Part shown: one piece after another, positions 1 to 64,000 of the stretch
How positions within the stretch are numbered: position 1 is the first letter of the stretch
Layout of the letters: the number at the start of each line of letters is the position of its first letter
Assembly (NCBI RefSeq): GCF_056746865.1
Contig: NZ_CM163382.1
Length of the DNA: 64,000 nucleotides
Direction: 5' to 3' (one strand)
Notes under the pieces: generated by a model
Told to the model about the DNA's origin: nothing
Database searches by the model: none
What the model saw: the letters and a program-made list of their open reading frames with translations, nothing else
Translations under genes and position numbers: made by a program

Positions 1-163
1 CGCGATTGATAAACTCACGCACTACCGGCAGAGCGACGTCCGCCTCCAGCAGCGCCATGCGCACTTCGCGCAGCGTATCTTTTACGTTGTCTTCAGTGAG
101 GCGTCCACGGCCACTGATATTGCGCAGCGTGCGCGACAAACGATCGGTTAAATTATCAAACAT
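1..163 (-). CDS. ffh: signal recognition particle protein Ffh, N-terminal 54 codons; the gene runs off the left edge
   Basis: Complement of 161-163 is ATG. The reverse translation reads MFDNLTDRLSRTLRNISGRGRLTEDNVKDTLREVRMALLEADVALPVVREFINR, the recognisable Ffh N-terminus, and the position upstream of ypjD is as expected. Confidence 0.85.
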   Translation of the reverse strand, partial: MFDNLTDRLSRTLRNISGRGRLTEDNVKDTLREVRMALLEADVALPVVREFINR

Positions 164-329
164 TGTCTCTCGCCTGGGGTGGAAACGGTTGGCCGCAATC
201 GCGACACATCATCAGTATATTGCCGCAGTATAACATGAAGGCGTCTTTGTTGTTATGCAACGGTTGGAGCAGCGTTCACCTAACGCTATACTGCTTCTCT
301 TTCTTATTGCTCAAACTGTCGACATTACT

Positions 330-1121
330 ATGCCCGTTTTTGCTCTGCTCGCGCTTGTCGCCTACTCCGTCAGTCTTGCGCTGATTGTTCCCGGTCTGCT
401 GCAAAAAAACGGCGGCTGGCGGCGCATGGCTATTATTTCTGCGGTCATCGCGCTGGTCTGCCACGCAATCGCTCTGGAAGCCCGCATCCTGCCCGACGGT
501 GATAGCGGACAAAACCTCAGCCTGCTGAACGTTGGTTCATTGGTCAGTTTGATGATCTGTACGGTAATGACCATTGTGGCTTCTCGCAATCGTGGCTGGT
601 TGCTGCTACCCATTGTCTATGCCTTTGCGCTTATCAACCTGGCGCTGGCGACCTTCATGCCCAATGAATACATCACTCATCTGGAAGCAACGCCTGGGAT
701 GCTGGTGCACATTGGCTTATCGCTCTTTTCCTATGCCACGCTGATTATCGCCGCCCTGTACGCGCTGCAACTGGCGTGGATTGATTACCAACTGAAGAAC
801 AAGAAGCTGGCGTTTAACCAGGAAATGCCGCCATTAATGAGTATCGAGCGTAAAATGTTCCACATCACGCAGATTGGCGTGGTGCTGCTAACGCTCACGC
901 TTTGCACTGGCCTGTTCTACATGCACAACTTATTTAGCATGGAAAATATCGACAAGGCCGTGCTCTCTATCGTGGCGTGGTTTGTCTATATTGTGCTGCT
1001 GTGGGGACATTATCATGAAGGATGGCGTGGACGCCGCGTCGTCTGGTTTAACGTTGCGGGTGCAGTCATCCTGACACTGGCCTACTTCGGCAGCCGAATT
1101 GTCCAGCAGTTAATCAGCTAA
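330..1121 (+). CDS. ypjD: cytochrome c assembly family inner membrane protein YpjD
   Basis: ORF 255-1121. The internal start MPVFALLALVAYSV gives the 263-aa protein I recognise as YpjD. It is a polytopic hydrophobic sequence. Confidence 0.85.
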   Translation: MPVFALLALVAYSVSLALIVPGLLQKNGGWRRMAIISAVIALVCHAIALEARILPDGDSGQNLSLLNVGSLVSLMICTVMTIVASRNRGWLLLPIVYAFALINLALATFMPNEYITHLEATPGMLVHIGLSLFSYATLIIAALYALQLAWIDYQLKNKKLAFNQEMPPLMSIERKMFHITQIGVVLLTLTLCTGLFYMHNLFSMENIDKAVLSIVAWFVYIVLLWGHYHEGWRGRRVVWFNVAGAVILTLAYFGSRIVQQLIS

Positions 1122-1141
1122 ACCCAGAAAAGGAGTTTCCC

Positions 1142-2428
1142 CTGGAACACATTTCTACTACTACGTTGATCATTATTCTGATCATCATGGTGGTCATTTC
1201 AGCCTATTTTTCCGGGTCCGAAACCGGAATGATGACCCTCAACCGCTATCGTCTGCGACATATGGCGAAACAGGGTAATCGCTCGGCCAAACGCGTCGAA
1301 AAATTGCTGCGTAAGCCAGACCGCCTGATTAGCCTGGTGTTAATCGGCAATAACCTGGTCAATATTCTTGCCTCCGCGCTCGGCACTATTGTTGGGATGC
1401 GTTTGTACGGCGATGCGGGCGTGGCAATTGCGACTGGTGTGCTGACTTTTGTCGTACTGGTTTTTGCTGAGGTATTGCCGAAAACCATTGCCGCGCTGTA
1501 CCCGGAAAAAGTCGCTTATCCGAGTAGTTTTCTGCTGGCTCCGCTGCAAATTTTGATGATGCCGCTGGTCTGGTTGCTGAATGCTATCACCCGTATGCTG
1601 ATGCGCATGATGGGTATCAAAACCGATATCGTGGTTAGCGGCTCTTTGAGCAAAGAAGAGTTGCGCACTATCGTGCACGAATCGCGCTCACAAATTTCCC
1701 GTCGCAATCAGGATATGCTGCTGTCGGTGCTCGATCTGGAAAAGATGACCGTTGATGACATCATGGTGCCGCGCAGTGAAATTATCGGTATTGATATCAA
1801 CGATGACTGGAAATCGATTCTGCGCCAACTCTCCCACTCACCTCACGGGCGCATCGTGCTCTACCGTGATTCGCTGGACGACGCCATCAGTATGCTGCGA
1901 GTACGTGAAGCCTGGCGGTTGATGTCGGAGAAAAAAGAGTTCACCAAAGAAACCATGCTGCGCGCCGCGGACGAGATCTATTTTGTCCCGGAAGGTACGC
2001 CCCTCAGCACGCAGTTGGTGAAGTTTCAGCGCAACAAAAAGAAAGTCGGCCTGGTCGTCAACGAGTATGGAGACATTCAAGGGCTGGTGACGGTTGAAGA
2101 TATTCTGGAAGAGATAGTTGGTGATTTCACCACGTCGATGTCGCCAACACTTGCCGAAGAAGTCACTCCGCAAAACGACGGTTCGGTGATTATTGATGGC
2201 ACCGCCAACGTGCGGGAAATCAACAAAGCCTTTAACTGGCATCTACCGGAAGATGATGCACGAACGGTTAATGGCGTCATTCTGGAAGCGCTGGAAGAGA
2301 TCCCTGTCGCAGGCACCCGCGTGCGTATTGGCGAGTACGATATTGATATTCTCGACGTACAGGACAATATGATTAAGCAGGTAAAAGTTTTTCCTGTGAA
2401 ACCGCTGCGCGAGAGTGTGGCGGAGTAA
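1142..2428 (+). CDS. yfjD: CNNM/CorC-family membrane protein with CBS pair (YfjD)
   Basis: ORF 1166-2428 extended 8 codons upstream to (M)EHISTTT, which gives 428 aa. An AAGGAG Shine-Dalgarno lies 6 nt upstream at 1130-1135. The start codon at 1142 is CTG, so the start is uncertain. Confidence 0.8.
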   Translation: MEHISTTTLIIILIIMVVISAYFSGSETGMMTLNRYRLRHMAKQGNRSAKRVEKLLRKPDRLISLVLIGNNLVNILASALGTIVGMRLYGDAGVAIATGVLTFVVLVFAEVLPKTIAALYPEKVAYPSSFLLAPLQILMMPLVWLLNAITRMLMRMMGIKTDIVVSGSLSKEELRTIVHESRSQISRRNQDMLLSVLDLEKMTVDDIMVPRSEIIGIDINDDWKSILRQLSHSPHGRIVLYRDSLDDAISMLRVREAWRLMSEKKEFTKETMLRAADEIYFVPEGTPLSTQLVKFQRNKKKVGLVVNEYGDIQGLVTVEDILEEIVGDFTTSMSPTLAEEVTPQNDGSVIIDGTANVREINKAFNWHLPEDDARTVNGVILEALEEIPVAGTRVRIGEYDIDILDVQDNMIKQVKVFPVKPLRESVAE

Positions 2429-2434
2429 CGAAAA

Positions 2435-2460
2435 CGGCCCTGCATTCGCATGCAGGGCCG
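2435..2460. terminator. bidirectional hairpin between convergent yfjD and grpE
   Basis: Perfect 11-bp stem CGGCCCTGCAT / ATGCAGGGCCG with a 4-nt loop, read directly. Confidence 0.7.
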
Positions 2461-2482
2461 TGATTTATTACGAAAGCAGAAA

Positions 2483-3109
<627 letters not shown>

Positions 3110-3121
3110 CTAACTTCGCTT

Positions 3122-3152
3122 ATTATGGGGATCAGTTTCAGGGTTTCAAGGG
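3122..3152 (-). promoter_or_regulatory. sigma-32 heat-shock promoter of grpE
   Basis: The minus strand reads CCCTTGAAAccctgaaactgatCCCCATAAT. This matches the sigma-32 consensus CTTGAAA-N13-15-CCCCATnT and lies about 45 nt upstream of the grpE ATG. Confidence 0.75.
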
Positions 3153-3198
3153 AAGCACTCACATTGTCATCAATCTTCGCAACAAGGACCTCGGAAAA

Positions 3199-4077
3199 AT
3201 GAATAATCATTTCAAGTGTATTGGCATTGTGGGACACCCACGGCACCCTACTGCACTGACAACACATGAAATGCTCTACCGCTGGCTGTGCACAAAAGGT
3301 TACGAGGTCATCGTTGAGCAACAAATCGCTCACGAACTGCAACTGAAGAATGTGAAAACTGGCACGCTCGCGGAGATTGGGCAACTGGCTGATCTCGCGG
3401 TAGTCGTTGGTGGCGACGGTAATATGCTGGGCGCGGCGCGCACGCTCGCCCGTTACGATATTAAAGTTATTGGAATCAACCGTGGCAACCTGGGTTTCCT
3501 GACTGACCTTGACCCCGATAACGCCCAGCAACAGTTAGCCGATGTGCTGGAAGGTCACTACATAAGCGAGAAACGTTTTTTGCTGGAAGCGCAAGTCTGT
3601 CAGCAAGATTGCCAAAAGCGCATCAGCACCGCGATAAATGAAGTGGTACTTCATCCAGGCAAAGTGGCGCATATGATAGAGTTCGAAGTGTATATCGACG
3701 AGATCTTTGCGTTTTCTCAGCGTTCTGATGGCCTGATTATTTCGACGCCAACAGGCTCCACCGCCTATTCCCTCTCTGCGGGCGGTCCTATTCTGACCCC
3801 CTCTCTGGATGCGATTACCCTGGTGCCCATGTTCCCGCATACGTTGTCAGCGCGACCGCTGGTGATAAACAGCAGCAGCACGATCCGTCTGCGTTTTTCG
3901 CATCGCCGTAACGACCTGGAAATCAGTTGCGACAGCCAGATAGCACTGCCGATTCAGGAAGGTGAAGATGTCCTGATTCGTCGCTGTGATTACCATCTGA
4001 ATCTGATTCATCCGAAAGATTACAGTTATTTCAATACATTAAGCACCAAGCTCGGCTGGTCAAAAAAATTATTCTAA
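3199..4077 (+). CDS. nadK: NAD kinase
   Basis: 292-aa [20 protein letters not shown] with the GGDGN motif ([14 protein letters not shown]). Confidence 0.95.
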
Positions 4078-4094
4078 TTTTACGCCAGCCTCTT

Positions 4095-4136
4095 TACTGT
4101 ATATAAAACCAGTTTATACTGTACACAATAACAGTA
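4095..4136 (+). promoter_or_regulatory. two LexA (SOS) boxes upstream of recN
   Basis: TACTGTATATAAAACCAGTT (4095-4114) and TACTGTACACAATAACAGTA (4117-4136). Both fit CTG-N10-CAG. Confidence 0.85.
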
Positions 4137-4162
4137 ATGGTTTTTCATACAGGAAAACAACT

Positions 4163-5824
4163 ATGTTGGCACAACTGACCATCAGCAACTTTGCTATCGT
4201 TCGTGAGCTTGAGATTGATTTTCATAGCGGCATGACCGTAATAACTGGCGAGACCGGCGCGGGTAAATCTATTGCAATAGATGCCCTCGGCCTTTGTCTC
4301 GGTGGTCGCGCTGAAGCCGACATGGTGCGTACCGGCGCTGCTCGTGCCGACCTGTGCGCCCGTTTTTCTCTGAAAGATACGCCAGCGGCCCTGCGCTGGC
4401 TGGAAGAAAACCAGCTTGAAGACGGGCATGAATGTTTGCTTCGTCGCGTAATCAGCAGCGATGGTCGCTCACGAGGTTTTATCAACGGTACAGCGGTTCC
4501 TCTGTCACAACTGCGCGAACTGGGTCAGTTGCTGATTCAGATCCATGGTCAGCACGCTCATCAGTTACTCACCAAACCCGAGCACCAAAAATTCCTGCTT
4601 GATGGCTATGCCAATGAAACCTCTCTACTCCAGGAAATGACCGCACGTTATCAGTTGTGGCATCAAAGCTGCCGTGACCTCGCGCATCATCAACAGTTAA
4701 GTCAGGAACGCGCTGCCCGTGCGGAACTGCTGCAATACCAATTAAAAGAACTTAACGAATTTAATCCGCAGCCCGGAGAGTTTGAGCAAATCGACGAAGA
4801 GTACAAACGTCTGGCGAACAGCGGTCAATTGCTGACCACCAGCCAGAATGCATTGGCATTAATGGCCGACGGTGAAGACGCAAACCTGCAAAGTCAGCTT
4901 TACACGGCTAAACAACTGGTGAGCGAATTGATTGGCATGGACAGCAAACTGTCCGGCGTACTTGATATGCTGGAAGAAGCTACCATCCAGATTGCTGAAG
5001 CCAGCGACGAACTGCGCCACTACTGCGATCGTTTGGATCTCGATCCCAACCGGCTGTTTGAACTTGAACAACGCATCTCAAAACAGATTTCGCTGGCACG
5101 TAAACATCACGTCAGCCCTGAGGCATTGCCACAGTATTACCAGTCGCTACTGGAAGAACAGCAGCAACTGGACGATCAGGCCGACTCACAAGAAACGCTC
5201 GCGCTGGCGGTAACGAAACATCATCAGCAGGCACTGGAAACGGCGCGCGCGTTACACCAGCAACGCCAGCACTATGCAGAAGAACTTGCACAGCTGATCA
5301 CCGACAGTATGCATGCACTCTCTATGCCGCATGGGCAGTTTACGATTGATGTTAAATTTGACGAGCATCACCTGGGCGCTGACGGCGCTGATCGTATTGA
5401 ATTTCGGGTAACCACCAACCCAGGTCAGCCAATGCAGCCTATTGCCAAAGTCGCATCCGGTGGTGAATTGTCCCGCATCGCACTGGCAATTCAGGTCATC
5501 ACGGCGCGTAAAATGGAAACCCCGGCACTGATTTTTGATGAAGTGGATGTAGGGATTAGCGGTCCAACAGCGGCAGTTGTCGGCAAACTGCTGCGTCAAC
5601 TCGGCGAATCAACTCAAGTGATGTGTGTTACCCACCTGCCACAAGTCGCGGGATGTGGTCATCAACACTATTTTGTCAGCAAAGAAACCGATGGTGCGAT
5701 GACAGAAACGCATATGCAATCCCTGGATAAAAAAGCGCGGTTACAAGAGCTGGCGCGCCTGCTTGGTGGCAGTGAAGTCACACGTAACACACTGGCGAAT
5801 GCGAAAGAACTGCTTGCGGCGTAA
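4163..5824 (+). CDS. recN: DNA repair protein RecN (SMC-like ATPase)
   Basis: 553-aa ORF with Walker A GETGAGKS, long coiled-coil-like middle and a C-terminal signature/Walker B region ([26 protein letters not shown]). Confidence 0.96.
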
Positions 5825-5972
5825 ACTTTTTTCCTGCTTCACGGTCAGAGTAAACAGCAAAACGCCGTAAGACCGGAAAGCAAAAGGTTTTAAAGTGATG
5901 AAAGGTCTATTATCATCGGCATATTACAGATGAGCCACGTACTGCTCGGGCCCGAAAAGGAATCAAATCACT

Positions 5973-6314
5973 ATGCGCTGTAAAACGCTGACTGCTGCAG
6001 CAGCAGTACTATTGATGTTGACCGCAGGCTGTTCCACTCTGGAGCGAGTGGTTTACCGTCCTGACATCAACCAGGGGAACTATCTGACCGCTAACGACGT
6101 ATCCAAAATACGTGTTGGCATGACGCAACAACAAGTTGCGTACGCATTGGGTACACCGCTGATGTCCGATCCATTTGGTACGAATACCTGGTTCTATGTC
6201 TTCCGCCAGCAACCAGGTCATGAAGGTGTAACGCAGCAAACGCTGACGCTGACCTTTAACAGTAGCGGAGTGTTGACCAACATTGATAACAAACCCGCGC
6301 TGAGTGGTAACTAA
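5973..6314 (+). CDS. bamE: outer membrane assembly lipoprotein BamE (SmpA)
   Basis: 113-aa ORF with the lipobox LTAGCS, recognised sequence. Confidence 0.93.
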
Positions 6315-6339
6315 TCATAAAGTTGCCCTCAAAGACGTT

Positions 6340-6369
6340 AAAAAAGGTGCTCAATGAGCACCTTTTTTC
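6340..6369. terminator. bidirectional rho-independent terminator between bamE and ratB
   Basis: AAAAAAGGTGCTC-aat-GAGCACCTTTTTT hairpin with A/T runs on both sides. Confidence 0.75.
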
Positions 6370-6375
6370 TGTCTG

Positions 6376-6666
6376 TTATTTATTCGCTGATTTTTCTGCT
6401 CGTTGCCTGCGCAGCTCTTTCGGATCGGCAATGAGAGGACGATAAATCTCCACCCGATCGCCATCATGCACGGTATCGCTGAGTTTTGCCGGACGGCTGT
6501 AAATGCCGACTTTGTTTTTAGTTAAATCGATATCGGTACGCAATTCCAGCAAGCCACTGGCGCGAATAGCTTCTTCAACCGTCGCGCCCTCCTGCAGCGT
6601 CACGCGCTGCAGGTACTGCTTCTCAGGTAGCGCATAAGCCACCTCAACGGCAATTTTACCTGGCAC
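6376..6666 (-). CDS. ratB: RatB / YfjF (RnfH family, ubiquitin-like fold)
   Basis: The ORF-track entry 6376-6750 contains (V)[25 protein letters not shown] start at 6666 gives the 96-aa protein and overlaps the ratA stop. Confidence 0.8.
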
Positions 6667-7132
6667 TGTAAACCTCTTTCGCACGAACCGTAAAAGCCTG
6701 GACCATATTAGCCGCCAGCTCTTTAAACACGCGACCAAAGGCGAGTTCAATCAACTTATTGGTAAACTCAAAGTCGAGATGAAACTCGATACGACACGCC
6801 TCCTGGCTCAGCGGCGTAAACTTCCATCCACCAATCAATTTCTTGAACGGCCCATCCACCAGATTCATAAGAATACTTTGGTTACTGGTCAACTGGTTGC
6901 GGGTAGTAAACGTTTTGCTGATCCCAGCCTTAGAGACATCTACCGCCGCAGTCATCTGCCCAGGAGTGGACTCCAGAATCCGACTTCCGGTACAACCCGG
7001 CAAAAACTGAGGATAAGACTGAACGTCATTCACTAACTGATACATTTGCTCCGCGCTGTAGGGTACCAGTGCGGTCCGGCTAATCTGAGGCATAACAATT
7101 TCCATCAACAAAAATCCAACAAATAATATCAT
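6656..7132 (-). CDS. ratA: ribosome association toxin RatA (SRPBCC/START fold, YfjG)
   Basis: 158-aa ORF containing [34 protein letters not shown]. Confidence 0.88.
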
Positions 7133-7263
7133 TTATCCTGCTGTAAAAAAAACGCTATCCCGGCGCTGGGTAACATCGGGTTCATGCTAAGATAGAGCCT
7201 TGTCCCCCGCAGGATTGATATGGGGTGTTTTCGATTTCAGATTACCGATGATTCACGACGCTT

Positions 7264-7746
7264 ATGACGAAGAAAAAAGCACATAAACCTGGTTCAGCGA
7301 CCATCGCGCTTAACAAGCGCGCCCGTCACGAATACTTTATCGAAGAAGAGTTCGAAGCGGGACTTGCCCTGCAAGGCTGGGAAGTTAAATCCCTGCGCGC
7401 AGGAAAAGCCAATATCAGCGACAGCTACGTCCTTCTGCGTGACGGAGAAGCGTTCCTGTTTGGCGCAAACATCACACCAATGGCAGTGGCCTCCACGCAT
7501 GTAGTGTGCGATCCTACCCGTACCCGCAAATTACTTCTCAACCAGCGCGAACTGGACTCATTGTACGGTCGCGTCAATCGAGAAGGCTATACCGTAGTGG
7601 CGCTCTCCCTGTACTGGAAAAATGCCTGGTGCAAAGTGAAAATCGGCGTCGCCAAAGGTAAGAAACAGCACGATAAACGTTCAGACATCAAAGAACGCGA
7701 ATGGCAGGTGGATAAAGCGCGTATCATGAAAAACGCCCACCGTTAA
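7264..7746 (+). CDS. smpB: SsrA-binding protein SmpB
   Basis: 160-aa [32 protein letters not shown], immediately upstream of the tmRNA gene. Confidence 0.97.
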
Positions 7747-7960
7747 ACCTGCACTCCAATTATTGACCAGTTCCTCACCGCGCCTCCCTCTCCGGCGGCG
7801 CGAATGAACATCTTATTGGCTATCACATCCGACACAAATGTTGCCATCCCATTGCTTAATCGAATAAAAATCAGGCTACATGGGTGCTAAATCTTTAACG
7901 ATAACGCCATTGAGGCTGGTCATGGCGCTCATAAATCTGGTATACTTACCATTACACATT

Positions 7961-8323
7961 GGGGCTGATTCTGGATTCGACGGGATTTGCGAAACCCAAG
8001 GTGCATGCCGAGGGGCGGTTGGCCTCGTAAAAAGCCGCAAAAAATAGTCGCAAACGACGAAAACTACGCTTTAGCAGCTTAATAACCTGCTTAGAGCCCT
8101 CTCTCCCTAGCCTCCGCTCTTAGGACGGGGATCAAGAGAGGTCAAACCCAAAAGAGATCGCGTGGAAGCCCTGCCTGGGGTTGAAGCGTTAAAACTTAAT
8201 CAGGCTAGTTTGTTAGTGGCGTGTCCGTCCGCAGCTGGCAAGCGAATGTAAAGACTGACTAAGCATGTAGTACCGAGGACGTAGGAATTTCGGACGCGGG
8301 TTCAACTCCCGCCAGCTCCACCA
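7961..8323 (+). ncRNA. ssrA: tmRNA (SsrA), 363 nt
   Basis: Starts GGGGCTGATTCTGGATTCGACGGG and ends GGTTCAACTCCCGCCAGCTCCACCA. The internal tag reading frame GCAAACGACGAAAACTACGCTTTAGCAGCTTAA encodes ANDENYALAA. Confidence 0.98.
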
Positions 8324-8353
8324 AACATTCATTCATGATGCATCATGAACCTT

Positions 8354-8391
8354 AAAAAAGCCTGTAACTTCAACGAGTTGCAGGCTTTTTT
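8354..8391 (+). terminator. rho-independent terminator downstream of ssrA
   Basis: AAAAAAGCCTGTAAC-loop-GTTGCAGGCTTTTTT. The stem has one G-U pair and is followed by a T-run. Confidence 0.7.
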
Positions 8392-8443
8392 GTTGCATGT
8401 GTGGTCATGATCTCTGTATGAATCTTGACCTTTTGGCACCATG

Positions 8444-8489
8444 TTTAGCACCACGGTATCGTGGGGCTAAAAAAGCGTGGTGCTAAAAC
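8444..8489. repeat. three copies of a 12-13 bp motif immediately upstream of the int start; candidate integrase arm-type or regulatory sites
   Basis: TTTAGCACCACG (8444-8455) is the exact reverse complement of CGTGGTGCTAAA (8476-8487). A near copy CGTGGGGCTAAAA lies at 8460-8472. Confidence 0.5.
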
Positions 8490-9737
8490 ATGCCTAAGCA
8501 ACTGAAACCCTTAACAAATGTGGAGATCGCTGGCGCGAAGCCCCGTAGCACGGATTATGAGCTACGGGACGGTGAAGGCCTGTACTTGCTGGTTAAGACT
8601 TCAGGGAGGAAGGCCTGGCATTTCGAGTATTATCATCCCGTCACCAAAAAGCGCACCAAAACCAGCCTTGGCCCTTACCCGGTCGTTACACTGGCCATGG
8701 CTCGCGAAACTCGCACGAAATACAGACGACTGCTCTGGCAGGGCATCGATCCCCGTCAACACTTAGCAGGAATAGCCGAAGAAAAACGCCTCCAGAATGA
8801 ATGCACGCTGGAAAAAGTTGCGGAACAGTGGCTCAAAGAGAAGAAACGGACCAGCGACCTTAGCGAAGATCACGCCAAAGATGTCTGGCGCTCGCTGGAG
8901 ATGCACGTCTTCCCTTCTCTGGGCAGTACGCCCGTCACCGAGATCCGCCCGAAGATGCTCAAGGAACACCTCACCCCGCTGGAAGAACAGGGCATCCTCG
9001 AAACGCTGCGCCGGGTTATCTCACGGCTCAATGAAATCTTCCGCTTCGCCATCTCCGAAGAGCTTATCGAGTTTAACCCAGCAGACAACCTGGTCGCCCG
9101 CTTCAAGAAACCGAAAAAGCAGAACATGCCCGCCCTTCCCCCCAGCGAACTGGGCAGACTAATGTTGGCACTACAAAACGCCTCTATCCGCAAGGAAACA
9201 CGCTGCCTTATCGAATGGGAGCTACTGACCTGGGTTCGCCCCGGCGAAGCCGTTAGCGCCCGCTGGTGCGACATCGATATGAAAAAAGCGGAATGGCGTA
9301 TCCCTGACACCTTTATGAAGATGAACCGTTCACACACGGTGCCGCTCAGCAAACAGGCGCTGCGTGTTCTTCAGATCATGGAGCCCGTCAGCCGCCATCG
9401 TCCGTGGGTCTTCCCCAGCATCCGCAAACCGCTGGAGCACATGCACCAGCAGACCGCGAACGCCGCGCTTATCCGCATGGGGTTCGGCGGTGAGCTGGTC
9501 GCCCACGGCATGCGCAGCATCGCCAGAACGGCGGGCGCAGGTCATTTTCCCCGTGAAGTTCTGGAATCTGCACTGGCACACCAGAAAGAAGACGAGATCG
9601 AAGCGGCCTACAATCGCAGCGACTATCTGGAACAAAGGCGACCGCTCATGCAGTGGTGGGGAAACTACGTTGATGCCGCCAGACGGCAGGCATTGCTCGG
9701 TGAAGAAGAACCGCTGCGGATCGTGGAAGGAGAATAA
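8490..9737 (+). CDS. P4-type tyrosine integrase (DUF4102 N-terminal arm-binding domain)
   Basis: 415-aa ORF. The N-terminus LTNVEIAGAKPRSTDYELRDGEGLYLLVKTSGRKAWHFEYY is typical of P4-family integrases. The C-terminus carries HGMRSIART and HQKEDEIEAAYNRSDY, which hold the catalytic H-x-x-R and Tyr. It sits directly next to the tmRNA 3' end. Confidence 0.93.
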   Translation: MPKQLKPLTNVEIAGAKPRSTDYELRDGEGLYLLVKTSGRKAWHFEYYHPVTKKRTKTSLGPYPVVTLAMARETRTKYRRLLWQGIDPRQHLAGIAEEKRLQNECTLEKVAEQWLKEKKRTSDLSEDHAKDVWRSLEMHVFPSLGSTPVTEIRPKMLKEHLTPLEEQGILETLRRVISRLNEIFRFAISEELIEFNPADNLVARFKKPKKQNMPALPPSELGRLMLALQNASIRKETRCLIEWELLTWVRPGEAVSARWCDIDMKKAEWRIPDTFMKMNRSHTVPLSKQALRVLQIMEPVSRHRPWVFPSIRKPLEHMHQQTANAALIRMGFGGELVAHGMRSIARTAGAGHFPREVLESALAHQKEDEIEAAYNRSDYLEQRRPLMQWWGNYVDAARRQALLGEEEPLRIVEGE

Positions 9738-9738
9738 T

Positions 9739-10383
9739 GTGACCAGTCCCATTCGTCAGAATCTGTTTGAACGGGAATGCGATATGCCGCTGCTGGAAGC
9801 GCGGCATCTCGCCCTTCTGCTTCTCGGCCTTGATGCTTCCCAACCTGCAAACGCCCTGCCGGAAGAACATCAGGAAAATTACCGTATCCTGCACGACGCC
9901 ATCAGTCGCACCATCAAAGCAACGGGCATGGTCAGCGCCCCGGCGAACAAACGCATGTTCTATGCCGATGAAATGTTCGCGCTGGCCTGGCGGCTTATTG
10001 ATGACGAACTCACGCCGCCAGAAATTAAGGCCCGGAGCCTGAAGGCAGTGATGAAACTGTCACGCAACAGCCGTGGCCGCAAGTGGCTGAAGACGCTCGG
10101 CGACGATGCGCTGCCGGATCTCACTGCTTCCACACAACCTTCCCTGCGTGGGATGCATAAGCGCGACAAAGCACGGGAGAATACTGCCAGGCTCTGCTGG
10201 TTACTGGTTCAGCTTCTGGTTGATGAGACTGACGGACGGTATGGCACGTCTGATAAACCGGCTTCGGATCGGATACTTCGGAAGCTGAAGGAGCTGGCGC
10301 AGGAGCGGGAATTACCGTCAGACGGGCTTGGGCGAGGGACGTTTTATGAGGTTTTGAAGATGGGAAGGGAGAAGGAAGTTTAG
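9739..10383 (+). CDS. hypothetical protein, possibly translationally coupled to int
   Basis: Open frame from GTG 9739, with AGGAG 8 nt upstream and 1 nt after the int stop. ATG 9784 (MPLLEARH) is an alternative start. No recognisable motifs. Confidence 0.55.
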   Translation: MTSPIRQNLFERECDMPLLEARHLALLLLGLDASQPANALPEEHQENYRILHDAISRTIKATGMVSAPANKRMFYADEMFALAWRLIDDELTPPEIKARSLKAVMKLSRNSRGRKWLKTLGDDALPDLTASTQPSLRGMHKRDKARENTARLCWLLVQLLVDETDGRYGTSDKPASDRILRKLKELAQERELPSDGLGRGTFYEVLKMGREKEV

Positions 10384-10732
10384 GTAATAACACTGCAGAT
10401 CGCACGTGAACACAGTGCCACTTTCCCTATGGAATGTGAAATTAATCGGTAATACCCCTCGAAAGAATGTGAACAGACACTCTCTTGCTTAACTGTTGAA
10501 ACTCTTCGAATTAAAGACAAGGTTCGCCATTTAATTATCTGACAGTTCGCCCCAGCACAACGTTAAAGTGATTTTTGATCAATCACCTACTCTGCTCTGG
10601 CAGAGCCAGAGCCGTTTTACTGACTAAAGCACAAGCTTCCAGCGAATGCACCTTTCCACACACCATAAGTCTTGTGTGATACCAGCACTGACGGTGTATG
10701 TTACATATCCTTAAAAAGTTCTCCAGACCGAC

Positions 10733-11905
10733 TTAGAGAACCTTAGACTGTTCTGGGAACCAGTTATTAATTATATGTCTTCGACAGACTTTAGATATTT
10801 CAAATACCTGTCGTGACACTAATGCACCATCAGGATGGCGCTGGTCAGGTATGTCATTTTCTATGTCATAAAAATTATGCGTTATTTCTGGGGGAAAGAA
10901 AACGTTTTTGTCTAAAGGCACGCTTGCATAGGGATTATAATACACATGCAAACCATCAAAATGAGTTTCCTTGTAGTCCCTTGTTCGGCACATTACAATA
11001 TCCGCGCCAACAACCTCATTGTTGTAGAATTGTCGCTTCGTAGTAACATAATGGTCAGGACCAAGTTTTCTCGTATGAGAACCTTCGTTCTTCATACCTT
11101 CATTGGCAATAAAAACATTCACATCAAGAGCTCGGAATCTCGTATATCGGACATATCGATCGACCCGACTCTGAACGATAGCCTTACCAAAAGTACCTGT
11201 CGTTGAAAACACGATAGCACTGATTTCTTTGTATGAGTCATTTGTAAAAATACCTAAAGGTATTTCAGTGTCTTCATTTTTTTTAATCGATAAAACCCTT
11301 CTTTGCCTACCATTTACTAAATCTCTCATCGTAGGTTCTTCAATGCCAAACAATACCCGGTTAATGATTGTATTATTCTGGGTTAAAGATAGATCTGAAT
11401 CAAATGGGGCCAATGCTAACACAAAAGGCTTACCGATTACATGTTCCATTGTTGAGTATGGGAACTTCTTACCATTAATTCCGGTAAAGAGATCGCGCTT
11501 ATCTTTAATTTTCCCAAGAAGTTTTAGCGTAGATTGATGCTTAAACTTAGCTTCACTGAAAATTTCACTGACTGGCGGTTTATGGGGCTTGTCAGAGACC
11601 ATAGCCTCTACGTTAAATTTATAACCTAATGGCGTGCTAACACAAAAATCAGGACTGTCTTTTGTATAGTCAACCGAATACCCCAAACGAATAAACATCT
11701 CATTTAGATATAATTCCCACATAGAAGAATTAAAGGTAGTCTGAAATTCGTTAATAAATTTAGTTTGTTCACCACTGCGTTCCAGTAATCCGCGTCCCCA
11801 TGATTGGATCACCGCCCTAACAGGAGCAAGTTTAGGATCTGTGTAGATTGTTTTAAAATTGTGATTTAGTTTATTTCTAGCTATTTTTGTTGAGAAGAGA
11901 TCCAT
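10733..11905 (-). CDS. uncharacterised protein, paralog A of the 33844-34866 product; possible PD-(D/E)xK-like core
   Basis: 390-aa ORF in a low-GC block. It shares the blocks FQTTFNSSMWELYLNEMF, SPDFCV..FNVEA, KPFVLALAPFD, IPLGIFT..EISAIVFS and DGLHVYYNPYA with the other ORF. Confidence 0.75.
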   Translation of the reverse strand: MDLFSTKIARNKLNHNFKTIYTDPKLAPVRAVIQSWGRGLLERSGEQTKFINEFQTTFNSSMWELYLNEMFIRLGYSVDYTKDSPDFCVSTPLGYKFNVEAMVSDKPHKPPVSEIFSEAKFKHQSTLKLLGKIKDKRDLFTGINGKKFPYSTMEHVIGKPFVLALAPFDSDLSLTQNNTIINRVLFGIEEPTMRDLVNGRQRRVLSIKKNEDTEIPLGIFTNDSYKEISAIVFSTTGTFGKAIVQSRVDRYVRYTRFRALDVNVFIANEGMKNEGSHTRKLGPDHYVTTKRQFYNNEVVGADIVMCRTRDYKETHFDGLHVYYNPYASVPLDKNVFFPPEITHNFYDIENDIPDQRHPDGALVSRQVFEISKVCRRHIINNWFPEQSKVL

Positions 11906-12356
11906 TATTTACCTCTATAAACACTTTGTAAAACTAAACATGTGTATTTTACTGCGCTGATTGTCGAACATATGCTTCAAATTGTAATGCGGTATTCTAC
12001 ATCAGAAAAACCTCTTTTATATTTTCCTCATTAAATTTATTTACACCGAAAAATAGCCGCATGAATCATGTCTGAACAGATGAACTTCTCTAATATAGCC
12101 TAAATACCTACGACTGCGCTATAAAGAGGGAACCTCAAGCACTAATAGCACAAAGAAAATATGCGAACACAAATTTGACGCGAAACTATGACTTAGATAG
12201 GATGAATCTAGGTGGTGATGGTCACCTGGCGCCTGTCTCGCAAAGCAATAGCCCATCGTTCAGAAGTATACCAAATACTTGGCCGCCATCCATTATGACG
12301 CTGCCCGGTTAGCAGGCTATCGGTATCCAAAGCGTTACTTTATTGGAGGTACAGCC

Positions 12357-12896
12357 ATGTCTGACTATTCATACCTAAGCATTCTTAAAACGTGCGCTAA
12401 AAAGCTGGCTCGCATTCAGAAAATTAAGCTTTCCAAAGCACTCGAAATCGTTGCCCGTGACGCGAAATTCACCAGCTACCATGAGCTGTCCGAAGTCGCA
12501 AAACGTGCCCCGCTAGAACAACGGCTGGTTTTCGCTGCAATAGGCGAAGATACTCAAGAGGATGTGATTTATCGCGATGAGATTTTTTATGCCATAGACC
12601 GCGAGGTGGAAGATATGCTCTCCGGCGACATAGCGGAAACAAACGCCTATGGTTTTAGCATAGAGAATCTGGAGGCAACAAGCATAAATTACGACCCAAA
12701 GCGAGGCATTCTGGTCGTCCAAGTCATATTTGATTATCAGGGTGAACAAGATTCTGAACGCCCTTTCTCTGGTTCGTCCTTTGAAATTGTTGCGAAAATG
12801 GAGCTACTTCTTCGCGACAATGTATGGAGCCTCGTAGAAAATAGTCTGGAATTGACCTCTGTTAATTCAAATGTCGATAATGACTGGTACGATTAA
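12357..12896 (+). CDS. hypothetical acidic protein
   Basis: ATG 12357 is preceded by GGAGGT 8 nt upstream. 179 aa, with a D/E-rich C-terminal two thirds. No recognised motifs. Confidence 0.6.
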   Translation: MSDYSYLSILKTCAKKLARIQKIKLSKALEIVARDAKFTSYHELSEVAKRAPLEQRLVFAAIGEDTQEDVIYRDEIFYAIDREVEDMLSGDIAETNAYGFSIENLEATSINYDPKRGILVVQVIFDYQGEQDSERPFSGSSFEIVAKMELLLRDNVWSLVENSLELTSVNSNVDNDWYD

Positions 12897-13497
12897 GACA
12901 TATAACAGTAGGAGGCATTCCAAATTTTTGGCGGAGTGCCTTTTTAGTAACTATATCCAGATGAAATCATCGAGTTATCACATGAGCATCCATCTTACGT
13001 GTACTCAAAACACTTATGGGCTTCTAAATTCAGGAAGTCCCTACTCCGCTTGCTGGCGCTTCTTTGAGCCTCGTGGCGTCCATATACACCAATTAGGCCA
13101 GACCATGCTCAAACAACTTGTCGAGAAATGCTATGTGCAAAAACCACTGGACATGTTCTCGATGACAGCAGGCAAACTAACTGGGCTTGATCAATCTGGG
13201 CCTAAACTGGCTTCCATCATATGCAGAGGGATAGAGCAGGCCAAAGATGTACAACTCGGAGAGTTACTTTTTGCCTGCGGTATCTATGGTGTGGAAGAAG
13301 AAGAAGCCTGGTTACTAGCTAAAAGATTCAGTAATCTTGAGGCCTTGTATGGTGCCAGCATAGATTCTCTGATGAGTTATAACCTTCTTAATGAGGCAGT
13401 AGCTGTCAATACGTATAACTTCTTCCGTCATCCGCTCAATGTGTCGGCTCTTAACGAGTTACAAACAGAAGGTGGATTGAAGGTGCGCCATGGATAG
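12871..13497 (+). CDS. protein derived from the helix-hairpin-helix region of NAD-dependent DNA ligase LigA; possibly a gene relic
   Basis: [86 protein letters not shown]...[20 protein letters not shown] is collinear with my recollection of the LigA HhH region ([35 protein letters not shown]...LYALGIREVGE...FGTLEALEAASIEEL...FFAEESNRNVISELLAEGV). No adenylation, OB, Zn-finger or BRCT parts are present. The start is uncertain. Confidence 0.5.
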   Translation: [208 protein letters not shown]

Positions 13498-13831
13498 AAT
13501 TAACACCAAGGCTGTGCCCGGCCTTTTATCTATGCAACGTAGCCGATGACAGTTAACGGTGAGACAGCAACACCTGTTGTAACATGTTTGTACTCGTGCA
13601 TTGCCATCCGTAGGCCTAAACATATCTGACTCCCACAGGATGGGGATAAAATACAACATTTGCATTTTCAATTTGTTATCGAAAAATCATTAGTCCTGAT
13701 GGGAAATAATATCTTCCCGGACTAATGATTTTCTATCCGGACTCCACTTTTTTATCCGGGCCTATACCTCCCCTCATCGTTCCGCGCTATAACCGCTCCG
13801 ACACTCTGTTCCCGTCCCGTGAGGTGCAATC

Positions 13832-14047
13832 ATGAAAACCAGTGCAGACAGTAACGATGCTTTTCCCGAAAGCGGCAACGTGCGTATGCGGCAGGTAGTC
13901 CAGTTTCTGGCGATGAGTGAATCGTCGGTTTACCGCCTGATTAAAAACACCGACTTTCCCCGCCCCGTCCACCTCTCTTCCCGACTGGTGGTCTTCGATG
14001 CTGCTGAAATCCGTCAGTGGCAACAGCGCCGCGCCGCCATCCGTTAA
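13832..14047 (+). CDS. AlpA-family (MerR-like HTH) transcriptional regulator / excisionase-like protein
   Basis: The 71-aa ORF contains MRQVVQFLAMSESSVYRLIKNTDFPRPVHLSSRLVVFDAAEIRQWQ, the typical AlpA/Phage_AlpA pattern, located just upstream of the replication gene. Confidence 0.85.
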   Translation: MKTSADSNDAFPESGNVRMRQVVQFLAMSESSVYRLIKNTDFPRPVHLSSRLVVFDAAEIRQWQQRRAAIR

Positions 14048-14082
14048 TCCACGCTCAGGGATGAGCCGACTGATACCCCGTC

Positions 14083-16152
14083 ATGAAACGCGCCCCTTTT
14101 CTCTGTAAGCAGTCTCCGGACCGCACGCTCGAAGTGGTGATCCTTGCCGGAAGCCTGGCATGGGAGACCTCACACGTGTGGCGAAAAGATCCCGACCGGG
14201 AAGATGATGTTCCCCCGATGGTACTCGGCCCGGATGAACTGGCCGATCTGAGCAATCTGACCATTATCAGGCCCGACACGCTCTACGTCCGGGTACTTCG
14301 CACCGGCGATATCAGTGAAGAAGAGCTGCTGAAAATTGCCGTAAAACTGGCGCACGCGGGCGTGCAGATGGCCCGGCTGATGACCCCTGACGGTGAGTTA
14401 CTGGAGAACTGGACCGGACAGCTTGAACGCCTGCGACAGGAAAGACCTTCTGACATCCTGCCGGATCACTTCCGCCTCGATGAAGAAGCACTGTGGTTTG
14501 ATAAGCTCACCGAACGGCGCGACGGTGAAAGCGATGTCCAGCCCCAGCGCATCTGTTCCCCTCTGCGCGTCACTGCCATCACCTGCGACAGCCATGACGG
14601 CAGCTATGGCCGCCTGCTGGAATGGCACACCACCACCGGGCAATTGCGGCGCTGGGCCATGCCGATGGCGATGCTCAGCGGCAACGGCGAGGAGCTGAGG
14701 CGCATTCTGCTGGAGAACGGCCTGACCTATATCTCCACCCGCCCTGCCCTGCGCAGTCTGCTGTGCGAATATATCTCGCGGTCACTCCCCGGACGCCGGG
14801 TCACCTGCGCGGAGAAAACCGGCTGGCACAACGGCGTGTACGTGCTGCCGGATGAGGTTATCGGTCCCGATGGCGACAACGTCATTCTCCAGGGCAGCCA
14901 CTACCTGACTGGCGGCTTTGCACAATCCGGTACGCTGGCAGAGTGGCAGGAGCAGGTCGCCGCGCTCTGTGCAGGCAATTCACGGCTGGTCTTTGCCGTC
15001 TGCTGTGCGCTGGCCGCCCCGCTGCTGCGCCTGACAGGAACGGGCGGCGGAGGCTTTCATCTGCGCGGTGAGTCCACTGACGGTAAGACCACGGTGATGA
15101 AAGTGGCCGCTTCCGTCTGTGGCGGGACGGATTACTGGCACTCCTGGCGGGCCACCGGGAATGCGCTGGAAGGAATTGCCAGCCGCCACAACGATGCCCT
15201 GCTGCCACTTGATGAACTGCGCGAAGTGGACCCGCGTGAGGCCGGGATGATTGCCTATATGCTGGCGAACGGACAGGGCAAGGGGCGCGCCCGCACCGAT
15301 GGCGAAGTGCGTAACCGCAGGCACTGGACGCTGCTGCTGTTCTCCACCGGGGAGCTGTCGCTGGCGGAACACACCGAATGCGCCGGGGAGCGCCTCTACG
15401 CCGGGATGGACGTGCGCATGGTACAAATCCCCAGCGACACCGGGCAGCATGGTTCGTTTGAGCAGTTGCACGGGTTTGCCAGCGGCCAGCAGTTCGCCGA
15501 TACTCTCTGCGACCGGGTGGCCCGCTTCCACGGCACCGCCTTTCGTGCCTGGCTGGCCTTCCTCACCAGCGACCTGGACGCCAGCACCACGCTGGCGAGA
15601 GAGTTACTTCGCCGCTACCAGACCGCCCTGATGCCGGACAACGCCGGAAACCAGGTGCAGCGCATCGTGGCCCGTTTTGCCCTGCTGGCGGTGGCCGGGG
15701 AGATAGCGACACTGAACGGTATCACGGGCTGGCAGGAAGGCTCGGCGTATGGGGCGGTGCAGATCTGCCTTCACGCCTGGCTGAACGAGCGCGGCCATAT
15801 TGCCAACCAGGAAGATGAAGGCGTGCTGGCGCAGATCAAGCGGTTCATTACCGCGCACCAGTACAGCCGCTTTGCCTCGTGGGATGGCCCGGACCGCCCG
15901 CTGAATATGGCAGGCTTTCGCCGGGTGGAAAAAGATCCGCTGACGGGCGAGGAACACACGCTGTTCTTCATCCTGCCTGAGGGCTGGCGGGAAATATGCC
16001 GGGGATTCAGTCCTGCCAGAGCGGCCAGATTATGCCAGGAAGCGGAATGCCTGCTGCCCGGCAGCGACGGGAAATACCAGTCGCAGGTTCGCCTGCCGGA
16101 GATCGGCAAAGCCAGAGTCTACCGCCTCACCTCCCGCATCCTCAGTATCTGA
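14083..16152 (+). CDS. DUF927-type replication protein (P-loop SF3-helicase-like) of an integrative satellite-like element
   Basis: 689-aa high-GC ORF. ICSPLRVTAITCDSHDGSYGRLLEWHTTTGQLRRWAMPMAML resembles DUF927. Walker A-like LRGESTDGKTTV. Position alpA - rep - iterons. Confidence 0.8.
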   Translation: MKRAPFLCKQSPDRTLEVVILAGSLAWETSHVWRKDPDREDDVPPMVLGPDELADLSNLTIIRPDTLYVRVLRTGDISEEELLKIAVKLAHAGVQMARLMTPDGELLENWTGQLERLRQERPSDILPDHFRLDEEALWFDKLTERRDGESDVQPQRICSPLRVTAITCDSHDGSYGRLLEWHTTTGQLRRWAMPMAMLSGNGEELRRILLENGLTYISTRPALRSLLCEYISRSLPGRRVTCAEKTGWHNGVYVLPDEVIGPDGDNVILQGSHYLTGGFAQSGTLAEWQEQVAALCAGNSRLVFAVCCALAAPLLRLTGTGGGGFHLRGESTDGKTTVMKVAASVCGGTDYWHSWRATGNALEGIASRHNDALLPLDELREVDPREAGMIAYMLANGQGKGRARTDGEVRNRRHWTLLLFSTGELSLAEHTECAGERLYAGMDVRMVQIPSDTGQHGSFEQLHGFASGQQFADTLCDRVARFHGTAFRAWLAFLTSDLDASTTLARELLRRYQTALMPDNAGNQVQRIVARFALLAVAGEIATLNGITGWQEGSAYGAVQICLHAWLNERGHIANQEDEGVLAQIKRFITAHQYSRFASWDGPDRPLNMAGFRRVEKDPLTGEEHTLFFILPEGWREICRGFSPARAARLCQEAECLLPGSDGKYQSQVRLPEIGKARVYRLTSRILSI

Positions 16153-16171
16153 GTGCCATCTCGCGTGTCTT

Positions 16172-16382
16172 AAAAAAAGGTGGTACAGGGTGGGACAAGT
16201 GGTACACGCAGAGCTGGCGCGGGTTTCAGCGTCCCACTTTAGATAATTTGGTTTAAAAAAAGTGGTACAGAGTGGGACAGCCGTTGCTGAATCTGTCCCA
16301 CTTTTCTGACTGGTATTTTTCAGGTGGTACAGCGCAAAGCCACGGCTGGCGCGGTTGTACCACTTGTCCCACCTGTACCACC
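16172..16382. repeat. iteron array: about 10 copies of the octamer GTGG(T/G)ACA in both orientations; putative replication origin or cis-replication region
   Basis: Forward copies at 16180, 16190, 16199, 16262, 16272 and 16324. Inverted copies TGT(A/C)CCAC at 16294, 16356, 16365 and 16374. The outer triplets (16179-16206 and 16356-16382) are near-perfect inverted repeats of each other. Confidence 0.7.
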
Positions 16383-16824
16383 TTAAAAACAGAAGAAATG
16401 AAAATGGCGAAAAGGGACTGCAAAAGCAAAGGCTGAAAGGAAGAGAGAATAAGGGGAACGGACTTACTCTTAAATGGATAACCTATATTTTTATATTCGT
16501 ACCATTTACATGATGGAGTGCAAAGTTACCATTCAACATGATTTGGATTAGATAGCAAAATTCTCTATAGAATGTTTTCTAGATTTCAGAGGGATTTAAC
16601 GATAGCTTATCTCACAAATCACAAATCGGTCAAAAAATATACAGAAAACCAAGTTTTGCCCAGAAATCCTTTTAAAATTTTTGAGTTAAAAATCATTGTG
16701 TTGTATTAATTTCAGGACGCCACATGTCAAATATCGACACCCAATATAGTGTATAAAAACACAGGAGGACTCATTGTGATTTATATAATAAAATAACCTT
16801 ATACATCTTTCTGGAAACCAAGTA

Positions 16825-17811
16825 ATGGTTAAAATTCACATTTTAGATGCCGGACATGGTGATTGCTTGTTAGTAGACTGCGATGGTGTCAAATTGTTAA
16901 TTGACGCTGGCCCAAGTACATTTAGGTATAGAAAAAAAATTTCAGCCAAGTTAGCTGAACTTCTGAATGGCGAGTCTGTTGATATCGCTTTTGTAACTCA
17001 CAATGATGATGACCATATCGGTGGTTTCAAATACCTAATTGAAAATAAAATAAACATCAAGAGATTTGTATTCAATAGTTTATCTAACATTAAACATGTA
17101 ATAAAGAATTCAAGCAATAAAATATCGACCAAACAAGATATAAATCTTGATAGAATAGTGAAAGATGGAAGTTTTGTCTTTTCGACACTAACTTCAGATG
17201 ACTCTCCTATTTTAATCAGAAATATAAAAATAACACCTATTACTCCTTCAAAAAATATCCTTTTAAAATATTTAGAACAACAAGAGCGTAAAAACACAGA
17301 AATTAAAATATCATCTTCATCTGAAAAATATAGTATTAAAGAAGCACTGCAGTTGCTAAGCAATGGAAATGATATGTTTGTAAAGGATCCATCGGCAACT
17401 AATAAAACCAGTTTATCATTTATGATTGAGTATGGGAATTTTTGTGGATTATTCCTTGGTGATGCACACGAAGAAGACATCTACTCATATATGGCTAATC
17501 ATTGTGCCAATAGAAAAATATCATTTAACGTTGTTAAGTTAGCACATCATGGTAGTGAAAAAAACACGAGTTCACGGTTATTGAAGTTAATTGGTACAAC
17601 AGAATATATCATATGTGCGAATAAAACCAAGCATAATCATCCAAATAATTTAACTCTTGCAAGAATTTTAATACATGAACAAGAACCTAAAATTCATATG
17701 AGTAGCAGCAATCAGGAGATAATAAATTTACTCAATCAAATAAATTTATTAGGCTTCGGCATTACTGCAACCCATTCTGAAAATGGAGTTAATACTTTAA
17801 TCTATGAGTAG
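16825..17811 (+). CDS. metallo-beta-lactamase-fold hydrolase, ComEC/Rec2-type (candidate nuclease)
   Basis: 328 aa with HILDAGHGDCLLVDCDGVKLLIDAG, THNDDDHIGG (a variant of HxHxDH) and KLAHHGSEKNTS (the ComEC-like HHGS motif). The stop overlaps the next start (ATGAGTAG). Confidence 0.8.
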   Translation: MVKIHILDAGHGDCLLVDCDGVKLLIDAGPSTFRYRKKISAKLAELLNGESVDIAFVTHNDDDHIGGFKYLIENKINIKRFVFNSLSNIKHVIKNSSNKISTKQDINLDRIVKDGSFVFSTLTSDDSPILIRNIKITPITPSKNILLKYLEQQERKNTEIKISSSSEKYSIKEALQLLSNGNDMFVKDPSATNKTSLSFMIEYGNFCGLFLGDAHEEDIYSYMANHCANRKISFNVVKLAHHGSEKNTSSRLLKLIGTTEYIICANKTKHNHPNNLTLARILIHEQEPKIHMSSSNQEIINLLNQINLLGFGITATHSENGVNTLIYE

Positions 17812-19027
17812 AAAAAATGCTGTAAAAATAAAAGTCAATGATTCGGAATCAAGTGGCTATTTTTTCAAAGCAAGCTCCAAGGATGATTCTTTTGTAATTT
17901 CATCCAAGCACGGCCTTTGTTCTAGACAGTCAGATTGTGAAGAATTTCTTGATAATGTTCAGAATTGTTGCCGTTTATGCACTCAAGATTTAAATATTGA
18001 CAATATATCTTTTGAAATTGAAGGAAATAAGAAGCTAAAGCCAATAAGTTATTTCAGTCTTGAAAACAAAGATATTGTCATCACCAAAGTGGATGGGGTA
18101 TCTAATTATCCTTTAAGGATAGGAAAGATAGAAAAAGAAAAGTATTATACTTATGGTTACAAGAGTAAATGTGATAAGCCTGGCAGAATTTTATTAAATG
18201 AGCCAGATTTATTAGATGGGATTTGTTATTTCAATATATGTTCCGATGCAACACCTGAGTTGATTGAGAAAAGTGAAGAATATTATGGAATTTCAGGTTC
18301 ATTAGTTTTTGATTCTCCAGAAAAAGATGTTTTAACCGCACATGCAGTAATAACAACTAATGAAACCAATAATGACTTAGGTTCAGAAATATTACATGAT
18401 ATTGATTTCAAAGAAATTAATAACTTTTTCGGCTGTGAAGTATTCTTGGGTAAAAAACTCCAATTTCAACTAGATGATACTTTTAGTAAAAATTTTTCAA
18501 AGATTGGAGAAGTGCTTGTTAGCGACAAACTCCAAATTGAAATATTTATTTCATCTTATAAAGGTATACCATATTTTAATTTGACACCAATTGCTGATGC
18601 ATTAATTCAAAGTAAGTTTTATTATGTTTTTGGAAATGTTAGTAGAAGTGATCATATAAATATAATCGCTGCATCAAACATTATACTCAACAAATCTCAT
18701 TTAGAACCAGCTAATAAATTATTAACTAGCAAATTAACTGAATCGATATTATCAGCACCTCATATTTATTCCACTAGCATTGATGATAATAATTATCATC
18801 ATATTCATTTTAAACAAATGACTTCTGGTGATATTGAGCTCATAATATCATGTTATGGTGGAGGAGATGATCTTCCTAAAGATATAAATGGCACTTTAAC
18901 TGAGTTGTTACACAATATAAATACTTATAACTTAAATAAAAATTCAATAATTGAGAGGTCTTTTCTTAATCAAAAATTTACAGATGCACAATGCGAAATT
19001 TTATATGAGATTTTTTTGAGCGATTAA
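17804..19027 (+). CDS. fusion protein: N-terminal trypsin-like serine protease domain plus an unrecognised C-terminal domain
   Basis: 407 aa. Candidate catalytic triad in SSKHGL, KDIVITKV and YGISGSLVFD. Cys-rich insert CSRQSDCEEFLDNVQNCCRLC. The ORF ends just after a T7 run, and one extra T would fuse it to the next ORF. Confidence 0.7.
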   Translation: MSRKNAVKIKVNDSESSGYFFKASSKDDSFVISSKHGLCSRQSDCEEFLDNVQNCCRLCTQDLNIDNISFEIEGNKKLKPISYFSLENKDIVITKVDGVSNYPLRIGKIEKEKYYTYGYKSKCDKPGRILLNEPDLLDGICYFNICSDATPELIEKSEEYYGISGSLVFDSPEKDVLTAHAVITTNETNNDLGSEILHDIDFKEINNFFGCEVFLGKKLQFQLDDTFSKNFSKIGEVLVSDKLQIEIFISSYKGIPYFNLTPIADALIQSKFYYVFGNVSRSDHINIIAASNIILNKSHLEPANKLLTSKLTESILSAPHIYSTSIDDNNYHHIHFKQMTSGDIELIISCYGGGDDLPKDINGTLTELLHNINTYNLNKNSIIERSFLNQKFTDAQCEILYEIFLSD

Positions 19028-19053
19028 CTGATTCAATCGACAGAATTTCATTA

Positions 19054-19269
19054 TTGCATGTAATTCCTTTGGACCATTATTTAATAAAAGATAAATCAGA
19101 AATTAAAAATGAAATTATTACCATTGTTGAGAAAGCGTGTCAAGAATTAGACAGCAACATTTTAGATTATCTTGAGCATGGAATATCTATAAATCTATTA
19201 ATATTTCCAACTAATAATAAAGATGAATTATCAGGGTTAATGCAAAGGTTGATAAATAATTATGAATGA
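19054..19269 (+). CDS. 71-aa ORF with a TTG start, probably the detached C-terminus of the preceding gene
   Basis: Its frame is open from 19009. An 8-T instead of 7-T run at 19011-19017 would join it to 17804-19027. Its stop overlaps the helicase start (ATGAATGA). Confidence 0.45.
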   Translation: MHVIPLDHYLIKDKSEIKNEIITIVEKACQELDSNILDYLEHGISINLLIFPTNNKDELSGLMQRLINNYE

Positions 19270-20464
19270 TGCTATTAATTATATCTGCAATAGAATAAAA
19301 AATAGTGACGGATTTAGTTACTGTTATGAAAAACTATTGATATCTATTTCAAAGAATCTATTCAATCCAACTAGCAGCAACCCCATTACTCAGCGTGAAT
19401 ATCAACAATTGCTAAAATTCAGCGATTTTTTATCTAATTCCGAAAAAGAAGAAGATCGAAACCTAGCGTTAAAAATAATATCTGCAATATATGATCTTTA
19501 TAAAGAAGATCATAGTTGCCAATTACTGACAAAATCCATCCTTAGCAAACTTGGACTTTTTGCCGCTGAGGAAGTATTTACTGATAGTGATATAAAACTA
19601 CCATTATCCTATGAAATTTCTAGCAAATACAGAAAAATAAAAAATCGTATAAATGGTTCTGAGTACATATTCACTAATCGACAATGTGATGTGTACAGTG
19701 AGATCATGCAGAATGATTATTTTAGTTTTTCTGGCCCGACATCCCTCGGCAAATCATTCTTGATTAAACATGCTGCCGTTGATCTTATTGAAAATAATAA
19801 ACTAATTATTTTCATCCTTCCAACAAAAGCTTTATTAGAAGAATATCTAATTGACTTAAAATCTATACTCAATGAAAAAGGCGTGAAAGATATAAATGTA
19901 AGTAAATCCGTATCACAAGTTGACAAAGAAAGTAAAAATATATTGGTGTTTACACAAGAAAGATATAACTCATTTTTATATGAAAAGTCTTATGATAATA
20001 TGGATGTTGACTTTTTATTTATTGATGAAGCTCATAAAGTACTTGACAAAAAGAATAATAGAGCTATAACCCTATATAAAGTAATAAATAACTCCATAGA
20101 AAAATATGGTAAATTAAAAGTCATTTTTTCCTGCCCAGTAATTTCCAATCCTGATGTGTTTTTCAAAACATTTAATATACCGAATAGCAAGAAAACAAGA
20201 AGTTTATGTATTAAAGAATCTCCGGTAAATCAAGATTTGTACTTTGCAAATTATCAAGATAATAATTTTGTCTATTTTGATTCTATTTTAAATAAAAAAA
20301 TTAATTTCAATGTAAATAATGCTTATCAAAATGACTTTGAAATAATCAGAGGATTAGCACAACAATCCAAGTCAAACCTTATCTACGTATCAAGTAAAAC
20401 AGAATGTATAAGGAAATGTAACGAATTTCTAGAGTATTTAATTCGGGAAAAAAAGTATCGATAA
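19262..20464 (+). CDS. SF2 DExH helicase, N-terminal part (RecA1 domain); gene split by a frameshift
   Basis: Walker A FSGPTSLGKSF, motif II FIDEAHKV, motif III-like VIFSCP. It ends 7 nt after an A7 run at 20448-20454. Confidence 0.8.
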   Translation: MNDAINYICNRIKNSDGFSYCYEKLLISISKNLFNPTSSNPITQREYQQLLKFSDFLSNSEKEEDRNLALKIISAIYDLYKEDHSCQLLTKSILSKLGLFAAEEVFTDSDIKLPLSYEISSKYRKIKNRINGSEYIFTNRQCDVYSEIMQNDYFSFSGPTSLGKSFLIKHAAVDLIENNKLIIFILPTKALLEEYLIDLKSILNEKGVKDINVSKSVSQVDKESKNILVFTQERYNSFLYEKSYDNMDVDFLFIDEAHKVLDKKNNRAITLYKVINNSIEKYGKLKVIFSCPVISNPDVFFKTFNIPNSKKTRSLCIKESPVNQDLYFANYQDNNFVYFDSILNKKINFNVNNAYQNDFEIIRGLAQQSKSNLIYVSSKTECIRKCNEFLEYLIREKKYR

Positions 20465-20502
20465 CAACAGACGATGAACTTATTTCCGAGTCAAAAATAA
20501 TC

Positions 20503-21786
20503 ATGGAGTATATTCATAAAGATTTTAACTTAGCTCATGTATTAAAATATGGTATAGCATTTCACCATGGTTCACTACCTCTATTTATAAGAAAAAGAAT
20601 AGAGGACTTATATTCCAAAAAGAAAATAAATTTTATCTTTTGCACATCAACTTTACTTGAAGGGGTAAACTTACCCACAAAGAATGTTTTTATTTATCCA
20701 TTCCCTAAAAAGACTGTTAACGATGAAAAAAAATGCCGATTAGATTTTTGGAATCTGGCGGGGCGAGCTGGAAGATACAGAAGTGAATTGACTGGTAACA
20801 TAGTATGCCTGAATACCGCTGATAATAACTGGAGCAATGCAGATGCTAAAATTAGCCTAGGTAATAATGTTATTATAGAGGATGAAATAAACTCAACATT
20901 ACTACGCCATCAAAAAATATTAAATTATTTTGATGGTAAAGTTAAATCTCCAACTAATGACATTATTCAACTCAGCTCACTTATTCTATCAGAAATATTA
21001 ACTTATTTAGATAAAGGTTATATAGGGCGAATTTTAAATACCTTTAATGAAAAGATTCGGTTTATGCTTATTGATTCAGGAAAAAAACATCTTGATCGTA
21101 ATAGAATTATTGAAATAGATAAAGTGACCTTTTCAGAAAATCATATATTCTCAACATCCATACACGCTAAAGCCCAACTCAATGCTAAAAATAAAGAAAA
21201 ATTATTGCGTTCTTATAGCAGAGAGGATGTTTTCAATTATTTGGAAACAATAAATGAAATATATGGCCTGCGTAACACCCCTGATTCATTAAACCAACTG
21301 TGCATTGTGACTTATTCGTGGCTCATGGGTAATACGCTGAATTTATTAATATCAAACGCTATTAAATATAGCAATTCAGTTAGAGATCCTATTAGCTATA
21401 GATGGGTTAAATTTGATAAAACCAATCCTGATCATATAAACGCAAAAATAATGGAGGCAATACAATGCATTGAATCTGAAGTTACTTTTAAACTTGAAAC
21501 ATGTATTGCTCATTTTTATCAGCTATGTCAATCAATTCACGGCGATGAAAATGCAGGCATTAATCTTTCACCTTATTTAGAATATGGAACATTAGATACT
21601 AACATCATAGAACTTCAAGAGTTTGGTTTCTCTCGTTTAGCCGCAATTGAAATTATAGCAAAGCACAAAGAGTGTGTTACATTCAAAACAAATGAGACAT
21701 CATTGCAAATAAACACTCAGAAATTAAGAGCTAAGATTGAAAAGCACAGTGTAATTGATAGAGAACTATCATGGTTGAATTTATAA
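20503..21786 (+). CDS. SF2 DExH helicase, C-terminal part (RecA2 domain plus C-terminal extension)
   Basis: GIAFHHGSLPLFIRKRIEDLY, FCTSTLLEGVNLPTKNVFI and NLAGRAGRY are Ski2/Hel308-like motifs IV-VI. The frame is open upstream back to 20422 and joins 19262-20464 if the A-run had 8 A. Confidence 0.8.
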   Translation: MEYIHKDFNLAHVLKYGIAFHHGSLPLFIRKRIEDLYSKKKINFIFCTSTLLEGVNLPTKNVFIYPFPKKTVNDEKKCRLDFWNLAGRAGRYRSELTGNIVCLNTADNNWSNADAKISLGNNVIIEDEINSTLLRHQKILNYFDGKVKSPTNDIIQLSSLILSEILTYLDKGYIGRILNTFNEKIRFMLIDSGKKHLDRNRIIEIDKVTFSENHIFSTSIHAKAQLNAKNKEKLLRSYSREDVFNYLETINEIYGLRNTPDSLNQLCIVTYSWLMGNTLNLLISNAIKYSNSVRDPISYRWVKFDKTNPDHINAKIMEAIQCIESEVTFKLETCIAHFYQLCQSIHGDENAGINLSPYLEYGTLDTNIIELQEFGFSRLAAIEIIAKHKECVTFKTNETSLQINTQKLRAKIEKHSVIDRELSWLNL

Positions 21787-21940
21787 TTCAGCCATGATAA
21801 ATAATAATTTGAAAGATAAATAGGTTGTAATGATATAACCTATTTATCTTCTCGTTACATGAATTTCATAAGGATTTTTATACGGGGTATAAAATATCAT
21901 TTTATATTTAACGCGGTATACTGGTAACCTAACCGAATGA

Positions 21941-22420
21941 TTAATCATCATCTAAATTATAATCATGGTAAATAGCCAGTTGCTTGTTGATTGGTAATTT
22001 ATTGATTTTTAAGGCCAACTCGATAGAGGATGCCGATAACATCTTTCTTTCTTCATCTGAAGTTCGTTCAACACCTTCAACTTGGTAGAGCAAAGCATTT
22101 AGCATCTTTTTTATAAATATACCTCGCTGTTCATCAGACAAATGTTCAGCCAAAGTCATTAGTAGACCTAATTCCCTTTTTACTCGTTCGCTATCTTGAG
22201 ATTGACCTGTTTCCTCACCTAGTAACCAAGCCGGACTAACTCCAGTAGCATGAGCGATCTTCTGAAGTTGCTCAATTCCATTCGGAAGCGAATCTCCGGC
22301 AACATATCCACGGATCGTAGAGTACGGGATATCACATTTTTGTGCCAGATCACGCATGGAATCGCCTGTCATAGCGAGAAGTTTCTCTAATCTGGCACTA
22401 AATTCACTCTTAATCATCAT
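21941..22420 (-). CDS. XRE-family helix-turn-helix transcriptional regulator
   Basis: 159 aa. The N-terminus LEKLLAMTGDSMRDLAQKCDIPYSTIRGYVAGDSLPNGIEQLQKIAHATGVSPAWLLGE is a classic Cro/CI-type HTH. Low GC, convergent with the helicase gene. Confidence 0.85.
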   Translation of the reverse strand: MMIKSEFSARLEKLLAMTGDSMRDLAQKCDIPYSTIRGYVAGDSLPNGIEQLQKIAHATGVSPAWLLGEETGQSQDSERVKRELGLLMTLAEHLSDEQRGIFIKKMLNALLYQVEGVERTSDEERKMLSASSIELALKINKLPINKQLAIYHDYNLDDD

Positions 22421-22466
22421 ACTCCGATTTTGTAACCATATGAATGATAAGAAAAACAGATGAACT

Positions 22467-22511
22467 ATCGAAAATTAGATATTTATCACTTTAATTTGTC
22501 TAATTTTCGAT
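22467..22511. promoter_or_regulatory. 13-bp inverted repeat upstream of the XRE gene; candidate operator
   Basis: ATCGAAAATTAGA (22467-22479) and TCTAATTTTCGAT (22499-22511) are exact reverse complements with a 19-bp spacer, about 50-90 bp upstream of the XRE start. Confidence 0.5.
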
Positions 22512-22780
22512 CTAATCTATCTGTACACATTGCAGACAATCACCCTCTGCAAACCCAACTGCTGAGCATCGCATACTCAGGGCAGAATTGCCACGCATCC
22601 GCTCGTCCTGAAAACCGCTCAGTTCACAAAAACACGCCACAAGCGGGGATAACAAAGAAAGCAGTATGAGCCATAGCTGTTTATCGCCATTACCGGAGCC
22701 CCAGACGCTTACGCCTGTCATGTCTTAACCTCTGTCCGATAAGTCTGTGCGCTCCGGGCCTTTTACCCGGAGGACTCCTT

Positions 22781-23302
22781 ATGTGGACAGTCAGCCTCGC
22801 TGAGGCGTTTATTCATGTATTCCAGGTCGCAGGCAAAATCTTCCTCGACATGATGACCGGGCTTATCCCGATGCTCATCTGCCTGCTGCTGGCCATCAAC
22901 TTCCTGATGAAGCTGGTTGGTACCGTGCGGATGGAGAAAGTTGCCGCCCTGCTCGGCCGCTCGCGCATTCTCACCTACGGCGTGCTGCCGGTGCTCGGCT
23001 GGTTCTTTATGAGCAGCCCCGGCGCGCTCACTTTAGGCAAACTCCTGCCCGAAAAGAGCAAGCCCGGCTATGAGGATGCGCTCGGCACCCCCGCCCATCC
23101 CCTCACCAGCCTGTTTCCCCACGTAGTGCCATCAGAGCTGTTTGTCTGGCTCGGCGTGGCTGCCGGGGTTAAGGCGCTCGGCCTGCCCGTCACCTCGCTG
23201 GCGCTGCGCTATATCGCCGCCGCCATGCTGATTGGTTTAATCCGCGGGATTATCACCGAGTACCTGTTCCTGCGGCTCAGCAAGCGGGGGAATGCGCCAT
23301 GA
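22781..23302 (+). CDS. PTS glucitol/sorbitol-family EIIC component (SrlA-like)
   Basis: 173 aa, collinear with my recollection of SrlA (..FLDMMTGLIPMLICLL.., LGKLLPEKSKPGY, LFPHVVPSELFVWLGVAAG). Confidence 0.85.
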   Translation: MWTVSLAEAFIHVFQVAGKIFLDMMTGLIPMLICLLLAINFLMKLVGTVRMEKVAALLGRSRILTYGVLPVLGWFFMSSPGALTLGKLLPEKSKPGYEDALGTPAHPLTSLFPHVVPSELFVWLGVAAGVKALGLPVTSLALRYIAAAMLIGLIRGIITEYLFLRLSKRGNAP

Positions 23303-23364
23303 TGATTTACTGAGCACGTATCGTCGCCATCGGGCTGTTTGTCGCCGATGGTCTCACCGACAAA

Positions 23365-23673
23365 ATGCTTATCACCTTCGACAGCAACGGGCCGAAGGAC
23401 TGTCTCGATTACTCGCTATCGCTGGAGCCGTCGTTCCGGGAAGAGAGCCTGATGATACTCCCCGGCGACCGCCTGCTGCTGGCGGGCCACGATTTTCTGG
23501 TGACTGCCGTCGGCAAAGGGGCACAGCAGGCGCTGTTTGAACTCGGCCACCTGACGCTGGTGTTCAATGGTGACCTGAATCCCTGCCATGTCGGCGCGGT
23601 TCATCTCTCCGGCCCGGTGCCGAACCTGCGCGACCTCCACGGCAATCTGGTGATTGAGGAGGGGCGGCCATGA
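23365..23673 (+). CDS. PTS glucitol-family EIIA component (SrlB-like), N-terminally truncated by an in-frame TGA
   Basis: MLITF...FLVTAVGKGAQQALFELGHLTLVFNG...VHLSGPVP parallels SrlB. The homologous frame actually starts at ATG 23299 (MMIY) but has TGA at 23311-23313. Confidence 0.7.
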   Translation: MLITFDSNGPKDCLDYSLSLEPSFREESLMILPGDRLLLAGHDFLVTAVGKGAQQALFELGHLTLVFNGDLNPCHVGAVHLSGPVPNLRDLHGNLVIEEGRP

Positions 23674-24650
23674 ACACGGTGCTCATTCCCCCCGGTCCCG
23701 GCGGCTATGGTAAGGGGCTTTGGCTACCCACAGGGAGCGGCAAAAAGGTACTGTCGCTGACCGGGCGCGAGATTCATCCGGTGGCGATAGAAATCGGCGC
23801 ACTTACCGAATCGGAAGTGGTGAATGGCTTTGCCGATATCCCGCCGGATAACGACATCCTGTGCGTGGTGATTAACTGTGCCGGGTCCCTGCGCTGCGGC
23901 CTGTATCCGCAGAAGGGTATCCCGACCATCAACGTGCTGCCTACCTGGCGGGCCGGACCGCTGGCGCACTTTATTAGCGAAGAGAACTACGTCTCCGGTG
24001 TGACGATAGAGCAACTGGTTCTGGTGGATACCGCCGAAGCGCCGGACTGTCAGCCTGAGTCAGTTCCAGCTCCGGAGCCAGTCATTACCACCGCTCCTCC
24101 ACCTCCGCGCGGTGCGGAGAAACTGGTGCGCATGGTCGAGCAGACCGGCACCGCCGTCGGCCACGTTATCGCCCTGCTGTTCGCCGCCAGCCGTGAGGCG
24201 GTGGACGTGTCGCTGCGCAACGTTATCCCGTTTATGGCCTTTGTCTCGCTGCTGATTGCCCTGGTGCAGGAGACCGCGCTCGGCAGCCTGATTGCCCACG
24301 CCCTGACGCCGCTGGCGAACTCACTGTGGGGACTGGTGCTGCTGTCGCTCATCCGCGGCATTCCGTTTCTCTCCCCGGTGCTAGGGCCGGGTGCGGCTAT
24401 CTCGCAGGTGATTGGCGTGATGATTGGCACACAGATTGGCGCAGGGGCGATATCTCCGGCCTTCGCCCTGCCCGCCCTGTTTGCGATCAATGTGCAGGTC
24501 GGCTGCGACTTCGTGCCTGTTGGCCTTTCGATGCAGGAGGCAAAGCCGGAGACCATCGCAAAAGGTGTACCCGCCTTTCTGCTGTCGAGACAACTGACCG
24601 GACCGCTTGCGGTAATAGTCGGCTGGCTGTTTTCCCTGGGCTTATTCTGA
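23670..24650 (+). CDS. PTS glucitol-family EIIBC component (SrlE-like)
   Basis: 326 aa with VVINCAGSLRCGLYPQKGIPTINV, ILPFMAFVSLLIAL and ALPALFAINVQVGCDFVPVGLSMQEA, matching the SrlE pattern. Confidence 0.88.
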   Translation: MNTVLIPPGPGGYGKGLWLPTGSGKKVLSLTGREIHPVAIEIGALTESEVVNGFADIPPDNDILCVVINCAGSLRCGLYPQKGIPTINVLPTWRAGPLAHFISEENYVSGVTIEQLVLVDTAEAPDCQPESVPAPEPVITTAPPPPRGAEKLVRMVEQTGTAVGHVIALLFAASREAVDVSLRNVIPFMAFVSLLIALVQETALGSLIAHALTPLANSLWGLVLLSLIRGIPFLSPVLGPGAAISQVIGVMIGTQIGAGAISPAFALPALFAINVQVGCDFVPVGLSMQEAKPETIAKGVPAFLLSRQLTGPLAVIVGWLFSLGLF

Positions 24651-24660
24651 GGACATAACG

Positions 24661-25674
24661 ATGAACAAAATCAGAGCCGCCGTGGTCGGCGCAGGTATCT
24701 ACGGCAAACACCATATGAATGCGTACCTCCATAACCCGGACACCGTGCTGGTCGCCATCTGCGACACCGATACAGAACGCTGCGACGACCTCGCCATGAC
24801 CTGTGGCGTGATGGGTTATACCCGGCTGGATGTCCTGTTACAGGAGGAAGCCATCGACGTGGTCTCGGTGGCGACACCTGACCCGTACCACACTGAATCC
24901 ATCCTCACCGCCCTGCGCCACGGCAAACATGTGCTGGCGGAGAAACCGCTCGCCACCTCAGTACGCGAGTGCGAGCTTATCGTGGAGATGGCGCAACAGC
25001 GCGGCCTGCTGGTCGGCGTCGATTTCCACAAACGCTGGGACCCGGCGGTGATGCGCATCAAAGCCGAACTGGAGAAACCGGAGACCGGGCGGATCCTGCG
25101 CGGCCATATCAGTATGGACGACGTGATTACCGTGCCGACGGACTGGCTGGACTGGGCGGGCGCAAGCTCCCCTGTGTGGTTTCTCGGCTCACACTGCTTT
25201 GACCTGGTGCGCCACCTTTCCGGTCAGGAAGTGGTGTCGGTGTATGCCGCCGGGCAGAAACGGCTGATGACCGAATGCGGCCTCGACACCTTCGACAGCG
25301 TGCAGAGCCTTCTGACGATGGCCGACGGCAGTTCGTGGGTGGTGGAAAACTCGTGGGTGCTGCCGGAGGGCTTCCCGAAGGACAACGACGGGCGCATTGA
25401 TATTCTCTGTGAGGCAACGTATATCCGCAGCACCTCGCAGCATCGCGGGCTGGAAATCACCACGCCAGGCATGACGCTCACGCCCAACAGCTACTTCATC
25501 AACTACCGCAACGGTGTCGCCAGCGGTTTCGGTATCGATCCGATAAACGACTTTGTTCGCGCGGTCAGGAACCGTTCGCCGTACCCGGTGACGGCAGAGG
25601 ACGGGCTGGCGGTCAGCCGGATTTGCGAGGCGGTGCACCGCAGTCTGGAGAGCGGGAAACCTGAAGATGTTTAA
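24661..25674 (+). CDS. Gfo/Idh/MocA-family NAD(P)-dependent oxidoreductase
   Basis: 337 aa. N-terminal Rossmann IRAAVVGAGIYGKHH and the EKP motif HVLAEKPLATS. Confidence 0.85.
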   Translation: MNKIRAAVVGAGIYGKHHMNAYLHNPDTVLVAICDTDTERCDDLAMTCGVMGYTRLDVLLQEEAIDVVSVATPDPYHTESILTALRHGKHVLAEKPLATSVRECELIVEMAQQRGLLVGVDFHKRWDPAVMRIKAELEKPETGRILRGHISMDDVITVPTDWLDWAGASSPVWFLGSHCFDLVRHLSGQEVVSVYAAGQKRLMTECGLDTFDSVQSLLTMADGSSWVVENSWVLPEGFPKDNDGRIDILCEATYIRSTSQHRGLEITTPGMTLTPNSYFINYRNGVASGFGIDPINDFVRAVRNRSPYPVTAEDGLAVSRICEAVHRSLESGKPEDV

Positions 25675-26018
25675 ACAAACGGCGCAGGGTAGCTCCCTGT
25701 GCCAGTTCCATATGATTTTGCTAATTCTACTCACTGGTATATTCACTCGTTAGGCTTTGGCCCGCAGATATATTAATGTTTTCCATCCTGCCGCAACAAA
25801 ACCCCACACACGATTGTATGTTTTTTAGTCATCAAGGTGAATAGAGGTATTTTATGGCTATGACCTTTTTCACCTCCCTGCCAATAGTATCATGCTAAAC
25901 CTCTCATCTATGTTTATTGCGCCATAATAGTCAACAAGTATTTCAAAAAAGTCCCAAGCAAATTATAATGCTGGAGTTTCATAATGTCCCTTTAAAAACC
26001 ATTTTAAGAAGAGCTATT

Positions 26019-27170
26019 ATGTCCCTCCCTACAAATTTTAATGATATTCTTCGTCTTTTTGAAAAAGATTACGATACAGCCAAAGAAGATAATGCCTTAA
26101 GTGCACGCGGACAATTTCTGCAACTTTACCCCCTTAATCGCCTAAAAAAAATGACGCTTGATGACTATGTCATCGGCAAAGGCACGGCCTCATTTTGTGC
26201 TTGTGTTGAAGTAAAAACCAGAACATGGGCAAATATGCAAGGTGCGACGGCGCTCAAATTTGGTATTTATTATGGAAAATCAAAATCAGATCCAGCCGTC
26301 CGCTATCGTTTTACTCAGAAATTTGGCGATGATGATAGTACTAATAAAGAAGTTTTCGCTAATGTTAAAGACGCTTTACTAGACCTAATACAGTCAGGGA
26401 AAGAATTAGATTTTAGAGCGATTGACGAGAACCCCCTATCCCAAATGTTTAAGGCTAAAATATTGAGCCTTTACTTTCCAGAACACTTTATAAACATTTG
26501 CAGCAAAGATCATCTTAAAGAAATTGCTATGAAAATGGGTATAAAAGAGCAACAGTTTATTAGTAAATATCAACATTTGTTATTCAAGAAAAAACTAGAG
26601 CATAAAATCACCCGAAACTGGAGCAATCCAAAATATATGTCCTTCCTTTATGCCCAGTTCATACGTAAGGATCTTAGCAGCGCTCCTGCTGTGATAGTTA
26701 AAAAACCACAAAAAAGAAACCATCCCGAAGTCAATTTCGAAGAAATAACGGACAATCGTGATTTAATAGGCAAAAAAAGCGAAGAATATGCATTAAACTG
26801 GGAAAAAAACCGCCTAATCGGTCTCGGCTATTCAAAACTAGCTGAGGAAATAGATGATCGCCGTAATCGTCCAACTTATGGTTACGACTTTCTTTCTTTT
26901 AATGCCCCAGGTGATGAGCGATACATCGAAGTAAAATCAATTGGCCGAGATGGAAAAGAGGGAGCATTCCGTTTTTTCCTCTCAGGAAATGAACTCACCG
27001 TTTCTAATTTAAGTAACCACCGTAAAAACTATTATTTTTATCTTGTACAGTATGGGAAAGATGGAGAGCCATGCAATCTATATGTAAAACATGCTCAAGA
27101 TCTTTACACTAATAGTGAAATGACCCCTTGTGCTTACGTTGTTAGGTTCGATCTGGAAGAACCTGCTTAA
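26019..27170 (+). CDS. fusion protein with a C-terminal DUF3883-type restriction-endonuclease-fold domain
   Basis: The C-terminus EEYALNWEKNRLIGLGY...YGYDFLSFNAPGDERYIEVKSIGRDGKEGAFRFFLSGNELTVS...YYFYLV fits the DUF3883 GYD..S/..IEVK signature. ATG 26019 has only a purine-rich AAGAAGAG stretch upstream and no clear Shine-Dalgarno. The ORF track starts at 25917. Confidence 0.7.
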   Translation: MSLPTNFNDILRLFEKDYDTAKEDNALSARGQFLQLYPLNRLKKMTLDDYVIGKGTASFCACVEVKTRTWANMQGATALKFGIYYGKSKSDPAVRYRFTQKFGDDDSTNKEVFANVKDALLDLIQSGKELDFRAIDENPLSQMFKAKILSLYFPEHFINICSKDHLKEIAMKMGIKEQQFISKYQHLLFKKKLEHKITRNWSNPKYMSFLYAQFIRKDLSSAPAVIVKKPQKRNHPEVNFEEITDNRDLIGKKSEEYALNWEKNRLIGLGYSKLAEEIDDRRNRPTYGYDFLSFNAPGDERYIEVKSIGRDGKEGAFRFFLSGNELTVSNLSNHRKNYYFYLVQYGKDGEPCNLYVKHAQDLYTNSEMTPCAYVVRFDLEEPA

Positions 27171-27241
27171 TAGTTTCGACAACCTCCGACTCATAACTTT
27201 AAAAGTGTGAAATCAGGCGCAGAGTCACCTGAGCCTTCATC

Positions 27242-27877
27242 TCAGTGATACTGCAACAACACCTGCGAAATCTTCCTCGCTTCATCAGCAGGATCCGCTG
27301 CATGCGTGATCGCTGATCCCACAATCACCACATCCGGGCCTAACAGCGCATAGTCTTTCACCGTCTGGCTACTGATGCCGCCTGCTACGGCAATCCGTGC
27401 TTTCCGGCGCGCCTTCAGCATTGTTATCAAATCATCAATCGGCTTGCGCCCTGCCGCCTGCTGGTCGGTGCCTGTGTGTACCGCCAGCATATCCGCGCCC
27501 GCCTCTTCCAGGAGGCGGACCCGCGCAGGGAGATCGTCGACGCAGATCATATCCACCACCACCTGCTTTCCAGCCTCCTTCGCCGCACAGATGCATGACT
27601 GGATCGTCAGCAGGTCGGTCACACCTAACACCGTGACATAGTCTGCTCCGGCGTCGAAAAGCAGCTGCGATTCAAAATGGCCGCCATCCATAATTTTCGC
27701 ATCCACCAGTACTTCCTTATGCGGGTATTTCTCTTTAATGACTTTAATCGCGTTCACGCCTTCCCGAATAAGAAAAGGTGTACCCACTTCAATAATATCA
27801 ACGTCGTCAACCACCTTATCGATAAATACCAGCGCTTCAGGCAGGGTTAACTCGTCCAGGGCAAGCTGTAATTTCAT
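27242..27877 (-). CDS. 3-hexulose-6-phosphate synthase / 3-keto-L-gulonate-6-P decarboxylase family (OMP decarboxylase fold)
   Basis: 211 aa starting MKLQLALDELTLPEALVFIDKV..DIIEVGTPFL, with VDAKIMDGG and AVAGGIS, the typical HPS/UlaD/SgbH pattern. Confidence 0.85.
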   Translation of the reverse strand: MKLQLALDELTLPEALVFIDKVVDDVDIIEVGTPFLIREGVNAIKVIKEKYPHKEVLVDAKIMDGGHFESQLLFDAGADYVTVLGVTDLLTIQSCICAAKEAGKQVVVDMICVDDLPARVRLLEEAGADMLAVHTGTDQQAAGRKPIDDLITMLKARRKARIAVAGGISSQTVKDYALLGPDVVIVGSAITHAADPADEARKISQVLLQYH

Positions 27878-27900
27878 GTTGGTTTCCTTGTGTCGAATGA

Positions 27901-28467
27901 CTATTCGAGGTTGGCGTGTAGCGCAAAACCTTTGGTTAAGCGATATCCCGTCGACTGCGCCAGATTCACAATCATGGCATCGCCCAGCACCATGACCGCC
28001 TCTTCAAACAGGCTGCCGCCGGGCAGAATGCCTTTCACGTTATCGAGTCCATCCGGCAGTTTGTCGGTATAGGCCGGGATCCTGACCACTACCTCCGCCA
28101 GATTCCCCAGCGTGGACTCGGGGAAAATGGTCAGCAAGGCCACAGTGCCACCCAGTTGCTTCGCTTTCGTTGCCACATTCACCAGCGAAGCCGTTTCACC
28201 CGATGCGCTGGCCAGTAACAGCAGGTCGCCATTTTTCAGCGCAGGCGTGACCACATCGCCGACCACATGCACCTTCAGGCCGATATGCATCAGGCGCATC
28301 GCAAAAGCTTTCAGCATTAATAGCGAACGCCCTGCGCCAAAAACAAACACCGTGTTCGCTTCAGCGATGGCCTGCTCCAGACGTGCCAGCGCAGCGCCAT
28401 CAATCCGCGACATCGCCTGATGCAGGTCAGTACAGGCGACACCTGCAACAGATTGCGTTTCCATCAT
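27901..28467 (-). CDS. 6-phospho-3-hexuloisomerase (SIS domain)
   Basis: 188 aa with VFVFGAGRSLLMLKAFAMRLMHIG and LLLLASASGET, SIS/PHI-type motifs. Confidence 0.8.
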   Translation of the reverse strand: MMETQSVAGVACTDLHQAMSRIDGAALARLEQAIAEANTVFVFGAGRSLLMLKAFAMRLMHIGLKVHVVGDVVTPALKNGDLLLLASASGETASLVNVATKAKQLGGTVALLTIFPESTLGNLAEVVVRIPAYTDKLPDGLDNVKGILPGGSLFEEAVMVLGDAMIVNLAQSTGYRLTKGFALHANLE

Positions 28468-29306
28468 GCGTCCTCCTGACAGAGCGGGAATAAATCATCC
28501 TCATACTGGAGCATCCCCATGATTTCCCGGACATAGTTATCGACATGCCCCAGAAAGTGAAAACGTTCCGGTGCGGCGCGATAGCGTTGATAAAGCGGCG
28601 TATCGAAGGTGATGCCAAGATGCGGGTTCCCTTTGACGGTGGCGAATTTGATGCGCGGAATATGCGGGTAGTAATGATTCTTGCGCACGCAGAGCTGCCC
28701 GTTCTCTTCCACGATGTAGCAGGCCATACCGTGATAAAACTGCACCGTGTCGTAGTGAACCGCGCAGGGTTTATAGGCCAGATTGCTGAACACCAGCGGC
28801 CCGTCGCCAATATTGATGGAGCAGTGGCCGTAATTCGGCGGCACGATAATGCTTTCCCCCTCCTTCACCACCGCCACGATAAGATCGTCCACCAGCAGAT
28901 CTTTTGGCGCGACTGCAAAATCCGGCGACTTTTGCAGGATATATGCCGCAGTCCCCTTAATCACTTCATATAATTCCGGATGGGTGTTGCGCCGCGTGTC
29001 GTTATAGCCGTGATAATGACCGCTGGTTTTCTTGCGCTCCCTACCAATCGTTCCCGACATGATGATGGTGATGTCGTACTGATACTGGTCGGCAGCAAGC
29101 CGTTCCTGATCCTCCGCAAAACTGAGCCCGCGATAAACATCGTAAGCCGGTTCATCACGCTGCGCTTCGGTGAACTCCGGTAAGACCACCGCCATCTGCC
29201 CGGCGCTTTTGCGGCCAAAGCCGAGATAGTTCAGCGGGGGTTTCAGCACCATCACGCCGTCGTCATCGAGATACAGCGGTAAGCCGCTGTGGTGTAGCTG
29301 TTTCAT
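28464..29306 (-). CDS. cupin-type glucose-6-phosphate isomerase family protein
   Basis: 280 aa with TSGHYHGY, HPELYEVIKGTAAYILQ and IIVPPNYGHCSINIG, cupin PGI-like metal-binding motifs. Confidence 0.7.
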   Translation of the reverse strand: MKQLHHSGLPLYLDDDGVMVLKPPLNYLGFGRKSAGQMAVVLPEFTEAQRDEPAYDVYRGLSFAEDQERLAADQYQYDITIIMSGTIGRERKKTSGHYHGYNDTRRNTHPELYEVIKGTAAYILQKSPDFAVAPKDLLVDDLIVAVVKEGESIIVPPNYGHCSINIGDGPLVFSNLAYKPCAVHYDTVQFYHGMACYIVEENGQLCVRKNHYYPHIPRIKFATVKGNPHLGITFDTPLYQRYRAAPERFHFLGHVDNYVREIMGMLQYEDDLFPLCQEDA

Positions 29307-30829
29307 TTTGCCTCCTGTGTATACGCGTTAGCTGCGCGGATCGCCTCTTTCAGCCGATCGGATTTCATGCCAAAGACGCTTTGAATGTTGTTCCCGACCT
29401 CGACGACACCCGCCGCACCAAGCTGTTTCAGCAGCGCTTTGTCCACCAGCGACTTATCCGTCACGTCAATGCGCAGACGCGACATGCAGGCTTCGATGCG
29501 GGTCATATTCCCCAGCCCGCCATAGGCCAGAATGATGCCGCTCACCAGGTCGTTCTGTTCGTTTTCCTGCGCCACAGTGCTTTCTTCGACTTCACACCCC
29601 GGCGTCAGCAAATTCCAGCGGCGGATGGCAAAGGTAAACAGGGCGTAGTACACCGCTCCCATCACCAGCCCGACCGGGAACACCATGTACCAGTGAGGCG
29701 CGCGCGGCAGGACGCCAAAGAACAAATAGTCGATAAGCCCGCCGGAGAAAGAGAGCCCGATGTGCACGCTGAACCACTCCATCAGCAGGAACACCAGCCC
29801 CGCCAGGACGGCGTGAATGCCATATAGCACGGGCGCAACAAACAGGAAGGAGAACTCAATCGGCTCGGTGATGCCGCAGACGATGGAGGTGATCGCGCCA
29901 GAGAGCATAATGCCCTTCACCCGCGCTTTGTTTTCCGGGCTGGCGCAGCGGTAGATCGCCACCGCAATCGCCGGAATGCAGAACATCTTGATCGGCGTCA
30001 GCCCGGCCATAAAGGTTCCGGCGGTAATCGGCACCTGATCTTTCAACTGGGCAAAGAAGATAAGCTGGTCGCCATGCACCACCTGCCCGGCTTTGTTCAC
30101 GTACTCGCCAAACTGCAGCCAGAACGTCGGCCACCAGACATGGTTAAGACCAAACGGAATCAGCAGCCGCTCGACAAAACCGAACAGGAAGGCGGACACG
30201 CCCGGCCCCTGCACCGTCATAGTATTCGACAGGCCATTAATCAGATGCTGAACCGGCGGCCAGACCACCGTCATCACCAGCCCGACAAACAGCGCGGCGA
30301 AGGAGGTCACTATCGGCACAAATCGCTTGCCGGAGAAGAACTCCAGCCATGAAGGAAGCTGGATGCGGTAATAGCGTTTATACAGCCAGGCGGCGATAAT
30401 CCCGATAATGATGCCGCCAAACACGCCGGTCTGGAGCGAAGGGATGCCCAGCACCATCGTGTAGTCACGTACCTGCGCCACCGACTCGGGCGTGATCCCC
30501 AGAAACTGGCCGATGGTGACGTTCATAATCAGAAAACCGGCGATCGCCGACAACCCGGCAATCCCCTGATCGTCACTCAGTCCTACCGCCACGCCGACCG
30601 CAAACAGCAGCGGCAGGTTAGCGAAAATCGCACTGCCCGCTTCAGCCATCAGCTTCAGCACGTGAACCAGCCAGTCAGCGCCGAGAAACGGCAGGCTGGC
30701 GACAATATTGGGATCCTGAAAGCTGACGCCGAAGGCCAGCAAAATACCGGCGGCAGGCAGCATGGCAATGGGGATCATTAACGATCGCCCGATGCTTTGT
30801 AACATTTGCAGAAGGTTGAATCTTTTCAT
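29303..30829 (-). CDS. PTS glucose-family EIICB transporter
   Basis: 508 aa. A polytopic EIIC domain (PtsG/MalX/NagE-like) is followed by EIIB ILAYGGLGNMTRIEACMSRLRIDV containing the active-site Cys. Confidence 0.88.
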   Translation of the reverse strand: MKRFNLLQMLQSIGRSLMIPIAMLPAAGILLAFGVSFQDPNIVASLPFLGADWLVHVLKLMAEAGSAIFANLPLLFAVGVAVGLSDDQGIAGLSAIAGFLIMNVTIGQFLGITPESVAQVRDYTMVLGIPSLQTGVFGGIIIGIIAAWLYKRYYRIQLPSWLEFFSGKRFVPIVTSFAALFVGLVMTVVWPPVQHLINGLSNTMTVQGPGVSAFLFGFVERLLIPFGLNHVWWPTFWLQFGEYVNKAGQVVHGDQLIFFAQLKDQVPITAGTFMAGLTPIKMFCIPAIAVAIYRCASPENKARVKGIMLSGAITSIVCGITEPIEFSFLFVAPVLYGIHAVLAGLVFLLMEWFSVHIGLSFSGGLIDYLFFGVLPRAPHWYMVFPVGLVMGAVYYALFTFAIRRWNLLTPGCEVEESTVAQENEQNDLVSGIILAYGGLGNMTRIEACMSRLRIDVTDKSLVDKALLKQLGAAGVVEVGNNIQSVFGMKSDRLKEAIRAANAYTQEAK

Positions 30830-31051
30830 CTCGATCTCCTGAGCGCGTCTTTATGACAGGGATTCGCACAACAGCAGGTTCTGCTCCGAACACCTTCAGT
30901 ATCCGAACCGGAGATGATTAAAAAAACAGCAACCGACAACGAAAGTTATTTCCGGTTTTCGCTTAAAACCGGAAAATTTATGAGGACAATCACGCCGGAA
31001 ACCGTGAGAAAGGGATAAAAGAGGAAATCGCGTTCGGTGGGAGGCCATCAT

Positions 31052-32731
31052 ATGAGTATCTTCGAGGCGCATTTTCGCAGGCTGCACGCCCGCTACGGCG
31101 CAGGTCAGACGCACGAATTACAGATGCAGGAGATCGCCGCCATCTTCGGCTGTTCAGTGCGTAATTGCCGGATTGCTTTGAAAAAGATGCATCAGGAAAA
31201 ATGGCTCGACTGGCAGCCCCAGCGCGGGCGTGGCAAGCGCTCACGGCTCCACCTGTTAACCTCGCCGGAAAAGCTGTTCAGCCAGAACGTCAATAAGCTA
31301 CTGGAGAAGCAGGATTACGGCAACGTGCTGCGGTTTATCGGCAACGACAAGTATCTGCTGGATCGCCTGAGCCTGTGGCGCTTTGGGGTACAGGATAAAA
31401 GCAGTGAAACGCGGGTGCGCATCCCCTACTATCGCAATCTGGATCCGCTTAACCCGCTCGTCCCCCTGCGGCGGACCGAACGACATCTCCTGCGACAGTG
31501 CCTCAGCGGGCTGACGCGCTATGACGCCGTTCAGGGCAGGATCATCCCCGATATCGCCCACTACTGGACCCACAACGACGACTTTACCCGCTGGGAGTTC
31601 TGGCTGAAATCCACCGCCCGCTTTGCCGATGGCAGCGAACTGAATGCCAGCGCCGTTCAGCGCTGCCTGCTCGCCGCCAGCCAGAGCCCGCAGTTCGCGC
31701 CGCTTTTCAGCCCAATCAAAACCATCACCGCTGACGCCCCCTGGCATCTGGTGATTGAAACGTACCATCCGGTCAGACGGCTCGACTGCCTGCTCGCCAC
31801 TCAGCCGACGATGCTGTTCGATTACCAGCACGGACACATCCGCTGTACCGGCGCTTTCCACCTGCAGGAACACAGTGACAACTTTATGGTTTTGCGGCGC
31901 AATCAACACTGGCACCAGGCGAGGCCCGGACTGGATGAGATCACCATTTTCACCTGGGCTCCGGAGCATATCAGCATGAGCTTTATTCCCCTGCTGCGGG
32001 GCGAAGAGGCGCAGGATGACCGCCCGCTCAACGAGCGTAGTCTGGAGCAGGGCTGCTGTTTTGTGCTGCTCGACGGTGAAGGTGCCTTTGCGGATGAGGC
32101 CGGAAGACGGTTTATCAATTACCTGCTGCAACCTGTCGAACTCCTCAGCCAGACGCAGCTTCCTGACGAATACGCACGCATCCTCTCCGTTGCTCAGGGC
32201 ATGCTGCCGCAGTGGAATCACCGCCCGGTGGATTTCGGCGGGATCACCGCGCCGTTTAACCTGCGTCAGCCGGTTATCATCAGCACCTTTCAGCAGCCGG
32301 AACTGGTGGAGCTTGCCGGAGCGATTCGCATCCTGCTTGAACGCTGGCATATTCGCGCCGAGATACGGATCGACGCATTTGACAGCTTCAACAGCCAGCC
32401 GCGCCCTCCTGCGGATATCTGGCTCAGCAACTTTATGCTCGATACCCTTTCGGTTCCGGCTTTTCTGGAATGGCTGGCTTCCACCACGCTGTTTACGCGA
32501 CTGCCTGAAACCCAGCGACAAAACCTGAACGCCCTGCTGCCGACCATTCTGAACAGCGATAATGAACAGGCGTTCGCAACCATTGCCGCCTTTTTCCATG
32601 AGATGACCCACCAGCGATATGTCATTCCTTTGCTACATCACTGGATGGAATTTGCGACCGAGAAGTCATTTACCTGGCGCGATTTAAATACGCTGGGATG
32701 GCCGGATTTTAGCCAACTTTGGCTCGAATAA
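31052..32731 (+). CDS. SgrR-family transcriptional regulator (wHTH plus solute-binding-protein domain)
   Basis: MSIFEAHFRRL...LQMQEIAAIFGCSVRNCRIALKKMHQEKWLDWQPQRGRGKRSRLHLL parallels the SgrR N-terminus. ATG 31052 has a GGAGG 7 nt upstream. Divergent from the PTS operon. Confidence 0.85.
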   Translation: MSIFEAHFRRLHARYGAGQTHELQMQEIAAIFGCSVRNCRIALKKMHQEKWLDWQPQRGRGKRSRLHLLTSPEKLFSQNVNKLLEKQDYGNVLRFIGNDKYLLDRLSLWRFGVQDKSSETRVRIPYYRNLDPLNPLVPLRRTERHLLRQCLSGLTRYDAVQGRIIPDIAHYWTHNDDFTRWEFWLKSTARFADGSELNASAVQRCLLAASQSPQFAPLFSPIKTITADAPWHLVIETYHPVRRLDCLLATQPTMLFDYQHGHIRCTGAFHLQEHSDNFMVLRRNQHWHQARPGLDEITIFTWAPEHISMSFIPLLRGEEAQDDRPLNERSLEQGCCFVLLDGEGAFADEAGRRFINYLLQPVELLSQTQLPDEYARILSVAQGMLPQWNHRPVDFGGITAPFNLRQPVIISTFQQPELVELAGAIRILLERWHIRAEIRIDAFDSFNSQPRPPADIWLSNFMLDTLSVPAFLEWLASTTLFTRLPETQRQNLNALLPTILNSDNEQAFATIAAFFHEMTHQRYVIPLLHHWMEFATEKSFTWRDLNTLGWPDFSQLWLE

Positions 32732-32835
32732 TGCTACGCCCGCAAAAGCTCGCTAAAGGGCCTTTAAAGGCCTTTAAGGGTAAGGGAGGGAAGTGCGGGA
32801 TTTGGGGCGGGGAACGGTAGACAAATTCAGTCCTC

Positions 32836-33010
32836 ACGACGGAGACTGTTCAAATGTCTCTGTACTGACGCCCCAATATGGCTTTACCACCGTCTCCGAT
32901 TGTTGAACACGTCAATGTCATCGAAGATATCTGCACGATCCAGATCCTGGGTTTTGTAGGCCCGTTTTCTGATGCACTGCTTTTTCAGCGAACTGAAGCA
33001 AGGCCATAGA
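32836..33010 (-). pseudogene. IS3-family transposase (OrfB) C-terminal remnant
   Basis: The minus strand translates to FSSLKKQCIRKRAYKTQDLDRADIFDDIDVFNNRRRW*SHIGGVSTETFEQ. This resembles the conserved IS3-family C-terminus (..SLK.E.I......R....IF.YIE.FYNR.RRHS.LGG.SPEQFE) but carries an internal stop. Confidence 0.6.
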
Positions 33011-33082
33011 AGTAAAACAGTACCGCTGGCAACTGGGCATTTTCTCGCTTTAGCGGAGACCAACAGTATGCTTAGATTCAGT

Positions 33083-33622
33083 TTATGCCGTCAGCCGATA
33101 GTGCGACTGCACCAGACCCGAAGGGAAGCTGCGGCTGGATAATAGCGTCAAATCGATATCATGGGGTAATACTCCGAATAGCGGTTTTCCCGAACCGAGC
33201 AGAACAGGAACAGTTGTGATAACGATATCGGCAACCAGACCTTCGCGCAGGAACGACTGTATTAACTGCCCGCCATCGATATAAACCCGGTGCACGTTCT
33301 TCTCCATAAGGTCAGCAAGAGCCTCCCTTGGCGTGCGGCATGAAAACTGTACTTTACCCTTCAGCGCCTTGGGCACGGGGGTATCGGTTAGCTGCCGGGA
33401 AAGCACCAGCACGGGCCGATCATAAGGCCATTCGTCAAAAGTCAGCACCTTCTCATAGGTGCCTCGTCCCATAATGATCCAATCTTTGTCCGCGATGAAT
33501 GCGGCATAGCCATGATCTTCTGTCGGGTCATCGCGCTTTAACAGCCAGTCGATATCGCCATCCTGTCGGGCGATATAACCATCAAGACTGACCGCGATGA
33601 AAACATGTGTGGTGACCATCAA
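33083..33622 (-). CDS. RibD_C / dihydrofolate-reductase-like family protein
   Basis: 179 aa with HVFIAVSLDGYIARQDGDIDWL, IIMGRGTYE and VYIDGGQLIQSFLREGLVADIVITTVPVLLGSGKPLF. Confidence 0.8.
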   Translation of the reverse strand: MMVTTHVFIAVSLDGYIARQDGDIDWLLKRDDPTEDHGYAAFIADKDWIIMGRGTYEKVLTFDEWPYDRPVLVLSRQLTDTPVPKALKGKVQFSCRTPREALADLMEKNVHRVYIDGGQLIQSFLREGLVADIVITTVPVLLGSGKPLFGVLPHDIDLTLLSSRSFPSGLVQSHYRLTA

Positions 33623-33678
33623 GTGCTCCGTTTTCAGGTTGCATATATCTCGTTGAGTTTAGCAATGTTCGCTCCAGG

Positions 33679-33736
33679 CACGAAGCGAGCAAGTTACCTA
33701 AGTTGAAGGTCCGCAGGGAGCGAGGAGCAGAAGTTC
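33679..33736. repeat. left copy of a 58-bp imperfect direct repeat flanking the 33844-34866 gene
   Basis: CACGAAGCGAGCAAGTTACCTAAGTTGAAGGTCCGCAGGGAGCGAGGAGCAGAAGTTC matches 35066-35123 at 44 of 58 positions in an ungapped alignment done by hand. Confidence 0.65.
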
Positions 33737-33843
33737 GAAGCACATCATGAAGTAAGTTTTAAAATGGGAGATAACTTGCTTTTACATATTTTCCAATGCA
33801 ATATCATACCCTTTTAAAAATAAATCAGATATATGAGGTGAAA

Positions 33844-34866
33844 ATGTCTAGTCTTAATTTATTCGATGATGTCGTACCTTTAGAAAAACAGCATCCAATA
33901 TATATAATGATGAAAAAGGAACGCTATGAACCGGAGAGAGAAGTAATTAACCAATGGGCAAAAGGATTTCTAGACAGGGATAATAAGTTTACAAAAGAAT
34001 TTCAAACAAGTTTTGAACCTTGCCTATGGGAGTTATATCTTTTTGCTTATCTTAAAGAATTGGGTTTAAGGAACGACTTTTCATACGATGCACCTGACTT
34101 CATCGTCAATGAACCTGGGTTTTGCATTGAGGCAACCATAGCCCTTCCGGCACAAGGAGCCCCTGGAGCGCATGGTTTCAGTACGGAAGATATGCCAAGA
34201 GATTTTAATAAGTTTAATTCTGAGGCATCTATTCGACTTAGCAATAGTTTTATATCAAAGGTAAAAAAATTAAGATCGAGATATTCTCAACTTCCTCAAT
34301 GTAAAGAAAAACCTTTTGTTATCGCCATAGCTTCCTTCGACCGACCTTTTGCGCACTTTGCCGCAGCCAGACCCATACTTGCAACATTATATGGTTTATA
34401 TCATGATGAAGAAGCAACCATTGAATCAGGATCAAAGAGCATAATTTCTTATAACGTTGAGGCTGCGGTAAAAAAAGAAAATGTTAATATAGCCATGGGG
34501 TTATTTTGCACGCCTGATTATTCGGATGTAAGTGCTGTGATTTATAGTAGTTTAGCTACTTGGGGAAAAGTAAGAGCTTTGGCGGACAATCCTTCAGCTC
34601 TAACAATTTATACAACCTTTACCCCAAGAGAAAATTCATTATATCCTAAAGTTCATCAAGCCAAAAAAAATGATTATATAGAGCATCTGGCAGATGGATT
34701 GTATATTTTACATAACCCATTTGCCAAGTATCCGTTGCCTAAAGAGACGCTAAGCCACCCTAGAGTAGCACAAGGTTATGTTGAATCTGATGGATACGTC
34801 AATTTTGTAGCGCCAGAGGATTTTCTTTTATTGCGTTTTTTACAATCATTCAATCTTAAAGATTAG
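33844..34866 (+). CDS. uncharacterised protein, paralog B of the 10733-11905 product
   Basis: ATG 33844 is preceded by GAGGTG. 340 aa with FQTSFEPCLWELYLFAYL, APDFIV..FCIEAT, KPFVIAIASFD, IAMGLFC..DVSAVIYS and DGLYILHNPFA. Confidence 0.75.
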   Translation: MSSLNLFDDVVPLEKQHPIYIMMKKERYEPEREVINQWAKGFLDRDNKFTKEFQTSFEPCLWELYLFAYLKELGLRNDFSYDAPDFIVNEPGFCIEATIALPAQGAPGAHGFSTEDMPRDFNKFNSEASIRLSNSFISKVKKLRSRYSQLPQCKEKPFVIAIASFDRPFAHFAAARPILATLYGLYHDEEATIESGSKSIISYNVEAAVKKENVNIAMGLFCTPDYSDVSAVIYSSLATWGKVRALADNPSALTIYTTFTPRENSLYPKVHQAKKNDYIEHLADGLYILHNPFAKYPLPKETLSHPRVAQGYVESDGYVNFVAPEDFLLLRFLQSFNLKD

Positions 34867-35065
34867 TAAATATGGTCATATTTATTTACTTTACATAGAT
34901 AAAGTCTAAAGATGGCACTTCCTTTAAACTCAACTACCTATGATTTAGAGTGGTTGTCCGGCCTGCTTCCGTAACCGTTAGTTCGACTGACGAGATTCCT
35001 GTTTCCCTCTAAAAGACTTGGTTGATTAAAACAGGTCACCGAATAGCCATTTAGTCCACTTTGAC

Positions 35066-35123
35066 CACGAAGCGACCGAACTAACTGAGCAGAAGGTCCG
35101 TTATGAGCGAGGAACGGAAGTTC
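35066..35123. repeat. right copy of the 58-bp imperfect direct repeat
   Basis: CACGAAGCGACCGAACTAACTGAGCAGAAGGTCCGTTATGAGCGAGGAACGGAAGTTC, same orientation as the left copy. Confidence 0.65.
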
Positions 35124-35196
35124 ACAGTTGATCTCACACCCAAATAGTCGCATTACTAACATTGCTGCGTGTTAATCAACAGGCAGCAGGTCACTC

Positions 35197-36294
35197 TTAT
35201 TTTCTTGATAGGCTTTGTATAGTATGAATAAACCTTACAAAGTTATGAAGAAGCTCGTGATTTTCCTCTGATATACCATCTGGGTCAAAGTGCATCACGT
35301 CGTTACGAATTATTCTGACCTTGTCGAGCTCTTTAGTAAATATTTTCTTATCTATTTGAAGTTCGGTTTTTTTCCACAATTCTGGATTTTCAAAAAGTCG
35401 TATATATTCCCCAAAGGTTAAATCTGCGACCGACTCTATAACCCGTTCGCTGTCAAATGGATTAACGATGCTAACAAGCTCATCTTTCGTAAATTTTCCA
35501 TCTATCAGCTTACGAATATGATTTTCGATTTCAGATAGTAAAAGAAAAGGTTCTGACAACTGTCTGAACTGAGAACTAAGATCGGTAGTAGTTATAATCC
35601 CACTAATTCTTTGATCAGAAGATCGCACTAATACGTAAGCATACTCAATAATTCTAGGTAGTGCAGAAAAAATAGAGTCACTGGCGTTTATTTCCCTGTG
35701 TGGCTTCATATAATCACGCACAACCGCAGATTCTGATTGGGTCAACGCTAGTATTGGAGCAATGCTTTCCCAACTAATAACACCTTTAACATCTCGCTCG
35801 CTGGTCATAACGGGTAGTTGAGAGTAGTCATGCCGCAACATCAATGTGATGGCTTCTGTTAATGTAGCGTCAGGTTTCACGGTCACTAGTTTAACATCCG
35901 ATGCTTCGAGTCGACTAACACGGAAGGCTGGCTCGGAAACTGCACCGGAAATTAGTTCATCATGCGGCTGAAATACTGTTTCAGGTGTAGCCAATTCGGC
36001 GTTACTTGATTCGGTTTCTTCATGTAAACATTCACCTGCTTCATGGGGCGTTGCGTCATTCCCCGGAGGTGCATAGATAGTAATTTTTGCATCCAGCGGC
36101 ACACTATCAAAATCAGGTTCGGTTTTAACTCCTAAGCTTTCTAATGCTTTGCGAATTTTGTACGCAACCATGTAGCCTCGACGCTCTGCGCCAAACCAGC
36201 TTATGAATTCTCGCACTGATACTGGGTTTGAGGACATACCGTCTTTTAGTTCACGAAGGATTTCGTTAAGTCTTTCTCGATTTTCTACTGCCAT
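35197..36294 (-). CDS. CBS-pair protein with a C-terminal HEPN-like domain (Rx4H motif)
   Basis: 365 aa. Two CBS-like segments (VKLVTVKPDATLTEAITLMLRHDYSQLPVM..VKGVISWESI and VRDYMKPHREINASDSIFSALPRIIEYAYVLVRSSDQRISGIITTTDL). The C-terminal helical region contains IIRNDVMHF (RNDVMH encoded at 35290-35307). Confidence 0.7.
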   Translation of the reverse strand: MAVENRERLNEILRELKDGMSSNPVSVREFISWFGAERRGYMVAYKIRKALESLGVKTEPDFDSVPLDAKITIYAPPGNDATPHEAGECLHEETESSNAELATPETVFQPHDELISGAVSEPAFRVSRLEASDVKLVTVKPDATLTEAITLMLRHDYSQLPVMTSERDVKGVISWESIAPILALTQSESAVVRDYMKPHREINASDSIFSALPRIIEYAYVLVRSSDQRISGIITTTDLSSQFRQLSEPFLLLSEIENHIRKLIDGKFTKDELVSIVNPFDSERVIESVADLTFGEYIRLFENPELWKKTELQIDKKIFTKELDKVRIIRNDVMHFDPDGISEENHELLHNFVRFIHTIQSLSRK

Positions 36295-36940
36295 AAAATT
36301 TTCTCCATGTAGGTTGTCGGCTACTGTTAGGTTTCAATCTTGATTCAGGCTTCTCACGCTTTTTTTAAAATCTGGACAACGAGGCTGCACTGACTTTTTC
36401 AGCTCACCTCAGATTGCACCATCCCATACACATAGCTCAGATTCCTAATGTTCAGTATAAGGAGGCCAGAATACGAATTGCCCTTACCGCTAGTGCCAGC
36501 GCGTTGAGTTTAGTAGATGCCTTATTCATTTAGAATTTGATAAAAATACAAGACTCGGACAACAAGCTGCAATATTAATCGTTATTTTTCCACTCGAGGC
36601 CCACCGTCCGTTTCTGGCACAGGGCTGCTGTTGCAGCCCTGAAAACCTTAGACTTCAATCGATTCAAAGATCTCTAATGCATCATCTACTTCAATACCCA
36701 GATAACGGACTGTGCTTTCCAGTTTCTTATGGCCCAACAGAAGTTGGATCACCCGAAGATTCTTAGTTTTCTTGTAGATAAAGTAGGGTTTTGTTCTTCT
36801 CATGGAACGTGTGCTGTAAAGCGAATCTTCGAGACCAAGCTTTCCTGCCCACCCATGAAAGATTCGGTTGTATTGTAGGGTTGATATGAACCGCCCCGGA
36901 AATCCTGGAGACTAAACTCCCTGAGAAAGAGGTAAACAGG

Positions 36941-37267
36941 ATGACTAAAAATACTCGTTTTTCCCCCGAAGTCCGTCAGCGGGCGATTCGTATGGTTCTG
37001 GAAAGTCAGGATGAATATGACTCACAGTGGGCGGCAATTTGTTCCATTGCCCCAAAGATTGGCTGTACGCCGGAGACTCTGCGTGTCTGGGTTCGCCAGC
37101 ATGAGCGGGATACCGGGGGCGGTGATGGTGGGCTCACCAGCGCTGAACGTCAGCGTCTGAAAGAGCTGGAACGTGAAAATCGTGAACTGCGCCGCAGTAA
37201 CGATATCCTTCGCCAGGCTTCCGCTTATTTTGCGAAGGCGGAGTTCGACCGCCTCTGGAAAAAATGA
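36941..37267 (+). CDS. IS629 OrfA (HTH transposase subunit)
   Basis: 108-aa ORF inside the IS. It overlaps orfB at AAAAAATGATG, the frameshift region. Confidence 0.9.
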
Positions 37268-38154
37268 TGCCACTGCTGGATAAGCTGCGTGAGCAGTACG
37301 GGGTCGGACCGGTATGCAGCGAACTGCATATTGCCCCGTCAACGTATTACCATTGTCAGCAACAGCGACATCATCCGGATAAACGCAGTGCCCGTGCGCA
37401 GCACGACGACTGGCTGAAGAGAGAGATACAGCGCGTATACGATGAAAATCATCAGGTGTACGGTGTGCGTAAAGTCTGGCGTCAGTTGTTACGGGAAGGA
37501 ATCAGGGTGGCCAGATGTACAGTGGCACGTCTCATGGCGGTTATGGGACTTGCCGGTGTTCTCCGGGGTAAAAAGGTCCGTACGACCATCAGCCGGAAAG
37601 CCGTTGCCGCAGGCGACCGCGTAAACCGTCAGTTCGTGGCAGAACGACCTGACCAGCTGTGGGTGGCTGATTTTACTTACGTCAGCACATGGCAGGGCTT
37701 CGTCTATGTGGCGTTTATCATTGATGTGTTTGCCGGATACATCGTGGGGTGGCGGGTCTCATCGTCTATGGAAACGACATTCGTGCTGGATGCGCTGGAG
37801 CAGGCGTTGTGGGCCCGTCGTCCGTCTGGCACCATCCATCACAGCGATAAAGGCTCTCAGTATGTGTCACTGGCCTATACGGAGCGACTAAAAGAAGCCG
37901 GATTACTGGCATCAACAGGGAGTACAGGCGACTCGTATGACAACGCGATGGCTGAGAGCATCAATGGTCTTTACAAAGCGGAGGTAATACACCGTAAGAG
38001 CTGGAAAAACCGTGCAGAAGTGGAACTGGCCACACTAACGTGGGTGGACTGGTATAACAATCGACGATTGCTGGGAAGGCTGGGCCATACTCCTCCGGCA
38101 GAAGCAGAAAAAGCTTATTATGCTTCCATCGGAAACGATGATCTGGCAGCCTGA
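37264..38154 (+). CDS. IS629 OrfB (DDE integrase-fold transposase)
   Basis: 296-aa ORF with [17 protein letters not shown] and the [11 protein letters not shown] region. Confidence 0.9.
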
Positions 38155-38923
38155 GTTCACAGATAAAACACTCTCCAGGAAACCCGGGGCGGTTCAATAT
38201 GTGCTGATTAGTTCCGATACGAGACCGGAACAAGAAGTCTTTATTGTGCAAATAATCAAGCTTTATCAATGCAGCAATAGCTTCTCTTGTTCCTTTGGTT
38301 ATCTCAAATTGCACAGGGCTACCGGTTTTCTGTTGCAACACCGTTGCTCTGCTTGAAACCAAGCGACCATATGCCACATCAGATACTTTGAGTTTGACCA
38401 GATCACAGCCTCGAAGCTTACTGTCCAGGGCCATATTGAACAGAGCTAAATCGCGCGTTTTGCCTTCCAGTTCAAGCCGGATTCGGGTCCCCCAGATATG
38501 AGATATCTGAAGTGGTCTTTTTTGGCCGATGATACGGTCTTTGTTCCACGGTGACGTGTTCATACTCAAATCTCCTGCAATGTGGGAGATTTGAGTATGG
38601 TTGTCCCTTATGAGCGCAGGCTGTGTGAAAACACTCACCAAATACTAAAATGTATGAGGTTATGCAAAATCTGGAATCAATCAGCTGATTATCAGAGTCG
38701 AATTTTACGTAGGGAAGATATTTTCAGCTCTGTTTTAGGCCATTTCTGCACTCAAAAACGTTTTCACACAGCCGCGGTCAGATCGCAATCTTGCACCACA
38801 ATCTGGTACGAGTCAGGCAAGCATTTGGGGTGAAAGCCTGTCCTGAGTGAGAATCTAACCAAGCATTGTGTTATGTTTAACAACTGGAGTAGACTACAAA
38901 ATCAATTAATTAAGGATCTTGAG

Positions 38924-39799
38924 ATGACTATAGCCGCAGCTTGGGTAAGAACTTTAAGAAATTGCAAAGAATTGATTGTAGTATCAGATAGTAGATTAAA
39001 TGGTGGTATGAAAATGGATTGTGGGCAGAAGATAATAACTCTGCCTCGTTCAGATGCTTTCATATGTTTCGCAGGTGATACTAGTTGGGCATATCCTTTG
39101 ATGCATCAAGTGGCATCAGCAATTGATATATATGATCGTTGCTCCTCACGAGCCCAAGATATTAAAGAACTCAAAACCCATATTCTTAAAATTTTTGAAC
39201 GACTGAGAGAGCAAATTCACGATGCCATAGGTGACATGGATATACCCGATGCAAAATTCATATTCGGGGGATATTCATGGATAAGAAAAAAATTCATGAT
39301 TTGGCACATCACCTACCAAAAGAGTACCAACTCTTTTCGTGCGGATCCTGCACGTGAAATATATGGATCACCTGTTGTATTTACTGGTGATGAAGAACAT
39401 GTAATTGTAGCTAATGCTATGCTTCGTGAAAAATTAAAATCAAGAGGGAAGCTGGATAATTTAGAAAAAGGCATGAAAAATACTGTTAAATTTGAATGAG
39501 AACCATTTGAAGTTATTCGAGACATGTTTTACAAAGTTAATGAAAGTTCTTATGAATTTAAAAACTCATCAATTGGAGGCGCGCCCCAAATCCTAAAAAT
39601 CTATGAACATTTATCAAGTCAAAAACTTGGTGTTCTGTGGAAGAACAGGATGGATAGTGAACCGAACATATATTTATCTGGCCGGAGGCTTACTAATTAT
39701 GGTCCGCGAGATATGTGGATACTAGACCCTGAAAAACTGATAACGTACAATCCATTGAAAAGTAATCCTGATAAGGAGGTAATTAATCAATTCATTTAA
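38924..39799 (+). pseudogene. HslV/proteasome-beta-like Ntn-hydrolase family protein with an in-frame TGA (39497-39499)
   Basis: MTIAAAWVRTLRNCKELIVVSDSRLNGGMKMDCGQKIITLPRSDAFICFAGDTSWAYPLMHQV parallels the HslV/proteasome pattern (N-terminal Thr after Met, then ..vvia.D.r.t.g......Ki..l.....i.faG...da). ORFs 38873-39499 and 39524-39799 are in the same frame and separated only by TGA. Confidence 0.55.
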
Positions 39800-40131
39800 T
39801 CCTTCGGGCATTTAATTATACTTTATTAAAGATACAATTATTATATTTGCATTTTTAATTTTTATGACAGTTGTAAACAAAACTGTTAAGCATTGTGAAG
39901 AGAACGGGGCAATGAAAAAAAGCCGAGCTGTATTTCGTAGCCCCATCCCCTGACCAATATTTTGAAATCAGGATATTTCGATAGCTAAAACTCGTACAGG
40001 TACGTCTTTGGTGTTTTGTACTGAGCGACTAAGAGCAAATTCGGCAACAGAAATTTTTTGAATATCCTCGAAGCTTGTCAGTGTTATTATTACCCCTTGC
40101 TCAAAAACCAGTTATTTCTCGTGTCCTGTAT

Positions 40132-40470
40132 CTATATCTTCACTGTTAAAGAAAAAACTTTTGAATGTGGTTCACTAACCCGAAGTACAAATAGTTCAAT
40201 TGCATTATTACGATATGCCCTATCATGCCACTGTGGAACTCCCATCGCGATATTGGGACATAATGTTGTTGACAATGGCCGAGTGGTTTCAAACATAGCG
40301 CCGTATTTATATTCAGCGGGCCACTTTCCGCCATGAAATAGATATTGACCTGGCATCATCGGCCTACCACTTAAGCGAATTGCTTCTGATACTGCCTTTA
40401 GATCACAGCAATAAGTATCTCCTTGATATTCTGCAATCGGCTTAGGTGTAGTTTCTGGCATGTAAGACAA
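40132..40470 (-). CDS. hypothetical 112-aa protein
   Basis: ORF in a low-GC block. It contains YLFHGG and PLSTTL, a weak resemblance to ADP-ribosyltransferase motifs 1 and 2, but no clear third motif. The start is uncertain (TTG 40470 or ATG 40461). Confidence 0.35.
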   Translation of the reverse strand: MSYMPETTPKPIAEYQGDTYCCDLKAVSEAIRLSGRPMMPGQYLFHGGKWPAEYKYGAMFETTRPLSTTLCPNIAMGVPQWHDRAYRNNAIELFVLRVSEPHSKVFSLTVKI

Positions 40471-40941
40471 CCACGAAGGGTGTTGCTTTATAGCGTCTTC
40501 GATACCGGTATCGCCTTCGGTTGTTAGTGTGTATTAGATAAGCATGTTTTTCCGCCCGGAAATTTAAAGAGAGTGAATTATTCGACAGAAACGCTCACTT
40601 CTGGAAACGAACGACAAGCATATAACGTCCACCAAAGCCTCAACCAACACGCAAAACCCAGCCCCCAACAATCAACTTAAAAATCAATCGGATATTAAAA
40701 TCCCTTCCATATCAACTTCATCACCACTCTTTTTGCGCCTTCCCCTTCGCGCAAAAAATCAAAATCCTCAACAAACCCAATCACCTACCCCACCAATTAC
40801 AAGGACGCCAGCCAATCATGATTGGACGGTGCAAGGACAACACCAACAAAAACAGGAAGTTAGCAGTCTCAGCAAGACACCGACCAGACGGTGAGGAGAC
40901 ATAAAAGGATACGCAAAGGAGCCGCGGCTCCTGGTGATATG

Positions 40942-40966
40942 AAAGCCCACAGATGTGGGCTTTTTC
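40942..40966. terminator. hairpin with a T5 run on the plus strand, directly after the autotransporter stop on the minus strand
   Basis: AAGCCCAC-aga-GTGGGCTT followed by TTTTC at 40961-40965 (the first T is shared with the stem). On the minus strand the stem is followed by TTTCATAT. Confidence 0.55.
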
Positions 40967-40974
40967 GTTGATGG

Positions 40975-43900
40975 TCAGAACGACCAGTTCACACCAGCCA
41001 CCGCGTTCCACGGGGATTCCACACCGGCACCATGGCTATACCCCACCCCGAGATGTCCGCTTAACGTACTGCTGAATGAGGCTTTAATACCTGCCTGGTA
41101 TATTCCACGTCTGCCCGACAAATCATTGACGAAATTACCGTCATTATTCACCTTCACCCGGTTATCATCGACAAATTCTTTGCGCACAGCCGCCTTCAGC
41201 CACGGCTCAATTTCCATACCGTTCCCCAGACGCATGTTGTAACTCAGCGTTGCGCCCAGTTCACGATATATACTGCGGGTATCGACTGATTTCGATTCCA
41301 TGCCATTGGATAAATGATATTCGGGGTTATCAGCGGTGAACCCCGTTAACGATGCATACGGCGTCAGGTTCCAGTTACCATCCGTAAATCGCATCCCGGT
41401 TTCAATGTGACCGCCCAGCCCGTTGCTGCGATAACTGCCGTTGGCGGCTCCACCGCTGCTCATTTTACCGGCTACGTTACTTTCAAAGCGGTTCAGCTTC
41501 ACGATACCGTCCAGATAGAAACCACTTTCATGTTCCCAGCTGGCATAGCCCCCCAGAGAATAACTGCCCACACTGCCATGTCCTCCACGATCAAAACCAA
41601 TATGTGAATGGGAATAACCCATAAAAGCGCCCAGCGTCGCAATCCCCTCAGGAATATCATTACGGCTATCGATCCCCACCGTCATTCCGGTCAGCGTCTG
41701 CTCAAACCCGGCACCCGCATCGGTGGTGACATTATTACGGGTGTTATACGTCGTCCCCCAGACATTATTGTTGTGTGGACTCGCTTTCATTATGTTCAAC
41801 CGCTCGCGAATACTGTTTAGCTCAGCATCAAAGACCAACGGTAATGTTGCTGCCATATTGAGTACGGCTGCTGTAGAAGGCGTGATGCGATTCTCCGGGA
41901 CGGGTGTCGGCGTTGGAGCGGGAGTCGGGTCTGGTTTCGGATCCGGTTTTGGGTCTGGTTTTGGATCCGGTTTCGGATTTGGGTTGGGGTCCGGGTTGGG
42001 TTTGACATCATTGGTCAGGTTCCAGTTGCTGTTGCCGTCGCTTTTCAGGACATACTCATAGGTCCCAAGATCAACGAAACCGCCGGTATTACCCAGCGTA
42101 AACGAAGCATCCCCTCCCCCTGTTTTCACCAGCGTCATCGCGTCGTCAGACTGAGGGCTGACGCCGGTATCCTGAACAAAGATTTTAAAATTGCCAGTGG
42201 CGTTGTTGTTGACGACCAGTTGATCGCCCCGGGAGTCTGCAACGTTGGTATGCAGGTAGAAATTACCGCTGCCGGAAAGTTCACTGGTGGTCAGCGTATT
42301 GTAGATACCGTTAGTTGTGGCAGGCGCTGCTGTTTGTGCTGATAAATAAACATCACCGTCGTTGAGGAGTAAACTGTTTACTCTATATTCGCAGTTGCTG
42401 GTGCCTGCACAGGAATTATTGCTGTTAAGCCAGACACTGCCCCGACTGGCAGCCGTCAGGTCGGCAAGCGTCGTATCGACGCCATTTCCGATAGTTAATG
42501 TCGCGCTATCGGTAATCCGGACCACCCCTTCAAGTTTAACTGGCGTAACATTATCCCGTGGCGTCATTAACGACAGGCTTCCTGTCGCGCCACTGACCGA
42601 TGCATCCGCCAGCGTACCTGCGTAGACGATTGCCGTCCCGCCAGCGATCAGTAGATCTTCTGCCCGGGCCAGAGCCTGAAACTCATCTTTTGACCGACCG
42701 AGGGTATATTGCCCACCGGAATTAACCTTTGTGGCGAAGTCCTGACCCAGGTTTTGCATTGCCCCACCGTTGCCAACCGTGGAATCGCGAGCTTCGGTAC
42801 CTGCTAATACCAATAAATTACCGCCATTTTCCAGCAGCACATTGGTCGCTAAATTTCCGGCAATGGAAAAGGTGCCGTACTGGTGAGTACCGCTGATTTC
42901 AATACCGTTAGCCGTGCTCGTCTGGAGAGCGGCACCGCTGTTCTGGATGATATCTGTCGCTTTGCCATTATCGTTGACTGTCAGCGTACCGCCTTCATTA
43001 ATCGTTGTTTTTACTGCCTCACCGTTAGCCGAAACTGTTTGTATTCCGCCGTCGTTAATCGTTGTCTCATTCGCCACCCCCTCGACGATTTGTTCGCCGC
43101 CGGTGAGCGTCGTGCCTGTCGCAGTGGCTTTTGTTTTGACGATCTCCCGCCCGCCCGCATTGACCTGTGTTTTGGCGGAAGTGGTGTCTGACTCCACGGT
43201 TAACACGCCGCCATTTGCCAGCAGGATATTGTTCGCCGCATCCTGCTCAATGCTGAACGCGACGCCATCAGCGCGTGTCCCTGTGACCCGCGTCGCTCTG
43301 GTGGTTGCAACCAACGCGCCCTGGCTACTTTGCTGTATCCCCGTTGCGCTGCCTTTCTCCCGCACATCGAGAGTGCCGCCTTCATTAAGCACCGAGTTTT
43401 CAGCCAGACCGCCCTCATTAACTACCTGTGAACCGCCATTAATAATGGAACCTTCCGCTGTCCCGTTTACCATAATTTGTTGTAGGCCTGAGACGATATC
43501 GGTATTGATCGCCTTACCATAATTCTGAACGGTTTGCGTACCGCCATTGATGTGCGTTTTGTCTGTTGACCCACCATCAACAATTTGTTCACCACTTTCG
43601 ATATTTGCCTCAGTGGCTAAACCATATACCGTTTGCTTGCCACCTTTGATATTTGCTTTTTCAGAAGTGGCACTGGCATATATTGTTTGGGTACCAGCAC
43701 TATTAAGTACAGTACCAACATCTTTTCCATAAACATCCATTTTGCCGTTGGCATTAATAATCGTGTCAACTGCCCGGGAACCAGTGACGACTGTTAATGA
43801 GCCAGCGTTTTCCAGCACTACATTTTTAGCTTCTGAATTCCTGATGTAGAAAGCATCACCATAACTGTTGGTTCCTTCGATAAGTGTTCCGGAGGTCGTG

Positions 43901-45558
43901 GAAGCAATTAATGCGCCGCCGGATTGTTGCTCAACATGCTTAGCCTCACCACCGTCCTGAACCTCCAGAACGCCACCATTATTAAGTCTGGTGCTATCTG
44001 TTTTAGCCTCCTTCTGGACAATCAGCTTACCGCCAGCATCAATGGTAGTATTTTTCGCCGAGGTTTTAGCCATTACCGTCAGTTCGCCGGTATTTTCCAG
44101 CACAACATAATTAGCCTCTCCTCCGGTAATAGTGAAGTGAGAGAGCTTGTTGTATCCTTCGATATCAGTCCCTGCGCCCGTGTTGGCAACTAAAGCACTG
44201 CCCGTCTCCTGGTTAACCCCATGTGCAATACCGCCGGTATAGACAATCAGCGAGCCTCCGGCGCTAATATTGCTGCCAGTTGCCGTACCATCTTTCTCAA
44301 CAACCTGCCGGCTCCCAGAGGATATATTTGTCGTGTCAGCTTTCCCGCCGCTCTTGATATTTTGCGTTCCACTGTTGATATTGGTGCCCGTGGCAATACC
44401 ATGATTATTAATATTCTGTGTGCCACCATTAATTATGGTATTTGTCGCGTTTCCGGCAACATCCATAACGCCGCCATTATCTATTCGGGTCGCATCAGCT
44501 TTAGCATTCGTTAAAACTGACATTGTTCCTTTATCTTTAATAATCGTCTTATTTGCCGAACCATATGCGTTTATGTCTAAATGACCACCGTTTTCCAGCA
44601 ACACATTCTCTGCCACGTTATTGTGGATGGAGAATGCCCCTTCACTATTCGTACCGCTCACCGTCAAATCGTAAGTCGTTACTTTTAAAGCGGCTCCATC
44701 GTGCTGAGTAATATTAGTTGCCGTACCACCTCTAACATCAAGCACGCCGCCGGAATAAACTTCAATAACATCCGAGGAGCTCGTGTTATCAACAATTTGC
44801 GTACCACCAGAATAGATCTGCGTATTTTTTGCCGTTGACTTACTATTCAGAGACTGAGTTCCGCCTTCAATCGTCGTGTCCAGCGCACGGCTCTCATATA
44901 CTCTTTGCTCACCGCCATTTTTAATGGCGGTTGTTTCTACTGTGCTCTGTTCAACATACTGTCGCCCACCATTTATGGTTGTGTTCGTCGCCAGACTTCC
45001 TTGCGTGATGTCCTGATAACCAGACTTATTTATCGTCGTACCGTCAACATGCCCCTGAGTTGATACTGACTGGCCTCCACCATCAATGATTGTTCCATTT
45101 GCAGTCCCCCCCTCTATGCGTGAAGTACCGCCCTTAATTGTCGTGTCATTGCTGGTACCACCTTTATAAACATATTGATTGCCACTTTCGATTATCGTGC
45201 CAGTAGAAATTCCTCCGTACTCAATTGACTGTCTGCCTCCATTAATGGTTGTATTATTAGCTTGCCCGTTAATATCGGCATGGATTGATACTAGTTGCTC
45301 GCCACCAGTTTCAATAATACTACTATTAGATATCCCACCATAGACCTCCTGCCGGCCATGGTTGATAATATGTGTGTTATTTGTTGTACCTCGTTCATCT
45401 ACTCGTTGGTTGCCATCTACAGTCTCATCGTTTACCACACCAATAACATTAGTAGTGAAGGCCGCCATCCCGGGCTGGGCATATATTAAGGCAGATATCA
45501 ATAAGGAAAGTACTGAGCGGCGAAAATAATAGGGACTGGTCCTGTTCATAAATTTCAT
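40975..45558 (-). CDS. ypjA: AIDA-I/Ag43-family autotransporter adhesin (YpjA-like)
   Basis: Start chosen at MKFMNRTSPYYFRRSVLSLLISALIYAQPGMA (signal peptide); the ORF track extends to 45678. The long passenger carries degenerate about 19-aa beta-helix repeats (..TINGGxQxV..G.A..T.I..GG.), then a PDPK-rich linker, then a C-terminal beta-barrel ending AVAGVNWSF. Confidence 0.88.
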   Translation of the reverse strand: MKFMNRTSPYYFRRSVLSLLISALIYAQPGMAAFTTNVIGVVNDETVDGNQRVDERGTTNNTHIINHGRQEVYGGISNSSIIETGGEQLVSIHADINGQANNTTINGGRQSIEYGGISTGTIIESGNQYVYKGGTSNDTTIKGGTSRIEGGTANGTIIDGGGQSVSTQGHVDGTTINKSGYQDITQGSLATNTTINGGRQYVEQSTVETTAIKNGGEQRVYESRALDTTIEGGTQSLNSKSTAKNTQIYSGGTQIVDNTSSSDVIEVYSGGVLDVRGGTATNITQHDGAALKVTTYDLTVSGTNSEGAFSIHNNVAENVLLENGGHLDINAYGSANKTIIKDKGTMSVLTNAKADATRIDNGGVMDVAGNATNTIINGGTQNINNHGIATGTNINSGTQNIKSGGKADTTNISSGSRQVVEKDGTATGSNISAGGSLIVYTGGIAHGVNQETGSALVANTGAGTDIEGYNKLSHFTITGGEANYVVLENTGELTVMAKTSAKNTTIDAGGKLIVQKEAKTDSTRLNNGGVLEVQDGGEAKHVEQQSGGALIASTTSGTLIEGTNSYGDAFYIRNSEAKNVVLENAGSLTVVTGSRAVDTIINANGKMDVYGKDVGTVLNSAGTQTIYASATSEKANIKGGKQTVYGLATEANIESGEQIVDGGSTDKTHINGGTQTVQNYGKAINTDIVSGLQQIMVNGTAEGSIINGGSQVVNEGGLAENSVLNEGGTLDVREKGSATGIQQSSQGALVATTRATRVTGTRADGVAFSIEQDAANNILLANGGVLTVESDTTSAKTQVNAGGREIVKTKATATGTTLTGGEQIVEGVANETTINDGGIQTVSANGEAVKTTINEGGTLTVNDNGKATDIIQNSGAALQTSTANGIEISGTHQYGTFSIAGNLATNVLLENGGNLLVLAGTEARDSTVGNGGAMQNLGQDFATKVNSGGQYTLGRSKDEFQALARAEDLLIAGGTAIVYAGTLADASVSGATGSLSLMTPRDNVTPVKLEGVVRITDSATLTIGNGVDTTLADLTAASRGSVWLNSNNSCAGTSNCEYRVNSLLLNDGDVYLSAQTAAPATTNGIYNTLTTSELSGSGNFYLHTNVADSRGDQLVVNNNATGNFKIFVQDTGVSPQSDDAMTLVKTGGGDASFTLGNTGGFVDLGTYEYVLKSDGNSNWNLTNDVKPNPDPNPNPKPDPKPDPKPDPKPDPTPAPTPTPVPENRITPSTAAVLNMAATLPLVFDAELNSIRERLNIMKASPHNNNVWGTTYNTRNNVTTDAGAGFEQTLTGMTVGIDSRNDIPEGIATLGAFMGYSHSHIGFDRGGHGSVGSYSLGGYASWEHESGFYLDGIVKLNRFESNVAGKMSSGGAANGSYRSNGLGGHIETGMRFTDGNWNLTPYASLTGFTADNPEYHLSNGMESKSVDTRSIYRELGATLSYNMRLGNGMEIEPWLKAAVRKEFVDDNRVKVNNDGNFVNDLSGRRGIYQAGIKASFSSTLSGHLGVGYSHGAGVESPWNAVAGVNWSF
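41921..42003. repeat. short tandem repeat encoding the Pro-rich linker PNPDPNPNPKPDPKPDPKPDPKPDP of the autotransporter
   Basis: Reiterated GGATCCGGTTTTGGGTCTGGTTTT-type 12-bp units read directly. They also create a spurious plus-strand GSGFGSGFG ORF. Confidence 0.7.
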
Positions 45559-45957
45559 CCTCTGAAAAGTGAATACTGAGTAGCGTTTAAGCGACCTTAG
45601 CTTTGCTGCAACATCAGCCCACAGGCACCAGACCAGGGGATTCATCCTGAAGAGACAGCGCAAGTGTATTGTGTTCACCGCTCATCAAAGACATCATGAT
45701 GAAATGATGATATTCCGCATAAGAATGAGGCATTTTTTTAAGACATTGTGCTGAAGGATGATTGGATAAAAAAGTCAATCTTTTCAGGAAATACGGCGTA
45801 TTCTTTTCTTTCGACATTGAAGCCATCGGAAAAATAAAATGATTTACATAATCGTTTCTGATGAATATCTTCTGCTCACATAAAAATCACACAATAACAT
45901 TGAGATTGCAGATTGTTTTACTTTTACAGCTTTCGTCCCCTCATTGTTGGGCAAATA

Positions 45958-46072
45958 TTGGTAGAGTCAGAGCACGAAAGTTAATACCACGTTCGCACAG
46001 CTCCTCCAACAGCACGGCAAGATGCCGCATACTGCGCCCCAGTAGGTTCAGTTTGCAGACAACCAGTGTGTC
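45958..46072 (-). pseudogene. pinH: serine invertase/resolvase (Pin-like) fragment
   Basis: The minus strand translates DTLVVCKLNLLGRSMRHLAVLLEELCERGINFRALT. This matches Pin residues about 57-93 ([37 protein letters not shown]). No N-terminus or C-terminus is present. Confidence 0.7.
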
Positions 46073-46215
46073 ACCTACCGATAATGTCCTGAGCCGTTTG
46101 TTCAGTCCGGCCCTGCTGCCACGGTTTTACGTTGAAGTGGTAACCCTGAGCACGCAGTTCATCAGTCAGGCATGGTGCACCATAACGCTGTTGTTGCTGG
46201 GTAAGATCAAAAAAC
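46073..46215 (-). pseudogene. IS3 OrfB fragment
   Basis: The minus strand translates [23 protein letters not shown], then loses frame. This matches IS3 Ins[29 protein letters not shown]. Confidence 0.65.
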
Positions 46216-46482
46216 TTTCAGGCAGCTAAGGAAAGTTGAATCAGACATTAGATGAAATATTTCAACCAATTACAGCACCAATTTAAACTCAGTAAATCAC
46301 AGCGCAGATCAAGGGGTTACGTGAAAGCGTAGCCCCTTTTTCTTTGGTAGTAGCAGCAAAATGGTTGTAGTGTAAAAAATAATCCCGTTTAATCAATCAA
46401 TAATACATATTGTTTCAATCTACGTTATTATCTCTTTGTAAAACCTGCAGTTTATTTATCATTGAAAACTGCTTTTAGAACT

Positions 46483-47937
46483 TTATACAAGGGGACGATT
46501 CTCAATGGGACTATCCTCAGGGGAATTTTCCTCAGAGGAACTATCATCAAAGTCATCATCCATAGATGAAATACCATCGAATGGTGCCACGCCCGTGATT
46601 AGTTTTATTTTATTATTACGATCAGTCAAGACTCCATTTAAACCATTTTCGCTGACGGATTTTAATAATTTATCATAACTCTTATTGTCATCAGGCACAT
46701 TAAAAATACACGGAGTATCAACATCAAACAATGACGTTCCCCAGTTCACATATTGAATATCATAGTTACTGAAGTTCTGTCCAGAAAAGAAGCATCCCTT
46801 AAAATCCAATCCACGTAAATTATATAAACTACCCTCTTCTTTTGGGAGAGCAATTTTAATTCTGGCTATCTCCCAGACAAAATTGCCATTTTTGTATTTG
46901 AATACCGTTTCAAGCTCTCCTCCAGACAACTTGACTTCTGGAAATAATTTGAAATTAAACCCTACATTATTATGTGTCAACGTAGATGAACAAAAGATGG
47001 AAAAAGCTTGCAGTGCTGAATTATAGCTATCGATTTTATCTTGAGGCTGCGCTCTTGGTAAAAACTTATAGCAACACTCATAAAAATTAAGTAGAAACTC
47101 TGATGACCTTCCATTTTTATCAAATAATACCCGCTGAAAATGCTGCACAAACTTATTCGTTTTTTCTTGAATATCTATGGTGTGTTCCTTTGACTCTAAC
47201 AAAGATGAATCCTGTTGAAGTGCATTGCTCATCTGGTTGAGGAACAACTGCATTTCTTTCAACTTATCTCCATAGTGACCTTTAACTTGCTGAGAATTTT
47301 TAGTTACAGTTGAAACCTTATCTGTGTGGTTTTCATATAAATTATGTGATTCCATACAGTCATTTGGCGGCGTTTCTGAAATAACACTACGCGTTCTACC
47401 TGGCTGAAGTGAAGCAACATGAAAATCACTTTTTCTTATATTGCCGAATAGGGTCTGTTCATTTCTCTTAGCGCATTCAATAAACTGATCAACATTATTT
47501 TTATTAGATGACAGGTTAATTTCAGAAACCGCATTTTCTTTGTTCTCCAGCTTTAGTTTAACGAGAAGGTCTTCCCACACCGTTTTTTTTAAAAATACTA
47601 CGTCAGGCTCACCATCAGCAACTAACTCTTGATTATTATCAAAGTGTACGTTGTATACTTTTAATTTATTTTCATTAGCATCATATTTAATACGTTTTAA
47701 TTGTTCTCCGGCTCCCATAATGACAAAAGCATTGCCTTCATGATATTTACATTCAGACATCATTTTTTGTAAAATTTCAAGAGCACCGTTATACGTCCCT
47801 GAGGCAGCTTCTTTACAAATTAATTTTATAATACTATAAGCTAGTAACTCCATGGATTTAGAAGATTTTCTTTCATTACAATTTCCACTATTTATAAATG
47901 TGCTAGTGTTAATTTCGTTGCTTTTACTAACTAACAT
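46483..47937 (-). CDS. hypothetical 484-aa protein (ypjB/ypjC-region homolog) with a short pentapeptide-repeat-like stretch and an acidic tail
   Basis: Long low-GC ORF. NLRGLDFKGCFFSGQNFSNYDIQYVNWGTSLF is pentapeptide-like. Position between the pinH relic and ileY. Confidence 0.65.
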   Translation of the reverse strand: MLVSKSNEINTSTFINSGNCNERKSSKSMELLAYSIIKLICKEAASGTYNGALEILQKMMSECKYHEGNAFVIMGAGEQLKRIKYDANENKLKVYNVHFDNNQELVADGEPDVVFLKKTVWEDLLVKLKLENKENAVSEINLSSNKNNVDQFIECAKRNEQTLFGNIRKSDFHVASLQPGRTRSVISETPPNDCMESHNLYENHTDKVSTVTKNSQQVKGHYGDKLKEMQLFLNQMSNALQQDSSLLESKEHTIDIQEKTNKFVQHFQRVLFDKNGRSSEFLLNFYECCYKFLPRAQPQDKIDSYNSALQAFSIFCSSTLTHNNVGFNFKLFPEVKLSGGELETVFKYKNGNFVWEIARIKIALPKEEGSLYNLRGLDFKGCFFSGQNFSNYDIQYVNWGTSLFDVDTPCIFNVPDDNKSYDKLLKSVSENGLNGVLTDRNNKIKLITGVAPFDGISSMDDDFDDSSSEENSPEDSPIENRPLV

Positions 47938-48693
47938 TGTCTTTTCCTCAGTTAATGTCTACATGGCTATTTTTAATGTTATTATTGTTTGTCACTATAA
48001 AAAATCGCTCATTTGAGACAATTGCTGGCATTAACAGCTTCATATGCTATACATGGTACTTTTAATTAATTTAGCACAAGAATGTTAAATTTAATAAGCA
48101 AAAGGTTATTTCACTGTATGATAAAAACCACCCGTTATAATTTATTCGTGAGAATCGTTTTTTGAGTGTTAGAAATTTATATCTAAATAGCGTTGATTAA
48201 TGACCAAAGCCAGACTCCTGTAATGCTCACAAGACTCTTCTGCATTCGACGGCGGTTCTAGTCAGTAGTAGATGTTTAAGGCGTGGCAGAGACATTTCAT
48301 CCTTACTCTACAGCATTGGTCCACATACAAATCGTGGTTGTGACACTTCACTTATCATCAGTGAGCGAACAGAGAATAGTTCAGTGATTTGAGTAATTAA
48401 CCTGATTAAATGAAGAGGCATGATAAATGATAATACTCTGGCTTTATCGTTAATTACTTAATTCCACATGTAAGCAATTTGCCCGCTTGGCATAGCGGGC
48501 ATTTTTTCCAGGTACTTTTGAATGAGTACTGATGGATAAATACATTGCAGTGGCGTGCCACGTACCAAAACACCAGCCCTCATTCGAAACTACCTACCGC
48601 ACTGCTTCTTTAAAATGGCGTTAGTCGTGAAATATTGACCGCCATCGAGTCCCCCTTGTAACCTTAACTCTTCCTGATACGTGAATAATGATT

Positions 48694-48769
48694 TGGTGGC
48701 CCTTGCTGGACTTGAACCAGCGACCGGACGATTATGAGTCGTCTGCTCTAACCACTGAGCTAAAGGGCC
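48694..48769 (-). tRNA. ileY: tRNA-Ile2 type with CAU anticodon (lysidine-modified in ileX/ileY)
   Basis: The reverse complement GGCCCTTTAGCTCAGTGGTTAGAGCAGACGACTCATAATCGTCCGGTCGCTGGTTCAAGTCCAGCAAGGGCCACCA is 76 nt. It has a cloverleaf, anticodon loop CT-CAT-AA and a CCA end, and is near-identical to my recollection of ileX. Confidence 0.9.
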
Positions 48770-49328
48770 TTGAGTATGCAATAACAATACTTATATACCA
48801 CGCAATAAACATGATGATCTTATGATGTAAATAACAGATTTTTATACGTTCTCATTCATCCTGGGTCGTCATTACCTGCGACATAAAACCCGACACCGAT
48901 TCCATTCACAAAGTCGATACTCTCAGTCAACAAGCAAATGCTAATACTTAGCACTATTTATAGTTACCATCGATTCAATGATAGTTTGTAATGATTTTGT
49001 ATCTAATAATATAACTTTATTACATTAACTGAAGAGTTTTCGCATCATTATGATATCTGTTACTTTTCACCCCATAAAAATAAACTTCATATAGCAATAT
49101 ATTCTTTCATAGATCTTATTCTGCTAATCATTAGTTTCGTATGAGCGATTTTTGACAGTTGCCTCTCCAGACCACATCGATAATTAAAAAAACAGATTTA
49201 AGCATTATCCTTTTCCATATAAATATTGGATAAAAGTAGGACATCTGTTTGCAATTACTTTCACAACAATTAAACATTTTTATGTTTCCGTATACACCAT
49301 ATTACTCTACCATTAGAGGAACTTTATT

Positions 49329-51581
49329 ATGTTTTCTATAAAACCAGGACCAAGAAATTTACCTATCGACAACCCCACATTGTTATCATGGAACATTACT
49401 GACGGGGATCTAAATTCCAAATTAAATACATTAGAATATCTAAACTGTATAACAAATATTATTAATTCTTGTGGAGTTTATCCTCAGGATTTAAAAGACA
49501 GAGAAATTATATCAACTTTTCACGCAGAAAAAGTTATTAATGATCTGTTAAAAAACAATTATAAAATTTCCCTTTTTCCAGATACAACTTACCGAGAGTT
49601 GAATAAAGCAGCACAGCGTAGCATTACAGCGCCAGACAGGATAGGAGAAGGAAAAACATGGGTTTATCAACGAGATACAATGGTTGAAAGAGGTGATAAC
49701 AGCGGTGTTCATCAGTATGGTCCAGCTGAACATTTTACTCACATTATATCTGACAAACCGTCCCCAAAAGATAAGTATGTTGCATATGCTATTAACATTC
49801 CTGACTATGAACTGGCAGCTGATGTATATAATATTAACGTAACGTCACCTACCGGCCAGCAAGAAACATTTAAAATATTAATCAATCCAGAACATCTACG
49901 GCAAACACTTGAGCGTAAATCTCTTACTGCTGTTCAGAAATCACAATGTGAAATCATCACCCCCAAAAAACCTGGCGAAGCGATTCTTCATGCTTTTAAT
50001 GCCACCTATCAACAAATCAGGAAAAATATATCTGAGTTTGCACGTTGTCATTATGGGTATATACAAATCCCTCCCGTAACCACTTTCCGCGCCGACGGAC
50101 CAGAAACTCCCGAAGAAGAAAAAGGTTACTGGTTTCACGCTTATCAACCCGAAGATCTTTGTACTATCCATAATCCAATGGGAGATTTGCAGGATTTTAT
50201 CGCATTGGTTAAAGATGCCAAAAAATTTGGTATCGATATCATCCCTGATTATACATTTAACTTTATGGGAATCGGGGGTAGTGGTAAAAATGATCTGGAT
50301 TATCCCTCTGCCGATATACGAGCGAAGATCAGTAAAGATATAGAAAGTGGTATCCCTGGCTATTGGCAAGGTCAGGTCTTGATTCCCTTTATTATAGATC
50401 CAGTAACAAAAGAACGTGACCAAATCCATCCAGAAGATATACATCTCACTGCAAAAGACTTCGAAGCAAGTAAAGATAATATTTCTAAGGATGAATGGGA
50501 AAACCTCCATGCATTAAAAGAAAAGCGTTTAAATGGAATGCCTAAAACAACCCCCAAAAGTGACCAGGTTATTATGTTGCAAAATCAATACGTTCGTGAA
50601 ATGCGAAAATATGGCGTACGAGGTTTACGTTATGATGCAGCAAAACACTCAAAACATGAACAAATAGAGAGGTCGATAACCCCACCGCTTAAAAATTATA
50701 ATGAGCGGTTGCACAATACAAATTTATTTAATCCAAAATATCAAAAAAAAGCTGTTATGAATTACATGGAATACCTGGTAACTTGTCCGTTAGATGAACA
50801 ACAAATGTCATCGCTGCTTTATGAAAGAGATGATTTAAGCGCCATTGATTTTTCATTGCTCATGAAGACGATAAAAGCCTTTTCATTCGGTGGAGATCTC
50901 CAAGCCCTTGCATCAAAACCGGGCTCCACAATCTCAAGCATCCCATCAGAAAGACGGATATTGATTAACATCAACCACGATTTCCCTAACAATGGTAATC
51001 TTTTCAATGACTTTTTATTTAACCATCAGCAAGATGAACAATTAGCAATGGCATATATGGCCGCTCTCCCGTTCAGCAGGCCTTTAGTTTACTGGGATGG
51101 TCAGGTATTAAAATCAACGACTGAGATTAAAAATGATGATGGGTCCACTCGTGTCGGCGGTGAAGCGTGGCTTAATAAAGGTTGCTCTACCTATCAGCAG
51201 CTCTACAATGAATTCCACGCATTATATATAGATAAAGAAGGAATATGGAGCGCATTTGAGGGTGTATTTGCAACTAAAAATGTTCTGGCCTTTAGTCGTG
51301 GGGATTCTGTGAACATTAATCACTCTCCTCATGATGGACTAGTTATAATAAATAAAGGAAACGAAGAAGTTGAAGGTACCTGGCCTAACAAATTGCAACC
51401 AGGAATATATAAAAACATGGGGAGTAATAGCGTTACCATTATTAATAATAATACACGCAAAAGTATTCCCCCTGGTAAAGTATTTACGCTTAGAGGTGGA
51501 GCTCTAAATATCAATATTCCTGGGCGCAGCGCTCTTCTTTTAGGGAAAACAGGAGAACCGCCGAACTATTTCTATTTGTAA
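49329..51581 (+). CDS. ygaQ: GH13 alpha-amylase-family protein (YgaQ-like), apparently intact
   Basis: 750 aa with GH13 conserved regions GIDIIPDYTFNFMG (region I-like) and GVRGLRYDAAKH (region II, catalytic Asp). Position between ileY and csiD. Confidence 0.8.
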   Translation: MFSIKPGPRNLPIDNPTLLSWNITDGDLNSKLNTLEYLNCITNIINSCGVYPQDLKDREIISTFHAEKVINDLLKNNYKISLFPDTTYRELNKAAQRSITAPDRIGEGKTWVYQRDTMVERGDNSGVHQYGPAEHFTHIISDKPSPKDKYVAYAINIPDYELAADVYNINVTSPTGQQETFKILINPEHLRQTLERKSLTAVQKSQCEIITPKKPGEAILHAFNATYQQIRKNISEFARCHYGYIQIPPVTTFRADGPETPEEEKGYWFHAYQPEDLCTIHNPMGDLQDFIALVKDAKKFGIDIIPDYTFNFMGIGGSGKNDLDYPSADIRAKISKDIESGIPGYWQGQVLIPFIIDPVTKERDQIHPEDIHLTAKDFEASKDNISKDEWENLHALKEKRLNGMPKTTPKSDQVIMLQNQYVREMRKYGVRGLRYDAAKHSKHEQIERSITPPLKNYNERLHNTNLFNPKYQKKAVMNYMEYLVTCPLDEQQMSSLLYERDDLSAIDFSLLMKTIKAFSFGGDLQALASKPGSTISSIPSERRILININHDFPNNGNLFNDFLFNHQQDEQLAMAYMAALPFSRPLVYWDGQVLKSTTEIKNDDGSTRVGGEAWLNKGCSTYQQLYNEFHALYIDKEGIWSAFEGVFATKNVLAFSRGDSVNINHSPHDGLVIINKGNEEVEGTWPNKLQPGIYKNMGSNSVTIINNNTRKSIPPGKVFTLRGGALNINIPGRSALLLGKTGEPPNYFYL

Positions 51582-51591
51582 TTTAATGTTA

Positions 51592-51619
51592 TATCTGCCC
51601 CGCTAAAACGGGGCAGATA
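51592..51619 (+). terminator. hairpin downstream of the amylase-family gene
   Basis: TATCTGCCCCG-ctaaaa-CGGGGCAGATA, a perfect 11-bp stem. The downstream T-run is weak. Confidence 0.5.
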
Positions 51620-51802
51620 ATATGTTTAGTTTACTAACGGTCATTTTGCAGTGAAGCCATTTACTGTTTTTTATCGACCAGATAATCTGTTCTCTGATGG
51701 TAGCTCCCCCTAACCTGTTGCTTTAGTTATTCATTTCCTGTCTCACTTTGCCTTAATACCCCACATTAAATGTTACTAATTTGTTGTCTTTGATCACAAT
51801 AA

Positions 51803-52894
<1,092 letters not shown>

Positions 52895-52913
52895 GCGCAA
52901 AGGAATTGAGCGG

Positions 52914-54182
52914 ATGTATGATTTTGTGATTATTGGCGGCGGCATCATCGGCATGTCGACCGCCATGCAACTGATTGATGTTTATCCGGATGCCCGCATT
53001 GCGTTGCTGGAAAAAGAGTCCGGCCCGGCCTGTCACCAGACGGGCCACAACAGTGGCGTGATCCATGCCGGGGTCTATTACACGCCCGGTAGCCTGAAGG
53101 CACAGTTTTGCCTGGCGGGAAACCGCGCCACCAAAGCCTTTTGCGATCAAAACGGCATTCGCTATGACAACTGCGGAAAGATGCTGGTCGCCACCTCTGA
53201 ACTCGAAATGGAACGGATGCGCGCGTTGTGGGAACGCACGGCGGCTAACGGGATCGAGCGCGAGTGGTTAAACGCTGAGGAACTGCGAGAGCGCGAACCG
53301 AATATCACCGGGCTCGGCGGTATTTTTGTGCCGTCCAGCGGCATTGTCAGCTACCGCGAAGTGACAGCGGCAATGGCAAAAATCTTCCAGGCCAGAGGCG
53401 GTGAGATTATCTATAACGCCGAAGTCAGCGGCCTTAGTGAGCATAAAAACGGTGTGGTGATACGTACCCGACAAGGCGGCGAATATGAAGCATCGACGCT
53501 GATTAGCTGTTCCGGGCTGATGGCTGACCGGCTGGTGAAAATGCTCGGCCTCGAGCCGGGCTTTATTATCTGCCCGTTCCGCGGCGAGTATTTCCGCCTT
53601 GCGCCGGAGCATAACCAGATTGTTAACCACCTGATTTACCCCATTCCCGACCCCGCGATGCCATTTTTGGGCGTGCATCTCACCCGCATGATCGACGGCA
53701 GCGTGACCGTCGGGCCAAACGCGGTGCTGGCTTTCAAACGCGAAGGCTATCGCAAGCGCGACTTCTCATTTAGCGACACGCTGGAAATTTTGGGCTCGTC
53801 GGGGATTCGCCGGGTGCTGCAAAACCATCTACGCTCAGGACTGGGCGAGATGAAAAACTCGCTGTGCAAAAGCGGCTATCTGCGGCTGGTGCAAAAGTAT
53901 TGTCCCCGGCTTTCGTTAAGCGATCTCCAGCCCTGGCCCGCCGGTGTGCGGGCGCAGGCAGTATCGCCGGACGGCAAGCTGATTGACGATTTTCTGTTTG
54001 TCACCACCCCACGCACGATCCACACCTGCAATGCGCCCTCCCCGGCAGCGACATCAGCAATTCCTATTGGTGCGCATATTGTCAGCAAGGTACAAACGCT
54101 GTTGGCAAGCCAGAGTAACCCCGGACGCACGCTGCGAGCGGCACGTAGTGTGGATGCCTTACACGCCGCATTTAATCAATAA
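52914..54182 (+). CDS. lhgO: L-2-hydroxyglutarate oxidase/dehydrogenase (YgaF)
   Basis: MYDFVIIGGGIIGMSTA, an FAD-binding GxGxxG motif. 422 aa. Confidence 0.92.
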   Translation: MYDFVIIGGGIIGMSTAMQLIDVYPDARIALLEKESGPACHQTGHNSGVIHAGVYYTPGSLKAQFCLAGNRATKAFCDQNGIRYDNCGKMLVATSELEMERMRALWERTAANGIEREWLNAEELREREPNITGLGGIFVPSSGIVSYREVTAAMAKIFQARGGEIIYNAEVSGLSEHKNGVVIRTRQGGEYEASTLISCSGLMADRLVKMLGLEPGFIICPFRGEYFRLAPEHNQIVNHLIYPIPDPAMPFLGVHLTRMIDGSVTVGPNAVLAFKREGYRKRDFSFSDTLEILGSSGIRRVLQNHLRSGLGEMKNSLCKSGYLRLVQKYCPRLSLSDLQPWPAGVRAQAVSPDGKLIDDFLFVTTPRTIHTCNAPSPAATSAIPIGAHIVSKVQTLLASQSNPGRTLRAARSVDALHAAFNQ

Positions 54183-54204
54183 CCTTTGAAAACAGGACGT
54201 AACA

Positions 54205-55653
54205 ATGAAACTTAACGACAGTAACTTATTCCGCCAGCAGGCGTTGATTAACGGGGAATGGCTGGACGCCAACAATGGCGAGGTCATCGACGTCACCAAT
54301 CCGGCGAACGGCGACAAGCTGGGTAGCGTGCCGAAAATGGGCGCTGATGAAACCCGCGCCGCTATCGACGCCGCCAACCGCGCCCTGCCCGCCTGGCGTG
54401 CGCTCACCGCCAAAGAACGCGCCAACATTCTGCGCAACTGGTTCAATTTGATGATGGAGCATCAGGACGATTTAGCGCGCCTGATGACCCTCGAACAGGG
54501 CAAACCACTGGCCGAAGCGAAAGGCGAAATCAGCTACGCTGCCTCTTTTATTGAGTGGTTTGCCGAAGAAGGCAAACGTATTTATGGCGACACCATTCCC
54601 GGTCATCAGGCCGACAAACGCCTGATTGTTATCAAACAGCCGATTGGCGTTACCGCCGCCATCACGCCGTGGAACTTCCCGGCGGCGATGATTACCCGTA
54701 AAGCCGGTCCGGCGCTGGCGGCAGGCTGCACGATGGTGCTGAAACCTGCCAGTCAGACGCCGTTCTCTGCGCTGGCGCTGGCGGAACTGGCGATTCGCGC
54801 AGGCGTTCCGGCTGGCGTATTTAACGTGGTCACCGGTTCGGCGGGCGCGGTCGGTAACGAACTGACCAGCAATCCGCTGGTGCGCAAGCTGTCGTTTACC
54901 GGCTCGACCGAAATTGGTCGCCAGTTAATGGAACAGTGCGCGAAAGATATTAAAAAAGTGTCGCTGGAGCTGGGCGGCAACGCGCCATTTATCGTCTTTG
55001 AGGATGCCGACCTCGACAAAGCCGTGGAAGGCGCGCTGGCCTCGAAATTCCGCAACGCCGGGCAAACCTGCGTCTGCGCCAACCGTTTATACGTGCAGGA
55101 CGGCGTGTATGACCGCTTTGCCGAAAAATTACAGCAGGCGGTGAGCAAACTGCACATCGGCGACGGGCTGGAGAATGGCGTCACCATCGGGCCGCTGATC
55201 GATGAAAAAGCGGTAGCAAAAGTGGAAGAGCATATTGCCGATGCGCTGGAGAGAGGTGCGCGTGTGGTTTGCGGCGGTAAAGCGGATGACCGCGGCGGCA
55301 ACTTCTTCCAGCCGACCATTCTGGTGGACGTTCCGGCCAACGCCAAAGTGTCGAAAGAAGAGACGTTCGGCCCCCTTGCCCCGCTATTCCGCTTTAAAGA
55401 TGAAGCCGATGTGATTGCGCAGGCCAATGACACCGAGTTTGGCCTTGCCGCCTATTTCTACGCCCGTGATTTAAGCCGCGTCTTCCGCGTGGGCGAGGCG
55501 CTGGAGTACGGCATCGTCGGCATTAATACTGGCATTATTTCCAATGAAGTGGCCCCGTTCGGCGGCATTAAAGCCTCGGGTCTGGGTCGTGAAGGTTCGA
55601 AGTATGGCATCGAAGATTACTTAGAAATCAAATATATGTGCATCGGTCTTTAA
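54205..55653 (+). CDS. gabD: succinate-semialdehyde dehydrogenase (NADP+)
   Basis: 482 aa, aldehyde dehydrogenase motifs (ELGGNAP, catalytic Cys in GQTCVCANR). Confidence 0.96.
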   Translation: MKLNDSNLFRQQALINGEWLDANNGEVIDVTNPANGDKLGSVPKMGADETRAAIDAANRALPAWRALTAKERANILRNWFNLMMEHQDDLARLMTLEQGKPLAEAKGEISYAASFIEWFAEEGKRIYGDTIPGHQADKRLIVIKQPIGVTAAITPWNFPAAMITRKAGPALAAGCTMVLKPASQTPFSALALAELAIRAGVPAGVFNVVTGSAGAVGNELTSNPLVRKLSFTGSTEIGRQLMEQCAKDIKKVSLELGGNAPFIVFEDADLDKAVEGALASKFRNAGQTCVCANRLYVQDGVYDRFAEKLQQAVSKLHIGDGLENGVTIGPLIDEKAVAKVEEHIADALERGARVVCGGKADDRGGNFFQPTILVDVPANAKVSKEETFGPLAPLFRFKDEADVIAQANDTEFGLAAYFYARDLSRVFRVGEALEYGIVGINTGIISNEVAPFGGIKASGLGREGSKYGIEDYLEIKYMCIGL

Positions 55654-55666
55654 CTGGAGAACGCGA

Positions 55667-56947
55667 ATGAGCAGCAATAAAGAATTAATGCAGCGCCGCA
55701 GTCAGGCAGTTCCTCGTGGCGTTGGGCAAATTCACCCCATTTTCGCTGATCGCGCGGAAAACTGCCGGGTGTGGGACGTTGAAGGCCGTGAGTATCTTGA
55801 TTTCGCGGGCGGCATTGCAGTGCTCAATACCGGGCACCTGCATCCGAAAGTGGTTGCGGCGGTGGAAGCGCAGTTGAAAAAGCTGTCGCACACCTGCTTC
55901 CAGGTGCTGGCCTACGAGCCGTATCTGGAGCTGTGCGAAATAATGAATCAGAAGGTGCCGGGCGATTTTGCCAAAAAAACGCTGCTGGTAACGACCGGTT
56001 CTGAAGCGGTGGAGAACGCGGTGAAAATCGCCCGCGCCGCCACCAAACGCAGCGGGACCATCGCCTTTAGCGGCGCGTATCACGGGCGCACGCATTACAC
56101 GCTGGCGCTGACCGGCAAGGTGAATCCTTACTCTGCGGGCATGGGCCTGATGCCAGGGCATGTTTATCGCGCACTTTATCCGTGTCCACTGCACGGCATA
56201 AGCGAGGATGACGCTATCGCCAGCATCCACCGGATCTTCAAAAATGACGCCGCGCCGGAAGATATCGCCGCCATCGTGATTGAGCCGGTTCAGGGTGAAG
56301 GCGGTTTCTACGCCGCGACGCCAGCCTTTATGCAGCGTTTACGCGCGTTGTGTGACGAGCACGGGATCATGCTGATTGCCGATGAAGTGCAGAGCGGCGC
56401 GGGGCGTACCGGCACGCTGTTTGCGATGGAGCAGATGGGCGTTGCGCCGGATCTTACCACCTTTGCGAAATCGATCGCAGGCGGCTTCCCGCTGGCGGGC
56501 GTCACCGGGCGCGCGGAAGTGATGGATGCCGTCGCTCCAGGCGGTCTGGGCGGCACCTATGCGGGTAACCCGATTGCCTGCGTGGCTGCGCTGGAAGTGT
56601 TGAAGGTGTTTGAGCAGGAAAATCTGCTGCAAAAAGCCAACGATCTGGGGCAGAAACTGAAAGACGGATTGCTGGCGATAGCCGAAAAACATACTGAGAT
56701 CGGCGACGTACGCGGGCTGGGAGCGATGATTGCCATCGAGCTGTTTGAAGATGGCGATCACAGCAAACCAGACGCAAAACTCACCGCCGAGATCGTGGCG
56801 CGTGCTCGCGATAAGGGCTTGATTCTTCTCTCCTGCGGCCCGTATTACAACGTGCTGCGCATCCTTGTACCGCTCACCATTGAAGACGCTCAGATCCGTC
56901 AGGGTCTGGAGATCATCAGCCAGTGTTTTGCAGAGGCGAAGCAGTAG
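55667..56947 (+). CDS. gabT: 4-aminobutyrate aminotransferase
   Basis: 426 aa, class-III aminotransferase with LIADEVQSGAGRTG and TFAKSIAGG (PLP Lys). Confidence 0.96.
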   Translation: MSSNKELMQRRSQAVPRGVGQIHPIFADRAENCRVWDVEGREYLDFAGGIAVLNTGHLHPKVVAAVEAQLKKLSHTCFQVLAYEPYLELCEIMNQKVPGDFAKKTLLVTTGSEAVENAVKIARAATKRSGTIAFSGAYHGRTHYTLALTGKVNPYSAGMGLMPGHVYRALYPCPLHGISEDDAIASIHRIFKNDAAPEDIAAIVIEPVQGEGGFYAATPAFMQRLRALCDEHGIMLIADEVQSGAGRTGTLFAMEQMGVAPDLTTFAKSIAGGFPLAGVTGRAEVMDAVAPGGLGGTYAGNPIACVAALEVLKVFEQENLLQKANDLGQKLKDGLLAIAEKHTEIGDVRGLGAMIAIELFEDGDHSKPDAKLTAEIVARARDKGLILLSCGPYYNVLRILVPLTIEDAQIRQGLEIISQCFAEAKQ

Positions 56948-57052
56948 TCATGTCCGTTCGTAAGAGTTAACCGTTGCTAAGGGAATGATAACGATGCAGT
57001 AAAAAATAATAACGATGAGGCGAACGACAAAGTTAAAAACGACTGCGGACAG

Positions 57053-57145
57053 TCCCCTCGCCCCTCTGGGGAGAGGGTTAGGGTGAGGGGTAAAAAACGC
57101 GACTAACCCCTCCCCCGGCCCTATCCCTGAGGGAGAAGGAGAAAA
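57053..57145. repeat. GC-rich intergenic palindromic repeat, boxC-like
   Basis: TCCCCTCGCCCCTCTGGGGAGAGGGTTAGGGTGAGGGG and CCCCTCCCCCGGCCCTATCCCTGAGGGAGAAGGAG. This CCCTC/GAGGG-type element is one I recall as dispersed in E. coli intergenic regions. Confidence 0.5.
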
Positions 57146-57257
57146 CCATCCCGCTTTCGTTTTTAAGATTTTGTTGACCGTCTCAATTACACGCGTGACC
57201 CGACGCGGGAAATGTCGGGGCGCTCTCCCAAGTGACACACTTTCGAGAGGATTCAGG

Positions 57258-58658
57258 ATGGGGCAATCATCGCAACCACATGAGTTAGGCGGCGGGCTGA
57301 AGTCACGCCACGTCACCATGTTGTCTATTGCCGGTGTTATCGGCGCAAGTCTGTTTGTCGGTTCCAGCGTCGCCATCGCCGAAGCGGGCCCGGCGGTATT
57401 ACTGGCCTATCTGTTCGCCGGATTACTGGTGGTTATGATTATGCGGATGTTGGCGGAAATGGCGGTTGCCACGCCCGACACGGGTTCGTTTTCCACCTAT
57501 GCAGATAAAGCTATTGGTCGTTGGGCGGGCTATACCATCGGCTGGTTGTACTGGTGGTTTTGGGTACTGGTTATCCCGCTGGAAGCCAACATCGCCGCCA
57601 TGATCCTGCACTCGTGGGTTCCAGGCATTCCCATCTGGTTATTTTCCCTCGTCATTACCCTCGCCTTAACTGGCAGTAATTTATTAAGCGTTAAAAACTA
57701 CGGCGAATTTGAGTTCTGGCTGGCGCTGTGCAAAGTCATCGCTATCCTGGCCTTTATTTTCCTTGGTGCAGTCGCAATTAGCGGTTTTTACCCTTATGCC
57801 GAAGTGAGCGGGATCTCAAGATTGTGGGATAGCGGCGGCTTTATGCCCAACGGCTTCGGCGCAGTATTAACCGCGATGTTGATCACCATGTTCTCGTTTA
57901 TGGGCGCAGAAATTGTCACCATTGCCGCCGCGGAATCTGACACGCCGGAAAAACATATTGTCCGCGCCACCAACTCGGTTATCTGGCGTATTTCTATCTT
58001 CTATTTGTGCTCTATTTTTGTCGTCGTGGCATTAATACCGTGGAATATGCCGGGGCTGAAAGCCGTTGGATCTTATCGCTCGGTTCTGGAGTTGCTCAAT
58101 ATTCCCCATGCGAAATTAATCATGGACTGCGTGATATTACTTTCCGTAACCAGTTGCCTGAACTCGGCGCTGTATACCGCTTCCAGAATGCTCTACTCCT
58201 TAAGCCGTCGCGGTGATGCTCCCGCGGTAATGGGTAAAATCAACCGCAGTAAAACCCCGTATGTGGCGGTATTACTCTCGACCGGTGCGGCATTTTTAAC
58301 GGTGGTGGTGAATTATTACGCGCCTGCGAAAGTGTTTAAATTTCTGATCGACAGCTCCGGCGCTATCGCCCTGCTGGTTTATTTAGTCATCGCCGTTTCA
58401 CAATTGCGGATGCGCAAAATTCTGCGAGCAGAAGGAAGCGAAATTCGCCTGCGGATGTGGCTTTATCCGTGGCTCACCTGGCTGGTCATCGGCTTTATTA
58501 CCTTTGTGTTGGTAGTGATGCTATTCCGCCCGGCGCAACAGTTAGAAGTGATCTCCACCGGCTTATTAGCGATAGGGATTATCTGTACCGTGCCAATTAT
58601 GGCTCGCTGGAAAAAGCTGGTATTGTGGCAAAAAACACCCGTTCATAATACGCGCTGA
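57258..58658 (+). CDS. gabP: GABA permease (APC family)
   Basis: The start MGQSSQPHELGGGLKSRHVTMLSIAGVIG gives 466 aa. Confidence 0.94.
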   Translation: MGQSSQPHELGGGLKSRHVTMLSIAGVIGASLFVGSSVAIAEAGPAVLLAYLFAGLLVVMIMRMLAEMAVATPDTGSFSTYADKAIGRWAGYTIGWLYWWFWVLVIPLEANIAAMILHSWVPGIPIWLFSLVITLALTGSNLLSVKNYGEFEFWLALCKVIAILAFIFLGAVAISGFYPYAEVSGISRLWDSGGFMPNGFGAVLTAMLITMFSFMGAEIVTIAAAESDTPEKHIVRATNSVIWRISIFYLCSIFVVVALIPWNMPGLKAVGSYRSVLELLNIPHAKLIMDCVILLSVTSCLNSALYTASRMLYSLSRRGDAPAVMGKINRSKTPYVAVLLSTGAAFLTVVVNYYAPAKVFKFLIDSSGAIALLVYLVIAVSQLRMRKILRAEGSEIRLRMWLYPWLTWLVIGFITFVLVVMLFRPAQQLEVISTGLLAIGIICTVPIMARWKKLVLWQKTPVHNTR

Positions 58659-58678
58659 TAATGATCAGGAGTCACACC

Positions 58679-59341
58679 ATGACCATTACGTCTCTGGATG
58701 GCTATCGCTGGCTGAAGAACGATATTATTCGCGGTAATTTTCAACCGGATGAAAAATTACGGATGAGTTTGCTTACATCGCGTTATGCACTTGGCGTTGG
58801 GCCGTTACGGGAAGCTCTTTCGCAACTGGTGGCGGAACGGCTGGTCACGGTGGTGAATCAAAAAGGGTATCGGGTGGCGTCTATGTCAGAGCAGGAGCTG
58901 CTCGATATTTTCGACGCCCGCGCCAATATGGAAGCGATGCTGGTCAGTCTGGCGATTGCCCGCGGTGGCGATGAATGGGAGGCAGACGTTCTCGCAAAAG
59001 CGCATCTGCTCAGTAAGCTGGAGGCCTGTGACGCCAGTGAGAAAATGCTTGATGAGTGGGATCTGCGTCATCAGGCGTTTCATACGGCAATTGTGGCGGG
59101 CTGTGGTTCTCACTATTTGCTGCAAATGCGTGAACGGTTGTTTGATCTGGCGGCGCGCTATCGATTTATCTGGCTGCGGCGAACAGTGCTTTCGGTGGAG
59201 ATGCTGGAGGATAAACACGATCAGCACCAGACCCTGACAGCGGCGGTACTGGCGCGAGATACCGCGCGCGCCAGTGAGTTAATGCGCCAGCATTTACTGA
59301 CGCCAATTCCCATTATCCAGCAGGCGATGGCTGGCAATTAA
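58679..59341 (+). CDS. csiR: GntR/FadR-family repressor CsiR
   Basis: The start MTITSLDGYRWLKNDIIRGNF gives 220 aa. Confidence 0.9.
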   Translation: MTITSLDGYRWLKNDIIRGNFQPDEKLRMSLLTSRYALGVGPLREALSQLVAERLVTVVNQKGYRVASMSEQELLDIFDARANMEAMLVSLAIARGGDEWEADVLAKAHLLSKLEACDASEKMLDEWDLRHQAFHTAIVAGCGSHYLLQMRERLFDLAARYRFIWLRRTVLSVEMLEDKHDQHQTLTAAVLARDTARASELMRQHLLTPIPIIQQAMAGN

Positions 59342-59791
59342 CTACTCTTCAGGAATACGCAACACTTGCCCCGGGTAAATTTTATCCGGGCTTTTGAGCA
59401 TCGGTTTATTCGCTTCGAAGATTTTATTGTACAGATTGGCGTTACCGTAGACCTGTTTGGAAATGGCACTCAGAGTGTCGCCAGACTTAACGGTATAAAA
59501 CTGGCTGGCAGCGGCTGGTGTCGCCGTTTTCACCTGATCATCGACACTGGCAATACCGGAAATATTCCCCACCGCAACAAGGATTTTCTCCTTCGCCTCC
59601 TGACTCAGGCCATCACCCGTGACCGTCGCTTTGCCGTCGGCGATTTGAATGTTCACTTTATCGGCATCAGGTATACCGGTTTTGTTCAGATGCTCCTGCA
59701 CCTTCTTCGCCTGATCGTCTTTATCGTGCTGACCTGTAACCGCGTCCCAGAGTTTTTCTCCGGCATCTTTCACAAAATTGAACAGACCCAT
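59342..59791 (-). CDS. ygaU: BON-LysM potassium-binding protein YgaU (Kbp)
   Basis: The start [18 protein letters not shown] gives 149 aa. C-terminal Lys[32 protein letters not shown]. Confidence 0.92.
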
Positions 59792-59874
59792 AGCTACCTC
59801 ATTCGTTAACGGAAACACTCAGAAAGTGTAGCAGAGGAACGCGGCGCGTTAACGCCGCGGGGGTGAGGACAGGT

Positions 59875-60033
59875 TTAATCGCGGGTTTGCACCCAGAAAG
59901 CGTGAATCAAACCGGGGATATATCCAAGCAGTGTCAGCAGAATATTAATAATGAACGCCCAACCGAACCCTTTACCGAGCAGCACGCCGAGCGGCGGCAG
60001 AATGATGGTGATGACGATTCTCCAGAAACCCAT
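59875..60033 (-). CDS. yqaE: small Pmp3/YqaE-family membrane protein
   Basis: The minus strand reads MGFWRIVITIILPPLGVLLGKGFGWAFIINILLTLLGYIPGLIHAFWVQTRD (52 aa). It is too short for the ORF track, which shows only the spurious plus-strand ORF 59863-60048. Confidence 0.88.
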   Translation of the reverse strand: MGFWRIVITIILPPLGVLLGKGFGWAFIINILLTLLGYIPGLIHAFWVQTRD

Positions 60034-60215
60034 ATGTACTCCCTATAAGAAAATTACTCATTGTTTAAAAAGAGATTTTATCTCTTAAGCGTAGTAATTT
60101 TAGCGGAGCCTGCCAGTTTCAGCTTACGCTTTTACTCTCATTTACGCTGCTGATGCTGGCATATGTTATATTTTTAGTTTAGAGTTTACTTAATTTAGAA
60201 AATGCTTAAATAACT

Positions 60216-60515
60216 ATGACTGAACTCGCGCAATTACAGGCCAGTGCCGAACAGGCAGCGGCCTTATTGAAAGCAATGAGCCACCCTAAACGGTTGCTGA
60301 TTCTGTGCATGCTTAGCGGTTCCCCCGGCACCAGCGCGGGAGAGCTGACGCGCATTACCGGACTGAGTGCCTCTGCGACATCACAGCATCTCGCTCGTAT
60401 GCGGGACGAAGGGCTTATCGACAGCCAACGGGATGCCCAACGCATTCTATATTCCATTAAAAATGAGGCGGTAAATGCCATTATCGCCACCCTGAAAAAT
60501 GTCTATTGTCCGTAA
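60216..60515 (+). CDS. ygaV: ArsR-family transcriptional regulator YgaV
   Basis: 99 aa with LLKAMSHPKRLLILCML, an ArsR-type HTH. Confidence 0.92.
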   Translation: MTELAQLQASAEQAAALLKAMSHPKRLLILCMLSGSPGTSAGELTRITGLSASATSQHLARMRDEGLIDSQRDAQRILYSIKNEAVNAIIATLKNVYCP

Positions 60516-60524
60516 GGAGTCACT

Positions 60525-61049
60525 ATGGCTTTGACAACCATTTCGCCGCATGATGCACAAGAATTAATCGCACGCGGCGCAAAGTTAATCGATATTCGTG
60601 ACGCTGATGAATATCTTCGTGAACATATTCCTGAAGCAGATCTGGCTCCATTATCCGTGCTGGAACAGTCAGGTCTTCCGGCTAAATTACGTCGCGAGCA
60701 AATTATATTCCACTGCCAGGCAGGTAAACGCACCAGTAATAACGCCGATAAATTAGCAGCGATTGCCGCCCCCGCAGAAATCTTTTTACTCGAAGATGGG
60801 ATTGATGGCTGGAAAAAAGCAGGATTACCAGTAGCGGTAAATAAATCTCAACCCTTGCCGTTAATGCGCCAGGTGCAGATCGCTGCGGGTGGTTTAATAT
60901 TAATCGGCGTTATACTGGGCTATACCGTAAATAGCGGTTTCTTCTTATTAAGCGGCTTTGTTGGTGCCGGGTTACTGTTTGCAGGAATTAGCGGTTTTTG
61001 TGGGATGGCAAGGTTGTTAGATAAGATGCCGTGGAACCAACGAGCTTGA
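60525..61049 (+). CDS. ygaP: membrane-anchored rhodanese YgaP
   Basis: 174 aa with the rhodanese active-site loop FHCQAGKRT and two C-terminal TM helices. Confidence 0.92.
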
Positions 61050-61055
61050 GAAGCG

Positions 61056-61092
61056 ACGCCGGACGCGCCATAGCGGCGGCATCCGGCCTCAG
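61056..61092. repeat. REP (palindromic unit) element
   Basis: GACGCCGGACGCGCCATAGCGGCGGCATCCGGCCTCA, a typical GCCGGA..TCCGGC REP palindrome between convergent genes. Confidence 0.6.
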
Positions 61093-61095
61093 TAA

Positions 61096-61500
61096 TTAGA
61101 TCAGGAAATCGTCGAGAGATTTACCTTCTGCCAGCGCCTGAGCGATTGGCTTCGGTGTACGGCCCTGACCGGTCCAGGTTTTAGTTTCACCGTTAACATC
61201 AGTGAATTTATATTTCGCCGGACGCGGCTGGCGTTTTTTACCAGCGCGTGGTGCAGCAGCAGAGCTATTACCCAATAACTCTTCCGGGTTAATTCCGTCA
61301 GCTTTCATCAGCTCCAGCCAGGTGCTAATTTTTTCCTGACGCTCAGCCAGTTCACGCTGCTGCTGTTCTTCTTCTTCACGTCTTTCTTTAGTGACAACCC
61401 TGAATTTTTCGAGCATTTCTTCAAGAACGTCAATGGAGAATTCGCGAGCCATCGCACGGAGAGTGCGAATGTTATTTAAACTTTGTAACATTACGGACAT
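61096..61500 (-). CDS. stpA: H-NS paralog StpA
   Basis: 134 aa starting [36 protein letters not shown]. Confidence 0.96.
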
Positions 61501-62167
61501 AATAAAGAAAACCTTTTAACGCCAAAACAAAAAAGTATTTCGTCGCGTAGTGTAAGCGATCACTTATTATATTTCCACAAAATTTAATCTATTTACAGTC
61601 CTGCACGAGATTATTTCAGCTGTTATTTTCTGAAACTCTCAGAATAATTTCAAGATTATATATTAGCCATTTTGATGAGTAATTTCGGTTATTGGTGAAC
61701 AGAGCGGCGCTCTCTGCTCGCTAATTCCGCAAGCCTGACAAAACCAAAGTGAATAAAAATGCAATTTAACCGAATAAATGAAAACACCCCTCACTGGTGC
61801 TTTCTGCTGTCAATGTACATTTTCTGGCATAAAAAATGCTGAAAATGACCCGGTCACGACATACACCGAATTCTCTACGCTTATAGCGTTACCTCACCCC
61901 CAAACTTTCATTAGTGTAATTAAAGGCAGGATCATATCTAATTGATTCAATTGAAAATAAACCATATCGGCATGTAAAAATCCACAATGTACAAAAAACG
62001 CGCCGTTACGGAATATTTTATCTACAAAAACAGTTTAAATAAAAATTTTTCACTAATTGATTAGTCATAGCCAGCGATATACGCTATGCGAAAATGCAGA
62101 TGGCAATGAGATCCACTGCTTTCATCTCCATTCACATCCCATTACGCTTTTATTAAGGAGCATTAGC

Positions 62168-62617
62168 ATGTTCTCACCGCAGTCACGCTTGCGTCATGCA
62201 GTTGCAGATACGTTCGCGATGGTTGTTTACTGTTCTGTCGTGAACATGTGTATTGAAGTTTTCCTCTCCGGAATGAGCTTCGAACAGTCTTTTTATTCCA
62301 GATTGGTAGCGATTCCGGTGAACATCTTAATTGCATGGCCATACGGTATGTACCGCGATCTGTTTATGCGCGCAGCACGCAAAGTTAGCCCGTCGGGCTG
62401 GATAAAAAATCTGGCGGATATCATGGCTTATGTGACGTTCCAGTCACCGGTGTATGTGGCGATCTTGTTAGTGGTGGGCGCAGACTGGCATCAGATTATG
62501 GCGGCGGTCAGTTCAAACATCGTTGTTTCGATGTTGATGGGGGCGGTTTATGGCTACTTCCTCGATTATTGCCGCCGACTGTTTAAAGTTAGCCGTTACC
62601 AGCAGGTAAAAGCCTGA
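62168..62617 (+). CDS. alaE: L-alanine exporter AlaE (YgaW)
   Basis: The internal start [25 protein letters not shown] gives 149 aa. Confidence 0.9.
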
Positions 62618-62653
62618 CCCTTCTTTTCGCGACTGGCATCGCCAGTCGCGTCT

Positions 62654-62998
62654 TTAACTGGCTTCGCCAAATAAACCATTCAAATAACGTTCAAGCGCAA
62701 CACGCGAACTAAAGCCATGCGGGATACCGTAATGCTCATGACGTTCACCCGCTAAATAGAGCGGAAATTGTTGATAATGATCGCAAGTTTTAATATCGGA
62801 AGCGGGTTCAGCCAGTGTTGAACTACGTTCTTTTAATGTTGGATGAATCACCAGGGCGGTACGTCCCATTCGCGCTTCGCGATTAACATAGACATAATTT
62901 TCCCCACGGCGGTAACCATAAGCTTTCTGGGTTACCACATCGACAGTAAAACCGACTTTTTCAAGTACGCGCGCCACCTCGTCTGGTCGTAAATACAT
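62654..62998 (-). CDS. ygaC: YgaC (DUF2002 family)
   Basis: 114 aa starting [22 protein letters not shown]. Confidence 0.88.
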
Positions 62999-63149
62999 AT
63001 TTGATCCTCGTTATTATCAACCGCGGGCCTACCTTACCTGATTGCGCATTCACAACGCTTTCAGAAAAGTCCATAAAGCCGCGATGAACCTCAGTTAAGA
63101 AAATTATGGTCTACACTGAAAATTACATCGAATTCTAATGGGGGATCAT

Positions 63150-63479
63150 ATGTTTAACCGACCGAACCGCAACGACGTTGATGATGGCGTGCAGGATATC
63201 CAGAATGATGTCAATCAATTAGCTGACAGCCTCGAGTCTGTGTTGAAGTCCTGGGGCAGCGACGCCAAAGGGGAAGCAGAAGCCGCTCGCAGTAAAGCGC
63301 AGGCTCTACTGAAAGAAACCAGGGCGCGAATGCATGGTCGTACTCGCGTCCAGCAAGCCGCACGCGATGCCGTTGGCTGCGCGGATTCTTTTGTTCGTGA
63401 AAGACCCTGGTGTAGCGTGGGTACAGCAGCTGCGGTAGGTATTTTTATCGGCGCACTGTTAAGCATGCGCAAATCGTAG
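63150..63479 (+). CDS. ygaM: ElaB/YqjD/YgaM-family ribosome-associated tail-anchored protein
   Basis: The start MFNRPNRNDVDDGVQDIQNDVNQLADSLE gives 109 aa. C-terminal TM segment VGTAAAVGIFIGALL. Confidence 0.88.
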   Translation: MFNRPNRNDVDDGVQDIQNDVNQLADSLESVLKSWGSDAKGEAEAARSKAQALLKETRARMHGRTRVQQAARDAVGCADSFVRERPWCSVGTAAAVGIFIGALLSMRKS

Positions 63480-63509
63480 TGCAAAAATGATAATAAATAC
63501 GCGTCTTTG

Positions 63510-63537
63510 ACCCCGAAGCCTGGCTTCGGGGTTTTTT
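63510..63537. terminator. bidirectional rho-independent terminator
   Basis: ACCCCGAAGCC-t-GGCTTCGGGGT followed by TTTTT, between convergent ygaM and the MocR-like gene. Confidence 0.75.
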
Positions 63538-64000
63538 AGCTTAAGGCTTTACGTAATTGTTGTGCTACCTGTCGCGCCATACCTTCGTTAACGATATTAG
63601 TAAACGAGAGCAGTAATCCACCTTCCCCACTTGAACGGATACGCCAGTCGCTAAGTGCCTGCACCGCAAGGCCTGCAGCATTGGCTTTACGCGCATGGGC
63701 AATATCATCGCCTATCATTCTGATCACCATCTGGATACCACCTTTCTGCGGCACAACCTGAAATCCTTGCTGCGTCAACGCTTGCTCAATCCATTGCCGA
63801 CGTTGAGCATAATGCTGACGCATTTTCTTCAGATGCCGCCAGAAATGCCCCTCGCGAAGAAAGTCTGCCAGTGTGTTCTGCCATAGAACAGGTACCGCAC
63901 ATGGAGCCAGTGACGCCTGGTGGCGGAATTGTGCAATTTGCTTCACCGGCAACACCAGCCACGCACAGCGCAATGCAGGAAATAGCGCTTTGCTGAATGT
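63536..64000 (-). CDS. MocR/GntR-type PLP-dependent regulator, C-terminal aminotransferase-fold part; the gene runs off the right edge
   Basis: The frame is open to the window end. LADFLREGHFWRHLKKMRQHYAQRRQWIEQALTQQGFQV..GGIQMV is typical of the aminotransferase class I/II C-terminal region of MocR-family regulators. Confidence 0.65.
   Translation of the reverse strand, partial: TFSKALFPALRCAWLVLPVKQIAQFRHQASLAPCAVPVLWQNTLADFLREGHFWRHLKKMRQHYAQRRQWIEQALTQQGFQVVPQKGGIQMVIRMIGDDIAHARKANAAGLAVQALSDWRIRSSGEGGLLLSFTNIVNEGMARQVAQQLRKALS

Follow-up and report, generated by a model that had tools for sequence, protein, structure and literature searches.

The window, a stretch of 64,000 nucleotides from contig NZ_CM163382.1 (NCBI RefSeq assembly GCF_056746865.1), carries on its minus strand, at positions 35197–36294, an open reading frame encoding 365 amino acids followed by a stop codon. 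It corresponds to the coding sequence of WP_000257686.1, the anti-phage protein DS-11, and is identical at both DNA and protein level to the CDS annotated for this protein in NZ_OZ547571.1. The original prediction, made from the nucleotide sequence alone, had recognised this reading frame, and its description of the gene as a low-GC cassette agrees with a GC content of 0.38–0.46 over the gene compared with 0.52–0.60 in the flanking core genes. A GGAG ribosome-binding site, read from the sequence at 36303–36306 (minus strand), precedes the ATG by 8 nt, and 353 nt separate the DS-11 gene from the preceding integrase gene; because of these two features a monocistronic organisation, as proposed earlier, appears plausible. 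A scan for promoters and terminators around the gene detected no intrinsic terminator and no signal exceeding chance.

The upstream neighbour on the same strand is a tyrosine recombinase gene, in accordance with the original prediction of an adjacent recombinase, and in the window this gene is split by an insertion sequence of the IS3 family. The 3′ part of the recombinase gene (36648–36888, minus strand) shows a weak match to the Pfam family Phage_integrase, and its 5′ part (38197–38563, minus strand) was delimited by the breakpoint and by comparison with the intact gene. The 1.3 kb insertion sequence (36889–38196, plus strand) is absent from the comparison locus L002; it comprises orfA (36941–37267, 108 aa) and orfB (37264–38154, 296 aa), annotated as an IS3 family transposase with a programmed frameshift. 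In strain 2017C-4173W12 the recombinase is encoded by an intact gene of 603 nt (WP_001305755.1, NZ_CP030768.1), and other strains either carry the intact gene or have IS5 nearby instead. Just past the recombinase stop codon, at 36620–36641 (minus strand), a perfect GC-rich hairpin of 9 bp, CAGGGCTGC-AACA-GCAGCCCTG, is found without a T-run; this hairpin might separate the recombinase transcript from that of DS-11.

On its other side the DS-11 gene is faced by a convergent gene at 33796–34866 (plus strand), which had been overlooked in the original prediction. Its product is labelled hypothetical protein WP_001376998.1 in RefSeq and was identified by PADLOC as a homologue of the anti-phage system PD-T7-5 (PDLC04110, E = 9.8e-102), with a further match to PD-T7-1 (E = 5.2e-51). 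DS-11 and the PD-T7-5 homologue constitute a two-gene low-GC defence islet. A megablast search with the locus against 5,426 complete E. coli genomes recovered it from about 129 at an identity of 99% or more; the DS-11 coding sequence annotated in these records is WP_000257686.1. Three further low-GC reading frames (GC 0.34–0.41) at 38873–39499 (plus), 39524–39799 (plus) and 40132–40470 (minus), located between the recombinase and the autotransporter gene ypjA, lack matches in Pfam, NCBIfam and PADLOC; they could represent additional, uncharacterised cargo of the island. The window also contains the tmRNA gene ssrA (7961–8323, plus strand, tag ANDENYALAA) and a tRNA-Met gene (48694–48769, minus strand). 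ssrA is a classic site of island integration, and with ypjA nearby the sequence is reminiscent of the variable region linked to ssrA in E. coli.

No small reading frame is coupled to the DS-11 gene and none of its neighbours is conserved in other taxa, which bears out the earlier impression that an adjacent antitoxin-like ORF is absent. The genes surrounding DS-11 homologues are wholly different in E. coli, Pseudomonas and Crenobacter: the Pseudomonas homologue occupies the cargo end of a P2-like prophage, and that of Crenobacter is found among conflict-system genes. This absence of a shared neighbour across taxa is more in keeping with an effector that works alone and is auto-inhibited than with a toxin-antitoxin pair. 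In Pseudomonas corrugata CP102177.1 a homologue with 72% identity (8001–9104 of comparison locus L003) directly follows umuDC-like genes at the prophage end; the prophage carries tail, lysis and Dam methylase genes, and the homologue occupies a position typical of prophage defence cargo.

Identity and domain architecture of the product

The name DS-11 originates from the DefensePredictor paper (PMC13092281, Science 2026). Table S6 lists DS-11 as WP_000257686.1, encoded by a gene of 1098 nt, with the working name IMPD, and the start and end of the DS-11 sequence given in Table S8 agree with the window protein. The latter is the same as WP_000257686.1 residue for residue, in length and in the numbering of the mutated positions Y157, R330 and H335; the only peculiarity of the window is the interruption of the upstream recombinase gene by the IS3-family element. 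The NCBIfam model NF053863 (“DS11_antiphage, CBS domain-containing anti-phage protein”) matches residues 28–356 over its whole length (profile positions 1–305 of 305) with 404.9 bits, the curated equivalog cutoff being 260, and newer annotations of WP_000257686.1 read “CBS domain-containing anti-phage protein”. PADLOC (2023), which is older than DS-11, contains no corresponding model. The protein encoded in the window is the published anti-phage system DS-11, and the idea put forward in the original prediction was right but not new.

The original prediction had divided the product into an N-terminal region, an acidic linker, two CBS modules and a C-terminal helical domain. The same division emerged from the Pfam matches to CBS and from an AlphaFold2 (AF2) model, the structure prediction having been suggested beforehand, in which a folded region of about residues 1–75, a disordered linker, a CBS pair and a helical C-terminal domain can be distinguished. 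The N-terminal domain (residues 1–75; 36070–36294, minus strand) is modelled with a pLDDT of about 85 as three consecutive helices followed by two strands. It is retained by 239 of the 269 members of the family, with V27, R28, R38, R39, T58, P60 and F62 as invariant residues. Pfam searches assigned it to no consistent family, yielding lone scattered matches to AlkZ-like, Cac1_C and HTH_20, and no relative was found among PDB sequences. A few relatives carry another module in its place: in the CBS-HEPN proteins P0181, P0255 and P0236 the N-terminus is either Mrr_N, a winged-helix domain (E = 1.4e-22), or of another kind, and one relative has an XRE-type HTH. As the N-terminal module is exchangeable in this manner, comparison of the sequences suggests a modular recognition role for it. 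The assumption that it is itself a diverged Mrr_N domain was rejected (hhalign probability 0.2%). The accessible portion of the DS-11 paper (PMC13092281) makes no mention of a domain at residues 1–75.

The linker (residues 76–121; 35932–36069, minus strand) is acidic, being rich in Asp and Glu, and varies in length and sequence among homologues; a pLDDT below 50 at residues 79–121 indicates disorder. It is followed by the CBS pair or Bateman module (residues 122–243; 35566–35931, minus strand), for which Pfam PF00571 detected two CBS stretches with 58.2 bits (cutoff 24) and which adopts the Bateman fold in the model. Apart from CBS, no Pfam family, HEPN included, matched the window protein at E ≤ 1. 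Residue 157 (codon 35824–35826) is aromatic in all 60 homologues compared, with Tyr in 38 and Phe in 22, and the pair contains an invariant G232-x2-T235-x2-D238 motif of the ribose-binding type. Together with the ATP-bound AlphaFold3 model and the Y157A phenotype reported by the DS-11 authors, both considered below, these residues provide indirect evidence that an adenosyl ligand may be accommodated in the cleft between the two CBS domains.

The C-terminal domain (residues 244–365; 35200–35565, minus strand) was modelled separately with a pLDDT of 90.1 and a pTM of 0.82 as an all-alpha up-down bundle with predicted helices at 247–264, 294–310, 316–334 and 343–364. The motif R330-N-D-V-M-H335 (35290–35307, minus strand), found exactly where the original prediction had located an Rx4H active site, is placed by the model at the end of the third helix and the beginning of the loop before the fourth. 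The upstream motif E257-N-H-I-R261 (35512–35526, minus strand) has the Ex3[KR] form typical of HEPN domains. According to the survey of Anantharaman et al. (PMC3710099), the hallmarks of this fold are an Rx4–6H motif that closes helix 3 and extends into the loop preceding helix 4, a polar residue following the Arg of this motif, and an upstream Ex3[KR] motif; all of them are present in DS-11. Among 60 homologues with identities down to 47%, R330, N331, H335, F336 and D337 as well as E255, E257, H259 and R261 are invariant. A search with a profile of the domain (E ≤ 0.001) yielded 1,855 representative clusters. In 61 of these, with identities down to 34%, the CBS pair is always present and R330, N331, H335, F336, E257 and R261 are still invariant. 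This pattern, and the loss of defence in R330A and H335A mutants, mark the Rx4H motif as the predicted catalytic site.

Similarity searches were less specific. Neither the window protein nor the best homologue passed the gathering score of HEPN_Swt1 (PF18731), the latter (P0262, full-length) reaching 25.0 bits against a cutoff of 27.5, while sub-threshold Pfam matches of 28 homologue C-termini fell repeatedly into HEPN families, namely HEPN_Swt1 in 12 cases (best E = 1.2e-3), RiboL-PSP in three and STY4199 in one. When the PDB was searched by Foldseek with the C-terminal model, no structure passed E ≤ 0.001; the best TM-scores were those of AbiA and HepS, two defence proteins that contain HEPN domains, and the C-terminal sequence profile obtained only chance-level matches among PDB sequences (DNA polymerase kappa, E = 0.37). 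The HHpred analysis of the DS-11 authors, a more sensitive method, assigned HEPN_Swt1 to residues 252–359 with a probability of 0.98 (PMC13092281). We accept the C-terminal domain as HEPN on the basis of its motifs, its topology, this profile-profile evidence and the mutant phenotypes, and not on Pfam thresholds or fold-search scores.

Defence phenotype and proposed mechanism

In the DefensePredictor study, candidate units with their native promoters were introduced into MG1655 on a low-copy plasmid, and the resulting strains were exposed to 24 phages (PMC13092281). DS-11 as a single gene lowered the plating of T3 (−log EOP of 3.0, 1.6 and 2.7) and of Bas67 (1.7, 1.4 and 1.6), which are the only phages recorded for it in Table S7; T7 is not recorded there. 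The substitutions R330A, H335A and Y157A, the last one in the CBS pocket, each abolished protection, with plating at the level of the empty vector. The authors read DS-11 as a CBS and HEPN protein, modelled it with AlphaFold3 as a dimer with two ATP molecules (ipTM 0.59 between the protomers and 0.88 to ATP), and state that no defence system with a CBS sensor had been validated before it (PMC13092281). We found no follow-up literature on its mechanism, and a paper on the T7 kinase does not mention DS-11.

The original prediction had proposed that a CBS pair fused to a HEPN domain acts in phage defence, and had named phage challenge and the R330A and H335A mutants as checks. The published phenotypes of WP_000257686.1 support the proposal: plating of T3 and Bas67 is reduced and both mutants are devoid of protection. 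The domain models as HEPN, its Arg and His are invariant and a defence phenotype exists, so that none of the three points on which the proposal could have failed went against it. With the DS-11 work and the survey of Anantharaman et al. (2013) published, both the hypothesis and its experiments were already in the literature. Nothing is therefore added here as a discovery, as the protein has been published together with its architecture, its phenotype in phage defence and the proposed mutants, and NCBI has named the family; what can be stated is that a reading of raw DNA arrived at the right conclusion.

We regard it as probable that DS-11 functions as a stand-alone anti-phage protein through a HEPN RNase gated by the CBS pair. 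The mechanism that we infer comprises dimerisation, ligand gating and RNA cleavage. The CBS pairs would dimerise the protein and thereby bring two HEPN domains together, so that a composite RNase site independent of metal could arise from their Rx4H motifs. Whether this site is active or inactive would depend on an adenine-containing ligand occupying the CBS cleft; infection by certain T7-like phages would alter the ligand or its occupancy, and the ensuing RNA cleavage would block phage production. The enzyme would be auto-inhibited and for this reason require no antitoxin. The conserved N-terminal domain probably contributes to the recognition of the target or the trigger.

A different distribution of roles, which we consider unlikely, would make the CBS pair a constitutive dimerisation scaffold stabilised by ATP, with the N-terminal domain sensing a phage protein or nucleic acid and releasing the HEPN RNase. 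In favour of this, the N-terminal domain is conserved (239 of 269 members, with the seven invariant residues given above), and its replacement by Mrr_N or an XRE-type HTH is what a modular recognition domain would be expected to show; it has, however, no detectable Pfam or PDB relative and no detectable link to Mrr_N. The authors’ model was built with plain ATP, which as an abundant metabolite would be a poor signal, but the loss of defence in Y157A argues that the CBS pocket matters (PMC13092281).

The narrow phage range offers a cheap, testable lead on S-adenosylmethionine (SAM) metabolism. DS-11 may sense the depletion of SAM or the accumulation of methylthioadenosine (MTA) brought about by the SAM-degrading gp0.3 of T3-like phages and switch on its RNase in response, an improbable reading in our judgement, for which the evidence is circumstantial, namely the T3/Bas67-only range, the distribution of gp0.3 and the structural matches of the CBS pair. 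All Studiervirinae genera except that of T7 carry a T3-type SAM hydrolase at gp0.3 (BASEL paper); T3 and the Berlinvirus Bas67, both sensitive, belong to genera that possess it, while T7 has none. CBS pairs that bind SAM or MTA rank with the closest structural matches of the DS-11 pair, but structural likeness among CBS pairs says nothing about ligand specificity. The comparison moreover sets two sensitive phages against one resistant phage that differ in many other genes, T7 may carry a counter-defence, and its insensitivity is deduced from rows missing in Table S7, which gives no value for it (PMC13092281). Were this reading true, a phage counter-defence against restriction-modification would itself set off a second line of defence, and DS-11 would be an immune sensor guarding a metabolite.

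That the C-terminus is instead a helical RNA- or protein-binding domain devoid of nuclease activity, in which R330 and H335 serve binding or folding, is very improbable: fold searches were non-specific and Pfam thresholds were not reached, catalytically inactive HEPN domains such as that of eukaryotic Swt1 exist (PMC3710099) and the DS-11 paper reports no biochemical assay (PMC13092281), but inactive HEPN domains typically lose the Rx4–6H motif (PMC3710099), whereas the R, N and H of DS-11 and its upstream Ex3R are invariant in 120 sequences, the pattern of a working active site.

Relationship to known systems

Among the closest known systems are the CBS(-HD)-HEPN fusions of the Swt1-like/Abi2 clade, for example alr3009 and the Pelobacter protein gi 118580987 (PMC3710099). 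In the survey of Anantharaman et al. (2013), fusions to CBS, and also to HD, appear among the active HEPN domains of the Swt1-like group, with the proposal that RNA stability is under the control of nucleotide ligands (PMC3710099). DS-11 has the CBS module and the active Swt1-like HEPN domain in common with these proteins, but they often contain an additional HD phosphohydrolase domain, which DS-11 lacks, while DS-11 possesses a distinct N-terminal domain of about 75 residues. Among proteins of known structure, the stand-alone HEPN defence nucleases AbiF (8vz6) and HepS (9oij) and the HEPN domain of AbiA (8oz7) were the neighbours of the C-terminal domain with the best coverage or the best TM-score, none of them significant, and all three act in phage defence. 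DS-11 differs from toxin-antitoxin systems with HEPN toxins, such as HEPN-MNT, in that a conserved adjacent cognate antitoxin was not found.

Ligand-activated HEPN RNases are represented by Csm6/Csx1, which are CARF-HEPN proteins responding to cyclic oligoadenylate, and by RNase L, which responds to 2-5A. In DS-11 the sensor is a CBS pair and neither a CARF domain nor an ankyrin/pseudokinase module, and no dedicated signal synthase is encoded near the gene. By analogy, DS-11 may nevertheless share with these enzymes the principle that infection turns on a dimeric HEPN RNase through a fused sensor for an adenine-based ligand.

Follow-up and report, generated by a model that had tools for sequence, protein, structure and literature searches.

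A Probable Nonsense-Inactivated Copy of a Stand-Alone Proteasome-Fold Threonine Hydrolase in a Decaying Escherichia coli Island

Introduction

The window analysed here, a stretch of 64,000 nucleotides from the chromosome of Escherichia coli (contig NZ_CM163382.1 of RefSeq assembly GCF_056746865.1), contains a proteasome-like coding sequence that is spread over two consecutive open reading frames. The locus lies beside the gene for the ypjA/EhaD autotransporter (40975-45678, minus strand). A first-pass annotation, made without database searches, had described it as an HslV/proteasome-like Ntn-hydrolase homologue interrupted by one in-frame TGA. This raises three questions: whether the locus contains two genes, a recoded gene or a broken one; what kind of protein the intact gene encodes; and whether the copy in E. 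coli is likely to do anything. The sequence at 38924-39799 is very probably a nonsense-inactivated copy of a stand-alone Ntn threonine hydrolase with a proteasome fold, belonging to an uncharacterised bacterial family of patchy distribution.

A Single Reading Frame with a Premature Stop Codon

On the plus strand, positions 38924-39799 form one frame of 291 codons whose sole interruption is the TGA at 39497-39499, codon 192. The ORFs at 38873-39499 and 39524-39799 share this frame, as the first-pass annotation had noted, and with the stop restored the translation from the ATG at 38924, MTIAAAWVRTLRNCKELIVVSDSRLNGG...GQKIITLPRSDAFICFAGDTSWAYPL, comprises 291 amino acids. The TGA is flanked by NTVKFE and EPFEVIRDM, and the frame then remains open to a TAA at 39797-39799. 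The start is placed at 38924 and not at the upstream ATG at 38873, because the homologues all begin with Met-Thr at the equivalent ATG; a Shine-Dalgarno-like AAGGA (38912-38916, plus strand) is located 7 nt ahead of it. A scan for promoters and terminators returned no signal exceeding that of shuffled sequence.

With the restored 291-aa protein as query, 388 homologues were retrieved (best E 7e-189), their hosts including Aeromonas, Pseudomonas, Burkholderia, Vibrio, Leptospira, Bacillus and Planctomycetota. The full-length matches are single ORFs of 270-315 aa with a query coverage of 94-100%. Among the homologues of about 50% identity or more, all have Trp at the position of codon 192, within the motif F-[DE]-W-E-P-F-E, and the intact copy of Trabulsiella odontotermitis (L002:8001-8873) carries TGG where the window has TGA, which confirms the TGG-to-TGA change that had been suspected from the E. 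coli sequence. Across 265 proteins of the family the residue is more variable (Met in 116, Trp in 97, Leu in 17, Tyr in 13 and Phe in 10), and none of them has a stop there.

RefSeq annotates only the first 191 codons in the matching complete E. coli genome, as the hypothetical protein WP_000150283.1, and this could be taken to mean that the two ORFs are separate genes. Such a reading has almost no probability, since all homologues are single ORFs that run across both parts, and part of the core of the same domain lies in the second ORF. The same verdict applies to a sequencing error, as 127 independent complete assemblies share the TGA. The locus is present at >=99% identity in 128 of 5,426 complete E. 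coli genomes (2.4%), in each case as a single chromosomal copy. A search with a 95-nt probe in which the stop codon had been changed back to TGG gave matches in 127 E. coli genomes; their identity was 95-99%, and no match was perfect. The full-length probe matches listed are at 98.9%, which corresponds to one mismatch. With no TGG among these 127 genomes, the TGA is not a base-call error but is fixed in those E. coli lineages in which the locus occurs.

The stop divides the gene unequally. Codons 1-191 of the pseudogene (38924-39496) cover Met1, strands S1-S8, helices H1-H3 and an insertion between H3 and H4, and they retain the predicted catalytic residues: the nucleophile Thr2 (38927-38929), assigned by conservation and alignment register, Asp22 (38987-38989), Lys36 (39029-39031) and Gly51 (39074-39076), all on the plus strand. 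Codons 193-291 and the TAA (39500-39799), now untranslated, encode helix H4 (residues 193-214), strands S9-S10 (222-239) and a C-terminal tail of about 50 aa, and they contain an invariant EP (193-194), the motif IGGAPQ (217-222) and Gly253-Arg254. The first-pass annotation had called the part beyond the stop a C-terminal extension; this description fits the tail of about 50 aa, but the second ORF consists mainly of core elements, namely H4, two strands and the invariant motifs. In E. coli, the TGG-to-TGA change at codon 192 would therefore remove H4, S9-S10 and these motifs, and because they are cut off, the 191-aa product is not expected to fold into an active enzyme, as judged from the topology of the predicted structure. 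WP_000150283.1 is a truncated fragment and should carry a pseudogene label.

Programmed recoding of the UGA, either as selenocysteine or by conserved readthrough, was considered and rejected: codon 192 is never a stop in the homologues, and the RNA downstream of the TGA contains no SECIS-like hairpin and folds no better than shuffled sequence (z = +0.84).

A different proposal is that the allele still works at a low level, either because tRNA-Trp reads the UGA as a near-cognate codon and thereby restores the ancestral Trp in a small amount of wild-type enzyme, or because the two fragments complement each other. Natural UGA readthrough in E. coli inserts Trp, the very residue that was lost, and the allele persists in 127 genomes. 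Between the copy in the window and the Trabulsiella orthologue, 24 codons differ, among them the stop codon, through 25 nucleotide changes in total, and dN/dS against this intact orthologue is 0.17 before the TGA and as low (0.16) after it. The low value after the stop is compatible with residual function by UGA readthrough, and equally with a recent inactivation, in which case it is to be expected, as most of the divergence would be older than the stop and would have arisen while the whole gene was under selection. Several observations speak against a working allele: the absence of a recoding structure after the TGA and of any homologue with a stop there, the lack of an obvious Shine-Dalgarno sequence ahead of the internal ATG at 39524, a Phe at the nearly invariant Leu202 in the E. 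coli allele, three lesions in the neighbouring gene of the same module and an IS1 insertion in the locus of one strain. Residual function is accordingly very unlikely, and recent inactivation of a gene that was formerly under selection is preferred. As the gene is a fixed pseudogene in E. coli, nothing is likely to be working there. In itself the pseudogene is an ordinary one, and the interest of the locus lies in the intact family from which it derives.

Predicted Fold and Catalytic Centre

The structure of the intact, 96% identical protein P0001 was predicted with high confidence by AlphaFold2 from an alignment of 80 sequences (mean pLDDT 91.6, pTM 0.90). The predicted fold is a four-layer alpha-beta-beta-alpha sandwich with the proteasome topology of S1-S10 and H1-H4. 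In the model, the first part comprises S1 (residues 3-11), S2 (14-21), S3 (37-39), S4 (45-49), H1 (53-74) and H2 (80-97). It is followed by S5-S8 (111-155), H3 (157-173) and an insertion of a short helix and a loop (174-192), and then by H4 (193-214), S9 (222-227), S10 (232-239) and small strands between residues 248 and 275.

When the P0001 model was compared with known structures, the highest figure was obtained for beta subunits of the 20S proteasome (17.7-15, with 185-195 residues aligned); Anbu reached 16.5, HslV 13.8, BPH 12.9, Connectase 9.8 and other Ntn hydrolases 9-11. In Foldseek, the best 50 PDB matches consist entirely of 20S proteasome chains, for the most part beta subunits of the catalytic type, with E values of 2e-9 to 8e-8 and TM scores of 0.54-0.73 on the target.

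Similarity to known T1 peptidases at the sequence level is marginal. Profile searches with the family matched only HslV, with E values of 0.026 and 0.0044, the latter being the best match to a solved structure. The HslV alignment places Asp22 on Asp17, Lys36 on Lys33 and Ala50-Gly51 on the AG of HslV, and hhalign against E. coli HslV reproduced the correct catalytic register with a probability of 7.8%. At E values up to 10, Pfam yielded no match to Proteasome PF00227 and only a chance match to Turandot, and NCBIfam yielded none at all, its HslV and proteasome models included. PHROGs and PADLOC (the latter at E up to 10) contained no match to the product of the proteasome-like gene, and searching the PDB sequences with the protein alone yielded only noise. 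The proteasome-like Ntn fold proposed in the first-pass annotation is nevertheless borne out by the model, the Foldseek matches and the HslV register.

The residues of the putative active centre are essentially invariant across the family, in agreement with the Thr/Asp/Lys/Gly pattern that had been read from the single E. coli sequence. Thr2 is conserved in 229 of 232 sequences, with Ser in two; Asp22 is found in 239 of 239, Lys36 in 247 of 247 and Gly51 in 249 of 250. The positions of the last three relative to S2, S3 and S4 agree with the model. Two residues encoded beyond the TGA are almost as constant, Gln222 (258 of 259) and Arg254 (253 of 258). Among the family sequences that reach the N-terminus, 210 open directly with Met-Thr, which indicates the absence of a propeptide.

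In intact members, methionine aminopeptidase would remove the start Met and thus expose Thr as the N-terminal nucleophile. Asp22, Lys36 and Gly51 would be the equivalents of proteasome Asp17, Lys33 and Gly47, the last contributing to the oxyanion site, and together with Thr they would form a complete catalytic centre. As neither a propeptide nor an unfoldase ATPase is present, such an enzyme may act unaided, cleaving and possibly transferring peptide or amide bonds in accessible substrates. These proposals on catalysis and substrate, like any on the oligomeric state, are read from the fold and the conservation of residues.

Relation to Known Proteasome-Like Proteins

The 20S beta subunits (T1 peptidases) work with an alpha-subunit partner, whereas the members of the family are encoded by single stand-alone genes without an alpha subunit. 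They further differ from 20S beta subunits in their direct Met-Thr start in place of a propeptide, in the insertion of about 20 aa between H3 and H4 and in the conserved tail of about 50 aa; identity to 20S beta subunits is only 10-17%, and PF00227 does not recognise them. HslV (ClpQ) has HslU as its partner ATPase, but no HslU or other AAA+ gene lies alongside the family gene in 80 loci. Compared with HslV, which is a core gene product of about 175 aa, the family protein is considerably longer (291 aa), is not matched by the NCBIfam HslV model and is encoded by an accessory gene of patchy distribution. Anbu and BPH lack the insertion and the tail. Both elements probably alter oligomerisation or substrate access relative to HslV and the 20S proteasome.

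A likeness of another kind exists to Connectase, an archaeal proteasome-like protein ligase, which has about 290 aa, an N-terminal Thr and acts alone. It is conceivable, if improbable, that the intact members are not proteases and that their Thr nucleophile serves a specific, Connectase-like transpeptidase or ligase, or an amidase acting on a non-protein substrate.

Fuchs, Alva and Lupas (2021; PMC8665760) described 22 uncharacterised clusters of proteasome homologues, all with an S1-S11 core and the Thr1/Asp17/Lys33/Gly47 centre, most of them without a propeptide or ATPase partner. Among these, the Proteasome homologs with Multiple Insertions (PMI) are of particular relevance, since PMI-2 to PMI-6 have an H3/H4 insertion like the one predicted at residues 174-192 of the family model, and PMI-4 occurs in a similarly broad range of phyla. 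The published representatives include HDY66466.1 and WP_137109689.1; ten NCBI accessions were looked up, and none of them is a representative from that study. The family fits the published cluster description, with which it was compared feature by feature. A literature search on family accessions and on proteasome-like defence proteins found nothing relevant beyond this paper, and later work characterising proteins of this type was not found. The family thus adds to the stand-alone proteasome homologues whose function is still uncharacterised.

Distribution of the Family

A profile search of 1.84 billion representative proteins identified 871 clusters at 50% identity (E up to 1e-3), and a scan of one genome per species found 112 loci in 185,579 species. 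These loci belong to Proteobacteria, Acidobacteriota, Firmicutes, Actinobacteria, Bacteroidota, Planctomycetota, Chloroflexi, Spirochaetes and others, and the distribution is very patchy. With its approximately 870 clusters, many phyla, and an invariant Thr/Asp/Lys/Gly centre together with further residues, the intact family is well defined, although it has no name, and it is worth studying biochemically.

In 50,697 phage records, tblastn found no homologue of the family; phage proteins that share the fold are distant, at 12-14% identity. In a plasmid collection, tblastn matched eight records, five of which are conjugative, and one of which is a 4.9-Mb E. coli record with the same allele.

Longer members contain no recognisable fused domain; one has probably been fused to a short-chain dehydrogenase by a frameshift, and where an N-terminal extension seemed to be present, the start codon had been called wrongly. 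Two proteins from low-G+C organisms, P0205 (536 aa) and P0222 (513 aa), have an additional C-terminal region of about 220 aa without a Pfam match, which may point to a module that binds a target. A 90%-identical enterobacterial copy, P0003 (L096:5911-6786), was called as a protein of 261 aa, and its full Met-Thr start is located 90 nt upstream. It keeps Trp192 and has Lys at the nearly invariant Glu16 and Asp at the nearly invariant Tyr117, so this copy may also be degenerating, judging from its sequence. Its gene has a type I restriction-modification operon on one side and a protein kinase gene on the other, in an island bounded by an integrase.

Neighbouring Genes and a Possible Role in Conflict

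The first-pass annotation had pointed out that the gene is an orphan without a partner ATPase and had suggested that it may belong to a conflict system. The first point holds throughout the family. All-against-all clustering of the ORFs within 5 kb in 80 loci revealed no recurrent neighbour, so that the conserved neighbours which the annotation had proposed to look for did not emerge, and when the 150 nearest neighbours were scanned against Pfam and PADLOC, no family occurred in more than two of them. AAA_15/AAA_21 domains were present in only two of these 150, and both matched models of Gabija, OLD or Abi-type defence ATPases. Likewise, no gene for an HslU-type AAA+ unfoldase is present at 33000-46000 of the window.

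For the second point, the surroundings give a mixed picture. Defence genes lie close to the family gene in several hosts: AbiH and an Mrr-like nuclease in Trabulsiella; type I restriction-modification, AAA_13, a protein kinase and an integrase in another enterobacterial host; AIPR, PIN_12 and a Dam-like methylase in Pseudomonas fragi; and GajA, MADS components or ApeA among the nearest neighbours elsewhere. In Aeromonas, by contrast, copies are found among housekeeping genes, either between parC and a gene for a LysR-family regulator or downstream of the trp operon. A link to conflict systems is only suggested by this context.

The E. coli window has its own defence genes. The gene at 33796-34866 (plus strand) encodes a PD-T7-5 homologue of 356 aa with a full-length PADLOC match (E 9.8e-102; PD-T7-1 at E 5e-51), which RefSeq lists as hypothetical and NCBIfam does not match. 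The gene at 35197-36294 (minus strand) encodes DS-11, a CBS-domain protein of 365 aa that matches NCBIfam NF053863 'DS11_antiphage' (E 1.8e-121; score 405 bits, cutoff 260); DS-11 is not represented among the models of PADLOC 2.0. The occurrence of PD-T7-5 and DS-11 together marks this stretch as a small defence island, and the proteasome-like gene would be cargo of a decaying low-G+C island that also bears anti-phage genes.

On these grounds, intact members could be single-gene effectors in anti-phage defence or another conflict, and the E. coli copy a lost defence gene within a defence island. This is possible but rather unlikely. It draws on the defence genes nearby in E. coli, Trabulsiella, the other enterobacterial host, P. 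fragi and elsewhere, on the company of PD-T7-5 (E 1e-101), DS-11 (E 2e-121) and an integrase at the E. coli locus, and on a patchy occurrence (2.4% of E. coli genomes, 112 loci in 185,579 species genomes, a few conjugative plasmids), while the absence of a PADLOC match and the housekeeping surroundings in Aeromonas weigh against it; the absence from phage records is neutral in this respect. To our knowledge, no proteasome-like protein is among the known defence systems. A more specific version, which is still somewhat less likely, holds that intact members are a new kind of single-gene conflict or anti-phage effector without an ATPase or ring partner, that the insertion and the tail (the region of Arg254) confer the target, and that the E. 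coli allele was lost recently or is weakly leaky. Because of its recurrence beside defence genes, the family of stand-alone hydrolases is a candidate for a cheap phage-challenge screen.

A Decaying Low-G+C Island

The first-pass annotation had placed the gene in an accessory low-GC cassette, and the G+C content is indeed 34-39% across 38600-40600, compared with 50-60% in the flanks. A low-G+C module of 1.7 kb (38774-40504) shares 95.7% identity with T. odontotermitis L002:7851-9582 and contains the proteasome-like gene and a convergent gene for a protein of 223 aa. The remnant of the latter (39968-40504, minus strand; L002:9045-9725 in Trabulsiella) is the second pseudogene of the module: its 5' end is missing, a 1-bp deletion is located near 40159, and GAA has changed to TAA at 40112-40114. 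RefSeq annotates a piece of 109 aa, WP_223380521.1.

The convergent gene was considered as a partner of the proteasome-like gene and rejected. Its homologues form only five clusters, four of them at just 61-66% identity; in three of these four, for which contigs were checked, the carriers are P1-like phage-plasmids in which the gene is flanked by a Rep3-like gene and the darA/lydB operon, and no proteasome-like gene is found in its vicinity. The convergent gene is thus best regarded as unrelated cargo. Its product has invariant FHGG, RP-STT and EKE motifs, and the H/R...STT...EKE arrangement may resemble that of ADP-ribosyltransferases; the structure prediction for this protein has a pLDDT of 34.6.

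In strain EECO1006 (NZ_CP090319.1 3899792-3901869), an IS1B is inserted in the proteasome-like pseudogene, some tens of bases before the TGA, a second lesion that is independent of the stop. With two dead genes, a split integrase and this extra IS1 in one strain, the locus appears as the remnant of a decaying island. The split integrase is a tyrosine recombinase gene (window 36648-38641) interrupted by an IS3-family element with orfA at 36941-37267 and orfB at 37264-38154, which leaves recombinase fragments on the minus strand at 36648-36803 and approximately 38160-38641; the same recombinase is intact in strain 2017C-4173W12, as a gene of 200 aa (L001:8262-8864). At the left edge of the low-G+C island, 33083-33622 (minus strand) encodes a 179-aa protein of the dihydrofolate-reductase/RibD-C-terminal family, and next to this gene the matching RefSeq record annotates an IS3 remnant.
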